DNA of 60,254 nt, the filler included, from Stramenopiles sp. TOSAG23-2 (taxonomy: Eukaryota): NCBI GenBank assembly GCA_900128395.1. It is 4 parts of 4 records of this genome, joined end to end, with 100 filler letters (N's around TTAATTAATTAA, not from the genome) between each part and the next. Parts side by side here need not be neighbours in the genome. Positions count along the whole stretch, not along the records: positions 45,301 to 60,254 come from LT649736.1; 3 more parts are not named here. One strand, 5' to 3'. A program made the translations under genes and the position numbers. Shown here in pieces: positions 1-60,254 of this stretch (the stretch's first letter is position 1; every line of letters starts with the position of its first letter). The notes below the pieces were generated by a model that saw only the letters and a program-made list of their open reading frames with translations, was not told where the DNA came from and did not search any database.

Positions 1-40
<40 letters not shown>

Positions 41-231
41 TTCGTAATATTTTCGTAAAAATACTTTTTCGATACAAGGATATGGCTGGCTATTTTTATT
101 CTTCTTCGTCATCGACTTTCCTCTTATACCGTCTCGCTTCTTCTCTCCCCATATCTCTCTCCTAGCCGCCCCAAAATGTTTTTTTTTTTTCACAATGTTA
201 TCAAATGTGCAAATATTTAGTAAAAATGATA

Positions 232-1008
232 TTACAAATCATTCTTTACCTTTACACCTTTTTTTGGTAGTTTTGTCTTCTTATTCTTCTTCCCCTTTTT
301 CTTTCCTTTTTTTTTCTTCTTCTTCCTCCTCTTCTTTTTCTTCCTCTTCTTTCTCCCTGTTTCACTTAATATATCTGGTAATTTATCTTCCATATCATAC
401 CTACCTTCATGTTCATTACCTGTACATAAATTCATTTTGACACATAAATCTTTTGAAAATAATCGACGTGATTTTTCATTATTCTTTTTCAAATATTTAA
501 TATATGTATAATAAATTGTCATTTCCTTATCTTCCGTCGCATCTAAACAAATGCGCGCCAATCGCTCACCATTTTTACCACCACCTTGCATCACACCAGG
601 TGTTTTTGCAACAGCTAGTCCAGGACCTGATAGAAAATTTTCATTCCCGATACCTTTAATTCCATAATCTTTGAAACTAAATTGATCACATGCTGTTTCA
701 ATTAAATCATAAATAGCAATTTCATCGATACGGACTTTATTACCATTTGTTTTTTTATTAAGTGCATTAAACAAATGATAACCTACAGCACGACAACCAT
801 CACATACCATATTATCGGGCAAAAAATTCGAGAGTCGCTCCTCTTCATTCAATACTGGTGGTTTGAATGTAAATTTCTCTTGTTCTGCAGCTGATGCAAC
901 AGAAGACGTATTATCCTTGAAGAATAATAATAAAATAATAAAAAATACATTTAATAATAAATGGTGATGAAGAAATATTATTGTAAATAATATATTTTTC
1001 TTGTTCAT
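232..1008 (-). CDS. MZB1: MZB1/pERp1-like ER saposin-fold (Canopy-related) protein
   Basis: N-terminal hydrophobic signal; CDGCRAV, C..FKDYGI, LSGPGL and GG..RLARIC motifs recall MZB1; Lys-rich tail ending in KDEL-like KNDL. Confidence 0.75.
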   Translation of the reverse strand: MNKKNILFTIIFLHHHLLLNVFFIILLLFFKDNTSSVASAAEQEKFTFKPPVLNEEERLSNFLPDNMVCDGCRAVGYHLFNALNKKTNGNKVRIDEIAIYDLIETACDQFSFKDYGIKGIGNENFLSGPGLAVAKTPGVMQGGGKNGERLARICLDATEDKEMTIYYTYIKYLKKNNEKSRRLFSKDLCVKMNLCTGNEHEGRYDMEDKLPDILSETGRKKRKKKKRRKKKKKKGKKKGKKNKKTKLPKKGVKVKNDL

Positions 1009-1451
1009 TTTATTATCTGTAATTGGATATATTTATATAAATATCAAGTACAATTCAACAAATGCAATGTTGTATTAAATTGGTAATGTTTTTTATTCAA
1101 CATATAATACAATACATGTATATATATATATATATTATAATATACTTTATTTTTAACATGTAAAAATGGCTTTAATTTAGTTGCCTGTTGTTGTTATTGT
1201 TATTGTTATAATAAATAATATATATATTAATATTATAATGTACAGAAGAAGAAGATGTGTGAGATTAAGAGAAATAGATAGAGATAAACAGAGATATACC
1301 GCTAGAACAAAACATATTACCCCATCGTCATTTTTTGTATGATTAGTAGCTCCTACCAATTATTATTATTATTATTATTATTATTGCATCATTGCATAGA
1401 TACGTTTTTTATTTGTACAATTGTTAATATATAATATATACATCTTTAATT

Positions 1452-2348
1452 ATGAATTTTAATAAATTATTAATAATACAATTCAATTTAATTATATTCA
1501 TAATTAATATTCAGCATGATATAGTATTAGTATATGGTTTGACTATCACAAGAAATGGTGTATGTAAAAAAACAATTTCATGTGAAGGTACTAGTGCATC
1601 TGGAAATGATGCAGTTGCGATGGGTTATGCAACAACTGCGTCAGGTTTAAATGCAGTTGCCTTAGGATTTAATACACTTGCAGCTGGTTCTATCACAACA
1701 GCATTAGGATCAAATACAACAGCTACTGGTGATTTTGGTACTTCCATGGGTTATAGCACGATTGCTAACTGTGGTGCAACGGAACCATCCAATTGGCAAG
1801 CATGTGTTGCTATGGGTTTTAATATTAATAATACTGAATCAGAATCTTTAGCTGTTAGTGGGAATATGCATGCAAGAAATGTAAAGTTATTTGGTAACGA
1901 TGAACGTTTTAAAGAAAATATTACAAATGCAAATGTTGAAACATGTCTATTCAATATTAATAAAATACGTGTTGTAAATTATCAATTATCAAAAAATGTA
2001 TGTAAACATCAAGGTTTCATGGCAAAAGACATGTTGGATAAATGCCAACAAGAATTAATAGGTATTACATCACAACAAGTGGGTAGTATTTTACCAAATG
2101 CAATTGGTTCTGGTATTTCTTCATTAAAATTAGTGGATCGATCACCATCATTTAATAATAATAAATCACAGGAAGATCAACATGAAGAAATATTAGAAGA
2201 TATTCATGATGTTAAAGGTCTTGATATGAATCAAATCATTGCACAATTAATTGGTTCCATACAAACATTATCAAAACAAAATGAGAAATTAATCAACCGT
2301 GTAAATAAGTTAGAAACGATGATGATGATGAAAGACTATAAGTTATAA
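1452..2348 (+). CDS. Secreted YadA-head (Hep_Hag)-repeat protein with C-terminal peptidase S74-type intramolecular chaperone domain and coiled coil
   Basis: Signal peptide; 14-aa repeats ASGNDAVAMGYATT/ASGLNAVALGFNTL/AAGSITTALGSNTT/ATGDFGTSMGYSTI; DERFKENI, IGITSQQV..ILP.A and LIGSIQTLSKQNEKL motifs. Confidence 0.8.
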   Translation: MNFNKLLIIQFNLIIFIINIQHDIVLVYGLTITRNGVCKKTISCEGTSASGNDAVAMGYATTASGLNAVALGFNTLAAGSITTALGSNTTATGDFGTSMGYSTIANCGATEPSNWQACVAMGFNINNTESESLAVSGNMHARNVKLFGNDERFKENITNANVETCLFNINKIRVVNYQLSKNVCKHQGFMAKDMLDKCQQELIGITSQQVGSILPNAIGSGISSLKLVDRSPSFNNNKSQEDQHEEILEDIHDVKGLDMNQIIAQLIGSIQTLSKQNEKLINRVNKLETMMMMKDYKL

Positions 2349-3034
2349 AAAATGTGCCTTTAGATAGCTTAAGCTCTCTATACTGGTATTGCACACAATT
2401 GTATAAAAAAAAATTGGCCATCTTTAATGTCGATAAGCACATATAACTCTTATAATTCTATATTTAATTATATATCTTTTTGGATGATTTTTTTATTATT
2501 TTATATGTGGTGGTTTTTATATATGGCAACTTTATATAAAGGTGTTGTGCGTTCTCTTAAGGTTTTTACGTTTTCGACGGATATGGGGAAATCGTGGGGG
2601 CGATTTAGATTGTATTTACCTGCTAGCACGTTTCGTTAAGTATAATGGTATAATGGTATATTCTTTCTTTTACTTTACATATCTTCATACTATAATATCC
2701 ATACCATTTACTATTATAATACTATAATGTTTTAATATTTACGATCAATATTAGTTAAAATTACAACATACAACAAACAACATGCTATCATATTATTTCC
2801 TTAAATTGTTTTTCTCTTTTTTATCCTGTGTGTCCAATGTCCAACTTTAAATCTATATACATATATATATCTTAATCTAGATTATAAGAATACATACTGT
2901 AAATACAAAAAAATAAAAAGTGATCAGCAACAACATATGTGCATATATATATAAATATACACATATATACAATATAATATATATATATATATAACCAATA
3001 AATATTAAAAGAAGAATTCAAAACATAAAAAAGT

Positions 3035-4742
3035 ATGAATGGACCATTAGCAGGAATAAAAGTCATAGATTTATGTCAATTTCAAAATGGCCCTTCTGCT
3101 ACTTATCGATTAGTTGAAAATGGTGCAGAATGTATCAAAGTCGAGCCACTTGCTGGAGATGGTTACAGGCATTTAGTACCACCCGGATACTGTAAGTAGA
3201 TTTGTTCCCTGCATAATATATATATATATATATATATACGTACATTACTCTCTAACATAGCGCATAAATCTATAATATACATCACACAGGGAATGGTGGT
3301 TTTGAAGGATTTAACCGTGGTAAAAGATCACTAGTATTGGATTTAAAAAATCCAGAAGCAAAAGATATTATGATTAAATTATTAAATTGGGCTGATGTGA
3401 TATGTAATAATTTTCGACCTGGTATTATGGATAAATTAGGTTATTCGTATGAATTTTGTTCATCAATTAATCCAAAAATTATATATGCATCTAATTCAGG
3501 TTTTGGTGATAAAGGTGATTGGGCAGAACGACCATCATTTGATGGTGTGTCACAAGCATTTTCAGGTGTATTGACACAACAAGCTGGTGGACCAAGTCAA
3601 ACACCAGTACCGGTTGATTTTGCATTTAGTGATGAAAGTGGTGCCGCAAATTTTGCATTTTCAATTGTCACTGCATTATTAGCACGTGCACGTACAGGAA
3701 AAGGACAAGAAATTGTTACAAATCAAACTGCTGCTACATTGCACTTTTCAAGATTTATGATACATAATGCATTTGTAAGTAAATTTTCTTTCTTCAACTA
3801 TATGTGATAAATCTATACATATATAAAATATATAAATTTAACACACACACATTAACATTAACATTACATCATTCTCTCATTTTCATGCTATATATATATA
3901 TATATACACAGGTCTACGGTCAAGATGATGAAGGAAAAGGACCATTGGATCGTGATATGGGGCAACGAATGTATCAATGTAGTGATAATAAATGGATTGT
4001 GGTTGCATGTTTGCAAGTTAGGCAAGGTATGCGTTTTGTACGTGAAGTATTGGAAATACCGCATCAAGATGGTGATTTTAGTTCTGATACAGTAAGTAAA
4101 ATTTTTTTTTGTAAATTCAATGATATATATATATATCTTTTTTCTAACACATGCATCTCATCATATTATATATATATATATTAGGCATTGTCCCGTTGGC
4201 CACAAATAACACCAGAAACAAAAGAACTTAATTTAAAACGATTTAATCATATTATAAAAACAAAACCTCAATCATATTGGTTAGAGAAATGTTTAACTGG
4301 TAATGTCCCATGTGCACCTGTTTCAACATATGAAGATTTGCAAAAAGGTATGCAAACAGAAGTTGGCAAACAGGCAAGAGTCAATGATTGGATCGTAACA
4401 AGTAATCATCGAGATTATGGAGATGTGGATTTAGTAAGCAATCCAACCAGATACAATGGCACGCCAAATCAACCAATTGGGGATGGTGATGAAGTGACAC
4501 GCCATGCACCGAAATTAGGTGAACATTCGATTGATATATTGAAAAATGTCTTAAAATATGATGAAAATGATATTCAGCGTATACAAAACAGTGGTGCAAT
4601 TGAACCAACTGGTGCATGGTCAACGGAAAAAATACCATTAAAACGTATTGAACGTGTGAAAAAAATGGTACAAGATAGAAGAAATTCAGCACTTCATGAT
4701 GGTGATGGACATCAAGGAGGAAATGGTCGATCCAAATTGTAA
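3035..4742 (+). CDS. CoA-transferase family III (CaiB/BaiF), 4 exons: 3035-3191, 3290-3774, 3912-4091, 4185-4742
   Basis: Spliced product reads MNGPLAGIKVIDL...GAECIKVEP...NRGKRSLVLDLK...ADVICNNFRPG...APKLGEHS; GTAAGT donors, YAG acceptors and CTAAC branch points restore the frame. Confidence 0.92.
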
Positions 4743-5501
4743 ATATTTAGTCAATATATATATATAAATGCAATAACAGCACACACAGGCACAACATATA
4801 TACGATAGAAATATATATCATATGTGCGTATGAAAATATGATTTTTTTTTTGTTATTAAATATTTATAATGCATATAGATAACAATTATATAGCCATATT
4901 TTCAATTTTATATATATAGGTGCGAATATTGTACTTGTATCGATAAGAGTGTATTAGAATATATTAATAATACTATAACATGCCACACACATACACACAT
5001 GCCACATTTTATCTTATTATCTTATGCTATATTATATATTTGTGTATAGTGTGTACATAGTATAGTGTATAATGTATAGTGTATTAGTATAGCTGGGGCA
5101 AAATCCTTTGATGGGCCATTGTAATAATTAGCTGCTATGACGTGCTATATATTTAACATAGCAGTACTATTGAACCGCATCCTCCCACATCCTCCCAATA
5201 ATAAATACTCACACACATATATATCGGGATATACATATATATATACTAATAATACACACAGGAGTATATATATATATACTTTACATGAGTACAGTTGTTC
5301 TCTTCACTATATTATAGATACTAGTGTGTATATAATTAGTATATATATATGTACATTACAACCTTCTATTTTACATATATTCATTTATCTCATCTAGACA
5401 GAAATTATTAGCTATTATACATCAGCAGATAATATACCGTTAATATATATATATATAGATATATATACACATTATAGATACATATAATAATAATTGACAA
5501 A

Positions 5502-6509
5502 ATGCCAAAACAATCAAAAGATAATAAAAAAAAACCATCTTCTAATACCTCTTCTACCTCCTCCACATCCAATAATACCAACAACAACAACAACAACAAC
5601 AAAAATACAAATGAACGATATTCTGCATATGGTACAAATGTAGAGGAGGAAGAAGCTAGCTTAATTAAACGCTCATCGAAATACATACGTAGCAATATTA
5701 ATAATTACGAAAAAGAAATATCATATAGATGGAAAATATTTACTAGTATTTTTGAGAATTTATCGTTAATGTGTTGGTTATTAATCGGTTTTTTAATATT
5801 TGCATGTTTAATAGTAATGGTATTAGCAGAAGGTCGGAATCGAAACAACCCATTAGTCACGGGTGTAGAAACGGCTATTGCCGTTCGGAAAGGGGATACA
5901 GATCCAAGGGCATACCAATTTAGTGTATTGGAAAATGGCTTACAAATTTTGTTAATATCCGATCCAAATACAGACAAAGCAGCTGCAGCAATGGATGTAC
6001 GAGTTGGACATTTTAGTGACCCCGATAATATACCAGGTTTATCGCATTTATTAGAACACATGTTGTTTTTAGGCACAGAGAAATTTCCAGAGGAAGATGC
6101 ATTTGATAAATTTTTATCACGTCATGGTGGAATGTCAAATGCATATACATCGAAAGAAGATACAAATTATCATTTCGAAGTCTTACCAAATGCATTGGAA
6201 AAAAGTTTAGAAATGTTTGCATCGTTTTTCATTGCACCATTATTAACACCAGAACGTATCGATAGGGAACGAAAAGCAGTTGATTCAGAAAATGAAAAAA
6301 ATTTACAAAATGATGATTGGCGATTTACACAATTATTACGTAGTACATCAAATAAAAACCACCCATATCATAAATATGGTACTGGTAATAAATATACACT
6401 GAAAGATTTTGGTGGTGGTGGTGGTGATGGTAGTAATAATCCAAGTAATACAAAAAATAACACGAATCATAATAATGATAAATATGAATTAAAACAACAG
6501 CAACAACAC

Positions 6510-6543
<34 letters not shown>

Positions 6544-9500
6544 GCATGGTAGATGAGACAACAACCACTAATAATAATAATAACAACAACAACAACAATG
6601 TTCATACTGGTACATCAAATACCCCAAAAACAAATGGCGCTACTACAAATAATAAACCAAAAGGAAATCATGTTGGTGGAGGTAATTTTTTATTTTTAAT
6701 TGAACAATTAAATATGATGATGAAAAATAATACAAATACATCGATGGGAAATCAAAATGATAATAATAATAATAATAACACCACCACGACGACCACCACC
6801 ACAACACGTAGTCATAACAACCACAACAACAACAACAAGAAGAAAGAGAACAATAAAACAACAACAACGACAACAACAAAACCCAACAACGGAAATTCCA
6901 AACCAGCCAAAAAACATACACAATCTACATCATTGCCACCACCAGTAACATTACATCAAGCATTAGTCAATCATCATCATTCACATTATACTGCACCACG
7001 TATGCGTTTAGTCATATTAGGACGTGATGATGTTACACAATTAGAAAGTTTAGCTAGGCAATATTTCAGTGAAATACCAAATCGCAAAGATGCAATGCAA
7101 ACACCAACATGGGATTATCCAAAATTAAAAGTACGAACAGTGGAGCAATTAGGTGTTCGGTACGATATTACTCCTATTGAAGATGTTCGTATATTGCAAT
7201 TGTATTGGTTATTGCCACCAAGTGAGAAAAAATATAGGAAAAAAACAATGGATTATTTAAGTACAATTTTAGCAGGCGAAGGGGAAGGGAGTATACATGC
7301 AGCATTGCATCAAGAAGGATTAGTAACTGAAATTACGGGTGGTTCGGAAGATGGCAGCAGTGTCCATAATTGGATGGCATTGAAATTGTACTTAACAGCA
7401 AAAGGATTAGAAAAAGTAGAACATATAGTAACGGTTGTATATGCATATATCAACATGTTACGAAGCAAAGGTCCACAAATGGGATATTGGTTAGAATGCA
7501 AAGGTATGGCAGAAGTTGATTTGAGATTCGTTGAAAAGAAAAATCCAGCTGAATCCGTAAGTGATTTAGCGCAAAATATGCAAGTTTGCAATCCGGGCGA
7601 TGTTGTTGTATCGGAAAATTTATGGGAAGATTTCGATGCAAAAGATATACGTTCCACGATGGATAAATTGCAACCTGATAATATGGTCTTATTTGTAGCT
7701 GCGAAATCGTTGGATTTAGGTGCATCCCCTAAAATGGAAAAATGGTATGGAACAAGATATATTTCTCGCCCATTGTCATATGATAGCATTGCAATGTGGA
7801 CAAAAGCTAGTGTTTCAAGTGTAAAGGAAAAGTTACATTTTCCATTGCCAAATTTATTTATCCCAACTGATTTTAATATTAAAAGTGGATTAAGCGCAGC
7901 AGAGGCAGCAAAAGCAGTTGCAGCAAAGCCTCAGACATATCCACACGTGTTGGAAAATCGAAATCATAGTTTTAGAGCATGGTTTAAACAGGATGATACA
8001 TATGGTGTCCCGAAAGTAAATGTTCTCGCTTCCTTGCATTTAGAACATTTCGGTATAAATGAGGAAAATATGGTTCATGCAACGTTATTTTCCTTATTGA
8101 TTAAAGATTATTTACGTGTGAAATTATACCCAGCAACCGTTGCCGGGATAAGTTACAATGTAGAGGCAACATCTGCTGGATTGCAAATACAAATTATAGG
8201 TTATAATCATCACATACGATTATGCATGCAAATTATTGTAAAAACAATAGTCGATATTGTCAATGGCAATATCATGAAAAGCTCACAACAAAAATTAGAT
8301 TTTCAAGCGCGGTTGGAATTGCTAATGGATCGTTACGATAAGGAATTGAAAAATTGGGCGGAGGAAAGTCCATATAAGCATGCAAAAGGTTATAGTGCAT
8401 ATGTCTTACGAAAGCCATATTTTTTACCAACTGGATTATTAAAAGTTGTTGAAAAAGTAACAATGGATTCTATGATAGATTTCATACGGAATAGTTTATC
8501 ACGCAAATGTTTTTTGCAAACATTGTATCATGGAAATATGGATGAAAGTGCAGCAAAACAAATGCAAGAAGATATGGGTAAATTGATGAAGAAATGCCAA
8601 CCGATGTTACCAAAATCAAAACGTGTACGTTCCATTACACCTGGTGGATCCAATGCTGGAACTGCCATCAAAATTATCGAGCCAAATCAAGGTGAAAGCA
8701 ATAGTGCCATTGTAAATACATATCAATTAGGTACGGAAGATGGTTGGGATAATTTAGAGAAAACGTGTCAAACAAAAGTATTAGCCGCGTTGACTGGTAC
8801 GGATGTATATGAACAGTTGAGAACGATTGAACAATTAGGATATATTGTATTTAGTGGTCCATCGAAAACAAATACGATGTTAAATTTTATCATTATTGTA
8901 CAAGGTACGAAAAACAGTCCAGCCGTATTGGATGAACGTATTGAATTATTTATTAAAAAAGAATATAAAAAATTACAAGCTATTCCAGAGGAGAAATTTA
9001 ATTCCTTCATAGCATCGGAAATATCACGATTGAAATCACCATATAAAACCTTGACAGATGAAAGCAGTGCGTATTGGTCTGAAATTGAAGGTTTAACTTA
9101 TTTATTTGCAAGACCATTTAAAGAAATTGAACAATTTGAAAAGATAACGGTGCAAGAAGTTACAGCATTGTGGGGTGATAATATTTTAAACCCAAATCAA
9201 AGAAAAAAATTAAGTGTTCAAATATATGGTAATAAAGTTCCACCACCAGTGACACCGGATACGGATGAAACGGTTGATAAATTACGTAGCAGGTTAGAAC
9301 TTGCAAATGATATTTTTCCAGTTCCACAATCAATTGCAGAGAAATTAGGCATGTTAAAAGAATCACCATCAACGTCATCGTCTGGTGGTGGTGGTGGTGG
9401 TGATGGTAGTGGTAGTGGTAGCAGTAACAACAATAATAATAATAATATGATGATGGGAAATGAAACAAAAAATCCTCCTACTGCTAGTACTGGTGCTGAT

Positions 9501-9731
9501 GGTAATGTTAATAATAATTCGAACGGTACAACGGCTGATGTTGCTACATCAATGCTTCGCCATAAAAAGAACAAGAAAGCAAAGAAACAGAATAATAACA
9601 ATGCAAAACATAATATGCAAGTTAATACGGCAGTGAAACATGAGTCAAATAATATTAATAAGAATGATGTACCTATTTTAGATAATACACCAGTTGGTGG
9701 TGGTGGAGGAAGGTTATTAAGAACGAAATGA
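5502..9731 (+). CDS. Insulysin-like M16A metallopeptidase with N-terminal transmembrane anchor and Asn/Thr-rich insertion
   Basis: LENGLQILLISDP, GLSHLLEHMLFLGTEKFP (HxxEH), NAYT and QLRTIEQLGYIV motifs; hydrophobic segment around residues 88-108. Confidence 0.92.
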
Positions 9732-10278
9732 GGATATGATATTTGGGGCTTTCGTTTGTGATTGAAATGTGCTGTAAGAATTTTTCTGGTGGTGTGTGTG
9801 AGTGTGTTTATATATATATATCAAGGTGGACATTTTAAAAAATAGTGGTGCCGTGCGACTGTTAGATCCGAGATAAACATTCCCCACCATGGTTGGGGGA
9901 TGTTTAGAAAATTTTTTTAAATTTAAGCGTAGTTTTGTTAACAAGTCTTCAAAATTTTTAGAGACTTTTAATTTTGGAAATAAGTAAATTGTGGCTTTTT
10001 GTGTTATATTTTAAAGTTAATATTAACATATATTGTAATACTATTCTTATGCTAAAAATAGTATATTGTAATCGGAAATTATTAATCCATTGCCGAAGGC
10101 GAGAAAAAAATGAGAAAATTAAATTTTGATAATCAAACTTGTCAGTGATAAAAATTATGTTTGATTAAATTAATCAAATTGTTTGATTTTGTTTGATTAG
10201 GATTAACCCTACACACTATTTTTACCATATTGACCCAACAAATATGGGTGGGCCACCCAAAATTATGTTTGATTAGTG

Positions 10279-10321
<43 letters not shown>

Positions 10322-10512
10322 TTCGTAATATTTTCGTAAAAATACTTTTTCGATACAAGGATATGGCTGGCTATTTTTATTCTTCTTCGTCATCGACTTT
10401 CCTCTTATACCGTCTCGCTTCTTCTCTCCCCATATCTCTCTCCTAGCCGCCCCAAAATGTTTTTTTTTTTTCACAATGTTATCAAATGTGCAAATATTTA
10501 GTAAAAATGATA

Positions 10513-11289
10513 TTACAAATCATTCTTTACCTTTACACCTTTTTTTGGTAGTTTTGTCTTCTTATTCTTCTTCCCCTTTTTCTTTCCTTTTTTTTTCTTC
10601 TTCTTCCTCCTCTTCTTTTTCTTCCTCTTCTTTCTCCCTGTTTCACTTAATATATCTGGTAATTTATCTTCCATATCATACCTACCTTCATGTTCATTAC
10701 CTGTACATAAATTCATTTTGACACATAAATCTTTTGAAAATAATCGACGTGATTTTTCATTATTCTTTTTCAAATATTTAATATATGTATAATAAATTGT
10801 CATTTCCTTATCTTCCGTCGCATCTAAACAAATGCGCGCCAATCGCTCACCATTTTTACCACCACCTTGCATCACACCAGGTGTTTTTGCAACAGCTAGT
10901 CCAGGACCTGATAGAAAATTTTCATTCCCGATACCTTTAATTCCATAATCTTTGAAACTAAATTGATCACATGCTGTTTCAATTAAATCATAAATAGCAA
11001 TTTCATCGATACGGACTTTATTACCATTTGTTTTTTTATTAAGTGCATTAAACAAATGATAACCTACAGCACGACAACCATCACATACCATATTATCGGG
11101 CAAAAAATTCGAGAGTCGCTCCTCTTCATTCAATACTGGTGGTTTGAATGTAAATTTCTCTTGTTCTGCAGCTGATGCAACAGAAGACGTATTATCCTTG
11201 AAGAATAATAATAAAATAATAAAAAATACATTTAATAATAAATGGTGATGAAGAAATATTATTGTAAATAATATATTTTTCTTGTTCAT
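10513..11289 (-). CDS. MZB1: MZB1-like protein, duplicate copy
   Basis: Protein identical to 232-1008. Confidence 0.75.
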   Translation of the reverse strand: MNKKNILFTIIFLHHHLLLNVFFIILLLFFKDNTSSVASAAEQEKFTFKPPVLNEEERLSNFLPDNMVCDGCRAVGYHLFNALNKKTNGNKVRIDEIAIYDLIETACDQFSFKDYGIKGIGNENFLSGPGLAVAKTPGVMQGGGKNGERLARICLDATEDKEMTIYYTYIKYLKKNNEKSRRLFSKDLCVKMNLCTGNEHEGRYDMEDKLPDILSETGRKKRKKKKRRKKKKKKGKKKGKKNKKTKLPKKGVKVKNDL

Positions 11290-11732
11290 TTTATTATCTG
11301 TAATTGGATATATTTATATAAATATCAAGTACAATTCAACAAATGCAATGTTGTATTAAATTGGTAATGTTTTTTATTCAACATATAATACAATACATGT
11401 ATATATATATATATATTATAATATACTTTATTTTTAACATGTAAAAATGGCTTTAATTTAGTTGCCTGTTGTTGTTATTGTTATTGTTATAATAAATAAT
11501 ATATATATTAATATTATAATGTACAGAAGAAGAAGATGTGTGAGATTAAGAGAAATAGATAGAGATAAACAGAGATATACCGCTAGAACAAAACATATTA
11601 CCCCATCGTCATTTTTTGTATGATTAGTAGCTCCTACCAATTATTATTATTATTATTATTATTATTGCATCATTGCATAGATACGTTTTTTATTTGTACA
11701 ATTGTTAATATATAATATATACATCTTTAATT

Positions 11733-12626
11733 ATGAATTTTAATAAATTATTAATAATACAATTCAATTTAATTATATTCATAATTAATATTCAGCATGA
11801 TATAGTATTAGTATATGGTTTGACTATCACAAGAAATGGTGTATGTAAAAAAACAATTTCATGTGAAGGTACTAGTGCATCTGGAAATGATGCAGTTGCG
11901 ATGGGTTATGCAACAACTGCGTCAGGTTTAAATGCAGTTGCCTTAGGATTTAATACACTTGCAGCTGGTTCTATCACAACAGCATTAGGATCAAATACAA
12001 CAGCTACTGGTGATTTTGGTACTTCCATGGGTTATAGCACGATTGCTAACTGTGGTGCAACGGAACCATCCAATTGGCAAGCATGTGTTGCTATGGGTTT
12101 TAATATTAATAATACTGAATCAGAATCTTTAGCTGTTAGTGGGAATATGCATGCAAGAAATGTAAAGTTATTTGGTAACGATGAACGTTTTAAAGAAAAT
12201 ATTACAAATGCAAATGTTGAAACATGTCTATTCAATATTAATAAAATACGTGTTGTAAATTATCAATTATCAAAAAATGTATGTAAACATCAAGGTTTCA
12301 TGGCAAAAGACATGTTGGATAAATGCCAACAAGAATTAATAGGTATTACATCACAACAAGTGGGTAGTATTTTACCAAATGCAATTGGTTCTGGTATTTC
12401 TTCATTAAAATTAGTGGATCGATCACCATCATTTAATAATAATAAATCACAGGAAGATCAACATGAAGAAATATTAGAAGATATTCATGATGTTAAAGGT
12501 CTTGATATGAATCAAATCATTGCACAATTAATTGGTTCCATACAAACATTATCAAAACAAAATGAGAAATTAATCAATCGTGTAAATAAGTTAGAAACGA
12601 TGATGATGAAAAACTATAAGTTATAA
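11733..12626 (+). CDS. YadA-head/S74 chaperone protein, duplicate copy
   Basis: Identical to 1452-2348 except the C-terminus (MMMKNYKL versus MMMMKDYKL). Confidence 0.8.
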   Translation: MNFNKLLIIQFNLIIFIINIQHDIVLVYGLTITRNGVCKKTISCEGTSASGNDAVAMGYATTASGLNAVALGFNTLAAGSITTALGSNTTATGDFGTSMGYSTIANCGATEPSNWQACVAMGFNINNTESESLAVSGNMHARNVKLFGNDERFKENITNANVETCLFNINKIRVVNYQLSKNVCKHQGFMAKDMLDKCQQELIGITSQQVGSILPNAIGSGISSLKLVDRSPSFNNNKSQEDQHEEILEDIHDVKGLDMNQIIAQLIGSIQTLSKQNEKLINRVNKLETMMMKNYKL

Positions 12627-12845
12627 AAATGTGCCTTTAGATAGCTAGCTCTCTACTCGTAATGCACACAATTGTGTAAAAAAAAATTGGCCATCTTTAA
12701 TGTCGATAAGCACATAACTCTTATAATTCTATATTTTTATTATTACGATTCGTATATCTTTTTGGATGATTTTTTTATTATTTTATTATTATTATCACAA
12801 TTGTCTTGGCAAAAAAATATAACGGTGCACCATTTGTTTTAACAA

Positions 12846-13436
12846 ATGGAGGGAGGTAAACGTGGTATATTAACATTAAGTGATACTAAAATATTAGTAA
12901 ATGAACTTAATTATAATATTTCATTACCAAATAATGATGGACGAAATGTTTTACATGAAGCTAGTATTGGTGGATATTTATCTATTGTACGTTTTCTGAT
13001 TGAAGACTTTCACATGGATGTATGTGCAATAGATGGTAGTACTAACGGTAAATCTGTTACATATTTAAGTGCATTTTATGGTAAAATTGATGTGGTAAAA
13101 TATTTATTGGAAAAAGGTGGTGATTTGAATGATAAAAAGGAAGGTATTGTGGATGGATTGGGGGATCATTATGGAGTAGATTTTCGTGGGGAAAGTGTGG
13201 CTTTGAGTGGAAGGAATCGCACAGATGGGGATGCATCAGCTATTGGTGATTTATTAAAAACAAACAATACATTAAAAAAATTGTACCTAGGTCTGAATAA
13301 TATTACTGATGTACAAAGTATTGGTGAAGGATTAAAAACAAACTTAAATGCTATACAACAATATAAAAAAGATGGATCAAACGGGTATCAAACAAGTGAA
13401 AGAGATGAAAATAGAGACAAAAAAAATTATTTTTAA
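12846..13436 (+). CDS. Ankyrin-repeat plus RI-like leucine-rich-repeat protein, probably truncated
   Basis: Ankyrin repeats GRNVLHEASIGGYLSIVRFLIE and SAFYGKIDVVKYLLEKGGD; LRR AIGDLLKTNNTLKKLYLGLNNITDVQSIGEGLKTN breaks off after ~1.5 repeats. Confidence 0.7.
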   Translation: MEGGKRGILTLSDTKILVNELNYNISLPNNDGRNVLHEASIGGYLSIVRFLIEDFHMDVCAIDGSTNGKSVTYLSAFYGKIDVVKYLLEKGGDLNDKKEGIVDGLGDHYGVDFRGESVALSGRNRTDGDASAIGDLLKTNNTLKKLYLGLNNITDVQSIGEGLKTNLNAIQQYKKDGSNGYQTSERDENRDKKNYF

Positions 13437-13542
13437 TACATACGTGCAATGTTTGTACTTGTATAATGGTGTAAGAATACTATAACATCCCCAATTATAT
13501 CTTATATCTTATATCTTATTATAATATACATGCTATCCCGGC

Positions 13543-13831
13543 AGATTATTAAATCGGAGCCAATGGGACCGAAAATATTAGCATAGGAATAGCATTATAT
13601 TAGAGTTGAAGAGTAGGGTTCAAGCGGAACGAAATTTTATCAAACAATGCCGATTATGGATATTATTAACTTACAAATATCCGATTTTAGTTTGTAAAAT
13701 GGCATATCAATTTCATTATTTATTTAAAAACATAATATAATGAAAATCACAAAATCCTTTTTTAAAATTCATTTTTTGATAAAATTATACGTTCCGATTG
13801 ATTTCGGTCCCATAGGCCCGATTTAGAATCT
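13543..13831. mobile_element. MITE-like element with long imperfect terminal inverted repeats
   Basis: agattattaaatcggagccaatgggaccgaaaat (13543-13576) is the imperfect inverse of atttcggtcccataggcccgatttagaatct (13801-13831); a second inverted pair cggaacg..attttatcaaa lies inside. Confidence 0.7.
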
Positions 13832-14278
13832 ATATATATTAATATATAAGTGCATTATATCGAGTATATACACCATTGGATATTGTGGACTGTGGACATT
13901 GTGTGTGGATATATATTTTGATGGAAATATTTGATAGACGTAATATTTAGTATATTAATAAGTACGAAGTGGATCAATTAATATACTAATACTATATACT
14001 ATATACTATATACTTTTTCGTTACTCGACGACGAATTGCAGCATTGCAGCAGGTTGTTGTTATGACAAAATATTACATATATATATATTAATATATAATC
14101 TCAATAAGAATCAGTGTACACATCCACGTGTTTGCAAATATATAAATGTATATATATATATATATGTGATTGCGATTATAGATTAAACTATATAATTCAA
14201 CGAATCGTTGTACTTGAAATATTTATATTCTCCAGGAAATAATTACATTTGTGTCTGTATATATATAATTTCATTACA

Positions 14279-14686
14279 ATGATACCGTCACAACAACATG
14301 ATAATAATAATACCAACAATGTAATGTATGATACTATCATAAAACAATGGAAAGAAGTAGAATATGCAAAAAAAGAGGAAAAACATAGTATTGATACCAA
14401 CAATGACAACAATATAGACGACGACGATGATGATAATGATAAATACATACGTGTAAAAATATCATGTGATTTTAGTAAACGAGATCATTTAAAATATACG
14501 AATAAAAATGATGATCATCAAAGTAGAAATAATAATAAAAAAAAATATAATGGGGCTGTGTCCCACATGAGATTTTTTTTAAAGAATAAGAGAGGAATTT
14601 TAGTTTTTAAAAAGTTAAAAGTCGTGCTACAAAACATCGTTTTTAATAAAATACGAGTCGTAATTTTTACGGTTCGTACGAAGTAA
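14279..14686 (+). CDS. Hypothetical Asn/Asp-rich ORF, possibly interrupted near 14550
   Basis: Coding-like composition (MIPSQQHDNNN...) that turns into non-coding-like repeat sequence. Confidence 0.3.
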   Translation: MIPSQQHDNNNTNNVMYDTIIKQWKEVEYAKKEEKHSIDTNNDNNIDDDDDDNDKYIRVKISCDFSKRDHLKYTNKNDDHQSRNNNKKKYNGAVSHMRFFLKNKRGILVFKKLKVVLQNIVFNKIRVVIFTVRTK

Positions 14687-14806
14687 ATATTTTCACAAAA
14701 TTTAATGATAATACAAAGCTTCGTACCAACTTCCGACAATTTATCTCATGTACATATTTTTAAAAAAAAAGAACTTTCATATCTCATATATCTTAGGTCC
14801 TTATAT

Positions 14807-15013
14807 TCACAATCCCAATGCTTTTAAAAAAACACTTGCCATTAATTTGTAACCATTATCATCTGGGTGGCATTGATCGCATTGCCATATTTGATCATCC
14901 TCGCAATAATATTGACATGGTTGAAATTTCGTTGTTAATGTACATTTTAAGGGAAAGGTGCGTTTCCAATTATCAATCGTTCCACCCATATTTTCATAAA
15001 TATTAATAATACT
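14807..15013 (-). CDS. C-terminal fragment of an SGNH/GDSL-type hydrolase, cut at the scaffold end
   Basis: IINIYENMGG...DQCHPDDNGYKLMA resembles the DxxHPxxxGY block V motif. Confidence 0.55.
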   Translation of the reverse strand, partial: SIINIYENMGGTIDNWKRTFPLKCTLTTKFQPCQYYCEDDQIWQCDQCHPDDNGYKLMASVFLKALGL

Positions 15014-15016
15014 TCA

Positions 15017-15116
15017 NNNNNNNNNNNNNNNNNNNNNNNNNNNNNNNNNNNNNNNNNNNNTTAATTAATTAANNNNNNNNNNNNNNNNNNNNNNNNNNNN
15101 NNNNNNNNNNNNNNNN
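15017..15116. other. Artificial scaffold junction (N run with TTAATTAATTAA six-frame stop linker)
   Basis: Same 100-nt structure at three positions. Confidence 0.97.
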
Positions 15117-15575
15117 TAAGTGAAGGTTGTGTCTATGTTAAATCTTTTTTTCCTTCCTTTTTTTTCTTTTTTCCCCCTTTTTCCCTTTTTTTTCCCGCTT
15201 CGCGCCCCCCTTTTACACTGGCCAAAGCCGGCCCAGGGCAGGCCCAGCAGGCCTGGGCAGGCCCAAGGAGCGTAGCGAGGTTTATTATTTTTTTTATTAT
15301 TTATTAGTCTATAGATATTACAGGTATACCAGTAGTTATAATAAAATAATAATAATAAATAATAATAAATAATAAATAAAGAATAATAAACTGGGGAGCT
15401 TATATATAATTATAATATTATAATAACAATTTTTCTTCAAGACACTTTTACCATTTATTTCTTCCAATATAATAACATATATATTTTAGATTTTAGCTAA
15501 TCACCTTATGTCGCAAATAAAACGGCTGTTTAAGTTCATCTTCTTAGAGTTTTGTGTCATAGTAAGACTATCAAA

Positions 15576-16607
15576 ATGAATGCACTTAATGTTGCAGTCT
15601 TTATCATATTGATAGCAATAGTGGTTCATAAACACAGTAATGTAGTCGTCTATGGAGCAAACATACCAAATTCCATTAGAAGCTACAATAACAATTATAA
15701 AAATCTTAATGCAAAAGCGATGGAAGATGCACTGGAACATGTTGGAATTTCACCACAAGTTTCTTCCTCTCTAATTAATGGCAATAGCAATAGTAACAAT
15801 AACAACAAAGATGTTAATGAACTGTTACGTTTTTCCAAGGCTAAAGGCATTGAGTTCAATAGATTTGGTTTAGAAGGCGGTGGTAACTGTTTTGGTTTGG
15901 TTCCTAAATTATGCCACCCGTGCACCATGGAGGAGGACAATAGGGCAGGAATAGACAACTGCAATTCCGTCCGAGCTTCATGTAATCATTTGTTTTGCGA
16001 ACCTTTATGTTTAAAAACAGAAATTGACTGCAAAGTATCTGGCGTTCCTGCGCCCTTTGAGGAGATAAATCAACCAGCTACTTCCGATGCTTTGTGTAGA
16101 ATATTGGAAGCACATCAATGTGTTAAAGCAGGTTGTTGTAACAGTGACGATAAACTGCAAAATTATGTGGAAGAGGCAACTGTCGGTGCGCTATTTCCCA
16201 AAATGGCAATCACAATCGAAGCTTGCAATCATAACCCAGCCGATAAAAAGGCTTCCGCAGCTTTATGTGGTGAATGTAAAGCTGCTATTGCAGGGAAAAT
16301 AAAAGCTAAAGTCTACCCAAAAGCATTAGTTTGCAATCCATTAGAAGCATATGTATCAGAACATGCACAAGATCCTGATTGTACTTGGGGGGAACGATGG
16401 TGTCCCCGAAATTACGGATTTGGTTTTCCAGGCGTCCACCCACATAAATCATTGAAGGAGGATTGCGAAGAGTTAAATAATAAACTGAAAGGAAGTTTAC
16501 CTGGTGTAACTGCAAGTTTTGCAGCCACCACGGCGTGCAACTGTTTAGGATGTTGTACACCTTTTGAAAAATGTCCATTTCCAACAACAAATACCATTCG
16601 CATATAA
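15576..16607 (+). CDS. Secreted cysteine-rich protein of unknown function
   Basis: ATG at 15576 gives signal peptide MNALNVAVFIILIAIVV; a pro-like region with RF motifs precedes a mature part with more than 20 Cys. Confidence 0.8.
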   Translation: MNALNVAVFIILIAIVVHKHSNVVVYGANIPNSIRSYNNNYKNLNAKAMEDALEHVGISPQVSSSLINGNSNSNNNNKDVNELLRFSKAKGIEFNRFGLEGGGNCFGLVPKLCHPCTMEEDNRAGIDNCNSVRASCNHLFCEPLCLKTEIDCKVSGVPAPFEEINQPATSDALCRILEAHQCVKAGCCNSDDKLQNYVEEATVGALFPKMAITIEACNHNPADKKASAALCGECKAAIAGKIKAKVYPKALVCNPLEAYVSEHAQDPDCTWGERWCPRNYGFGFPGVHPHKSLKEDCEELNNKLKGSLPGVTASFAATTACNCLGCCTPFEKCPFPTTNTIRI

Positions 16608-16830
16608 TAAAGCAGAATGCGCGCATAAAAATATACGAGTATTTTATATATTAATTAAATTAAATTAAATAAATGTACGCACATATTATATTTTAAATTA
16701 AAAAATCAATTAATGCGTAAACTTTTAAATATTTTATAAATACGATATTTAATTTAAAATTAAAATTAATTTAAAAATATAAAAAATATTTAAAATATAT
16801 ATATATAAGAGAATTTTTTATATGCATTTG

Positions 16831-17613
16831 TTATCCACGTTTTTTCCGTCGATTGCTACCAATATCATCATTCAATAAATCATCAATATCATTTCCACCA
16901 CGTCGACTTTTTCTATTATTACTAACTTTTTTCACCCCCCTTTTACCATGTTTTTCAAATTGTTTTGCCATCATTTGTCTATCATAATCACGTTTTTTCT
17001 TTAGCTTGTCTTGTATTTCTGCATTTGTATCTTCAGAAGTTACATCAAAATCAGTATGACGATGAACATATTTACCATGTCCTTTCTGAGTATCTTCCTC
17101 GAATTTTTTCTTTAGTTTCCCTTGCCGTTGACGATGTTCACTTGCTTGCAATAATTCTAAGGATTCTCGCTCTTCTCGTGTCATATCTTTTTTATGCAAA
17201 CCTTCTGTAAGTTCCCGTCTTCGAGTCGCTTTTGCACTTTCCCCCTTGTAAGCTATAGATTTCATTTTCACTCCAACTTTTTTTAACTCTCTTGCAGTAT
17301 GTGTTTTTGTTTTCATCATTCCTTTTATCCATATATTCCACGTTTTATCATCCATTTGACTGTACCTCCTATTTCGCAAAATAGCCTTCACAAATTCATC
17401 TTGTTCCAACGCATTATTTCTATCCATATCCAATTCCTTGAAAAATTCCTTAGCAGCATCTGCACTATTTTTGTTTAAATGCGTCTCTAAAGTTAAAAAC
17501 TCATCAAACGTTACTACTCCATTGCCATTACGGTCAATATGTTTAAATAATTTTCGCAATTGTGAATGACGATCGTTGCCACCATCAAATAAGCAATCTA
17601 ATATGATTCCCAT
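16831..17613 (-). CDS. EF-hand calcium-binding protein with possible N-terminal dual acylation
   Basis: EF loops DRNGNGVVTFDEF and DMDRNNALEQDEF; MG....C N-terminus; basic coiled tail. Confidence 0.85.
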   Translation of the reverse strand: MGIILDCLFDGGNDRHSQLRKLFKHIDRNGNGVVTFDEFLTLETHLNKNSADAAKEFFKELDMDRNNALEQDEFVKAILRNRRYSQMDDKTWNIWIKGMMKTKTHTARELKKVGVKMKSIAYKGESAKATRRRELTEGLHKKDMTREERESLELLQASEHRQRQGKLKKKFEEDTQKGHGKYVHRHTDFDVTSEDTNAEIQDKLKKKRDYDRQMMAKQFEKHGKRGVKKVSNNRKSRRGGNDIDDLLNDDIGSNRRKKRG

Positions 17614-18230
17614 TATTCATATAATACAATCTTGATAGTCGACAAAACGGTCTAACCCCTAATAAACTTTATATTTCCTCTATCCTGGCGCTATTATATA
17701 CGATACTACTTATGTAATGGTTCTGTTACAAGTATTATTATATATCTATTTAGTAGTAGCTATTAAGCTGGCTTAATAATAACAGTATTCTGGTATATTA
17801 TTACAAGGGTAGTACCATAGGTATGCTGGTACTACATGAACTATTAGCATCTAATATTTATTTGCTTCTTCTCTGGGCTCTTGGCACGGACTGATGATGT
17901 ACTCTGGCAAGCTGGCAAGCCGCAAGCCCAGCAAGCCAGCATAGAGGCTAGCCAGGCTAGACGACGACTAACCAGCTAACAACCAGCTAACTTTACTAGC
18001 CAGGGAGCTAGCCTGGCTAGCTACTTAATAAACTCTATCATCATCCTATCATATCTGGCATCTCTGGCTATGCCAGTATGGTATTATTAATAATTTTTTT
18101 TATATAATAGTAAGAAACTTAATAAAACAATCGTGGACGTATGTACTGAACAAAGTTTATATATGCGGCACGTGGTTCATCACTTTACGTTCCTCTTCCT
18201 ACAATAGTTTAAGAAAGCACTAGAAAAAGA

Positions 18231-18869
18231 ATGAAATGTATATACAGCCAACCACACAGTTACACTAGAAAGGCATTATTGTTAAATAAATATTGTTTTA
18301 GGACATTGTATAGTTACGTTTTTATTCTGCTTATATTTTTACTAACTTATAGTATTCATAACATTAGCTTTGTATTATGTATTGAGGATCCCGGCGATCC
18401 ATCTTTGATTGATTGTGATCGCCATGGATTATGTATGAAAATAGCGCATATGTCGAAGAGAGAGGCAGCTTTGTGCGATCAACAGCATGATTGTATAACA
18501 CCATTTAAACCCGATTGTGCAAATGATCAAAAATTATCGAATGACTATTACTGTAATGCTGCAGATTGTATTGAAATAGAAGCTTTAGTGAAAACAAATG
18601 AAAAAGATTGCGGAAAATGGTTTGCAAGAAGCAATTTAACCCCAGACGATCGATTAAATACATATATATCAAATCCAACAAGTGATGTTCTTGGGCAGGC
18701 AAGTAAAAGGATCGGAAAAGAAAGACTTGGGCAAATATGGTATCATGCTGCAAATGGATTTAGACCTCCACTTCAAAAAGGTTCAAATTTTGCAAAAAAT
18801 GTGCAACAACATTTTAGTAATGGAATGAATCAAGTGTCTAATCTTTTTGGCAATCTAAGACGTATATAA
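18231..18869 (+). CDS. Secreted or membrane-anchored Cys-rich hypothetical protein
   Basis: Hydrophobic N-terminal segment followed by an 8-9 Cys domain. Confidence 0.65.
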   Translation: MKCIYSQPHSYTRKALLLNKYCFRTLYSYVFILLIFLLTYSIHNISFVLCIEDPGDPSLIDCDRHGLCMKIAHMSKREAALCDQQHDCITPFKPDCANDQKLSNDYYCNAADCIEIEALVKTNEKDCGKWFARSNLTPDDRLNTYISNPTSDVLGQASKRIGKERLGQIWYHAANGFRPPLQKGSNFAKNVQQHFSNGMNQVSNLFGNLRRI

Positions 18870-19488
18870 AATTATTATTTTTTAGAATCTCTACCGTCTA
18901 CACCACTGTTGTAATTTATTTTAACAATATACGAGAAACAATTTTTATATGTGGAAAAATATTCCCGGTTTATCTGAGTGTGAGGGAGCTTCCAAGGGAC
19001 AAATAAAATTGTATTATACTAATAAGTACAAATTACACATATTTTACTATCAAACCTCGTGCATTATAATTCCTATAGTTCCTGATCTAGATCTTGCAAA
19101 AATTATGAAGTTGTTTTTTTGGAAAATAATTATTAGAATTTTTATTTGTGGACATTTTTTTTATTTTATTTTATAATCAAATACAAAAGAGAATCTTTGT
19201 TTTAATCCAAGGAAGATTCCAAATCTCTGGTCTAAGTACGGAGTAGTCGTGTAAAGTTAAATTATATGTGCGTGTGTGTGATGTATAATATAAAAAAGTC
19301 CTAGCTCAAAAAACCGAGTCATCATTCTATGCATATATCAATGATATAAGGTACATGTGTGTACATCATATATTACTAATACGCGCGTATAAAACGTATA
19401 TTTTAATTTTTTACGTATTTCACACACTAGCACACTACATATCCCTTCCTATAAGTGAAAAAGAAAAAAAATTGCAAAGAGATTGATA

Positions 19489-20385
19489 TTATATTTTTCG
19501 GTGTATAAAAACCGTCGCATGTCCCCAACTCATTGGATGGCTTTCATGTTCTAAAACTTTCCAATTTTCAGATGGTAATTTTCTAGTAAACGTGATAAAA
19601 AATGTTCCAGAAGGGCACGATTCAGAATTTTCAGCTAATTTTTTCATCAAGTTATCATCAAAGCATGTTGAATTTGCAAAAATGCAAGTTGCATCTGACC
19701 AATCTAACAAAGTTGCATCACCTTTAGTGAACGTTACTTTGGTTTTGGCTTTTTTATCAGAAAGCAATGGAACAATCTTTTCTTCCCATACTGCTTGAAT
19801 TTGTAAAGATATTTTAAACAATCCATCTAGTATTTCAATTCCTTTCACTTCATCAAAATCATGCAATAAAGCAGCTGCTAATGCTGGTTTCCCTGTTCCA
19901 CTACCAATATCGTAAAAGATTCCACCGCTATCTTGCAATCCCCCATATTTGTTTATAACTTTTTCCATTGCGACTGCAAATGAATTAAATGATATTTCGC
20001 CATATACTAATGTTCCACGTTGATCGTTTTTTTCCAAACGTTCGTTTGTAGATGCATTTTTACCAACTTTTGTAGGGTGATCTTTAACTAAAAGTTCATA
20101 AAGTTTAAAACGTTTTGGTATGGATTCAAGTGTTAATTTACCTAATTCATGATACGTAGCAATTGTTACATCATCGTTTTTATTACCGCTGTTGTTATCA
20201 TCAGTACTATTATTGACTTCTCCGTTCGCTTCGTCTTCCTTATTTCTTTGATTTTCAATGTTATTCATTTTCATCTTCATAGATAGTGTTGCTATTTCAT
20301 TAGTAGTACTTAAGTCAGGTTTTAATTCTTCATTATTATTATTATTATTATTAGCAATATCTTGATTGTTTATAATTGCAGACAT
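19489..20385 (-). CDS. DOT1-like class I SAM-dependent methyltransferase
   Basis: YGEISF, FYDIGSGTGK, GIEIL, GDAT and FANSTCFD motifs. Confidence 0.85.
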   Translation of the reverse strand: MSAIINNQDIANNNNNNNEELKPDLSTTNEIATLSMKMKMNNIENQRNKEDEANGEVNNSTDDNNSGNKNDDVTIATYHELGKLTLESIPKRFKLYELLVKDHPTKVGKNASTNERLEKNDQRGTLVYGEISFNSFAVAMEKVINKYGGLQDSGGIFYDIGSGTGKPALAAALLHDFDEVKGIEILDGLFKISLQIQAVWEEKIVPLLSDKKAKTKVTFTKGDATLLDWSDATCIFANSTCFDDNLMKKLAENSESCPSGTFFITFTRKLPSENWKVLEHESHPMSWGHATVFIHRKI

Positions 20386-21054
20386 ACTATATATATGTGT
20401 GTGTGTGTGTGTGCCTGTTTTGTCTTATTTACAGTCTATTGCTCCAAAAGTTGAAAAAATCCTAAATTGTTTCTATAATTTCAACATGTATCTATCTATC
20501 TATTTTTTCTTAATAATTGAAATAATTCTAGAATATAATATTGATATAACAACAAGATATTATAGTTTGGCCACCACACCACACCACCACCCAGACCACA
20601 GTTGGCTGCTTTTTTTAGAGCTCCTCTCTAGCTTTTTTTGCCATCATCCAGTTTGGTGCTTTTATTATTAAATTTATACGAGAATTATATAGTACTGTAC
20701 TGTACTAGTAGTCGTCTACTCAAGTTAATCTGGCTGGTATATTATAGTATACGGGATTTTATAGTTAGAAAAAAAGAAAAAAAGGAGGTAATGAGGAGGG
20801 AGATAAGGAGTACATCTGTACAAAACGAGGCGCCAGTATGTGACATAGCATGGCCCTAATAAAAGCAGGCGGGCTGGTCTGGTGGCGAGATACATACAGT
20901 ACTGTACAGCACTCTACGCGTACTTGGTACAATTTTTTTTTTTTATTTATAATATGATACAAAATGATTTATACATGTATTTATATTTATAGACAACTAC
21001 ATACAGATTCAAAAGAAATACAAAAAAATTGAAGAGACTATATATATATATAGA

Positions 21055-22344
21055 ATGACGCAATTATACTCATTATTATCTTACTATTTTAGATCTGTTC
21101 TATACTGTATTGTTATCAATATCATACTTTCAATACAATTAATAGATTGTGCATTGCCACCAGAAGATGAACAATATATAAAAGATCGTACCTTTGCTGC
21201 CATTAGTTTAAAAAATTTACAAGGACGTTTTGTATTTGATGGGGAGCAATATGATCCTGTATGTAATTGCAAGCCCCCTGTCCCTGATCATAGTAAAAAG
21301 TGTTACCCGTCGAAAGTAACTATAACGAAAAAAGCACCATTTCCAGGAGCGTTAATACCTGGACGCCTTATTATAGATGGGAATAATTTAAGGAAACTAA
21401 TAGGGGATCCTATGGATTTAAAAATGGCCAATAAATATAAACATTTTGGATCTGATATAGATGGACGTTCGTCTGATGAAATATTTGGTGTATGGGGTGG
21501 TGAATTTGGGCAAATGATTTTAATGCTCGCAGTCATGGAAAAGGAGAATTTAGCTAAATTAGGAGTGCCGTTGAATCCAGCACAGGTATCTATGGGAATT
21601 TTAAATTATATTAAAGTATGTGCTCATAAACGACAATATTTTTATTACCACACAGATACTGACGCTGCTGCATTTGTGGAAAATGAATTGGATGAAGGTG
21701 ATATTGATGTTACTAATCCTCCAGAAAAATATAAATCAAGGTTGATGAAAATTTTGATTAAACCTGAAAGTGTTGGTTGTCGCCATCTTAAAATGATCAT
21801 GTTACATCCGAAACAATATGAAACACGTAAAAGTTTAATCGAAGATGCTTTAAGAAATTTTTACAGATTATTGTGGGATGCGGGGAGTGAAGTGCGTGAC
21901 AAAATAAAATATTACGTATTGCATGCACCAAAAGTAAATGGGATGCCAAATGAAGTTGGTTGGGTCGATTTTAAGGTAGGGGATATATGTTCAGAAGAAG
22001 GTCTATTTCCTTTATTTCCACCATGGTCAAATGGCGTGTCTTTATATGTTAACCATCCACAAGTTGTTAAAACATTCCATCAAAATGTAGCGTTAGGGAT
22101 CAAATCTGCTTCAGGTGGTCTAGATGATTCTGGAGTTTTGCATAAGAAAGTTATTGAAATGTATGACAAGTGGGATGCAAAAACAAAAGAATTGTTACCA
22201 GAGTTATCAGGTCTGCCTGTATTCGAGGTTTTAATAGAATCTGATTACCCAGAAACTGAAGCTCCGGAAGCAGGAACAGAAGATGAAGATGCACCAGTGG
22301 ATAAAGATTTTTATAAAGTTGGGGCTTTAAAAAATGATAAATAA
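21055..22344 (+). CDS. Secreted protein with zeta/CDCA-type carbonic-anhydrase-like motifs
   Basis: Signal peptide; (D)IDGR...GGEFG, YYHTD and GCRHL motifs in CA-like order. Confidence 0.55.
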   Translation: MTQLYSLLSYYFRSVLYCIVINIILSIQLIDCALPPEDEQYIKDRTFAAISLKNLQGRFVFDGEQYDPVCNCKPPVPDHSKKCYPSKVTITKKAPFPGALIPGRLIIDGNNLRKLIGDPMDLKMANKYKHFGSDIDGRSSDEIFGVWGGEFGQMILMLAVMEKENLAKLGVPLNPAQVSMGILNYIKVCAHKRQYFYYHTDTDAAAFVENELDEGDIDVTNPPEKYKSRLMKILIKPESVGCRHLKMIMLHPKQYETRKSLIEDALRNFYRLLWDAGSEVRDKIKYYVLHAPKVNGMPNEVGWVDFKVGDICSEEGLFPLFPPWSNGVSLYVNHPQVVKTFHQNVALGIKSASGGLDDSGVLHKKVIEMYDKWDAKTKELLPELSGLPVFEVLIESDYPETEAPEAGTEDEDAPVDKDFYKVGALKNDK

Positions 22345-22772
22345 CAAGAGGATACGGATCTTTCCAGCAAGCTGGAAATCTCAGCTGCGAAGACTCTGCG
22401 CTTGCCAGAGTAACAAGAGGAGGTGCAGAGGATAGTGGTGTATTCATATATATACAAATGATGTTTAAAATCTAAAGAGTTATAATAATTTTTCTTTCCG
22501 TGGAAAATAATACGCTCAATATACTCAATCTCAGGAATAATATATAATGTTAATTGTATCATATTACGAACTTCGTACGTAATTCGGTATTTTATATATA
22601 TTTTACTATATATATATATATATCAATATATATCATATTATATCAAATATATTATACGTGTCGCACGCATCATTATAAATATTTATTTTCGTACGAACAA
22701 TATATTCACTAGACATAAAACAAAACACACTCTATCTAAATGTCAATATAATATACGTACTTCGTATTATTT

Positions 22773-23162
22773 TTATTTATTGTTTTTCCTTTTAATTTTC
22801 TTTCGTAACTTCCTCAATTTATGTTTATTCATTTTCTTTTTTCTTTTTTTCAAAACGGAGCCGAATGTACGAACCTGCTGCAGGCGATGTGATACTTGCT
22901 TCTGCTGCGTAATACTTTCACGAAATAACCTATGACTATCATTGTTAATCGTACTATAATTATGTTTGGAAAATGTATGAAAAGTAAAGTTGTGCTTATT
23001 ATTATTATTGTGATTATTATTATATCTTACATAGGTATTCAGATGATTAGGAACCTTTTTACATTGCTGAACTGTACGTATAATATTTAGATAACGCAAC
23101 GCGTTGGGACCGTTTGCTTTTGATATTGCACGGGGCATCATCATTTTTCCTTTGCAAAGCAT
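22773..23162 (-). CDS. Mitochondrial small ribosomal subunit protein mS38 (COX24/AURKAIP1 C-terminal, DUF1713)
   Basis: Presequence-like N-terminus and C-terminal SVLKKRKKKMNKHKLRKLRKK. Confidence 0.8.
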   Translation of the reverse strand: MLCKGKMMMPRAISKANGPNALRYLNIIRTVQQCKKVPNHLNTYVRYNNNHNNNNKHNFTFHTFSKHNYSTINNDSHRLFRESITQQKQVSHRLQQVRTFGSVLKKRKKKMNKHKLRKLRKKIKRKNNK

Positions 23163-23599
23163 GCTCTGTGTGTGAATATATATATATATTATAATTATGA
23201 TGTATCAATTATTGCATGGTTTGTAATTTTTAACGATTTAAACGTTTTAAAATATTTTATATTTATATATTTATATTTATGGTTTAATAAAGATTGGTTG
23301 CATTGTTGGCGGGCCCAGCGGGCATCATCATGCACGTTGATTGCCAGATTGCCAGATTGCCAGATTGCTACTGCTGTACAGTACCAGGTATAATAATAAA
23401 ACTGGCCAGCTGGTAAATCCCCAACGAGTAATAATAACAAAGGCATTGTAATCAGTCGATTCCCTTAAATAGTTAATAAAACCATTTTAGTTGTACTATA
23501 TTACTGAATTTAAAAAAACAAAAGCGAATCCTTAAATGCGATAAATGCAAATTACCTTTCTTAGTAAATTTGTATAAGTAAATAGCAGGTATTATATTA

Positions 23600-24815
23600 A
23601 TGTAGACACCTCCAACAACAACCGGTACAACAAAAATAGGTAATGGTGTGTGCCTGCTACGCAGGCACTTCTGCTCGACTTAATGGTGTGAGCATGCTGC
23701 GCATGCTCTTACAAGATTAAAACGGGAGATTATTTTAAGTGCTTCTTCTTAAAAAATATTATTATATATGCACATATACCTCTTGGAGACATAATAATAA
23801 TTGATATACAAATAAAATAATAATTGATATACAAATAAAACAATACATACTATATATAAGTATCAAACTCACAATATCATACATTATTTATACAGACATT
23901 AATCAACAAAGTACCGATCAACAAAGAAACATGCCAGCTCAATACTATTCAAGTCTTAAAAGCTTCATTACATTTTTTTATAAAACAAATGAAATTGTGC
24001 TATTCTGCAAATTTAAAATTTTAATATATAAAGAATTTAGTTTACCTTATTATATATATGGAGTACATGAATTAGCCTAGGAAATTGTACCTATTGTGCT
24101 ATTCTGCAAATTTAAAATTTTAATATATAAAGAATTTAGTTTACCTTATTATATATATGGAGTACATGAATTAGCCTAGGAAATTGTACCTATATAAATA
24201 CTCTCCTCTCGTTTTGTTGTACCAGGCTTATCTCCGTACAACAATCTGTACAACAAAAAACAACACCCCTGAAATCGTACATATTATTTTGTAGTGTCAC
24301 TCTATTTTAAGTACAACTCCCTATTTAATTTTGTTGTACTGAAATCGCACATATTATTTGAACGATAGCATAACATACCATTGGAAAGTGTACATATTAT
24401 TTGGAAATTAGGGTTCTGGTACAACAAAATGAAAACAACACTAAGGACAAAGGGCTGATTTGACAAAAAGTAGAGTTAGCGTAGCATGAAATAGCATTAA
24501 GCTTCAAAACCCTAATTTTCCTGGTACAACAAAATGAAATATAACGTAGGAGAATGGGAGATTTTGTTGTACCAGCTGGAAAGTAGAGTTAGCAAATACA
24601 GTGCTATTCCCCTTCTAGCCAAATAATATGTACGATTTCCAGCTCAGAATTGTTGTACAACTTTTGTTGTAAATCGACGACAATATATTAATATGTTGGT
24701 ATATAGAGTTAGCAAATACAGTGCTATTCCCCTTCTAGCCAAATAATATGTACGATTTCCGGCTCAAAATTGTTGTACAACTTTTGTTGTAAATCGACGA
24801 CAATATATTAATATA
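23600..24815. mobile_element. Composite non-coding repeat or foldback element
   Basis: ~99-bp tandem pair (~23994-24192), ~120-bp-period pair (24584-24813), many GTACAACAAAA motifs in both orientations, inverted gaaatcgtacatattattt arms. Confidence 0.6.
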
Positions 24816-24952
24816 AGTATAGTTATTTATTACATACTATAAAACTATACCTGGTAACAACAATAAATTGAAATATTAATTCAAACAAACACAAATATGT
24901 GTTAATGTGTGTATGTATGTTTTTGTGTATAATTATATATATATATAGCTAA

Positions 24953-26524
24953 ATGTGCGAAATGAATCGTTTCGTTATCCGTAGTAATAAAAGAGTATGT
25001 ATAAATAATATTATTACTACTAATAGTATAAGCTATTATAGGCATTTGGATAAAGTAACCAAAGGTAAAAACTACATCAACAATCAAATTAAATATCTTT
25101 CAACAGCAAATGGTTACAAGTCTTTCGGTAGTTTCCATAGTGACGATGTGGAAGTTTTAATACGGCAAGACCCAAATACATACGTTAAGCCTGAATTGCC
25201 CAGTGTTATGCAACATGAATATGATAAATTAATCCGTTATGTACATAACGAAAAACTAAGTTTTGGAAAAAGTTCAAAGCAATTATTTTTGTTAGATAAT
25301 GAATTTACGTTTATCAATCACGGTGCTTTTGGTGGGACATTAAGCCTATGCAACGCTTATGCTAATGCTTGGCGAGCATATTGTGAGATGCAACCATTAC
25401 GGTTTTATGATAGGGATTTATTGCCCCTTTTAGTATATTCATATCGGATGTTTGGAAATTTTATCAATTGCAATCCTGAACATTTAGTTTTAATACCAAA
25501 TGCAACGTATGGCATGAATAGTATTGTACGGTCGTTAATTCAAACAGAGAACGACGATGTATTAATCTTAGATATTGCATATGGGGCCGTGAAAAAGATT
25601 GTTGAAACGGTATGTAAGGACAGGGGAAGCACATTTGACGTCATTGAAATACCATTAAATACACCAATGAAAACAAATGAAGAATTATTAGATGATCAAA
25701 AATTTATTGACTTTGAAGCGAATTTATTAAATGCGTTAGACATGGCAATTGAGCCAAGACACAAATTAATTATATTTGATCATACTACTTCTAATACTGG
25801 TATTAATTTACCAATTAAAAAAATGTCAAAAATATGTAAAAAATATGGTGGTAAAATCGTTATAGATGGTGCACATGGAACGTTAGCTCAAAGCCTTGAC
25901 ATTAATAATTTATTTCATAATCATCACGTCGATTTTTATGTAGGAAATTGCCATAAATGGCTATGTTCATCAAAAGGTTTAGGTTTCATGTGCGTAAAAG
26001 ATATTGATCATAAATCTAAAAATAATATTGAAATCGTCCCTCGAGTTATTTCACATGGTTATGGCGATGGGTTTTTAAGCAATTACATATGGGATGGATG
26101 TCGTGATTATAGCAGTATTTTGGCATTACCGTTATTACTAGAATTCTGGAATTCTTACAATTTAACATCAATACGGCAATACCAACATGATACATTAAAG
26201 GATGGTATCGAACTTTTATTATTTACTATGTGGTATGATAAAAAACATCATCATGTGATTGATAAAAATATGGTGGTGCCATTTTCATTTCATAGTCCAA
26301 TGGCTTTAATCAAACTTCCTGATAAGTTTCAAGTAATAGATCCAAGCAGTAAAATGTATTGCAACACATCCACTAATGCAAAAAGCGTACAAGATTATTT
26401 GTATTATGATAAAAAGATTGAAGTTCCAATTAAAAATATTAACAACGTTTTATATTCACGTTTGAGTTGTCATATTTATAATGAATTGGATGATTATGAA
26501 GCTTTTGGTAGAGCTTTCTTGTAA
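24953..26524 (+). CDS. PLP-dependent class V enzyme (isopenicillin N epimerase / L-cysteine desulfhydrase / Egt2-like C-S lyase), possible mitochondrial presequence
   Basis: FINHGAFG, PNATYGMN, IDGAH and GNCHKWLC (PLP lysine) motifs. Confidence 0.88.
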   Translation: MCEMNRFVIRSNKRVCINNIITTNSISYYRHLDKVTKGKNYINNQIKYLSTANGYKSFGSFHSDDVEVLIRQDPNTYVKPELPSVMQHEYDKLIRYVHNEKLSFGKSSKQLFLLDNEFTFINHGAFGGTLSLCNAYANAWRAYCEMQPLRFYDRDLLPLLVYSYRMFGNFINCNPEHLVLIPNATYGMNSIVRSLIQTENDDVLILDIAYGAVKKIVETVCKDRGSTFDVIEIPLNTPMKTNEELLDDQKFIDFEANLLNALDMAIEPRHKLIIFDHTTSNTGINLPIKKMSKICKKYGGKIVIDGAHGTLAQSLDINNLFHNHHVDFYVGNCHKWLCSSKGLGFMCVKDIDHKSKNNIEIVPRVISHGYGDGFLSNYIWDGCRDYSSILALPLLLEFWNSYNLTSIRQYQHDTLKDGIELLLFTMWYDKKHHHVIDKNMVVPFSFHSPMALIKLPDKFQVIDPSSKMYCNTSTNAKSVQDYLYYDKKIEVPIKNINNVLYSRLSCHIYNELDDYEAFGRAFL

Positions 26525-26659
26525 TTATATGGTATGTCATATATATAATTTAATTTATGATACGCATAATTTATTTATATATATGATATTTCGTATCTAT
26601 GTATGTGTATAATATGATTAAGACCCAATGTATATATATATGACATTTATACACATGAG

Positions 26660-27262
26660 ATATAAAAAATTCTCTTATTTATAAGTTAAAGATTTTATTT
26701 ACTCATACTGTTATACTGTGTCACTAAATACAAATTTGTTTTCCAGTGTTGGTGTGTGTGTGTGTGTGTGTGCGCGTTTTTTAAAAAAATTAATAGCATA
26801 TATAAAAAATTCTCTTATTTATAAGTTAAAGATTTTATTTACTCATACTGTTATATTCACTATATATATATATATATATATTATGTAATTACTCTCATAT
26901 ATATGTGTAATCAATAATATTTATATAAATATAAATAAGCATATGAGTAAGAGAACATTTTAAATATAAATATAAAGCATAATTTAGTTTTTAATTTACT
27001 CATAATAATTCCTACTCTACAAAAGAATAACAATAATTGAAATAATCTATCTCACACTAGTGTGTTGATATACCCATAATAGAGTATTCGTATCATATAT
27101 ATTATTTTACGCATAATTTATTGTTTTAATTTACTCATGATAATTCTTACTCTTCAAAAGAATACAATAATTGAAATAATCTATCTCACACTAGTGTGTT
27201 GATATACCCATAATAGAGAATACCAATGAAGGTAAATAGATGGTATCAACTACTCGTAGCAG
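26660..27262. repeat. Dispersed repeat family with local tandem duplications
   Basis: 56-bp direct repeat (26660/26800), ~110-bp duplicate (26977/27111); 27105-27261 recurs inverted at 56122-56303. Confidence 0.8.
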
Positions 27263-27570
27263 TTGATGAAAAACGAACATCATAGGAAGGCGGAGAATAA
27301 ATTGTACCGGGGTACAATTTGTTAATACGACTCACCAAATGCACATTTTAAAGCAAAACGATTATTATAAGCGCAAGTTTTAATAATCGCAGTTTGTACT
27401 CATATGTCTCTACATTGTACGAGTTTATATATATATAATATATATCATATGTACGAAGTATATATTAAAGGAATTATCATGAGATTAAAAATTAAAAAAA
27501 AATAAAATTATGTGAAAGACATGAAATATTATTTTATATAATATATTTATTATTCACATATAAAATAAAA

Positions 27571-27816
27571 TGATGGTTAAAATCTAAGTTAAATAATTTT
27601 ACATTTTAAAATAAAATATTAATTAAAAAAATATATATGCATATATACACCAATATATATATATATATTAATTTTTTTAATTTACGACTTGCACACTTCT
27701 TCGTAATTTTACGCCACTAATTTATTTTTTAATTTTTATCCATGATAATTCACGACATCATACATGATATATATATATTATATATTATACTTCGTATACT
27801 TAGATTTTAACCATCA
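27571..27816. mobile_element. MITE-like element with perfect 19-bp inverted repeat
   Basis: tgatggttaaaatctaagt (27571-27589) and acttagattttaaccatca (27798-27816); the motif recurs at 27831, 27867 and 58143. Confidence 0.6.
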
Positions 27817-28118
27817 CATATTATAACATATGATTTTAACCATCACATATAATATGATATAACTTTTAGATTTAACCATCATATATATCATATTCATATT
27901 TACTCAAATGACAATTCACGACATCATATGATATTCACATAACGCATATATATATATATATAATATCATATTAATATACCTTTCATATATCATTATGTAC
28001 TTTTTTAAACAATTATACCTGAATTTAAATATGAATATCATTTGATAGTGAGATGTTTTATAAATATAGAAACGGGACAAATTATTCTTTGTATCGTATC
28101 ATACTTGGAATTTAAAAT

Positions 28119-29351
28119 TTAATAAGCAACACTGCTACCAATAACACTACTTGCACAATTATTCGTCGATTTAAAAACTGCTGGGTCAGGAACTTCGTTA
28201 TAATTAAACGTTCCATCATATGCAAAAGGATCTGTGTCTGTAGCATTTTTATCATTCTTCTTATCTTCAATATGTGCTTGTTCTGTGTCATTATGTAATG
28301 TTCTTTTTGTAGTAGCTAATAATGCCTTGTTGTCTAATTGGTCTAAATCAATGCTTTTGTAAATGCTATCATCATATGCGAATGGATCGTCTTTTCTTTT
28401 CCCATTATTGATTTTCATACTATGAGAGGTATTTTTTTTCATGTTCGTTACAGGTGTTTTATTATTATCTTTATTATTCACTGAATCAGTTGCTGTTTTT
28501 GTTTTTGTTGTTGCCGTTGTGGTCGTAACATTATTATCAATCGCAGATGATGATGATGCAATTCGTTGTTTCTTAAGCAAAGGATGTACAGTTTTTTGAG
28601 GATTTTTGTCATCTTTCTTGTTATTATTATTATTGTTATTATTTACGTTTTTGTTATCACGACGCTTGAAACTAATATTTGCAGGTGTAATCGATTGATT
28701 CATTCTAGATTGATATGATGCAGGTGGCGCAGTATTACAAGAAGGGCGGAATGAGCTGGCATGATTCCCACGGTTATTTTTCGTATTGATTCCGTCATCA
28801 CTATGTGGTGCTTTTCTTTTCATCACTTTAAATTTTTTATCATATAGACAATTTCCAAGTTTTGGTCCTAATAATCTCAAAGCTCTTTTTCGTGCATCTG
28901 TTACAGCTTGTTTTTTAGCAGATTCAATAGCGTCGTATTTATTTTTAGATATGCCGTTGCCGCAACCAACATCTTCGTGGTACGAACCATTTTTCAATTT
29001 GATTGTAACAACAGCAGTTGCTGAAACAATCCACCTATCTTTACTTTTACTATACTCTGGAGGATAATCTAAAGATAAACTTTTTATTTGACAACTCCAA
29101 CCATCTACACCAAAAATATCATTAGCCATTTCAAATGCTTTCCAACCTTCGATGTATGTCAACGTTGTACCACCAGGGCCACGTCGTTTGGCGACATCTT
29201 CCATATCAAGACCCTGGTGCAAAGCTTTTTCAATATGTAACATTTCGTCATCACTCCATGCTTTGTTACCAAAAATTGTGCTACGTTGTTGTTGTTGTTG
29301 CCCGTGCGGAATTAAAGGTTGCCTACTATGTTGTTGGTGTTGTCGTTTCAT
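28119..29351 (-). CDS. RAD52: DNA repair and recombination protein RAD52
   Basis: RRGPGG..LTYIEGW, ANDIFGVDGWS, HEDVGCG and AKKQAVTDARKRALRLLG..LGNCLYDK. Confidence 0.95.
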   Translation of the reverse strand: MKRQHQQHSRQPLIPHGQQQQQRSTIFGNKAWSDDEMLHIEKALHQGLDMEDVAKRRGPGGTTLTYIEGWKAFEMANDIFGVDGWSCQIKSLSLDYPPEYSKSKDRWIVSATAVVTIKLKNGSYHEDVGCGNGISKNKYDAIESAKKQAVTDARKRALRLLGPKLGNCLYDKKFKVMKRKAPHSDDGINTKNNRGNHASSFRPSCNTAPPASYQSRMNQSITPANISFKRRDNKNVNNNNNNNNKKDDKNPQKTVHPLLKKQRIASSSSAIDNNVTTTTATTKTKTATDSVNNKDNNKTPVTNMKKNTSHSMKINNGKRKDDPFAYDDSIYKSIDLDQLDNKALLATTKRTLHNDTEQAHIEDKKNDKNATDTDPFAYDGTFNYNEVPDPAVFKSTNNCASSVIGSSVAY

Positions 29352-30031
29352 TTGATCGGGTTCTATGTATACGTGTGTGTAAAGCGGAAATGTTTATCTG
29401 TTGGGTGCGTATGATACACCGTGCAATGATTTAGTTCGTTGTACCTTGACTATTTGCTACGTTGTGTGTGTGTATGTTGTAATGTTTCGTACTGTACAGT
29501 ATAAGAACCATCACCACCATGTATTTGTCCAGATGGTATTTTTGTGTATTTATTATTGCACTATTATTATTGAAATTATTAGAGATATGTGCATATATTA
29601 ATTATCCTGATAGAGCAACGTTCATTCCCGCCTCCCACAGCATTCTGGCATTCCAGCATTCTGGCATACTACTAATACCGTACTAATATAGACTATTTAG
29701 AAATATTGAATTTATTAAATTTAATATTAATATAAATTCAATATATTATTAATTCTGGATTAATAGACGACTAGCACACTACAGGTAAAATTTGATGATT
29801 AATTTTTTTTCCCCTACATTAGTTGTTACGTCACAAGGGTCCTCATTTTAAGGATTATTAACATAAAGTGGTTTAAATTGTTTCTAGTATAAATAGTAAT
29901 ACTGTTAAAGTATTAAACTTGACCTATCTATATGACTAGTGGAGGTAGAGAGAGACGTACTAATTGGGAGTCTGTAACTTTAATTCGGATATACCTTAAT
30001 ATTACATGGACACAGCAGGGTCTACGAATTG

Positions 30032-30109
30032 GATATTTCGATTTCTCTCAGGTACACAGCAGGCGATATTTCTCCGAATTTTCCCAGGTACACAGCAGGC
30101 GATATTTCT
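30032..30109. repeat. 39-bp tandem repeat at scaffold end
   Basis: caggtacacagcaggcgatatttct occurs twice, 39 nt apart, running into the gap. Confidence 0.75.
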
Positions 30110-30209
30110 NNNNNNNNNNNNNNNNNNNNNNNNNNNNNNNNNNNNNNNNNNNNTTAATTAATTAANNNNNNNNNNNNNNNNNNNNNNNNNNNNNNNNNNN
30201 NNNNNNNNN
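30110..30209. other. Artificial scaffold junction
   Basis: N run with TTAATTAATTAA. Confidence 0.97.
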
Positions 30210-30963
<754 letters not shown>

Positions 30964-32094
30964 TTATTTAAAAAGGTTTCTTTTAAAAATGTTATGGTTT
31001 TTAAAATGAATTGATATGAGTTTGTTTTTGTTTGTTTTGTTATAAAACTATTACGAAACATGTTCTATATGCATATGTACATCTATATATGTACATAAAT
31101 GTGTTTATAAACACATAAAAAATAACTCGTATTACTATTGCCTTTTTTTTTGAATAACCAATAAATACATCTGTTTTTAAAAATGTTGTATAAGTCGTAT
31201 TACTATTGGATTTATTGAACTTTAGACATAAAATAAGTCGTAGTACTACTACAAGCAATGGTGTGTCTATGCTTTTGAAGTATGTAAAACTAACAACATT
31301 CTATTATTAAACTTAAACGATATTTAAAATCTGAGAGTTGTGCAGTTCGATTGAAAATTAGCATAGACAGAGGAAGGGCTAAAAATCTATTTTAGACTTT
31401 TTGCACTAATTCGAATAATATCCCACCAAATTATTATATTTTGGCAGCATCGAATATATTTTATCCTTAATAATGTAGAAATTTAGGACCAGAAGTACGC
31501 TATTAATTACTTTAACTTAAGGTAAATAATAATAGATTTGTTAGCATAACCATAGCATTGAAGTTCTACACGATTTTCCATTTTCGTCTATTTATATCTA
31601 TGCTTTAAGTGAATTAAGACAATAAATTTTATTCCCGTCTGGTGAATACTGGAATACTGCTGAAATGACCGGAGGCCGGAGGATCGGAGGTCGGAGGATC
31701 TGCCTAGCTCATATTTTAAGGTATTATATGGGCTGTAGCAGGGAAGAACGAAGGGAATCGAGTAGAGTAGGAGGATCTGCCTAGTGCCCTAGTCAAAATT
31801 ATATTTTTTTTTAATAATTAAAAAAAATCAAATTATATAAAGTTATAAACATAAATGATAATTGTTTCAAGAGCGATGGACATGTATAATTACATCTTGG
31901 GGTGGAATAATTACAACAAACCTCTTTACCCCTTTTCCCACAACCTTTTCATTTTCCACATTTTTACGTGCGACCATTTCCGTTTCCTTTCCTTGGGAAA
32001 AAGATATATTTTTATGAACACGGTCTATAATATAATAATATTAGAAAATATAATTAATTAATAAATATTATATATATATATATTATATATAAAA

Positions 32095-34827
32095 ATGGAA
32101 TCTAAAGGTGAAGAACAAAATAATACAATAATAGATAATAATAATAATAATGAAAAAGAAAAAGCAGAAAAACAACAACAACAACGAAAGAATATAAATA
32201 AATTGGAAGAAAATGGCATGAAATCGTCATCACCAAAAAATAGAGAAAGGAAATTATCATTAGATGAAGATCCAGACTCTTGGGAAGGTAAACCAATGTG
32301 GAGACATGATAGAGATGCAAAACAATGTTTTGGTTGTAAATCAAATTTTACGTTAATATTACGAAAACACCATTGTCGTGGTTGTGGAGAAGTATTTTGT
32401 AATTCATGCACTAAATTTCGAACAAAAATATATGAGCATTATAAAAATAAACCAGTACGAACGTGTCAATTATGCGCATCTCCAAAGTTATTAAAGGTAA
32501 GCGCTGTACCCTCGTTAGGCGGTGAAGTTATTTTAATTGCAAAAAATGTTGGATTAAAAGGAGATGTAACTTCACCAACAATAGCTGATGAAATTTCCAT
32601 TTTTGTAGATGATGAAGAATGTACAGGTGTACGAATAATGGGTGAATCGGATAGTAAAAATAGAAATTCCTGGGCACCTTCAGAAGCAAAACTTGGGCGT
32701 GGGGCAACCAAAATACGTTTTAGCATGGAACCTGGAGTTGGGCGAAATAAAACGTTACGTCTTCGCAATTCATCTGGTCTAGAAGGAGAAACAAAAATAT
32801 CATATGATAAGCCTATAATACAACATTGTACACGTGCACCAACAAAAGGTGGAAGAATTGTTATTACTGGTTTAAATTTTGGTACGAATGTTAGTTTCAT
32901 AAAACATATTATTGGTAAGAATCGATCATCATTGCAATTAAATGATAAAAATGGAAAGGGGTCGAATGACAGTAATAATAATAATATCAGTGATTTAAAA
33001 GATGAAAATACAAATAATAGAAGCAATAATAGAATTAAAATGATTCGTGATCATAGTGTTATTGAATGTTTTATTCCACCTGGTAGTGGAACTGATATAC
33101 CTTTAAATTTAAATGTGTGTGGACAAATTGGACGAGGTAATTTTTCCTATGAAAGTCCTGAAATATCAGATGCAACAGAAGTAGCATCTGGTGGAGGTGA
33201 TTTAGTATTAACAGGGAATAATTTTGGTTCCGATTCGCGGAAGATAACAATTACTATTATTTATGATGATTGGAATGTGCATCAAAGAAAACAAAGCATG
33301 TTAAAAAATGGGTCAAGCACTAAAAATACTACTACAACTGATGATGGAAGAAGTAATAATAATAACAATAATAATAATAATAATAACAATCAGCAACGAG
33401 AAATTGATGTAAAGAAAAGTAAAAATGAAGATTTACATACTGTCACTGCTACTGGAATACAAATATTAACTGCACATTCGAAATTAAAATGTCGTGTCCC
33501 AGCATATCCTTCTAGATCTGGAAGGTCAAGTCCAATGGTTAATGTTCGTCGAGCACGTGCAATTTTATCTGTCGATGGTCAAACAAGTAGTCCAGTCATC
33601 TTTACATATAAAGCACCCCAACCCCCATCACCTATTCCTAGTCCAAGCGTACAAACTCCAAGACGACGTTTATCTTTCTTCGGTGGTAATAATAATAATA
33701 ACAACAACAACAACAATGGTAATGAGGATGGCAATAATAATAATAATGATGTACCAAATGGTAATGGAGCAAATAATGCCACTACTACTACTAATAATGG
33801 TAGTATATTGGAATTTATGAAAAACAATAGAAGACATGCCCGCTCAATATCTAGTAGTAGCAATAGGAGTAGTATAAATAATCGTCGACAAAGTAGTAGA
33901 AGAAATAGCAGAGCAATCAATGAACCGGTATTTTTGCAACAAACGCAGAAACCACCACCTTCAAGATTGGTACAAAATGATATGCAAGAAGCAAGAAGTG
34001 CAGCTGTTTTTGCCTTTTTCGGCGATGCAAGGTTGGAAGAAGCAAGGTTGGCTACTGTGCCACAGAATTGGATCCCAGATGATGAAGCTTCAGCATGTAT
34101 GCTATGTGAGAAAGACTTTACATTTTTTGTTCGTAAACACCATTGTCGACATTGTGGTGCTATAGTCTGCAACACTTGCTCCAGTCAACGAACCGTCATT
34201 GGACAATTTACGATCCCAGTGCGTCTTTGCGATGAATGTTACGATCTTGCACAAATGCGAAATAAAATGCAAACATATGTATATGAAGTTAGGAGATTGA
34301 TGGCGTTGCTTCCACCAGACGAAGGTGCTACTTTCCGCCAAGAAATAACAATTGCATTGGATGAAGGTGCTCGATATCGTGCTGAGCAGACTGTAATGTT
34401 AGAAGAAGCACGTGCAAATGCTAGACGTGCAGCAGATTCTTGGTCAAGGCGCTCAACATTTTCTGGTAATTTACCATCGCAACCTGGTATGCATATGGTT
34501 ACACCACCATCAGAGCGACGAAGGCGAGTATCACAGGCAACATATAACAATGATACTACTAACAATCACGATGATAATGACGACGACCACCGTTATGAAC
34601 GTGTTACATTTGGTAGTAATAGTAGTAGTCGGAACAGTAGTATTCGTAGAAGGAATAATAACTATAATAGAAGAAGCACTAGAAATAATCGCGGTACTGC
34701 CACTAGTATTGATTCCATTAGTTTAGATAGCAATGGTATCACATTAGATGTATCAACAATGTCTCCGGCAAAAATCAATAATAATACCAATGATTTAAAT
34801 GCAAATAATGATTATAGTGAGTTTTAA
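32095..34827 (+). CDS. Protein with two FYVE zinc fingers flanking IPT/TIG-like repeats
   Basis: WxxD...RKHHCRxCG..C..C...VRxCxxC twice; PTKGGRIVITGLNFG and GGDLVLTGNNFG IPT/TIG-like motifs. Confidence 0.88.
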   Translation: MESKGEEQNNTIIDNNNNNEKEKAEKQQQQRKNINKLEENGMKSSSPKNRERKLSLDEDPDSWEGKPMWRHDRDAKQCFGCKSNFTLILRKHHCRGCGEVFCNSCTKFRTKIYEHYKNKPVRTCQLCASPKLLKVSAVPSLGGEVILIAKNVGLKGDVTSPTIADEISIFVDDEECTGVRIMGESDSKNRNSWAPSEAKLGRGATKIRFSMEPGVGRNKTLRLRNSSGLEGETKISYDKPIIQHCTRAPTKGGRIVITGLNFGTNVSFIKHIIGKNRSSLQLNDKNGKGSNDSNNNNISDLKDENTNNRSNNRIKMIRDHSVIECFIPPGSGTDIPLNLNVCGQIGRGNFSYESPEISDATEVASGGGDLVLTGNNFGSDSRKITITIIYDDWNVHQRKQSMLKNGSSTKNTTTTDDGRSNNNNNNNNNNNNQQREIDVKKSKNEDLHTVTATGIQILTAHSKLKCRVPAYPSRSGRSSPMVNVRRARAILSVDGQTSSPVIFTYKAPQPPSPIPSPSVQTPRRRLSFFGGNNNNNNNNNNGNEDGNNNNNDVPNGNGANNATTTTNNGSILEFMKNNRRHARSISSSSNRSSINNRRQSSRRNSRAINEPVFLQQTQKPPPSRLVQNDMQEARSAAVFAFFGDARLEEARLATVPQNWIPDDEASACMLCEKDFTFFVRKHHCRHCGAIVCNTCSSQRTVIGQFTIPVRLCDECYDLAQMRNKMQTYVYEVRRLMALLPPDEGATFRQEITIALDEGARYRAEQTVMLEEARANARRAADSWSRRSTFSGNLPSQPGMHMVTPPSERRRRVSQATYNNDTTNNHDDNDDDHRYERVTFGSNSSSRNSSIRRRNNNYNRRSTRNNRGTATSIDSISLDSNGITLDVSTMSPAKINNNTNDLNANNDYSEF

Positions 34828-35334
34828 AAAAAAATCATTTTTCGCATTCTTTGTAGAGAAAGAAAAAAGTTTATATATGCATTGATATTTTGAATGAAAA
34901 AGATGTTATTCTTTTATGTAGTAGGAGTAAGATGTAGAAAAATACGAGAGTTGTGATAAAATAAAACATGACGCACACGTTAATTTTTTTTTTGCTATCC
35001 CAATTGATTTACAGTCTTCTATCTATCACTTTTATATAAATAGCAGCTTCATACCATTACAATCACTGTCACAAAATTCAAAATATGATGATTACCAATT
35101 CATTTTTATATATTTAGATATGTATATATGAAGATGTGTATATATATATTCAATCTACATCATATAACATCTGATCAATCGTCTATTCATGCAAATAAAA
35201 GTGTAATATATGATTGTGTATACAAAATTATACAAATTAAATCTTCTATTATTGTAACTTTTTTATTTTTTTTTTCTTCCATTTGAAATATAATTGTTTT
35301 TTTTTAATAATAATAGGTACGAGAAGGTTTAAAA

Positions 35335-36818
35335 ATGGAAGAAGAATCAAAATTAGAAGAAGAAGGAGGCGAGAGCATGTTGTATTGGTATCAACCTGCT
35401 TCGAAGCGTGATAGATGGCCTATTTTTATTGATCAAGATTTATATGATAATGCGAAATTGAAAAAGAAAAAAAAGGTGGAAGTCCTTTTCATTGGATATA
35501 CGAGTGATAAAAACTGGGATTGGAAGCAAAAACCAATTCCTGAAACAGAAGAATGTGATTATGGCCCAATTCCGACGAGCAAAATAAAAACTAATATAGC
35601 AGAACGTTTAAATGACTGGTATAAAGATCCACCAACAACTTCAAAAAACGAAACGATGTTTCGAAAAAACAAGACCGAAGGTGTTGTAGATAATGGTTTC
35701 TGGCCAGCTATGAAAATATCAGTAGAATGGTTACGTGATAATGACGAACCAACATATCATATGATAAACAACGATTTAATTGAATATTTAAAGGGAAAGT
35801 ATCCGAATATATCATTTGACAGGGAAAAATATCGTCCTGGCAGGTTGTTCTTTATGAAAGATCGAGATGATGATTTTAGTGTATGGCCAGTTGAAATTGT
35901 AGAGCAAAGAAATGCAAATGAGGGAACAGTTAAATTAGTCGTCAAAATTTTAACAGATGAGCATAATACTACAGAGGAAGTTCATGATTATGAATTGACA
36001 GATGAAATTTTACCAAATTTTGAAAGTTGGTGTCGTCAAGTTGGTATATTAGATGATGAAGAAGTAATAATGCATGATGGGTCAAATGGTACCAGTAGTA
36101 GTGGCAGTATCACTAATGCGTTTAAAGACTATGCGGATGATATTAGTATGTGTCAAGAAGCGTTTAGAAGTGTTATGGAATATTTTAAAGACAACTCACA
36201 ATATGATTATTGCAATAATAAATTTATAAGAGAGATGCGAGATTTTCAAATTGATTCTTTTACTGGCAACACAGTGGTGGCAAATAACAATTCAACTACC
36301 ATCACCACCACCACCACCACCACTACTATTACTAATGGTAATAATACTACTAATAATAGTAACGATAATAATGATAATAATAATAATAATAATGATACCA
36401 GTAATAACATTGATGTCGAAATAAACAATAATGAAGGTGATAGTAATCGGAAGAAATCATCGAAATCGTTGAAAAGAAAACGAAAATCAAATAATGTGGA
36501 AAATGGTGATAAGGATGGAGGCGTGCAAAGTACTTTAGATGATGTAAATGCAAAGCAGAAAAAAAAGAAAAGGAAAAAGAAGAAGGACCTTGACAATGAT
36601 GTAAATACTACTACGAACGAGGATGATGATAATAATAACATAGCGGAAGACAAGAATGGGGATACAAAAGAGAAAAGAACAAAAAAGAAAAAGAAGAAAG
36701 AAAAAGTGAAAGATTCAAAAAAACTCAAAGATCGTAACAAAAAAGAGAAATCAGGAAATACCCACAAGAAAAAAGATAAAAGTATAAGCAGTGATGCTGA
36801 CGGCAGTAGTAGTAGTAG

Positions 36819-36850
<32 letters not shown>

Positions 36851-37108
36851 AAAAGAAAAGAAAAAGGGAAAAAGAAGATGGTACAACAAAGAAAAAAAGG
36901 AAGAAGAAAAAAAAGAAAAAGGTTGATTTGAGTGTTGATACTAACATAGATGAGATTAATATAAATGCGAATGAAGAATTAGATGAAGATGATGCAACGC
37001 CAATTTTAACAGGACAGTCAACGCCACCACCAGCTTCTATGCCACACTTAGCCCAGCTTCCACCGCTATCAAATAATGAAACTATATCATCCCCACCAGT
37101 AAATACTG

Positions 37109-37139
<31 letters not shown>

Positions 37140-37764
37140 AACGACGACGACTAAAACAAAGAAGGCAAACTCTATGCCGCTAACAACAATCATAATAAGC
37201 TCAGGGCAAAATGGCGAACCAAAACGCAAAGCAAAACATTGGTTAGATGCTGACAGCGATGAAGAAGAAACTGAGGCTGAAATTGCAAAAAAAAATAGTC
37301 CAAAAAAAAGGAAGAAGCTTAAGAAAATAAAATTGTCAAATAGTAGCAATAATAATAGTAGTAATGGCAGTAGTTCGAATGACCAAGCAGCAACATACAT
37401 GCCATCAAAAACTGTTAATATGGTATTGGCGAAAAAAACAAATATTAATTCGAACAAATCTAGAATTAAACGAGGTCCATTAAAATCATGTTTAAAATCA
37501 AAAAATGCGGCGAAGAAAAGCAAAGATATACGTATACAGTTTCCAGCTGATGATAAGAAACTGACAAAAATTCGTATTATAGATAATTTTGATGATGAAG
37601 AAGGAGGCGAAAGCAGTATGATATCTGCCATGTTTCGTCGTCCAAAACCGATTGATCCATCTACAATGGAATTTCCACTCAATCAAATTATTGAACAATA
37701 TGAGAATACTCTAAATCAAGAGATTTTTCATGAACAAGATAAAACAATTGTTTTCAATATTTAA
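35335..37764 (+). CDS. Lys-rich nuclear protein with possible PWWP/Tudor-like domains and PP1-docking motifs
   Basis: RWPI...VEVLFIG and VWPVEIV segments; many NLS-like runs; KSCLK...RIQF. Confidence 0.7.
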
Positions 37765-38046
37765 ATTAAAAGAATTTTGTTTTATGTACTACTTCGTACT
37801 TTCGTACGAATGATATAATCTCTCTTTCACATTAATTTAAAATGTGTAATATTATGTGTGTACATGTGGTTTTATGTGTGCGTGTGTGTGAGTAGGTGTC
37901 GACATATATATTAAGGGTGCAATAATAATGGAAATATATATGCGGAAAATACGATGTGGTATCATATTATATATCAAAAATATAAATATGTACAAATATA
38001 CGGTGTACATATAAAAAATGTATTAAAAAAACAGATTTTTCATACT

Positions 38047-39507
38047 TCATACACCCCCCGATGACGCTAGTTTCAGCGCTATTTCTTGACCTTTTGATAT
38101 ATTATTTTCATTTAAAACATTTATTGGTACTTTTGCTTGAAAACGGCCTTTCTTTCCACCACCTTTAGCTTTCCATAATGTTACTAACTCTTTGCCTAAT
38201 GCTTGAACTACTTCCTCTGGACCTTCAATCATAAAAGCACCAACACTTAATTCATTTCCAACACTAACAAATATGGTTACTTTCTCAAAGTTTCTTATCG
38301 ATTCAACGTTAGAGGATTTTACTTCACGTATGAAACTTTTCATAAAATCACTATTACCAGATGGTAAATGCTGATATATGATATTGCTACTTTCATTGTT
38401 AAATTCAGGATGATTGGATACATTAGCAGACATGGCAGCAAAACTTTTTAATAAATTTTTCATATTACGATTGATTTCTTTTTGTGATTGTAGCAAATTT
38501 TTAATATTTTCAACATGCTTATCAACACCACAAGTAATTAATGATGTGATTTCCTTTGCATTTTGTTCCAATAGATTTGAACGCTCTAACAATCGCTCTC
38601 CGGTTAAATAAAATACTTTGGTATTTCCATCTTTACCTTTTTCTGTATTGACAAATTTGATTGCTTGTAAATCTTTTGTTTGTTGAACATGCGTACCACA
38701 GCAGGCATTAATATCAATACCATCAATTTCCATGACTCGTATTGTTGGAGAACCACCTAATTTTAAACCTTTCGCAGCTTTTCGAATATTTCCATTCTTT
38801 TCATATTCCTCATGTGTATAAAATGATGGCAACATTGATAAATTGTCCCTTATGCATTTATTTACATCCTTCTCAATAAGATGTAATTCCTCATCTTCCA
38901 TTTTCAATTCACCTGATAATTCAACATAACAACTTTTATCTTTTGGTGCTAAATTCCATGATAATGTCTTTCGATTGTATGAATTTAATGCAACTGCAGT
39001 AATTAAATGTTGTGAAGAATGATGAATCATATGATCAAACCTTCTTTGAACATTAATTTTCAATTCTACATTTGTATTTTCAGGTATTGGATCATGCGTA
39101 TAATGTAAAACTAATTTACCACCTGGACCAAAACGTTGGCAATTTACAACTTGTATGGATTGTTTATCATTCACAATAATATCACCAGTATCATGTGGTT
39201 GACCACCACCTTCTGGAAAAAATACTGTATCATTTAATAGTATTCCATATTTAGGCTCAATAACCTTTGGTTCATTTGATTTCTTTTTCTTTTTTTTCTT
39301 CTTCTTCTTCTGGCTTGAATCATTATTACTATCTTTGCTTTCCAATGGTGTTGAATATAATGAATTCCATATCTTTAATTCATAGCATTTTTTCACAATT
39401 GCTTCTTTACTATATTGGTATGAATCTTTTTGACATGATAAAATCCATGGCAATGATTCAAATTCTTCGTCTGTTAATTTTTCTGGTGTATTAATTAATG
39501 AGGTCAT
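38047..39507 (-). CDS. AARSD1: Alanyl-tRNA editing protein AlaX (AARSD1-like)
   Basis: DTVFFPEGGGQPHDTG, RRFDHMIHHSSQHL (HxxxH), CCGTH (CxxxH), C-terminal KGGG. Confidence 0.92.
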   Translation of the reverse strand: MTSLINTPEKLTDEEFESLPWILSCQKDSYQYSKEAIVKKCYELKIWNSLYSTPLESKDSNNDSSQKKKKKKKKKKSNEPKVIEPKYGILLNDTVFFPEGGGQPHDTGDIIVNDKQSIQVVNCQRFGPGGKLVLHYTHDPIPENTNVELKINVQRRFDHMIHHSSQHLITAVALNSYNRKTLSWNLAPKDKSCYVELSGELKMEDEELHLIEKDVNKCIRDNLSMLPSFYTHEEYEKNGNIRKAAKGLKLGGSPTIRVMEIDGIDINACCGTHVQQTKDLQAIKFVNTEKGKDGNTKVFYLTGERLLERSNLLEQNAKEITSLITCGVDKHVENIKNLLQSQKEINRNMKNLLKSFAAMSANVSNHPEFNNESSNIIYQHLPSGNSDFMKSFIREVKSSNVESIRNFEKVTIFVSVGNELSVGAFMIEGPEEVVQALGKELVTLWKAKGGGKKGRFQAKVPINVLNENNISKGQEIALKLASSGGV

Positions 39508-40222
39508 ATAGTTAAAAAAAAATAATATATATTTCTGATGAGTGAATGCAAAGAATTATTAAAATTCAAAAAAAAAAAAACAAAAAAAAAAAACAGTAGT
39601 AGTTTCAAAATTATAAACACTGAAAAATAAAAGCAAATAAATGTTGTGTAATATTTATACCACTGTTGATTTTCTGTTTTTTTATTTATCCAGTGAGCAT
39701 ATATTATATAAAAATATATATATATATATCTATAGACGTAACTAAAAATGATAATATGAATGAGAGAAAAGATCTTTTGCCATATATACTTGTACATGTA
39801 GTACTACAGTAGGTTGCAAAAAAGAGATGATCCATGAAAACCGGCCAAAAAAGTACACAATTGTTCCATTTTTTGCGATTTTTCGTCGATTTCCTATCAA
39901 GTAGTTAAATTATATTATACTAATATTGTGCTTAAATGTAAAAATGTTGGATGAAAATGGAGGCGTTTAATCTCGGAGGGGGGTGTTTTTCCAGATCTTT
40001 TAATCTGATCGACTGTATTATGACGACAACAGTGTTTTTTTTTCTTCTTCTTCTTCACCAAATAACATTAGGTTGCATTACTACTACTACAAAAATCAAT
40101 AGTAGTAGAAGAGCTAATAGAAGTATATGGATTATACGAAACGACATACAGTTAAACATGTTGTAGGGGAAAAGATCTTTACTATCAATTAACAACATTA
40201 TATAGTGAACTGATAATCAACA

Positions 40223-41410
40223 ATGATCGTTCCAACAGATAATACGAATAAAATGTTTCAAGATAACCACAATATTAGTAATAATGATAATAATAACAAT
40301 CATGAAAATGAAATAGAACATTTTCAAGACTTACCAAAGTTTTTAAAATTTGGCATTAAATATGCAGCGTCAAGGTATAAAAAGACATATGTCGTCATAC
40401 AATTTTTAGTGCAATTTGGATCATTACTTCCAATATTTGGTTTTGTAACAAAATCATTAGTTCTTTCTATGGTTTTGTGTGGGTATTTATTTATTACAAA
40501 TTTGAACTTAGTAATGCAACCTGATTTCACAAAGGGCGTATTTTTAAATTTATTATTACATGATACAAAAATAACGAAAAAAATTAACGATAATACATTT
40601 AAGGCATGGGTTGGAACAATGGTAATTTTCCAATTCATTACACCTCCATTTCTGTTCTACTTTATAGTGTGGCAATTTGCGAATGACCCTGCAAAAATGC
40701 TTGGTCCATCAACATTTACTATAACTATTGTTATATCGATTATTGGACAAATTGCTATGATTCCCATGTTCATATTAAATAGTTGCCAAACATTAACCGA
40801 TCAAGTAAGTTTGGTACATATTTCGACCATTCAAAACTATCTTGAAAAAATTCGTGATATTATCGTAAATGATAATAATAATAATGTTGGTGGCGGAGAG
40901 TATAATTTTGTTGAAGAGGGTGGTATGTCGCTTGTTGATAAATTATCCCAAGAACAGGAACAAGTAGAAAAATGGATCATGAAAATTAATAATGGAATGT
41001 CAACATTTAATACCATTCAATTATGCAATTACATTGGAGGATGTATTTTGTTTTTATTTATTGCAGCTGGAGGTTATGGTTTCGGAGCAACGATAGGATG
41101 TGCTATTTGTGCACTATTCTTATTTTGTATGATTGGTAATAATTTATATGCAATGTCAAAACCTAATATGGTTTGGGAACGAGAAAGAATATTATTATTA
41201 AATGATGCAAAAGTGTTTTTAAATTTAAAATTTGAAAGAGAAAATTTTGACATATGGTTGCAAAATCATAATATCAATTCAAGTAAAGCATTTGGTACTA
41301 AAATTACATTTGAAAGAATGCAACAAGCAGCTGGTTTATTGATATCGGCATTTGGTATTGCATTTTATGCATTGTTACAAGATATAATGAGTAACGTGTA
41401 TGATGCTTGA
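40223..41410 (+). CDS. Seven-transmembrane protein, possibly gustatory-receptor-like (7TMIC superfamily)
   Basis: Seven hydrophobic segments, long TM4-TM5 loop, C-terminal KAFGTKIT...FYALLQ. Confidence 0.55.
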   Translation: MIVPTDNTNKMFQDNHNISNNDNNNNHENEIEHFQDLPKFLKFGIKYAASRYKKTYVVIQFLVQFGSLLPIFGFVTKSLVLSMVLCGYLFITNLNLVMQPDFTKGVFLNLLLHDTKITKKINDNTFKAWVGTMVIFQFITPPFLFYFIVWQFANDPAKMLGPSTFTITIVISIIGQIAMIPMFILNSCQTLTDQVSLVHISTIQNYLEKIRDIIVNDNNNNVGGGEYNFVEEGGMSLVDKLSQEQEQVEKWIMKINNGMSTFNTIQLCNYIGGCILFLFIAAGGYGFGATIGCAICALFLFCMIGNNLYAMSKPNMVWERERILLLNDAKVFLNLKFERENFDIWLQNHNINSSKAFGTKITFERMQQAAGLLISAFGIAFYALLQDIMSNVYDA

Positions 41411-42024
41411 GTAAAAACATATTGCAACACATTATTATACATAACAATATATTATATATGTTTCACGAAAGAAGACACATGGGTAAGAGTTGTTGGGTAT
41501 GTGCAAATCACACTGTCTTTTTTTTCCACTTACACTAGAATATTAATTTATTATCGGATATATTTACCAGCCAAAAGGGCCAGGTATATATTTTCGTAAT
41601 TTCGGTCAAATTCACATCACACGGACAACAAGCTATTCTACTAAGTACATGAAATACTATCTAAGGACTCGACGACTCGACCAGTACCTTAACCTGTTAC
41701 GGTAAAATTGCCAATTTAAATTAGCATCCAGATAGCACTACCATCCTACCTGTGTGCATTTTTTTTTTTGTGGAATAATAAATTAATAAATAAATAAGAA
41801 TTAATTATTTCTGAATTAATATTAATAGCCCTCTACTGGAAAGAAAAAACATAACAAAAACATTCTTGATATATATATATATATAAAAGTAAACAATTTT
41901 AATTTATCAAATAGATAAAAAAAACAAAGAAGTAAAAAGATTATAAAAACGAAAACTTTGTCAAACAATAAGAAGAATATACACAACATCATTTTTTATT
42001 TTTTTTTTAAATTCCTTCTTCAAA

Positions 42025-43356
42025 ATGAGAACCTTAATTTTATTGCCCATTACAACAATAATGTTACTGCTTCTAGATTTAAAGCTAGTATGCAGTTTGA
42101 ATGTCGTGGCTTCTTCACTTATTGATGCTGGTCGCGAGACTCCCAAGCTAGATGACGATGTACTAGAAGTCGTTAAATCCATAGAAGAACGTTATTCAAA
42201 CCACCCCGGGTTCCGCCATTACTTTTGGGACTTTATGGCAAAAGGTGATTATGATTTACAATTTTTAAGAAAGTATGCACTTCATTATTATGAACACGTT
42301 CGCGTATTTCGCTTATATTTAGCTGGTGCAATGACTGCAGTACCGGTCGAAGAATTTCAAGTCACGCTTAGTGAAATTATAGCAGATGAATTTGGTGTAC
42401 GTTTATACAATGAACCTGATGTAGATGGTCACCCTAAATTGTTTCGACGTTTTATGCGGAGTTTGGGATTAACAGAAGACGATTGGGAAACTGTTTCAAC
42501 TGGCAAAAATCTAATTGAAGGCATTGCACATTATAAACGCATTCATTACGGTCTTTTCAACGGTGGTTTAGCTGAGGAAATAGTTGGTGCTATTATTTTT
42601 GGTATGGAACGTACTACACCTCATCGACATAGTCGAGTGTTGGATGGCCTGAAAAAATTTAGTGATAGAACTGGGCATGAAATTGACTGGCAATTTTTCA
42701 GTGAACATGTTGGAGTAGATGATTATCATAATAATGCGCTTCTTTTCCCTTTACAATCATGGTTTCTTGATCCAGTAAAGGTCGATCGTATGATGCAAGG
42801 TGCAACAGCATCGTTTGATGCTCGAAAAGGATTTCTTGATGATCTGGCCACAACCATGGGTATCACAAAGCCACCTACATCACAGTCTTGCACTGCTAGT
42901 TTGAGCTCGCCGGTGCATATTGACAAGATGCCAGAACTTGTCAAAGGTGTAGAGTGGATGCCATTATCAAGCTTACATGTTCACGAAGACATTGATGAAG
43001 AACGTCGTTTAGCATTGCTTGCTTATATGAATATCACTCTTCAGCAACAACAATTGATGACAATTTCTGCCATATCTGTATCAATTGAAGGTGTTGTAAT
43101 TGATGGTCACCATCGATTGTCGGCATTAGCATCATTAGGATATACGGAAGTTCCTTGTTGTATAATCAATTATGATCACAAGAATATACGTGTACATGGG
43201 AGTACAAAAATTCGCGTCAAAGAATTTGCAACTCAACATCAACACGAACTGATGCCTCCTAAAAGTACAAGGCACACTGTCGTAGGATGTGATGGAAACG
43301 AACATCCTATTGCGGTTTTATCCCCAGTAATTTCACTTGCAGGAAAGCAACCATGA
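42025..43356 (+). CDS. Fusion: signal peptide + heme-oxygenase-like diiron oxidase (CADD/PqqC/TenA fold) + ParB/Srx-fold SbnI/SerK-like kinase domain
   Basis: DEFG...GHPKLFRRF, GME and FFSEHVGVDDYH diiron ligand set; LHVHE, VIDGHHRLSAL..LG...VP and PPKSTRH. Confidence 0.8.
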   Translation: MRTLILLPITTIMLLLLDLKLVCSLNVVASSLIDAGRETPKLDDDVLEVVKSIEERYSNHPGFRHYFWDFMAKGDYDLQFLRKYALHYYEHVRVFRLYLAGAMTAVPVEEFQVTLSEIIADEFGVRLYNEPDVDGHPKLFRRFMRSLGLTEDDWETVSTGKNLIEGIAHYKRIHYGLFNGGLAEEIVGAIIFGMERTTPHRHSRVLDGLKKFSDRTGHEIDWQFFSEHVGVDDYHNNALLFPLQSWFLDPVKVDRMMQGATASFDARKGFLDDLATTMGITKPPTSQSCTASLSSPVHIDKMPELVKGVEWMPLSSLHVHEDIDEERRLALLAYMNITLQQQQLMTISAISVSIEGVVIDGHHRLSALASLGYTEVPCCIINYDHKNIRVHGSTKIRVKEFATQHQHELMPPKSTRHTVVGCDGNEHPIAVLSPVISLAGKQP

Positions 43357-43736
43357 TTAACAGAACATGTGAAAAAGAAATTAAAAGAAATGGTTTATTA
43401 TAATACAAAATGAAAAACAAAAGAATGTTAAAATAATTAATAGAAAAATAATTTTATTATTTTTTACATGATGTGTGGCTGCACCGCACAGATTTAAAAA
43501 TATGATTTTATAAAATAAAAAAATAAGATTATGTGCATATTTAATACTTTCGAACAAGAGTTCGTATTTAAATTGCATTAATTAAAGACTAAGATTACAC
43601 ATCATATGTGCACAAAGGAAAAAATAAAATCTCAGAACACAATATAAACAGTGTTTTTATAAATTATTTTTGTATAATGTATACCAGACGTAAAACAGTA
43701 CTTCCGAATATTTATATCTCTCCTCAAAACACACTT

Positions 43737-45200
43737 TTATAATCTCTGCTGCTGCTTCTTTTGCTTTGTTGGTCCCGTATTATATGCACCTGGAACGCAT
43801 GGACATATTCTACTTGCTTCTGGACTTTTATCACTACAATCACTTTTTTTCCCTCCTCCTGGATTATCATGTATACAAAATCCTTCCTCTTTCTTCTGAC
43901 TTTCTTGTAGAATCAATGCTGGAGTATATCCTTTGTTTGAATATTTTGTATGTGTTTTACAACCTGCAGGACAATCGATAAGTGAGGTAATACGACTGCA
44001 ATCATTTAAATATTGAAAGCCTTCTGATGCACATTTACTTTTATCTGTATTACTACATACTTCATCACAACTTAAACCTTTTGTCCCAACTAATATTTCA
44101 ATATGCCCGGGTAAACTTCTTTGTTTACCACGATGATAACCATATTGCACCAATGCACCAAATGTCCCTACACCAGCTTCACATGGAGACATACCAGCCA
44201 TTGCACATTTTTGTTGAAACGTTTCTTGTTTCATCCATGAATTTACCTTCAATTTAGAACCACAATTACCAACATGACGTTGCCCCCTATCTGAAAAAGT
44301 AGATTGTTTTCCTAAATGTTCTAACATATTATATTGCAATACTCGAAATGGATTTACATTACGACGTGGGTCACCAAATTGTCGCTTACCTTGACTATTG
44401 ACAGCGGAAAAATATTCCGTAAACAAAAGATCAACTGGCATCATATTTTGATTTGTCATTAAATAATGAATAAACGGTGGAATTTCAGCACATTTAATTA
44501 CAATACCACTCATACCTACCCCAACTCGAATCGTTGACCAACCACGTTGATCGGCTCTTAAAATAGCAAATTTAATCATATGCATACCTTGTGGGCATAA
44601 TTCAAAATCATCCTCTAAAATTAACATATTTTCACATNNNNNNCAAAAGTGAAATGACATCTCGTGTTTGTTGTCTTGGACGAATTTCTGGAGATAAATT
44701 TGGTTTATACCTCCAACCACGTGGCAACTTAGGATCACACCGAACAGGGTCTTTTTCAATAAATTCAAATGTATCTTTGCCTTTTTCATGTAATTGAAAT
44801 TCTTTTTTTATCCTATTAAATACAAGATGAGTTTTTGGCCTGAAATTGACCACTTTAACATGAGCCGCACCGTTACTAAATGGATCTCTTGTATTTGGAT
44901 GTGGTAATTGATCACGCAATGCACGTACAGTACGAGCTAAATATGCCAAGTTATTTTTTCGTGGTATCGTACCAATAACAATTTGTAACCATCGTTTTGA
45001 TTTAAAATTCGGTGGTCTAATAATACGATCTTTATTAAATTTTTTTTCAAAACCAAAATATGGGTCTTCACAACTAAAACATGCATCTTCTCCATATTCT
45101 TTGATAGCTGTAGCACAATCTTTTGCATCCCATGTAGGTGGTTTAAAAATCCCTTGTGATTCTTTTTTTGTAGCCGGAATAGCAGCAAAAGTTACACATA
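43737..45200 (-). CDS. MGAT4/GT54-like glycosyltransferase with MGAT5-type C-terminal Cys-rich domain; 5' end cut, frame broken by the N gap at 44638-44643
   Basis: Open frame from the scaffold edge reads WLQIVIGTIPRKNNLAYLARTV; then LILEDDFELC, EHLGKQST, GLSCDEVC...F..LNDC...RICPC. Confidence 0.75.
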
Positions 45201-45300
45201 NNNNNNNNNNNNNNNNNNNNNNNNNNNNNNNNNNNNNNNNNNNNTTAATTAATTAANNNNNNNNNNNNNNNNNNNNNNNNNNNNNNNNNNNNNNNNNNNN
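45201..45300. other. Artificial scaffold junction
   Basis: N run with TTAATTAATTAA. Confidence 0.97.
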
Positions 45301-45355
45301 ATTTTCCAATTTATCACTTAAACTAGTTTTCTTACCTTTCTTACCTTTCTTGCTC
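45301..45355 (-). other. Inverted chimeric copy of 47856-47910 (probable MDA artefact)
   Basis: Exact 55-nt reverse complement fused to GNPTAB coding sequence. Confidence 0.9.
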
Positions 45356-46295
45356 GGCGGGGATACATATGGTGACTCATTAGTCAAAGTAAATATGCTG
45401 TACAATAAAGAATTTGGTGCATCATCAAGGAAAGTGCCGGCACATATGCCACATTTAATTGATCGCGATGTTATCAATGAATTGCATTCACATCCAAAAT
45501 TTAAACATGAATTTGAACTGACAAGCCAACGTAAATTTCGTAGTTCACATGATATGCAATACAGTTTCTCTTATTTTCATTGGGTAATACATCAAAAGAA
45601 AAAAGTAGAACTTGCGAAAATATTTAATTCTGAAATTGATACTGATGGCGATGGTATTTTAAATAGTAATGAGCTGCGAACATTGGCAAGTATGATGCTT
45701 GGAGAATCACCTGATGATAGTCATATCAAAGAATTATTAAAAAATAATTGTACAACGTTGAAAAATATACATAATTGCCAAAAAGCAATAGAAGGTATTC
45801 GTANNNNNNNNNNNNNNNNNNNNNNNNNNNNNNNNNNNNNNNNNNNNNNNNNNNNNNNNNNNNNNNNNNNNNNNNNNNNNNNNNNNNNGTATTCGTAAAA
45901 ATATACATCAACCATCCACACATGAGAAAGCACCTTTGGATGAAGTGACGTTTCAAATGATTGGGGATGATTACAATGCTACTCGCAAAATGTTAGACGG
46001 GATACGTGCGAAAAGAACTAAATTTATATGTGTAAATGACGATATGAAAGATCCATCAAATGCTGTAATACAAGTGCTTCAAGATTTTTTCCATGCATTG
46101 TACCCAATTCCATCACCATTTGAATTACCAAGTGGTATCGTAAATGAACTGTTGGAGATAGATTTAATACGTGAAGAAGTGGAGAAAGCGAAAATAAATA
46201 GGCAACGAATGCATTTATTATTGGTTGGATTGTTTGTATTCGTTGCAGGTGTTTATTGCAAAATGTGGTTCTTCGTAAAAAATAATAGTGACTAA
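45356..46295 (+). CDS. GNPTAB: GlcNAc-1-phosphotransferase alpha/beta (Stealth family), C-terminal part
   Basis: DTYGDSL..VN..YNKEFG...RKVPAHMPHLID, DMQYSFSYF, EF-hand DTDGDGILNSNELRTL, KFICVNDD, C-terminal TM; both sides of the N gap share gtattcgta, and merging them gives one frame. Confidence 0.9.
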
Positions 46296-46951
46296 AAAAA
46301 AAAGACTAAACTTTTAAAATGTAATGATACAAGAATAATTATGTTGTTGTGCATCACTTAAAACTTTTGGTTGTATTATAATAAAAAATATTTAAAAAAA
46401 ATTATTATGTTGTGCTTTCTTTATACCTATTATAGAGCTATACATGTATATACATGTAGTGTTTACGTTATGTCATAGCATATCAATAGCACTATGCCTA
46501 TTATTAGCGATAGCACTGTAATAGCATTAGTTTGGCAAAAAAGAAACTCGTACTCTATCATACTTTTCACTTTTTTCAACACAGCAGCTTTTTTCTTTTA
46601 CACAAGTTTTTTCAACGGGGGGTAACCACAAAGAAGTTTAATAATTTACTAGTAGCACATCAGCACAAACAATATAAAACGAAGTTACATAGGGTCTGCC
46701 TATATATGTCAATATTATTTTTCCCAATGTAACGCTAAAATTTAAATACACCTACTCTACCAGAATTTTCATATCGTTCCATTATCAACAATTATAAAAA
46801 CGAATGATGAATATTGCATAGCATCATATATTTCATGTCAATAAATATTCGAGGAGGATTTCTACATGGCATTTTGTTTTTCTAAAAAAAAGTAAGGGGA
46901 GAGTTTGTAAATATATTCGTGTATAATACATATAATGTATATCGAGATATC

Positions 46952-46988
<37 letters not shown>

Positions 46989-47049
46989 CAATATTCGATA
47001 CAACTTACGTGAAACTTATATTATATATCACGTTTAACATATAATCATA

Positions 47050-49449
47050 ATGAAAGTCGATAAACGTTCATTTCGTTGTATATATTTATTATTTGTATTA
47101 GTTCTTTTATTATTTGATTTTTGTGTACCATTAAATAAACAAAATAACAAAATAGTTGATAGTAAAGAACTAAAAAAGGGTAGTAGTAGTAACAAAAATA
47201 ATAATATCGTTAGGAAGAAGGACGAAAAACTAGATGATGGCGATAAGCATAATTTGAAGAAATCGCAACATTTTATTTCATTACAAGATAGCGAGAACGA
47301 TGATGACGAAAGCACTATATTAATAGAGAAAAATGGAAATGGTAATAGAGAAGCAAAAGGTGGAAGTGGCGGTGGTGGTCAATCACGCGGTGGTAGTAAA
47401 AGCAAAGGTGGTTCCAGCGGTGGTGGTTCAAAAGGCGGCTCCAGCGGTGGTAAAGGCAAAGGCGGCTCCAGCGGTGGTAAAGGAAAAGGTGGTTCAAAAG
47501 GTGGTTCCACCGGTAGTAAAGGCAAAGGCGGTTCCAGCGGTGGTAAAGGCAAAGGTGGTTCAAAAGGTGGTTCCACCGGTAGTAAAGGCAAAGGTGGTTC
47601 AAAAGGTGGTGCAGATAAAAAGAAATCTGGTGGTAAAACAAAGGGAAGTGCAAAATCTGGTGACAAAAAGAAAACAGGTGCAAAAAGTGGTGGAAATAAA
47701 AAAGCATCTGCGGCACAACGAAAAGCATCTTCTGCGAAATCAAAATCAGATAAAAAAGCAAAAGATAAAGCAAAGAAAAGATCGAAGGCTATGAAAAAAT
47801 CGAGTAAATCTAGAGGTAAATCCAAAAGTAAGAGTGGAGGTAAATCCAAAAATAAGAGCAAGAAAGGTAAGAAAGGTAAGAAAACTAGTTTAAGTGATAA
47901 ATTGGAAAATTTCAAAAACAAATTTCAATTTGTAAAAAGATCACCTGGTGAATTATGTAAACCAAATGGTGAAGGTGGTAAAAATTGTTTCCCAGTAGAG
48001 AAATATCCATTAAAAGAAGCAAAAAAACGTATGAATGGATGTTGTCGACCATGTCAAGAAAATTTTCAAAATGAATTATCATTTCTTCAATTGCCATCAA
48101 ATGTTGAAAAAGTAGCAACAGAACGATACAATGCATATGCTTCGTATCATCATTTAAAATCACATTTACAGTTTAATCACAAACTAGCAGTGGCAAAAAC
48201 AGCAACAGCAACAGCATCTTCTGGAGAAAATAATCAAAAATTGATACCAACGGCAGTGCCTTCATTAGCATTTATAGAAACACATTTATTAAATAACAAA
48301 AATAGCAATTCTATATCAAATGTGGATAGTGGACGACCAACGAATATAGATGATGAATTTCGTTTTTCAAGCGCAAAAGCTGAAAAAGGTGGTAAAAAGA
48401 AATCTAAAGGTGGTGGTGGAAAGAAACCTAAAGGTGGTAAAGGTGGAAAGAAACCTAAAGGTGGTAAAGGTGGTAAAGGTGGAAAGAAACCTAAAGGTAG
48501 TACAGGTGGAAAGAAACCTAACGGTGGTAAAGGAGATGCTACACGAAATAAACCAATGGCTAGTGGGGAAGAAATACAACAAATGTTACCATGTTGTCCG
48601 ATATGCTCTGAAGAATTTTATGCACCAACCGATTTTAATGATTTAAATGCATTTATTGAATTTAAAGAATCATTACAAAAACGACAAGCAAACAGAGACA
48701 TGGAAGCCGATAGTAGTAGTAGTAATAATAATGATAATAATAATAATAATAATGTTAACGACAATGACAATAATAATGAGGACGACGACGAAGACGACGA
48801 CGATGATGATCAAGAGGTAGATAATACTAGTGAAAATAATGATGCTGCATCATTTCGTTTTGCAACCGTACGAACTAAAAAAGGTGGCAAAGGCAAGAAA
48901 AAATCGAGTAAGAAAACTGGTAAAACCAGTACTAAAAAAGGTAAATGCCCTAAAGTAGGTAAAGCTGGTAATAAAGCTGGAAAGAAAAAAGGTATTGTAT
49001 TTGCCCCTGTTGATGGTTGCAAACCAACAAAACCAGCAAAGCATGTTCCACCATCTGTGGCCAAAGCATCAGATACATTGGAAAAACGATTAACTAAAAA
49101 AAGTTTGATGAAAACATGTTGTAAAATATGCCCAGGGGATCGTTATCCTGGTTTAGGATTGAATGCATTGCAACCAGCATTTATTGAATTAATGTCAAAA
49201 AAAGCTGAAGATGCATGTTGTCCTATATGTCCAACATTAGCATCTTTATCTATGGCTGGTGCGGAACCATTTGGTGGACCATTTGGTGAAGGTGTTGGTA
49301 ACATGGCTGATGCAATGACAAAAGCAATCAAATCTTTATGTAAATGTTATCCAAATTGTCCAGAACTTATTGTACAAACAGTAAAAGGTTGTCGTCCACA
49401 AGATATTAAAACGACATTAACTAGTTTTATTGAAGTGGATGAATTGTGA
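47050..49449 (+). CDS. Secreted Gly/Lys/Ser-rich, Cys-module precursor protein
   Basis: Signal peptide, GGSSGGKGK and GGKKPK repeats, four CCxxC modules, ends in VDEL. Confidence 0.85.
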   Translation: MKVDKRSFRCIYLLFVLVLLLFDFCVPLNKQNNKIVDSKELKKGSSSNKNNNIVRKKDEKLDDGDKHNLKKSQHFISLQDSENDDDESTILIEKNGNGNREAKGGSGGGGQSRGGSKSKGGSSGGGSKGGSSGGKGKGGSSGGKGKGGSKGGSTGSKGKGGSSGGKGKGGSKGGSTGSKGKGGSKGGADKKKSGGKTKGSAKSGDKKKTGAKSGGNKKASAAQRKASSAKSKSDKKAKDKAKKRSKAMKKSSKSRGKSKSKSGGKSKNKSKKGKKGKKTSLSDKLENFKNKFQFVKRSPGELCKPNGEGGKNCFPVEKYPLKEAKKRMNGCCRPCQENFQNELSFLQLPSNVEKVATERYNAYASYHHLKSHLQFNHKLAVAKTATATASSGENNQKLIPTAVPSLAFIETHLLNNKNSNSISNVDSGRPTNIDDEFRFSSAKAEKGGKKKSKGGGGKKPKGGKGGKKPKGGKGGKGGKKPKGSTGGKKPNGGKGDATRNKPMASGEEIQQMLPCCPICSEEFYAPTDFNDLNAFIEFKESLQKRQANRDMEADSSSSNNNDNNNNNNVNDNDNNNEDDDEDDDDDDQEVDNTSENNDAASFRFATVRTKKGGKGKKKSSKKTGKTSTKKGKCPKVGKAGNKAGKKKGIVFAPVDGCKPTKPAKHVPPSVAKASDTLEKRLTKKSLMKTCCKICPGDRYPGLGLNALQPAFIELMSKKAEDACCPICPTLASLSMAGAEPFGGPFGEGVGNMADAMTKAIKSLCKCYPNCPELIVQTVKGCRPQDIKTTLTSFIEVDEL

Positions 49450-49648
49450 TGATTTTATTTTAAAACACATTTTTATTTTTTTGTTAGTTTGTTTATAATT
49501 TCTTTTATATATATACACAGTATAGAGTGTATATCCGATATGATAAAGTTTATTCTAATTATGTTTAGCGGATATTATTATTCCTCTCCCGGACTATAAA
49601 CAGTCATTTTGGTAACTTAAACCGGTTCAAACCCAACACATTGAATCT

Positions 49649-49860
49649 TCCTCACGGGAGATGGTATATATAATGCTATGTCGAGTTAACTCGTCCTCAC
49701 GGGAGATGGTAATGTAATATGTAATGTTAATGTAGTCGGTAATGTTAATGCTATGTCGCTGCTAATTAATACCCTACATGTTAACTCTTCCTGTGGTAAT
49801 GCTATGGTAATGTAATGTTAATGCTAGTATGTCGCTGCTAATTAATACCCCACACGTTAA
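49649..49860. repeat. Cluster of short degenerate direct repeats
   Basis: tcctcacgggagatggta x2, atgtcgctgctaattaataccc x2, several aatgctat and taatgttaatg copies. Confidence 0.7.
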
Positions 49861-50305
49861 TCTTCCCCCCGTTACACAATTTCAGTTATTCACACAATAG
49901 CAGCATAGCACCACCATCATCAAATAGCACAAATAACATGTAAAAATAGAATTAAAAATCTCGAAATGATTTTATAGAAACGTGTACCTCTTTGTGAAAG
50001 TTGTTGTTGCAAACAAGAAATAGTAGTAGTAGTAATACAATCGGTTGTTGGGAAGTAGTTCCAATTACCTTTGGACGATAGTACGTGATAATATATATTA
50101 TATAATATATATAGTATAGTTATAATTTATATAAGTTGAAAAAAAAATTAATAATTATATTATAAATTTTAATATTTATTTATATACACATTTCAGTTAT
50201 ATTTATTCGTACTTTTTTTTAGTTAAAATTGTAAGATAGTATTATATAATAAAAACAAAAAGAAAAACATAGTTAAAGAAAAAAAAATAACATAATAACG
50301 ACATC

Positions 50306-52965
50306 ATGAGCAGAGGATATCATAATGGTCAAATGATGCAGCCAAATAATATGCAACAACCAGGTCAAATACCAGTACAAATGTCACTTGGTACACCTAA
50401 GAGTAATCAACAACAAGGTGGTTTTGGTATGAATAAACAAATGGGTAGCAGAGGTATGCCAATGCAACAACTTGGTAATATGAACCCAAATATGCAACAA
50501 CAACAAATAATACCAAATAGCGCAAATAGCCAACGTATACAACATAGTTCAGGCTCGCTCCCGGTCTCTCGTAAATCTTTATCTGCAAGTTTCTCTAGTT
50601 CCATGCGTGGTTCCACTGCCGGTAGTAATTGGGATAACCAAACGGGTTTAAATGATGACGATAATGTAAGAGTGGTTGTACGTTGTAGACCTATGAATGA
50701 AAACGAACGTAATCGTAATGATAGGCAAGTATTGTATGTAGAAGAAAGTCAAACTGCCGTTACCTTGCGTGCACCGGGTGGTGGAGGGCGTGAAGTGATG
50801 AAAAATTATCGTTTCAACATGTGCTTCTTACCAAAAACATCGCAAGAACAATTTTTCAACAATTGCGGTATACGAAATTTATTAGATTCTGCTTTAAATG
50901 GATATGCGGCAACTGTATTTGCATATGGTCAAACTGGTAGTGGAAAAACATTTACTATTTCGGGTATTGAGGAACGTATAAGTGATGATACGAGTGGATC
51001 GCAATGGGATGGTTTGATACCACGTAGTGTTCGTTATGCATTTGAACGTATAGCTGCCAGTCAAGAAGGGACAACATATAGTGTACGTGCATCATTTGCT
51101 GAAATTTACAATGAACAAGTATATGATTTGTTAAATTTACAATCTGGACCATTGCAAGTACGTTGGAATATACGTAATGGTTTCTTTGTACAAGATTTAT
51201 TTGTAGTGGAATGTGAAAATACAAGTGATGTCATGGCTGTAGTGAAAGAAGGACATCGAAACCGTCGTGTTGGTTCACATGAATTGAATATGGATTCATC
51301 ACGTTCACATAGTTTATTAACATTACATTTGGAAAGTGAAAGTATTGATTCAGATGATGGTAAGTATTATCTTGTTTCGGATTTGTTTTTTGTCATATTA
51401 TATTATATTATTACATATAAATATCATCATACTCGCTATATTTATATCATATATATATATACTAACATTATACATATATACACACAGGACATACCATGGT
51501 GAAATTTGGTAAAATGGTATTTGTGGATTTAGCAGGTAGTGAAAGATTGAAACAAACACAATCAGATGGTGTTACACGTACGGAGACGGGTATGATTAAT
51601 CAATCGTTATTTACATTAGGTAAAGTTATTAGTGCATTAGGCAGTAAAAACAAAAATAAAAGTAAAGATTCCAAATTTGTTCCATATCGTGATAGTAAAT
51701 TAACGAAATTATTAATGGATTCCCTTGGTGGTTCATGTTTAACACTGATGGTTGCATGTTGTTCCCCATCGGAAGCATATATGGAAGAAACATTATCTAC
51801 CTTGAATTATGCAACACGTGCACGTAATATTCAAAACAAACCAATGATACAAATGGATCAAAAGGAACAATTGATTTTTAATTTAAGGCAAGAGGTTAAA
51901 TTATTACGGTTGGAAAATGATTTTTTACGACAACAATTATCGATACATAATGGTGGTGTCATTCCATCTAGCCCATATACAAGTGGAAGGAGTGAAATTG
52001 GTACTCCATTGAATGGGACGATGACACCACGATCACCTGGATCTGCAATTGGTAAAAATAAACCAGGAAAAGGTGGTGCAGGTCCACCTGGATTGCCATT
52101 AAGTCCACAAACGCAAAACAATGGTAGTGGTGGTGGTGCATATAGCAGAGCACCACCACATCATGTACCGCCATTAAGTGGACCACCAAATAGCAGCAAT
52201 GGTGGTGGAAAAGCGTATAGTAGTAATAATGATGGCAATGGTCCACCTGGATTGACGCAAGCGCCACCACCTGGAATAGCACCGAAAACAAACGGAAGAG
52301 GAGTACGAGGTCCTTCCCCACGTGCGCCTAAAACAAAATCATCGGTTACTGATACGCAAATGCAAAAAATGTTATCTACGTATAGACGCGAAATTGAACG
52401 TTTGAAAACGGAAAATCGTGAAGTACGTGCAAGGGGTAGCGTAGCAGAACGTGGATATCGGGCAGTTATGGCGGAAAATGAACGTTTATGCAATAAATTA
52501 GAACATTTGGAAGAGATTTTTGTTCATCAATCACGACAAACACCATGGCCAAAAGGAGAGGAAGGTGGTCAAGGTAGTTCCAAGAAAGATAGTGGAGAAT
52601 GGGAAAAGAAAATTGATGAAGGTGGTAAAGATAAATTTATACGTAAAATGAAAGCGGAAAATTCATCTTTACGTATACGTGTTCAACGATTAGAAAAAAG
52701 CTTGAAGCAAGGGGAAGGTAATAAATTCCGACAAATTGATCCAGAAAAGAAAAATAACCGTGAAAGTGAACGTGATGTCATTGCATTGCAAAAAATGAAC
52801 GTGGAATTGCAAAATAGGTTAGAAAAATATAGGAAACGTGAAATGGAATTATTACGTGCATTGAAAGCACAACAGGCAAAGGCACAGCGACGAAAAGTTC
52901 AAGAAAGTAGCAATAACCCAGTGCAACGAAGAAGTAATAGTACATTGCAACAACAAAGTCAATAA
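50306..52965 (+). CDS. KIF12: Kinesin, KIF12/kinesin-16-like; exons 50306-51359 and 51488-52965
   Basis: VRVVVRCRP, AYGQTGSGKT, SSRSH, FVDLAGSE, PYRDSKLTKLL; a GTAAGT...CTAAC...CAG intron restores the frame (DDG-HTMVKFGK). Confidence 0.9.
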
Positions 52966-53749
52966 TATATATATATATGTGAAAAATATACACGTGCATA
53001 TGTATATATATATGGGATTTTGCATTTGTGTTTTTTTGTTTTTATTTTGTTGATGTACATGATGTTGCTTTGAAGTCACTTTTGAAAAGAGACATAATAT
53101 GTGTGAAGTTTGTGAGTCAAAAAGCAGCATCAGGGTGAATGAAAAAATGGAGAATTTTGAATAAAAATGCGCACGATACTTTTTTACATACTCGTATTAG
53201 AATATGTTTGATGCGGGGGTGTGTGTGCGTGGTATGTGGGGTGGGAGTATTTGTGGTGGTGTGGTGATGAAAGTAAATCTCTAAAATATAAAATTTATAC
53301 GTATAAGAGTTAAGAAAAAGTATATAATGTGCTTAAAAATCTAAAAGTTTATAGAAAAAATATATATTTAAAAACAAAATACGTGTATGACATACCAGGA
53401 ATTGTCAAATGTCGAATGGGTATTAGAGGAAACAAAAAATTAAAAATTATATGTACGACGACGCACATATTTATTTTTAAATGATACATATTTTGTTTAT
53501 ACGGTTGTTAATGTACGTTCGTATATCGTATATATATATACTCTTTATAACTCTTTTTTGAAATTTTTTGCGTTCCTTTTTTCACATATTTCTTTTTATT
53601 TATTTATATATAGTGTTGGTCAATTCATTATTTCTAATAGTATAATTTTGAATGAACTAAAGAATTAATAGAACTAGGAATAACAACAGTATAAAGAATA
53701 TCTACTGGTAACATTTATTGAAGAAAGTAAATAAAAAAAAGATAATACA

Positions 53750-54649
53750 ATGGCATCATTAACAACTAATCCATCACTGGCAAAACGACAACGTACGTCG
53801 TTAAAACCATCTACAATTGAAGGGTTAAAACAAAAACGGGCACCACCACCAATTACAATTGGTATATTAGTTTTACCAGCTGGAATAGAATCTGCTTGCG
53901 GGATCATGTTAAATATATTACAATATTTAAATATTCGATCATTATGTAATGTGAAACGATCTTCTTTAATACAACAATGTAGGAAAGCATTTGGATCAAA
54001 TGATTTTGAACGTGTACGTGATATAGCATTGTGTCTTAGTTATGAAGGTAGAAGAAGTATAAATGAGTTGATACTTTCACATCCAGCAAGAAGACTTTAT
54101 TTATTAATTGAAAGATATAAAAGAGAGTTTCCACGTAGGACACCTTTCGTATGTGCATGTGAACGCGGACGTATGAATGATGTAGAATTATTTGTGAATC
54201 TTCACCCTTTTCACAAGTATATTACTAATCGTGATGTGAATGGCTACAGAGATGATATGACATTGAAAGATATGGTGAGTCAAGTCGGTACAAATAGTTA
54301 TGATAATGATCGTACACCTTTAATGGCAGCTGCAGGACACGAACATTTCCAAGTAGTTAAATATTTGATTGAACAAGGTGAAGCTGATCCTAATATTGCA
54401 GATAGTTATGGATATAATGCATTACATGATGCAGCAGAGACTAACAGAGCAAATACTGAGTTGATTCAATTGTTATTAACTCATATGCCTCTTGATAGTA
54501 TTAACAAGAAGACGTCCGGGGGAAACACTCCCCTGGACAATGCATATCGATATAATGGTAGTCCAATTCAACAAGAGATCATTGCACTTTTACGTTCAAA
54601 AGGTGGAAAAGCAAATAAATTTGATGCAAATGGTAATCGTATAGAATAG
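53750..54649 (+). CDS. Ankyrin-repeat protein, tandem paralog 1
   Basis: TPFVCACERG, TPLMAAAGHEHFQVVKYLIEQGEADPN, NALHDAA, TPLDNA. Confidence 0.88.
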   Translation: MASLTTNPSLAKRQRTSLKPSTIEGLKQKRAPPPITIGILVLPAGIESACGIMLNILQYLNIRSLCNVKRSSLIQQCRKAFGSNDFERVRDIALCLSYEGRRSINELILSHPARRLYLLIERYKREFPRRTPFVCACERGRMNDVELFVNLHPFHKYITNRDVNGYRDDMTLKDMVSQVGTNSYDNDRTPLMAAAGHEHFQVVKYLIEQGEADPNIADSYGYNALHDAAETNRANTELIQLLLTHMPLDSINKKTSGGNTPLDNAYRYNGSPIQQEIIALLRSKGGKANKFDANGNRIE

Positions 54650-55106
54650 TCCAATTCAACAAGAGATCATTGCACTTTTACGTTCAAAAGGTGGAAAAGC
54701 AAATTGTTATGATGAAAATGGTAGAGATGTAGGAAGAGGCAATGGTGATTTAAATCATTAAAAAAGGAGAGGAGAGATTGGGAAAAGGGGAAAAGATTAA
54801 AACACATATAATTAAAAACATAAATATCAGCAGTATGTATCTTTTCAAAATTATAACATTTCAGAGTGTAATTAAGTTCTCCTCTCTTTACAACAAGAAA
54901 TGTGTTTTGACTCTGCCTGGTCTGATTAAAATGGTCTTCGTGTTGGTCTTTTTCAAATTAATAGAAAAGTGTTGGTCTTTTTTATTAAATACATCATTAT
55001 ATATATATAGTAATAACATAATGAGTGACAAAAAAATATAAACATATATATACAAATATAAAAGAACATATTGAATATATATACATATATTATATTACAT
55101 TACATC

Positions 55107-56048
55107 ATGGCATCAACAATTACTAATACAACACAAGCAAAACGACTAAAGCAATCAACGGTGAATGCATTACAACAAGAACCGGAACGGGAAATTACAA
55201 TTGGTATATTAGTTTTACCAGCTGGAATAGAATCTGCTTGCGGGATCTTGTTAAATATATTACAATATTTAAATATTAGATCATTATGTAATGTGAAACG
55301 ATCTTCTTTGATACAACAATGTAGGAAAGCATTTGGATCAGATGATTTTGAACGTGTACGTGATATAGCATTGAGTCTTAGTTATGAAGGTAGAAGAAGT
55401 ATAAATGAGTTGATACTTTCACACCCAGCGAGAAGACTTTATTTATTAATTGAAAGATATAAAAGGGAGTTTCCACGTGGTACGAGGCGCAGAGATGCAA
55501 TACCAACACCTATCGTATGTGCATGTGAACGCGGACGTATGGATGATGTCGAATTATTTATGAATCTTCATCCTTATCACAAGTATATTACTAATCGTGA
55601 TGTGAATGGCTACAGAGATGATATGACATTGAAAGATATGGTGAGTCAAGTCGGTAAAGATAGTGAAGGTGTTGAATGTACACCTTTAATGGTAGCTGCA
55701 TGGGGCGAACATTTCCAAGTAGTTAAATATTTAATTGAACAATGTGAAGCTGATCCTAATATTGCAAATAGTGGTGGATGGAATGCATTACATTATGCAG
55801 CATGGAATAACAGTACGAATACTGAGTTGATTCAATTGTTATTAACTCATATGTCTCTTAATAGTATTAATAAGAAGACCAGGACGGGATTTACTCCCCT
55901 GGACTATGCATATGCTAATAATCGTAGTCCAATTCGCCAAGAGATCATTGCACTTTTTTACGTTCAAAAGGTGGAAAAGCAAATTATTATGATGAAAATG
56001 GTAGATATGTAGGCTAAGGAGATGGCAATGGTGATATTTAAATCATTA
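55107..56048 (+). pseudogene. Ankyrin-repeat tandem paralog 2 with 3' frameshift
   Basis: High identity to paralog 1; a T6 run replaces T4 at ~55954 and shifts the conserved LLRSKGGKAN tail out of frame (ORF stops at 56012). Confidence 0.6.
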
Positions 56049-56121
56049 AAAAAATTTACGTTAAAAAAAAGTGTTATGATATAAAAAAATACTTTTCAAC
56101 TTTTTTCTTTATATTTATATA

Positions 56122-56303
56122 TGCTACGAGTAGTTGATACGAAGTTCGTACCACCATCTATTTACCTTCATTTTCTGGTAATTCTCTAGATTTATGGGAA
56201 TATCAACACACTAGTGTGAGATAGATTATTTCAGTTATTGTATTCTTATTGAAGAGTAGGAAAAGTATCATGAGTAAAATTAAAACAATAAATTATGCGT
56301 AAA
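56122..56303 (-). repeat. Inverted copy of the dispersed repeat at 27105-27261
   Basis: Shared atatcaacacactagtgtgagatagattatttca and gctacgagtagttgatac blocks. Confidence 0.85.
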
Positions 56304-56681
56304 TTAAATTATACGAAAAAAATATATTATATATTTTTAGTTTTCTTTTGGTTTGTTTTCCTGTTTGATGCATGGAACATAGCAACATTTTAGTTGTATG
56401 AGCGAGGGCCACACAACATGTTTTCTTCTTTTCTTTCCTTTTCTTTCACGCACACACCACATCTTAATCTCTCTTCTCGACGTGCATTATCATACTACTT
56501 ATTGACATTTGAAAGTCCATCATATATCCACAAGGATCCAACATGTTAAACAAGATTTTTACAAATTTTGATCATTGCCAGCATTATCATAAGGCTATAT
56601 ATATATATATATACAAATGTTAGAGATTCACTTTGTTCACTACGTATATACGAAGATATATATATATATATATACATGTTA

Positions 56682-57524
56682 CTAACTTACATTTCCACTA
56701 TTTTCAACATTGGTATAAACATCATCACCTTTACTTGTACTACCAAAACTATCATAACTAGCTTGTTGTGCTTTGCATGTTATTAACATGAAACTAAACA
56801 TTATACCATCTTTTACTAAACCAAAGATATATGCCCATAATGCACTATTTGGCATTAATTCTTCACTTTTAAAATAAAATTTATTCAATAAAATACCAGC
56901 TAATAAATAGACGCATACAACAATAATGAAAACAATTAAAAAAATTTCAAAAAACGTTGTTTCACTTTTACAACCTGCATCACATGCGATACATGTTGGT
57001 ATATTAAAATCATATTGGCATGTACCAGCTGGATTTGTTGCTGTAAAAGTAGCTTTTGTATAATCATCTTTTGTAATATGAACATTTGGATCACAAGTAA
57101 ATGTTGCAGTAAATGTACGTGGTAAACCTTTAGGGCAATCGGCTGGTGAACCATTTCCCAATTCCAATGTTACTTTATCTTTTGCATTTGTCCATTTTGC
57201 AGTTGAATCCCATTGTGATAATATATAACAACGAGAGGTTACTACTGATGCTTGAGTTTGTGTTGCCATTCCTTGTGTAACTTCATCTGGATCATCTGGG
57301 CATTTTTGTGAGCTAGTGGAACACAAATTTAACGTATATTCATACCCTTTATCATTTGCAGTTAATTGCAACCCTTTTAAAACACCGAAATCTTTTTTGA
57401 TCCCAGCAGTTGGTGAGGATGGTTCCGTATCAATCCCACATAACGGTGCAGCTAATACCATTATATTATTTAATAATAATTGGATTGCCATTATCATTAT
57501 GCATGATGATATTAGTAATTTCAT
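56682..57524 (-). CDS. MRH-domain type I membrane protein (cation-dependent mannose-6-phosphate receptor / Atg27-like)
   Basis: Signal peptide, YTLNLC, NG...C...PRTF..TFTCD, CQYDF...C.AC, TM helix, PN..LW..IFGLVKDG tail and YxxPhi motifs (YDSF, YTNV). Confidence 0.82.
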   Translation of the reverse strand: MKLLISSCIMIMAIQLLLNNIMVLAAPLCGIDTEPSSPTAGIKKDFGVLKGLQLTANDKGYEYTLNLCSTSSQKCPDDPDEVTQGMATQTQASVVTSRCYILSQWDSTAKWTNAKDKVTLELGNGSPADCPKGLPRTFTATFTCDPNVHITKDDYTKATFTATNPAGTCQYDFNIPTCIACDAGCKSETTFFEIFLIVFIIVVCVYLLAGILLNKFYFKSEELMPNSALWAYIFGLVKDGIMFSFMLITCKAQQASYDSFGSTSKGDDVYTNVENSGNVS

Positions 57525-58245
57525 TTTTTTTTTCGACTCTTAAAAAATCTTTGTTTCGTTAACTATTTTTTTCGTAGTATGTATATTGCTATTATGTAAG
57601 TATTATTTCTTTCGTTGTTATATATAGCTGTAGATGCTTTTTCTATTCTTTTTGTATTATCTATACTCTCTTCTATTGTCTCTTTGCATAGATATATTAA
57701 TATATATTCAATTTTGTTGTTTGAAATTTTTTTTGGATATTGGATATGGTTAGTAGTAGGGTTTTACGTGGGGTATTCTAATTTCCCATTCAAGTATAAA
57801 TTATGTGTTATTTGAATGGGTAATAGTAATGCTATGTACATCCTAAATGCCCAAATCTATAACCATTTACCTCCTACGATTATTTAAACAAGTTAAATTA
57901 TTATAAGTGCATAAGTGCATAACAACTTCTTGAACTGTGCAACTATATTACTATACTTCACACATTTACTTCTAAAAAAGATTGTTGCAAGGATAATAGA
58001 ATTATTGCCTCTCAGGTTAATACATTGTTCTTTTGGAGAGAGTAGAAAATTTCTCATGAGTAAATTTTACGAGCATACTCTGTGGTAATATTTTTACACA
58101 ATCAATGTTAAATTATATTTGAATAATATATATGATATGATAACTTAGATTTTAACCATCTTAAATAATCTCACGAATACTATCATAACATAAGAAGAGT
58201 GTTTTTGTAAAAATCATAATCACATACGAAGCGAGTTCGTAAATT

Positions 58246-60254
58246 TTATCTACACCAACCTCTATAATTGATAAGAATATCTTTATGCGTTTCTAAATGA
58301 GCATTAAGTAACTCATCTTCATATGTATTCGTGTCATATTCTAAACACCATTTTGTTATACTAGTTACCGTAAAAAATGGACAAGTACTGAAACCGTAGC
58401 TTGTGTAAAAAAAAGGTACAGCCCACAAAACTTTCTGATACTTTGGTGAAGTTCGTAACCCTACACTGTCATTTATAAAAAAGTAAGTGCCATCTTTTAA
58501 CATACGCGTAACGTACTTAGTATGTCGTTGTCGTGGAATACAATCTAATAATCCCGCTTTAAGAAATCGCTCGTCTTGATTTCTTCCTAAAATTGGTTGG
58601 CAAAGCGGTTTCATATCCTTCAATGCTTGGCATTTTACTCTGATCCCAATACCTCCACCCATTACACCATTTTCAGACTGTTTGTGTTCTTGATAACGCA
58701 AAACATCGCTATTGTCATCCATTAGCCAAGACTCTACTTTTTCCATATCTGATTTACTTAAGATACTATCCACATCTCGTGTTATACATACATCAATTGT
58801 TTGATCTACAAGTGGACGATATCGTTCTACCATAGGATTCAAACCATCACGGCATTGTATCAATTGAATAGGGTGTGTTTTTGATGACGTTGCAACTTTT
58901 TGTACAAAACTTTTAAGTACGAGATTATCTTGAACCGATTTATCAATATACAATCGCAATTCCCAATCAGGAAACCATTTTTCAGCCGCTTTCACATTAT
59001 AACGTAAACCAATAAGATATTCTGGTAATCTTTTCAAGTTGTTCATGTCAGCGTACAAACACCATGCTATAACTTTACGAGGAAATTTTGTATTAATTTT
59101 TGATTCGTCACTATTGGTGCTGATATAGTCGCTAGAAATAACACTTTTACAATTATTAAGTGCATATAACTTTGCAGTAACTTCAATTCTCAATTGTTTG
59201 TGTTCCATATCATTTTTTTTGTTTGAATTTGGTAATTTTTTAATGGTTTGAGGAATTTTATAATTCTGCCTTTTCTCAAAACATTGTAAAGTCGTATCCT
59301 TTTTTATTTTTTTGCTGGTATGAACAATATTACTGTTCTTTTGTTTCCTGGTTGGCATGTTCTTACGTTTACCAGATTCCATCATCGGCATCTTCCCATT
59401 ACCATTACCACGGTCACTTTGTCTTCTACCAATATCCATAGTATTATTATTATTACTACTATTACTACTTTTATTATTACTACTACTATTATCATTCATC
59501 CCACCACGTAAACGTAAAATAAGTTGTATCGTAGATTCTTTTTTTATATTGCATTCTACAACTGTGGATCTATCCTCTACGTCTTTGCCATTAAAAATTA
59601 ATCGTTGTGCACTTGGTGGGATACCTTCTTTGTCTTGAATTTTACGCTTTAATTCAAGAATCGTAGTTGTCAATGTAACATCATGTAACACAAGGAGTGG
59701 GCTACTTATTGGCTTCACAAATATTTGAAATGTATTATGGATGTAAGTATCGATATCCTTTACTTTTGAATAATTAAGTAATAATTTGTTGCCCACGATC
59801 GACTCCAAATACGCAGCTACTTCGGTATGACCTTTCGCTCTTGCCACATCCAACGGAGTACGGCCATTATCACAACATGTGGTCGCATTCAATCCCCATT
59901 CGATACCGAGCACGACGGAGTCTATCTTGCCATTCCACGCCGCCGCCCATAACATGGTTGCTCCTTTGTTTTCCCCACTTGTTAGTACAACGTCGGTGTT
60001 CGCGCCGCATGCATATAGCGACTTCATTACATCGAGATGTCCTTTTTGTGTAGCTATGTATAAAGGTGTACATCCATTTTTAATTGCTTGATTCACATCG
60101 ATACCTTTTACCTTCAAAAGCATCGATACAATCTCGTTATGGCCTTCCCATGCTGCCATCCATAAAGGCGTTTGTCCATATTTATCTGCTTGGTTCACAT
60201 CGATACCTTTTACCTTCAAAAGCGTCGATACAATCTCTGTATGGCCTTTCTCTG
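58246..60254 (-). CDS. Ankyrin repeats + ubiquitin domain ending LRLRGG + low-complexity/NLS linker + putative GT-A-like domain; 5' end outside the window
   Basis: Frame open to the window edge; ankyrin TPLWMAA/TPLYIA/TPLDVA; ubiquitin at 59500-59730; KVIAWCLY...[11 protein letters not shown]...RY.PL.D...D..ITRDVDS...MGGG. Confidence 0.88.

Follow-up and report, generated by a model that had tools for sequence, protein, structure and literature searches.

A mosaic protist gene joining ankyrin repeats, a diverged ubiquitin-like domain and a GT-A-fold domain: a candidate ubiquitin-fusion precursor

Ubiquitin fusions and the architecture of the present locus

Ubiquitin-eL40, ubiquitin-eS31 and polyubiquitin are cut by deubiquitinases, which yields both products in equal amounts. 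The list of non-ribosomal ubiquitin fusions is short, and the candidate roles of such fusions are to aid folding, to give a partner a defined N-terminus and to supply two products in equal amounts. In animals, ANKUB1 combines ankyrin repeats with a ubiquitin domain. Here we describe a gene from a 60,254-nucleotide stretch of the Stramenopiles sp. TOSAG23-2 assembly (GCA_900128395.1), referred to as the window, in which ankyrin repeats, a ubiquitin-like domain and a GT-A-fold domain are joined in a single reading frame. Compared with ANKUB1, the order of ankyrin repeats and ubiquitin domain is reversed, and ANKUB1 is not known to have an enzyme domain. As in the ubiquitin-ribosomal precursors, the Gly-Gly end is directly followed by another polypeptide, but those precursors begin with a nearly invariant ubiquitin, whereas the window protein has an ankyrin region in front and a ubiquitin part that begins with Phe and is 57% identical to ubiquitin.

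Non-canonical ubiquitin fusions, which are easily missed by automatic annotation, have been described from Bigelowiella natans as well as Guillardia theta (Sibbald et al. 2019, PMC6332867). The features shared with those fusions are in-frame non-ribosomal partners, an internal ubiquitin in some of the fusions, and an origin in marine protists. The words “ankyrin” and “glycosyl” are absent from its main text, however, so that neither partner figures in its list, and unlike the near-canonical ubiquitin of those fusions, the ubiquitin part in the window is diverged and lineage-specific and sits in a module found behind two N-terminal regions. A second comparison is with TUG (ASPSCR1/UBXD9), in which a specific protease, acting in certain animal cell types, makes an endoproteolytic cut that generates N-terminal TUGUL, a ubiquitin-like modifier, and a C-terminal product that enters the nucleus (Bogan 2022, PMC9556833). 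The sequence-only reading of the present locus had proposed processing into an ankyrin-bearing, potentially conjugatable modifier and a separate enzyme with a nuclear localization signal; TUG processing resembles this model in proposed mechanism only, with no homology, and the nine Pfam families matched by the window protein at E<=1 include no UBX or other TUG family. A literature search for protist ubiquitin-glycosyltransferase fusions, by titles and abstract openings, found nothing related, and among the papers listed for ankyrin plus ubiquitin-like diglycine fusions only the TUG review was relevant.

Searches for the same architecture in other proteins, suggested by the sequence-only reading, and for any relative in viral contigs returned none by word-based and pattern methods; a related locus, L001, shares the downstream module only. 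The word-based search for fused relatives, which has limited sensitivity, used residues 370-668 against proteins of 367-1169 residues and gave 874 candidates with 0 at E<=1e-3. In the viral contig collection a single-protein query gave two pattern matches and an alignment query gave 24, with none confirmed in either case.

The gene, its domains and its expression

On the minus strand, positions 58246-60252 form a single open frame of 668 codons that is still open at its 5′ end where the window stops, and the N-terminus of the protein lies beyond the window (Table 1). At the local base composition the stop probability is 0.079 per codon, so the 140-codon linker would escape a stop with a probability of about 9e-6 and the entire frame with one of about 1e-24. 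Pfam and the translation bear out the three-part architecture of ankyrin, ubiquitin-like and C-terminal enzyme regions that had been read from the sequence, and every motif listed in that reading is found in the translation or the ubiquitin alignment; the strand has to be given as minus. At the genomic DNA level the ubiquitin-family domain shares its reading frame with a partner that is not ribosomal, as in a non-canonical ubiquitin fusion gene. The window also codes for alpha-tubulin, kinesin, Rad52 and an ATG27/mannose-6-phosphate-receptor-like gene, all of them cellular eukaryotic genes, and apart from a block of about 300 nt the G+C content of the gene is the same as in the rest of the window. 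The locus is a genuine gene from a marine protist with A+T-rich DNA, and it adds a new case to the non-canonical ubiquitin fusions already described in protists.

Table 1. Positions in the window of the parts of the fusion gene and of its 3′ flank
Feature	Positions	Strand	Basis
3′ flank conserved with L001, possibly 3′ UTR	57779..58245	-	blastn, 467 nt beyond stop
Stop codon	58246..58248	-	ORF listing, translation
GT-A-fold domain, 277 residues, presumed soluble glycosyltransferase, unnamed family	58249..59079	-	model, homologues
RDVDS (DxD) motif	58765-58779	-	translation
Linker, 140 residues, basic, low complexity	59080..59499	-	translation
Gly-Gly-Met junction, presumed deubiquitinase site	59497..59505	-	sequence; same in L001, L002
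Ubiquitin-like domain, 77 residues, ends LRLRGG	59500..59730	-	Pfam PF00240, phmmer
Connector, 14 residues, last ankyrin repeat to ubiquitin-like domain	59731..59772	-	translation
Ankyrin repeat region, four full repeats plus a fifth truncated at window end	59773..60254	-	Pfam, translation (last full codon 60252)

Ubiquitin is nearly invariant across eukaryotes. The domain in the window belongs to the ubiquitin family by its PF00240 score (64.4 bits against a cut-off of 25.4, E 7.9e-18) and matches ubiquitin chains by phmmer at E ~4e-20, but it lacks the near-identity expected of ubiquitin proper: 43 of 76 positions agree, one residue is inserted, Met1 is replaced by Phe and K11 is lost. There are also two prolines in the first hairpin. 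In the alignment K6, K27, K29, K33, K48, K63, R42, I44, R72 and R74 are kept. The domain is a diverged, lineage-specific ubiquitin-like paralogue and not ubiquitin itself. The translation agrees with the earlier description of an intact LRLRGG followed by Met (59497-59517, with the Met codon at 59497-59499), and a tail that ends in Gly-Gly with a residue other than Pro after it has the sequence features of a processable precursor. Cleavage by a deubiquitinase after the Gly-Gly is plausible, and we lean slightly toward it; conjugation of the ankyrin-bearing product would be speculative. Many deubiquitinases use the hydrophobic patch of ubiquitin, and position 44 of that patch is Ile in the window copy and Asn in both L001 and a further copy, L002. 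Single-sequence structure prediction for the last ankyrin repeats with the ubiquitin-like domain gave a mean pLDDT of 40.4, too poor for use.

The region upstream consists of ankyrin repeats by Pfam (Ank_2, E 2.3e-26; Ank, E 5.7e-23 in four stretches). At least five repeats had been proposed, and of these four are complete and the fifth is only partial, cut by the window end. Two tandem units of 102 nt (60032-60133 and 60134-60235), which had been called near-identical, share 79% DNA identity. The G+C-richer block reported from the sequence is confirmed, with values of 0.43-0.52 in 150-nt windows over 59750-60049; on its 3′ side the values are 0.27-0.35, and those nearer the window end are 0.39-0.40. 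A search with residues 96-203, which span the junction of ankyrin and ubiquitin-like parts, had a restricted length range and limited sensitivity, and it reduced 128 candidates to one weak match, to ankyrin only. On the other side of the ubiquitin-like domain, the linker runs from an Asn/Ser run through a basic stretch at 59296-59373 into a variable part, and the nuclear localization signal proposed earlier corresponds to this basic stretch only, which is NLS-like in composition.

The C-terminal domain belongs to a large family of 526 representatives at E<=1e-3 (best 3.6e-61) for which we found no name. Pfam, NCBIfam and PHROGs contained no family for it above cut-off, no entry in the family libraries was matched by more than one of 41 members at E<=1, and a profile of the family against solved chains gave 0 matches at E<=10, with the single sequence likewise giving nothing above noise. 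In a protein atlas the top three clusters were “hypothetical protein”, no Pfam family was common to the 30 matches, and named clusters appeared only at scores of 0.90 or below. Structure was more informative. The predicted model (pLDDT 88.8, pTM 0.84) has the GT-A fold that had been suggested from the motif: VIA-align placed it closest to the GlcNAc-transferase domain of heparosan synthase (8viw_A, Z 13.4, rmsd 3.5, 181 residues aligned), with 6mw8_A and 5z8b_B at Z 11.9 and 125 chains at Z>=8, and Foldseek returned 278 matches at E<=0.001, of which those listed were all glycosyltransferases. Across the solved GT-A enzymes compared (8viw heparosan synthase 2, 5z8b KfiA, 6mw8 AgtA and 1g9r LgtC) the fold matched at Z 13.4-11.3 over 177-204 residues, although sequence identity to the window domain is only 9-14%. 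The Z values of numerous GT-A families lie within about 2 of one another, and therefore no CAZy family can be assigned.

The RDxDS motif is placed directly after model strand 138-141, the fourth strand, and a D-x-D after the fourth strand is common to the window domain and the solved GT-As. Eight residues (G65, N69, R127, R142, D143, D145, G183 and D210) do not vary in any of the 41 sequences of the alignment, and all are present in the window copy; S146 is nearly invariant. The proposal that RDxDS acts as the DxD motif is upheld by this conservation of R142, D143 and D145 and by their position, and the motif is predicted, from alignment and model, to form an intact site for metal and nucleotide sugar. 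Examination by eye found no signal peptide or membrane anchor in the window protein, seven relatives or four loci, and the Skp1 alpha-galactosyltransferase AgtA is similarly without an obvious membrane anchor. The more distant enzyme relatives examined are stand-alone proteins of ~280-290 residues, with a stop or start codon just upstream and no ubiquitin, and P0020, a fragment with 72% identity, is Lys-rich at its N-terminus and also lacks ubiquitin. In 10 of 33 distant relatives scanned there was another glycosyltransferase-type Pfam match elsewhere in the protein, some of these below the Pfam cut-off; fusion partners among the distant relatives include GT25, GT2, NodZ, O-fucosyltransferase-type and ricin-type lectin domains. 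Proteins with several glycosyltransferase domains are typical of giant viruses, and the architecture of these distant relatives is giant-virus-like in this respect. The best viral structural matches, in BFVD, were to Aureococcus anophagefferens virus (E 1.4e-11), Mimivirus LCMiAC01, Tupanvirus and Catovirus (to 2.7e-8), at 15-22% identity, and neither ubiquitin nor ankyrin repeats are joined to any of the giant-virus GT-A-like proteins that were examined.

Leaving aside the possible source, another 13 DNA runs, drawn from ten studies, contain parts of the stretch. The read comparison, which left out that possible source (X1), covered one of the 14 DNA runs holding part of the stretch (X2) and three of six RNA runs (X15, X16 and X17); positions 59430-59500, including the Gly-Gly/Met junction, were masked as repeat. 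The independent marine DNA run X2 covered 28 of 30 bins, with one contig (59607-59763) spanning the boundary of connector and ubiquitin, another (58697-59165) spanning that of linker and enzyme, and one within the ankyrin part (59800-60070). Contigs of poly-A RNA from the three runs lie over the ankyrin, ubiquitin, linker and enzyme parts, and exact matches were seen at 59814-59964 (X15), 58924-59154 (X16, bridging the linker/enzyme boundary) and 58393-58543 (X17). The X15 RNA tiles 59213-59420, 59501-59580 and 59561-59709, with its sole gap at the masked repeat, and X16 is also represented within 59213-59420; the X15 tiling agrees with a transcript that continues past the ubiquitin part to the linker. 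The sequence-only reading had asked for reads or transcripts across the domain junctions, and these exist as DNA at the connector/ubiquitin and linker/enzyme boundaries and as RNA at the latter, but among the RNA contigs listed none spans the ankyrin/ubiquitin junction at 59730/59731. Two other features of the coverage may be mentioned. Bins 57800-57963 had zero cover in all four runs, which makes the control for DNA carry-over into the RNA libraries a weak one. Depth peaks at 59604-59685 and 60096-60177 reflect conserved ubiquitin and ankyrin paralogues of many organisms and are uninformative here.

Exchange of the downstream unit between loci

The ubiquitin-like/linker/enzyme module recurs in L001, where the N-terminal region in front of it is a different one with a weak zinc-finger match. 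Derived states shared within this ubiquitin-like subtype are Phe1, the insertion of one residue, and changes near positions 26, 28, 49, 54-59 and 67-68. The ubiquitin-like domains of the two loci are 57% identical as protein, and at the DNA level their bodies agree at 154 of 210 positions (73%) and their tails at 27 of 30. LRLRGG-Met-Asn is identical in both, with one difference among the 13 codons of the tail plus Met-Asn (dN 0.035, dS 0.24, against dN 0.30 and dS 0.58 in the body), and by this codon comparison the Gly-Gly tail is under constraint. Downstream of the Gly-Gly the DNA is about 92-93% identical: 195 of 210 nt agree in the linker over 59432-59223, and blastn gives 92% over 59105-57779, up to the end of the L001 contig. 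The first 94 linker codons have 80% protein identity, and the second part of the linker in L001 contains a long repeat insertion. At the other end, blastn similarity begins at 59736, in the last two codons of the connector, with no match upstream of that position.

The sharp change in divergence at the Gly-Gly, together with the absence of any upstream match, marks the junction as a recombination boundary, and it appears from these comparisons that the linker, enzyme and 3′ flank have recently recombined or been converted between genes with different N-terminal partners. Recent domain shuffling, which had been proposed from the ankyrin units and the G+C block, is borne out by L001 but not by those cues, as the units are only 79% identical, the block is unexplained and neither alone is evidence. 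Ratios of dN/dS between the window and L001 are 0.65 for the enzyme and above 1 for the first linker part, both noisy values from few differences. L002 is a decayed third copy with frameshifts, a 32-nt deletion and a truncated enzyme end, and this decay together with the enzyme ratio suggests that the family may be under weak constraint. L002 was also considered as an example of the ubiquitin-like domain with no N-terminal partner, and rejected as such, since the DNA upstream of it matches the N-terminal region of L001 at 90-93% identity but is broken by the frameshifts and the 32-nt deletion.

Competing readings and what the locus may mean

Our main reading, to which we give a probability of roughly 0.5, is of a ubiquitin-fusion precursor with a lineage-specific ubiquitin-like domain, a soluble GT-A enzyme released from it, and a recently exchanged downstream unit. 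Cellular deubiquitinases would cut after the Gly-Gly, and the freed enzyme would start at Met, keep the basic linker and be separate from the ankyrin/ubiquitin-like part, with a single mRNA giving two products in equal amounts. We infer that the enzyme would be a glycosyltransferase of the cytoplasm or nucleus, using a nucleotide sugar and a divalent metal to modify an acceptor there. An alternative explanation, unlikely in our view but to be taken seriously, is that the protein is never cut and the ubiquitin-like part is an integral domain of one large protein, for example for docking to the proteasome or to ubiquitin-binding proteins, while the ankyrins bring substrates to the enzyme. Internal ubiquitin-like domains are present in many multidomain proteins, and a tethered targeting domain would give the fusion functional sense; the divergence from ubiquitin, with its insertion and lost K11, is consistent with this, as is Asn44 in L001 and L002, which would weaken recognition by many deubiquitinases and E1. 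Integral domains, however, usually have no Gly-Gly tail, and in this gene LRLRGG-Met-Asn is unchanged between copies that show 43% residue differences in their ubiquitin bodies, while exchange of the N-terminal partner exactly at the module would be more easily tolerated if the halves act apart. It is improbable that the enzyme is instead made alone from the Met after the Gly-Gly, through an internal promoter or initiation, with the ankyrin/ubiquitin-like frame separate or vestigial. Such an origin could account for Met directly after Gly-Gly in all three copies, for the stand-alone distant relatives and the ubiquitin-free P0020, and for the fact that no RNA contig was seen joining the ankyrin and ubiquitin parts, but not readily for zero stops between parts in the window and L001, which at 0.079 per codon counts against separate units, or for the X15 RNA that tiles the ubiquitin part and linker with a gap only at the masked repeat.

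We are similarly doubtful that a multi-copy family has recently given rise here to a chimera with no function, a duplicate that is decaying or neutral. The enzyme and linker dN/dS values, noisy as they are, and the broken L002 would suit that history, but long frames remain intact in both the window copy and L001, the eight invariant residues are all retained in the window copy, and the locus recurs in exact-match poly-A RNA contigs and in the 13 further DNA runs. The C-terminal domain could also be a different enzyme with the nucleotide-diphospho-sugar-transferase fold, such as a sugar-phosphate nucleotidyltransferase, since no function-tested sequence family matches it and IspD, GlmU and other nucleotidyltransferases occur in the same structural ranking at Z 9.5-10.2; we think this rather improbable, as glycosyltransferases rank first (the top 23 of the 50 best structural matches, and the Foldseek matches listed), the D-x-D after the fourth strand is invariant, and distant relatives are fused to glycosyltransferase-type and lectin domains. 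Least probable of all, and very unlikely, is a gene within giant-virus DNA integrated in the protist genome. Expansions of ankyrin-repeat genes are common in giant viruses, and the best viral structural matches are giant-virus proteins, but two scans of viral contigs gave no relative, the neighbouring genes are cellular, and the G+C content follows the rest of the window outside the ~300-nt block.

If no cleavage takes place, the gene would encode an ordinary multidomain enzyme with an internal ubiquitin-like domain. The locus adds two new partners to ubiquitin fusions. We consider it a long shot, argued by analogy with TUGUL, that the private ubiquitin-like domain is a cleavable, recombination-prone joint that hooks a glycosyltransferase cassette (linker, enzyme and 3′ flank) behind interchangeable partners for release by host deubiquitinases, and that the free Gly-Gly of the ankyrin partner could be conjugated as TUGUL is, making that partner a large modifier able to recognise its targets. 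The unnamed GT-A family, with its 526 representatives in protists, giant viruses and phages, is apparently soluble and is a candidate for cytoplasmic or nuclear glycosylation. Finally, one downstream cassette behind two unrelated N-terminal regions, with the exchange boundary at the Gly-Gly, amounts to a natural experiment, and it makes a modular, cleavable ubiquitin-like connector between genes a testable idea.

Layout, reads and genomic setting of the fusion gene

The fusion gene occupies a single open frame of 668 codons on the minus strand, running from the last bases of the window to a stop codon at 58246–58248; the frame has no start codon within the window, so the N-terminus lies outside it. 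Translation and Pfam searches bore out, with minor corrections, the order of ankyrin repeats, ubiquitin-family domain and C-terminal enzyme proposed in the sequence-only reading, and the LRLRGG site followed by Met is present. At the 0.079 stops per codon expected from local base composition, the chance of the 140-codon linker staying open is P ~9e-6. Two ankyrin units previously described as near-identical share just 79% of their DNA, and the G+C-richer block remarked on in the same region is real: at 59750–60049, within the ankyrin region, G+C is 43–52%, against 27–40% in the remainder of the gene, and the block is no assembly artefact since independent DNA and RNA contigs include it.

Features of the fusion gene, in the order of translation
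Feature	Position	Strand	Evidence
Ankyrin repeats, 4 complete and 1 cut at the window edge	59773–60252	-	Pfam Ank_2, E 2.3e-26
Connector, 14 residues	between ankyrin repeats and ubiquitin-family domain	-	translation
Ubiquitin-family domain, 77 residues, ending LRLRGG	59500–59730	-	PF00240, E 7.9e-18; 64.4 bits vs cut-off 25.4
Met after LRLRGG	59497–59499	-	translation
Linker, 140 residues: Asn/Ser run, then basic stretch	59080–59499	-	translation
C-terminal domain, 277 residues	58249–59079	-	translation; RDVDS at 58765–58779

Besides the possible source run, 13 DNA runs from ten studies of marine, seawater or aquatic metagenomes contain 28–50% of the sampled words of the stretch; six RNA runs contain 11–14%, and four of these six carry a poly-A or oligo-dT label. 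Contigs of one independent DNA run, and of three of the RNA runs so labelled, were aligned to the gene, with 59430–59500 masked as a repeat. The DNA run covered 28 of 30 bins, its contigs bridging the connector/ubiquitin junction (59607–59763) and the linker/enzyme junction (58697–59165). The RNA runs covered 18, 10 and 13 bins, with exact-match contigs in the ankyrin repeats (59814–59964), across the linker/enzyme boundary (58924–59154) and in the enzyme (58393–58543); other RNA contigs, at 90–97% identity, may come from paralogues. No RNA contig among those listed for the three runs crosses the ankyrin/ubiquitin junction. One 151-letter RNA contig aligns to 59501–59580 with exactly 71 letters to spare on the side of the mask, which fits, rather than shows, a transcript bridging Gly-Gly and Met. 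Within the gene, the one splice-like joint listed falls among the ankyrin repeats and appears to be an artefact of their repetition.

With a G+C content of 24–36% per 2 kb and ordinary eukaryotic genes (alpha-tubulin, kinesin, Rad52, an alanyl-tRNA-synthetase-related protein and an ATG27/mannose-6-phosphate-receptor-like membrane protein), the window comes from the nuclear genome of a protist rich in A+T. The kinesin motor gene (50306–52965, +) comprises two overlapping ORFs, and the A+T-rich stretch between them reads like a retained intron; the organism therefore has spliceosomal introns. Runs of X in the translations of alpha-tubulin (30154–30957, -) and an MGAT4-like gene (43737–44789, -) reflect assembly gaps (N) within genes. 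A segmental duplication at 232–2348 and 10513–12626, ~10.3 kb apart, carries a minus-strand ORF of 258 residues identical in both copies and a plus-strand ORF of 298/297 residues whose differences are confined to the C-terminal end. The plus-strand ORF contains YadA-head repeats together with a Peptidase_S74 (endosialidase chaperone) domain, an unusual feature for a eukaryote.

The enzyme family and its fold

The C-terminal domain matched no family in Pfam, NCBIfam or PHROGs, and neither sequence nor profile searches matched it to a solved structure. When all of 1.84 billion representatives were searched with HMMER, 526 proteins reached E<=1e-3 and 25 reached E<=1e-30, the top one (282 residues, 45% identity) having E 3.6e-61; close relatives are stand-alone metagenomic proteins of ~260–330 residues. 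None of 23 relatives from a word-based search has an informative name (4/23 are “hypothetical protein”). Across an alignment of 41 sequences G65, N69, R127, R142, D143, D145, G183 and D210 are invariant (318-residue query numbering), and no Pfam family was matched by more than one of the 41, even at E<=1. When 33 relatives were scanned with Pfam, 22 lacked any family and 10 had a glycosyltransferase-type match (GT25, GT2, NodZ, O-FucT, GT1, Anp1, Exostosin, Fringe) elsewhere along the chain, some under the Pfam cut-off and often accompanied by ricin-type lectin domains.

From the alignment of 41 sequences AlphaFold gave a confident model (pLDDT 88.8, pTM 0.84), in which the D-x-D motif comes directly after strand 138–141. 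Foldseek against the PDB gave 278 matches at E<=0.001, those listed being GT-A glycosyltransferases, and VIA-align against 48,161 representative chains gave Z 13.4 (rmsd 3.5, 181 aligned) for heparosan synthase 2 (GlcNAc-transferase domain), 11.9 for both the Skp1 alpha-galactosyltransferase AgtA and KfiA, and 11.3 for LgtC. The GT-A likeness suspected from sequence is thus upheld by the model. Since many GT-A families tie within ~2 Z units and nucleotidyltransferases of related fold reach Z ~10, the predicted fold is secure and the CAZy family and chemistry are not. Of the viral models, those of uncharacterised proteins from giant viruses match best (E 1.4e-11 downwards). By eye, neither signal peptide nor membrane anchor was seen in the window protein, seven relatives or four stand-alone loci, which points to a soluble, probably cytoplasmic or nuclear, enzyme.

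Related loci and probable exchange of the module

Metagenome contigs scanned with an alignment of 16 sequences gave 78 pattern matches, of which six loci were confirmed. Four (38–46% identity) encode the enzyme alone, lack ubiquitin and have a stop or a start codon immediately before the enzyme; the other two, L001 and L002, have a ubiquitin-like domain, the same Gly-Gly-Met-Asn junction, linker and enzyme, the enzyme part being 89% and 83% identical to that of the window. The L001 frame (1124 codons) has an N-terminal region quite unlike the window's, of low complexity with Cys/His-rich, zinc-finger-like motifs, the sole Pfam match there, zf-C2H2_4, being under cut-off (E 0.006, 17.6 bits vs 27). 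L002 is of the same type as L001 but decayed: its upstream DNA, 90–93% identical to L001, is broken by frameshifts and a 32-nt deletion, and its enzyme end is truncated. The L001 linker (about 3250–3790, +) contains ~34-residue tandem repeats with many Ser, Asp, Asn and Phe residues, which the window copy lacks, so the second linker half is freely expandable.

Divergence between the window and L001 along the gene (dS and dN, Nei-Gojobori estimates)
Segment	DNA identity	dS	dN
5′ of 59736, two codons ahead of the ubiquitin-like domain	no match		
Ubiquitin body	154/210	0.58	0.30
Ubiquitin tail	27/30	0.24	0.035
Linker	195/210		
First linker part		0.045	
Enzyme		0.086	0.056
Enzyme and 467 nt following the stop, as far as the L001 contig end	92%		

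The Nei-Gojobori values agree with the pattern of DNA identity. The ubiquitin-like domains of the window and L001 are 57% identical, and by eye share ~11 non-ubiquitin states (Phe1, the insertion, and positions 26, 28, 49, 54, 56, 58, 59, 67 and 68), and are therefore old paralogues of one lineage-specific subtype that do not go back to independent captures of ubiquitin. Most simply read, the unit that follows the tail (linker, enzyme and 3′ flank) passed by recent exchange or conversion between two older genes with different N-terminal partners; L001 may be a paralogue within this organism or the corresponding gene of a close relative.

Tandem paralogous genes in the window (53750–54649 and 55071–56012, both +) have C-terminal ankyrin repeats (Ank_2 E 1e-17 and 2.8e-31) and a common N-terminal stretch that is F-box-like by eye, with no Pfam F-box match. 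A 76–78% identical relative (L002 5425–6204, -) adjoins the ubiquitin-like/enzyme copy, so the two families are neighbours in both assemblies. Upstream of the decayed module, the gene at L002 3–2489 (+) specifies a Cys-rich protein of 828 residues that weakly matches IBR (RING-between-RING type; E 9e-4, under the Pfam cut-off) and may be a ubiquitin-ligase-like neighbour.

Proposed processing and place among ubiquitin fusions

Against ubiquitin chains of solved structures the window domain aligns end to end (E ~4e-20), with identity at 43/76 positions and one extra residue in the first hairpin region. K6, K27, K29, K33, K48, K63, R42, I44, R72, R74 and Gly-Gly are kept, K11 is lost, Met1 is replaced by Phe, and L8 and V70 are conservatively replaced. 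Ubiquitin proper is nearly invariant across eukaryotes, and given this the domain is a ubiquitin-like paralogue with a ubiquitin-type tail, at a distance from ubiquitin similar to that of NEDD8.

Deubiquitinases would cut after the Gly-Gly of this domain, yielding equal amounts of a linker-plus-enzyme protein and an ankyrin/ubiquitin-like protein. Such a precursor is favoured because tail and Met-Asn are kept in paralogues whose bodies are 43% diverged, because Gly-Gly, usually lost in integral ubiquitin-like domains, is retained here and followed by a residue other than Pro, and because the recently exchanged part is bounded by the Gly-Gly site, as expected if the halves function apart. The distance of the domain from ubiquitin and the Asn at position 44 in L001 weaken the precursor model. 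Weighing these, cleavage after Gly-Gly seems slightly favoured, and we give a probability of about 0.5 to the joint statement that this is a real gene encoding a GT-A enzyme released by processing. Ubiquitin with an N-terminal tag is still conjugated, and conjugation of the ankyrin-bearing product would thus be possible in principle, if improbable; TUG giving rise to TUGUL is an analogue (PMC9556833).

According to PMC6332867, Bigelowiella natans has 22 non-canonical ubiquitin fusion genes and Guillardia theta 10, some of the described fusions having internal ubiquitin. Neither “ankyrin” nor “glycosyl” appears in the main text of that paper, and our literature search found no description of a comparable ubiquitin-glycosyltransferase or ankyrin-ubiquitin fusion. 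The gene is therefore filed as a further case of the known non-canonical ubiquitin fusions. Two points add interest: a large family of predicted GT-A fold that is absent from every family library checked (Pfam, NCBIfam, PHROGs), and evidence that partner genes have exchanged the module, with the boundary at Gly-Gly.
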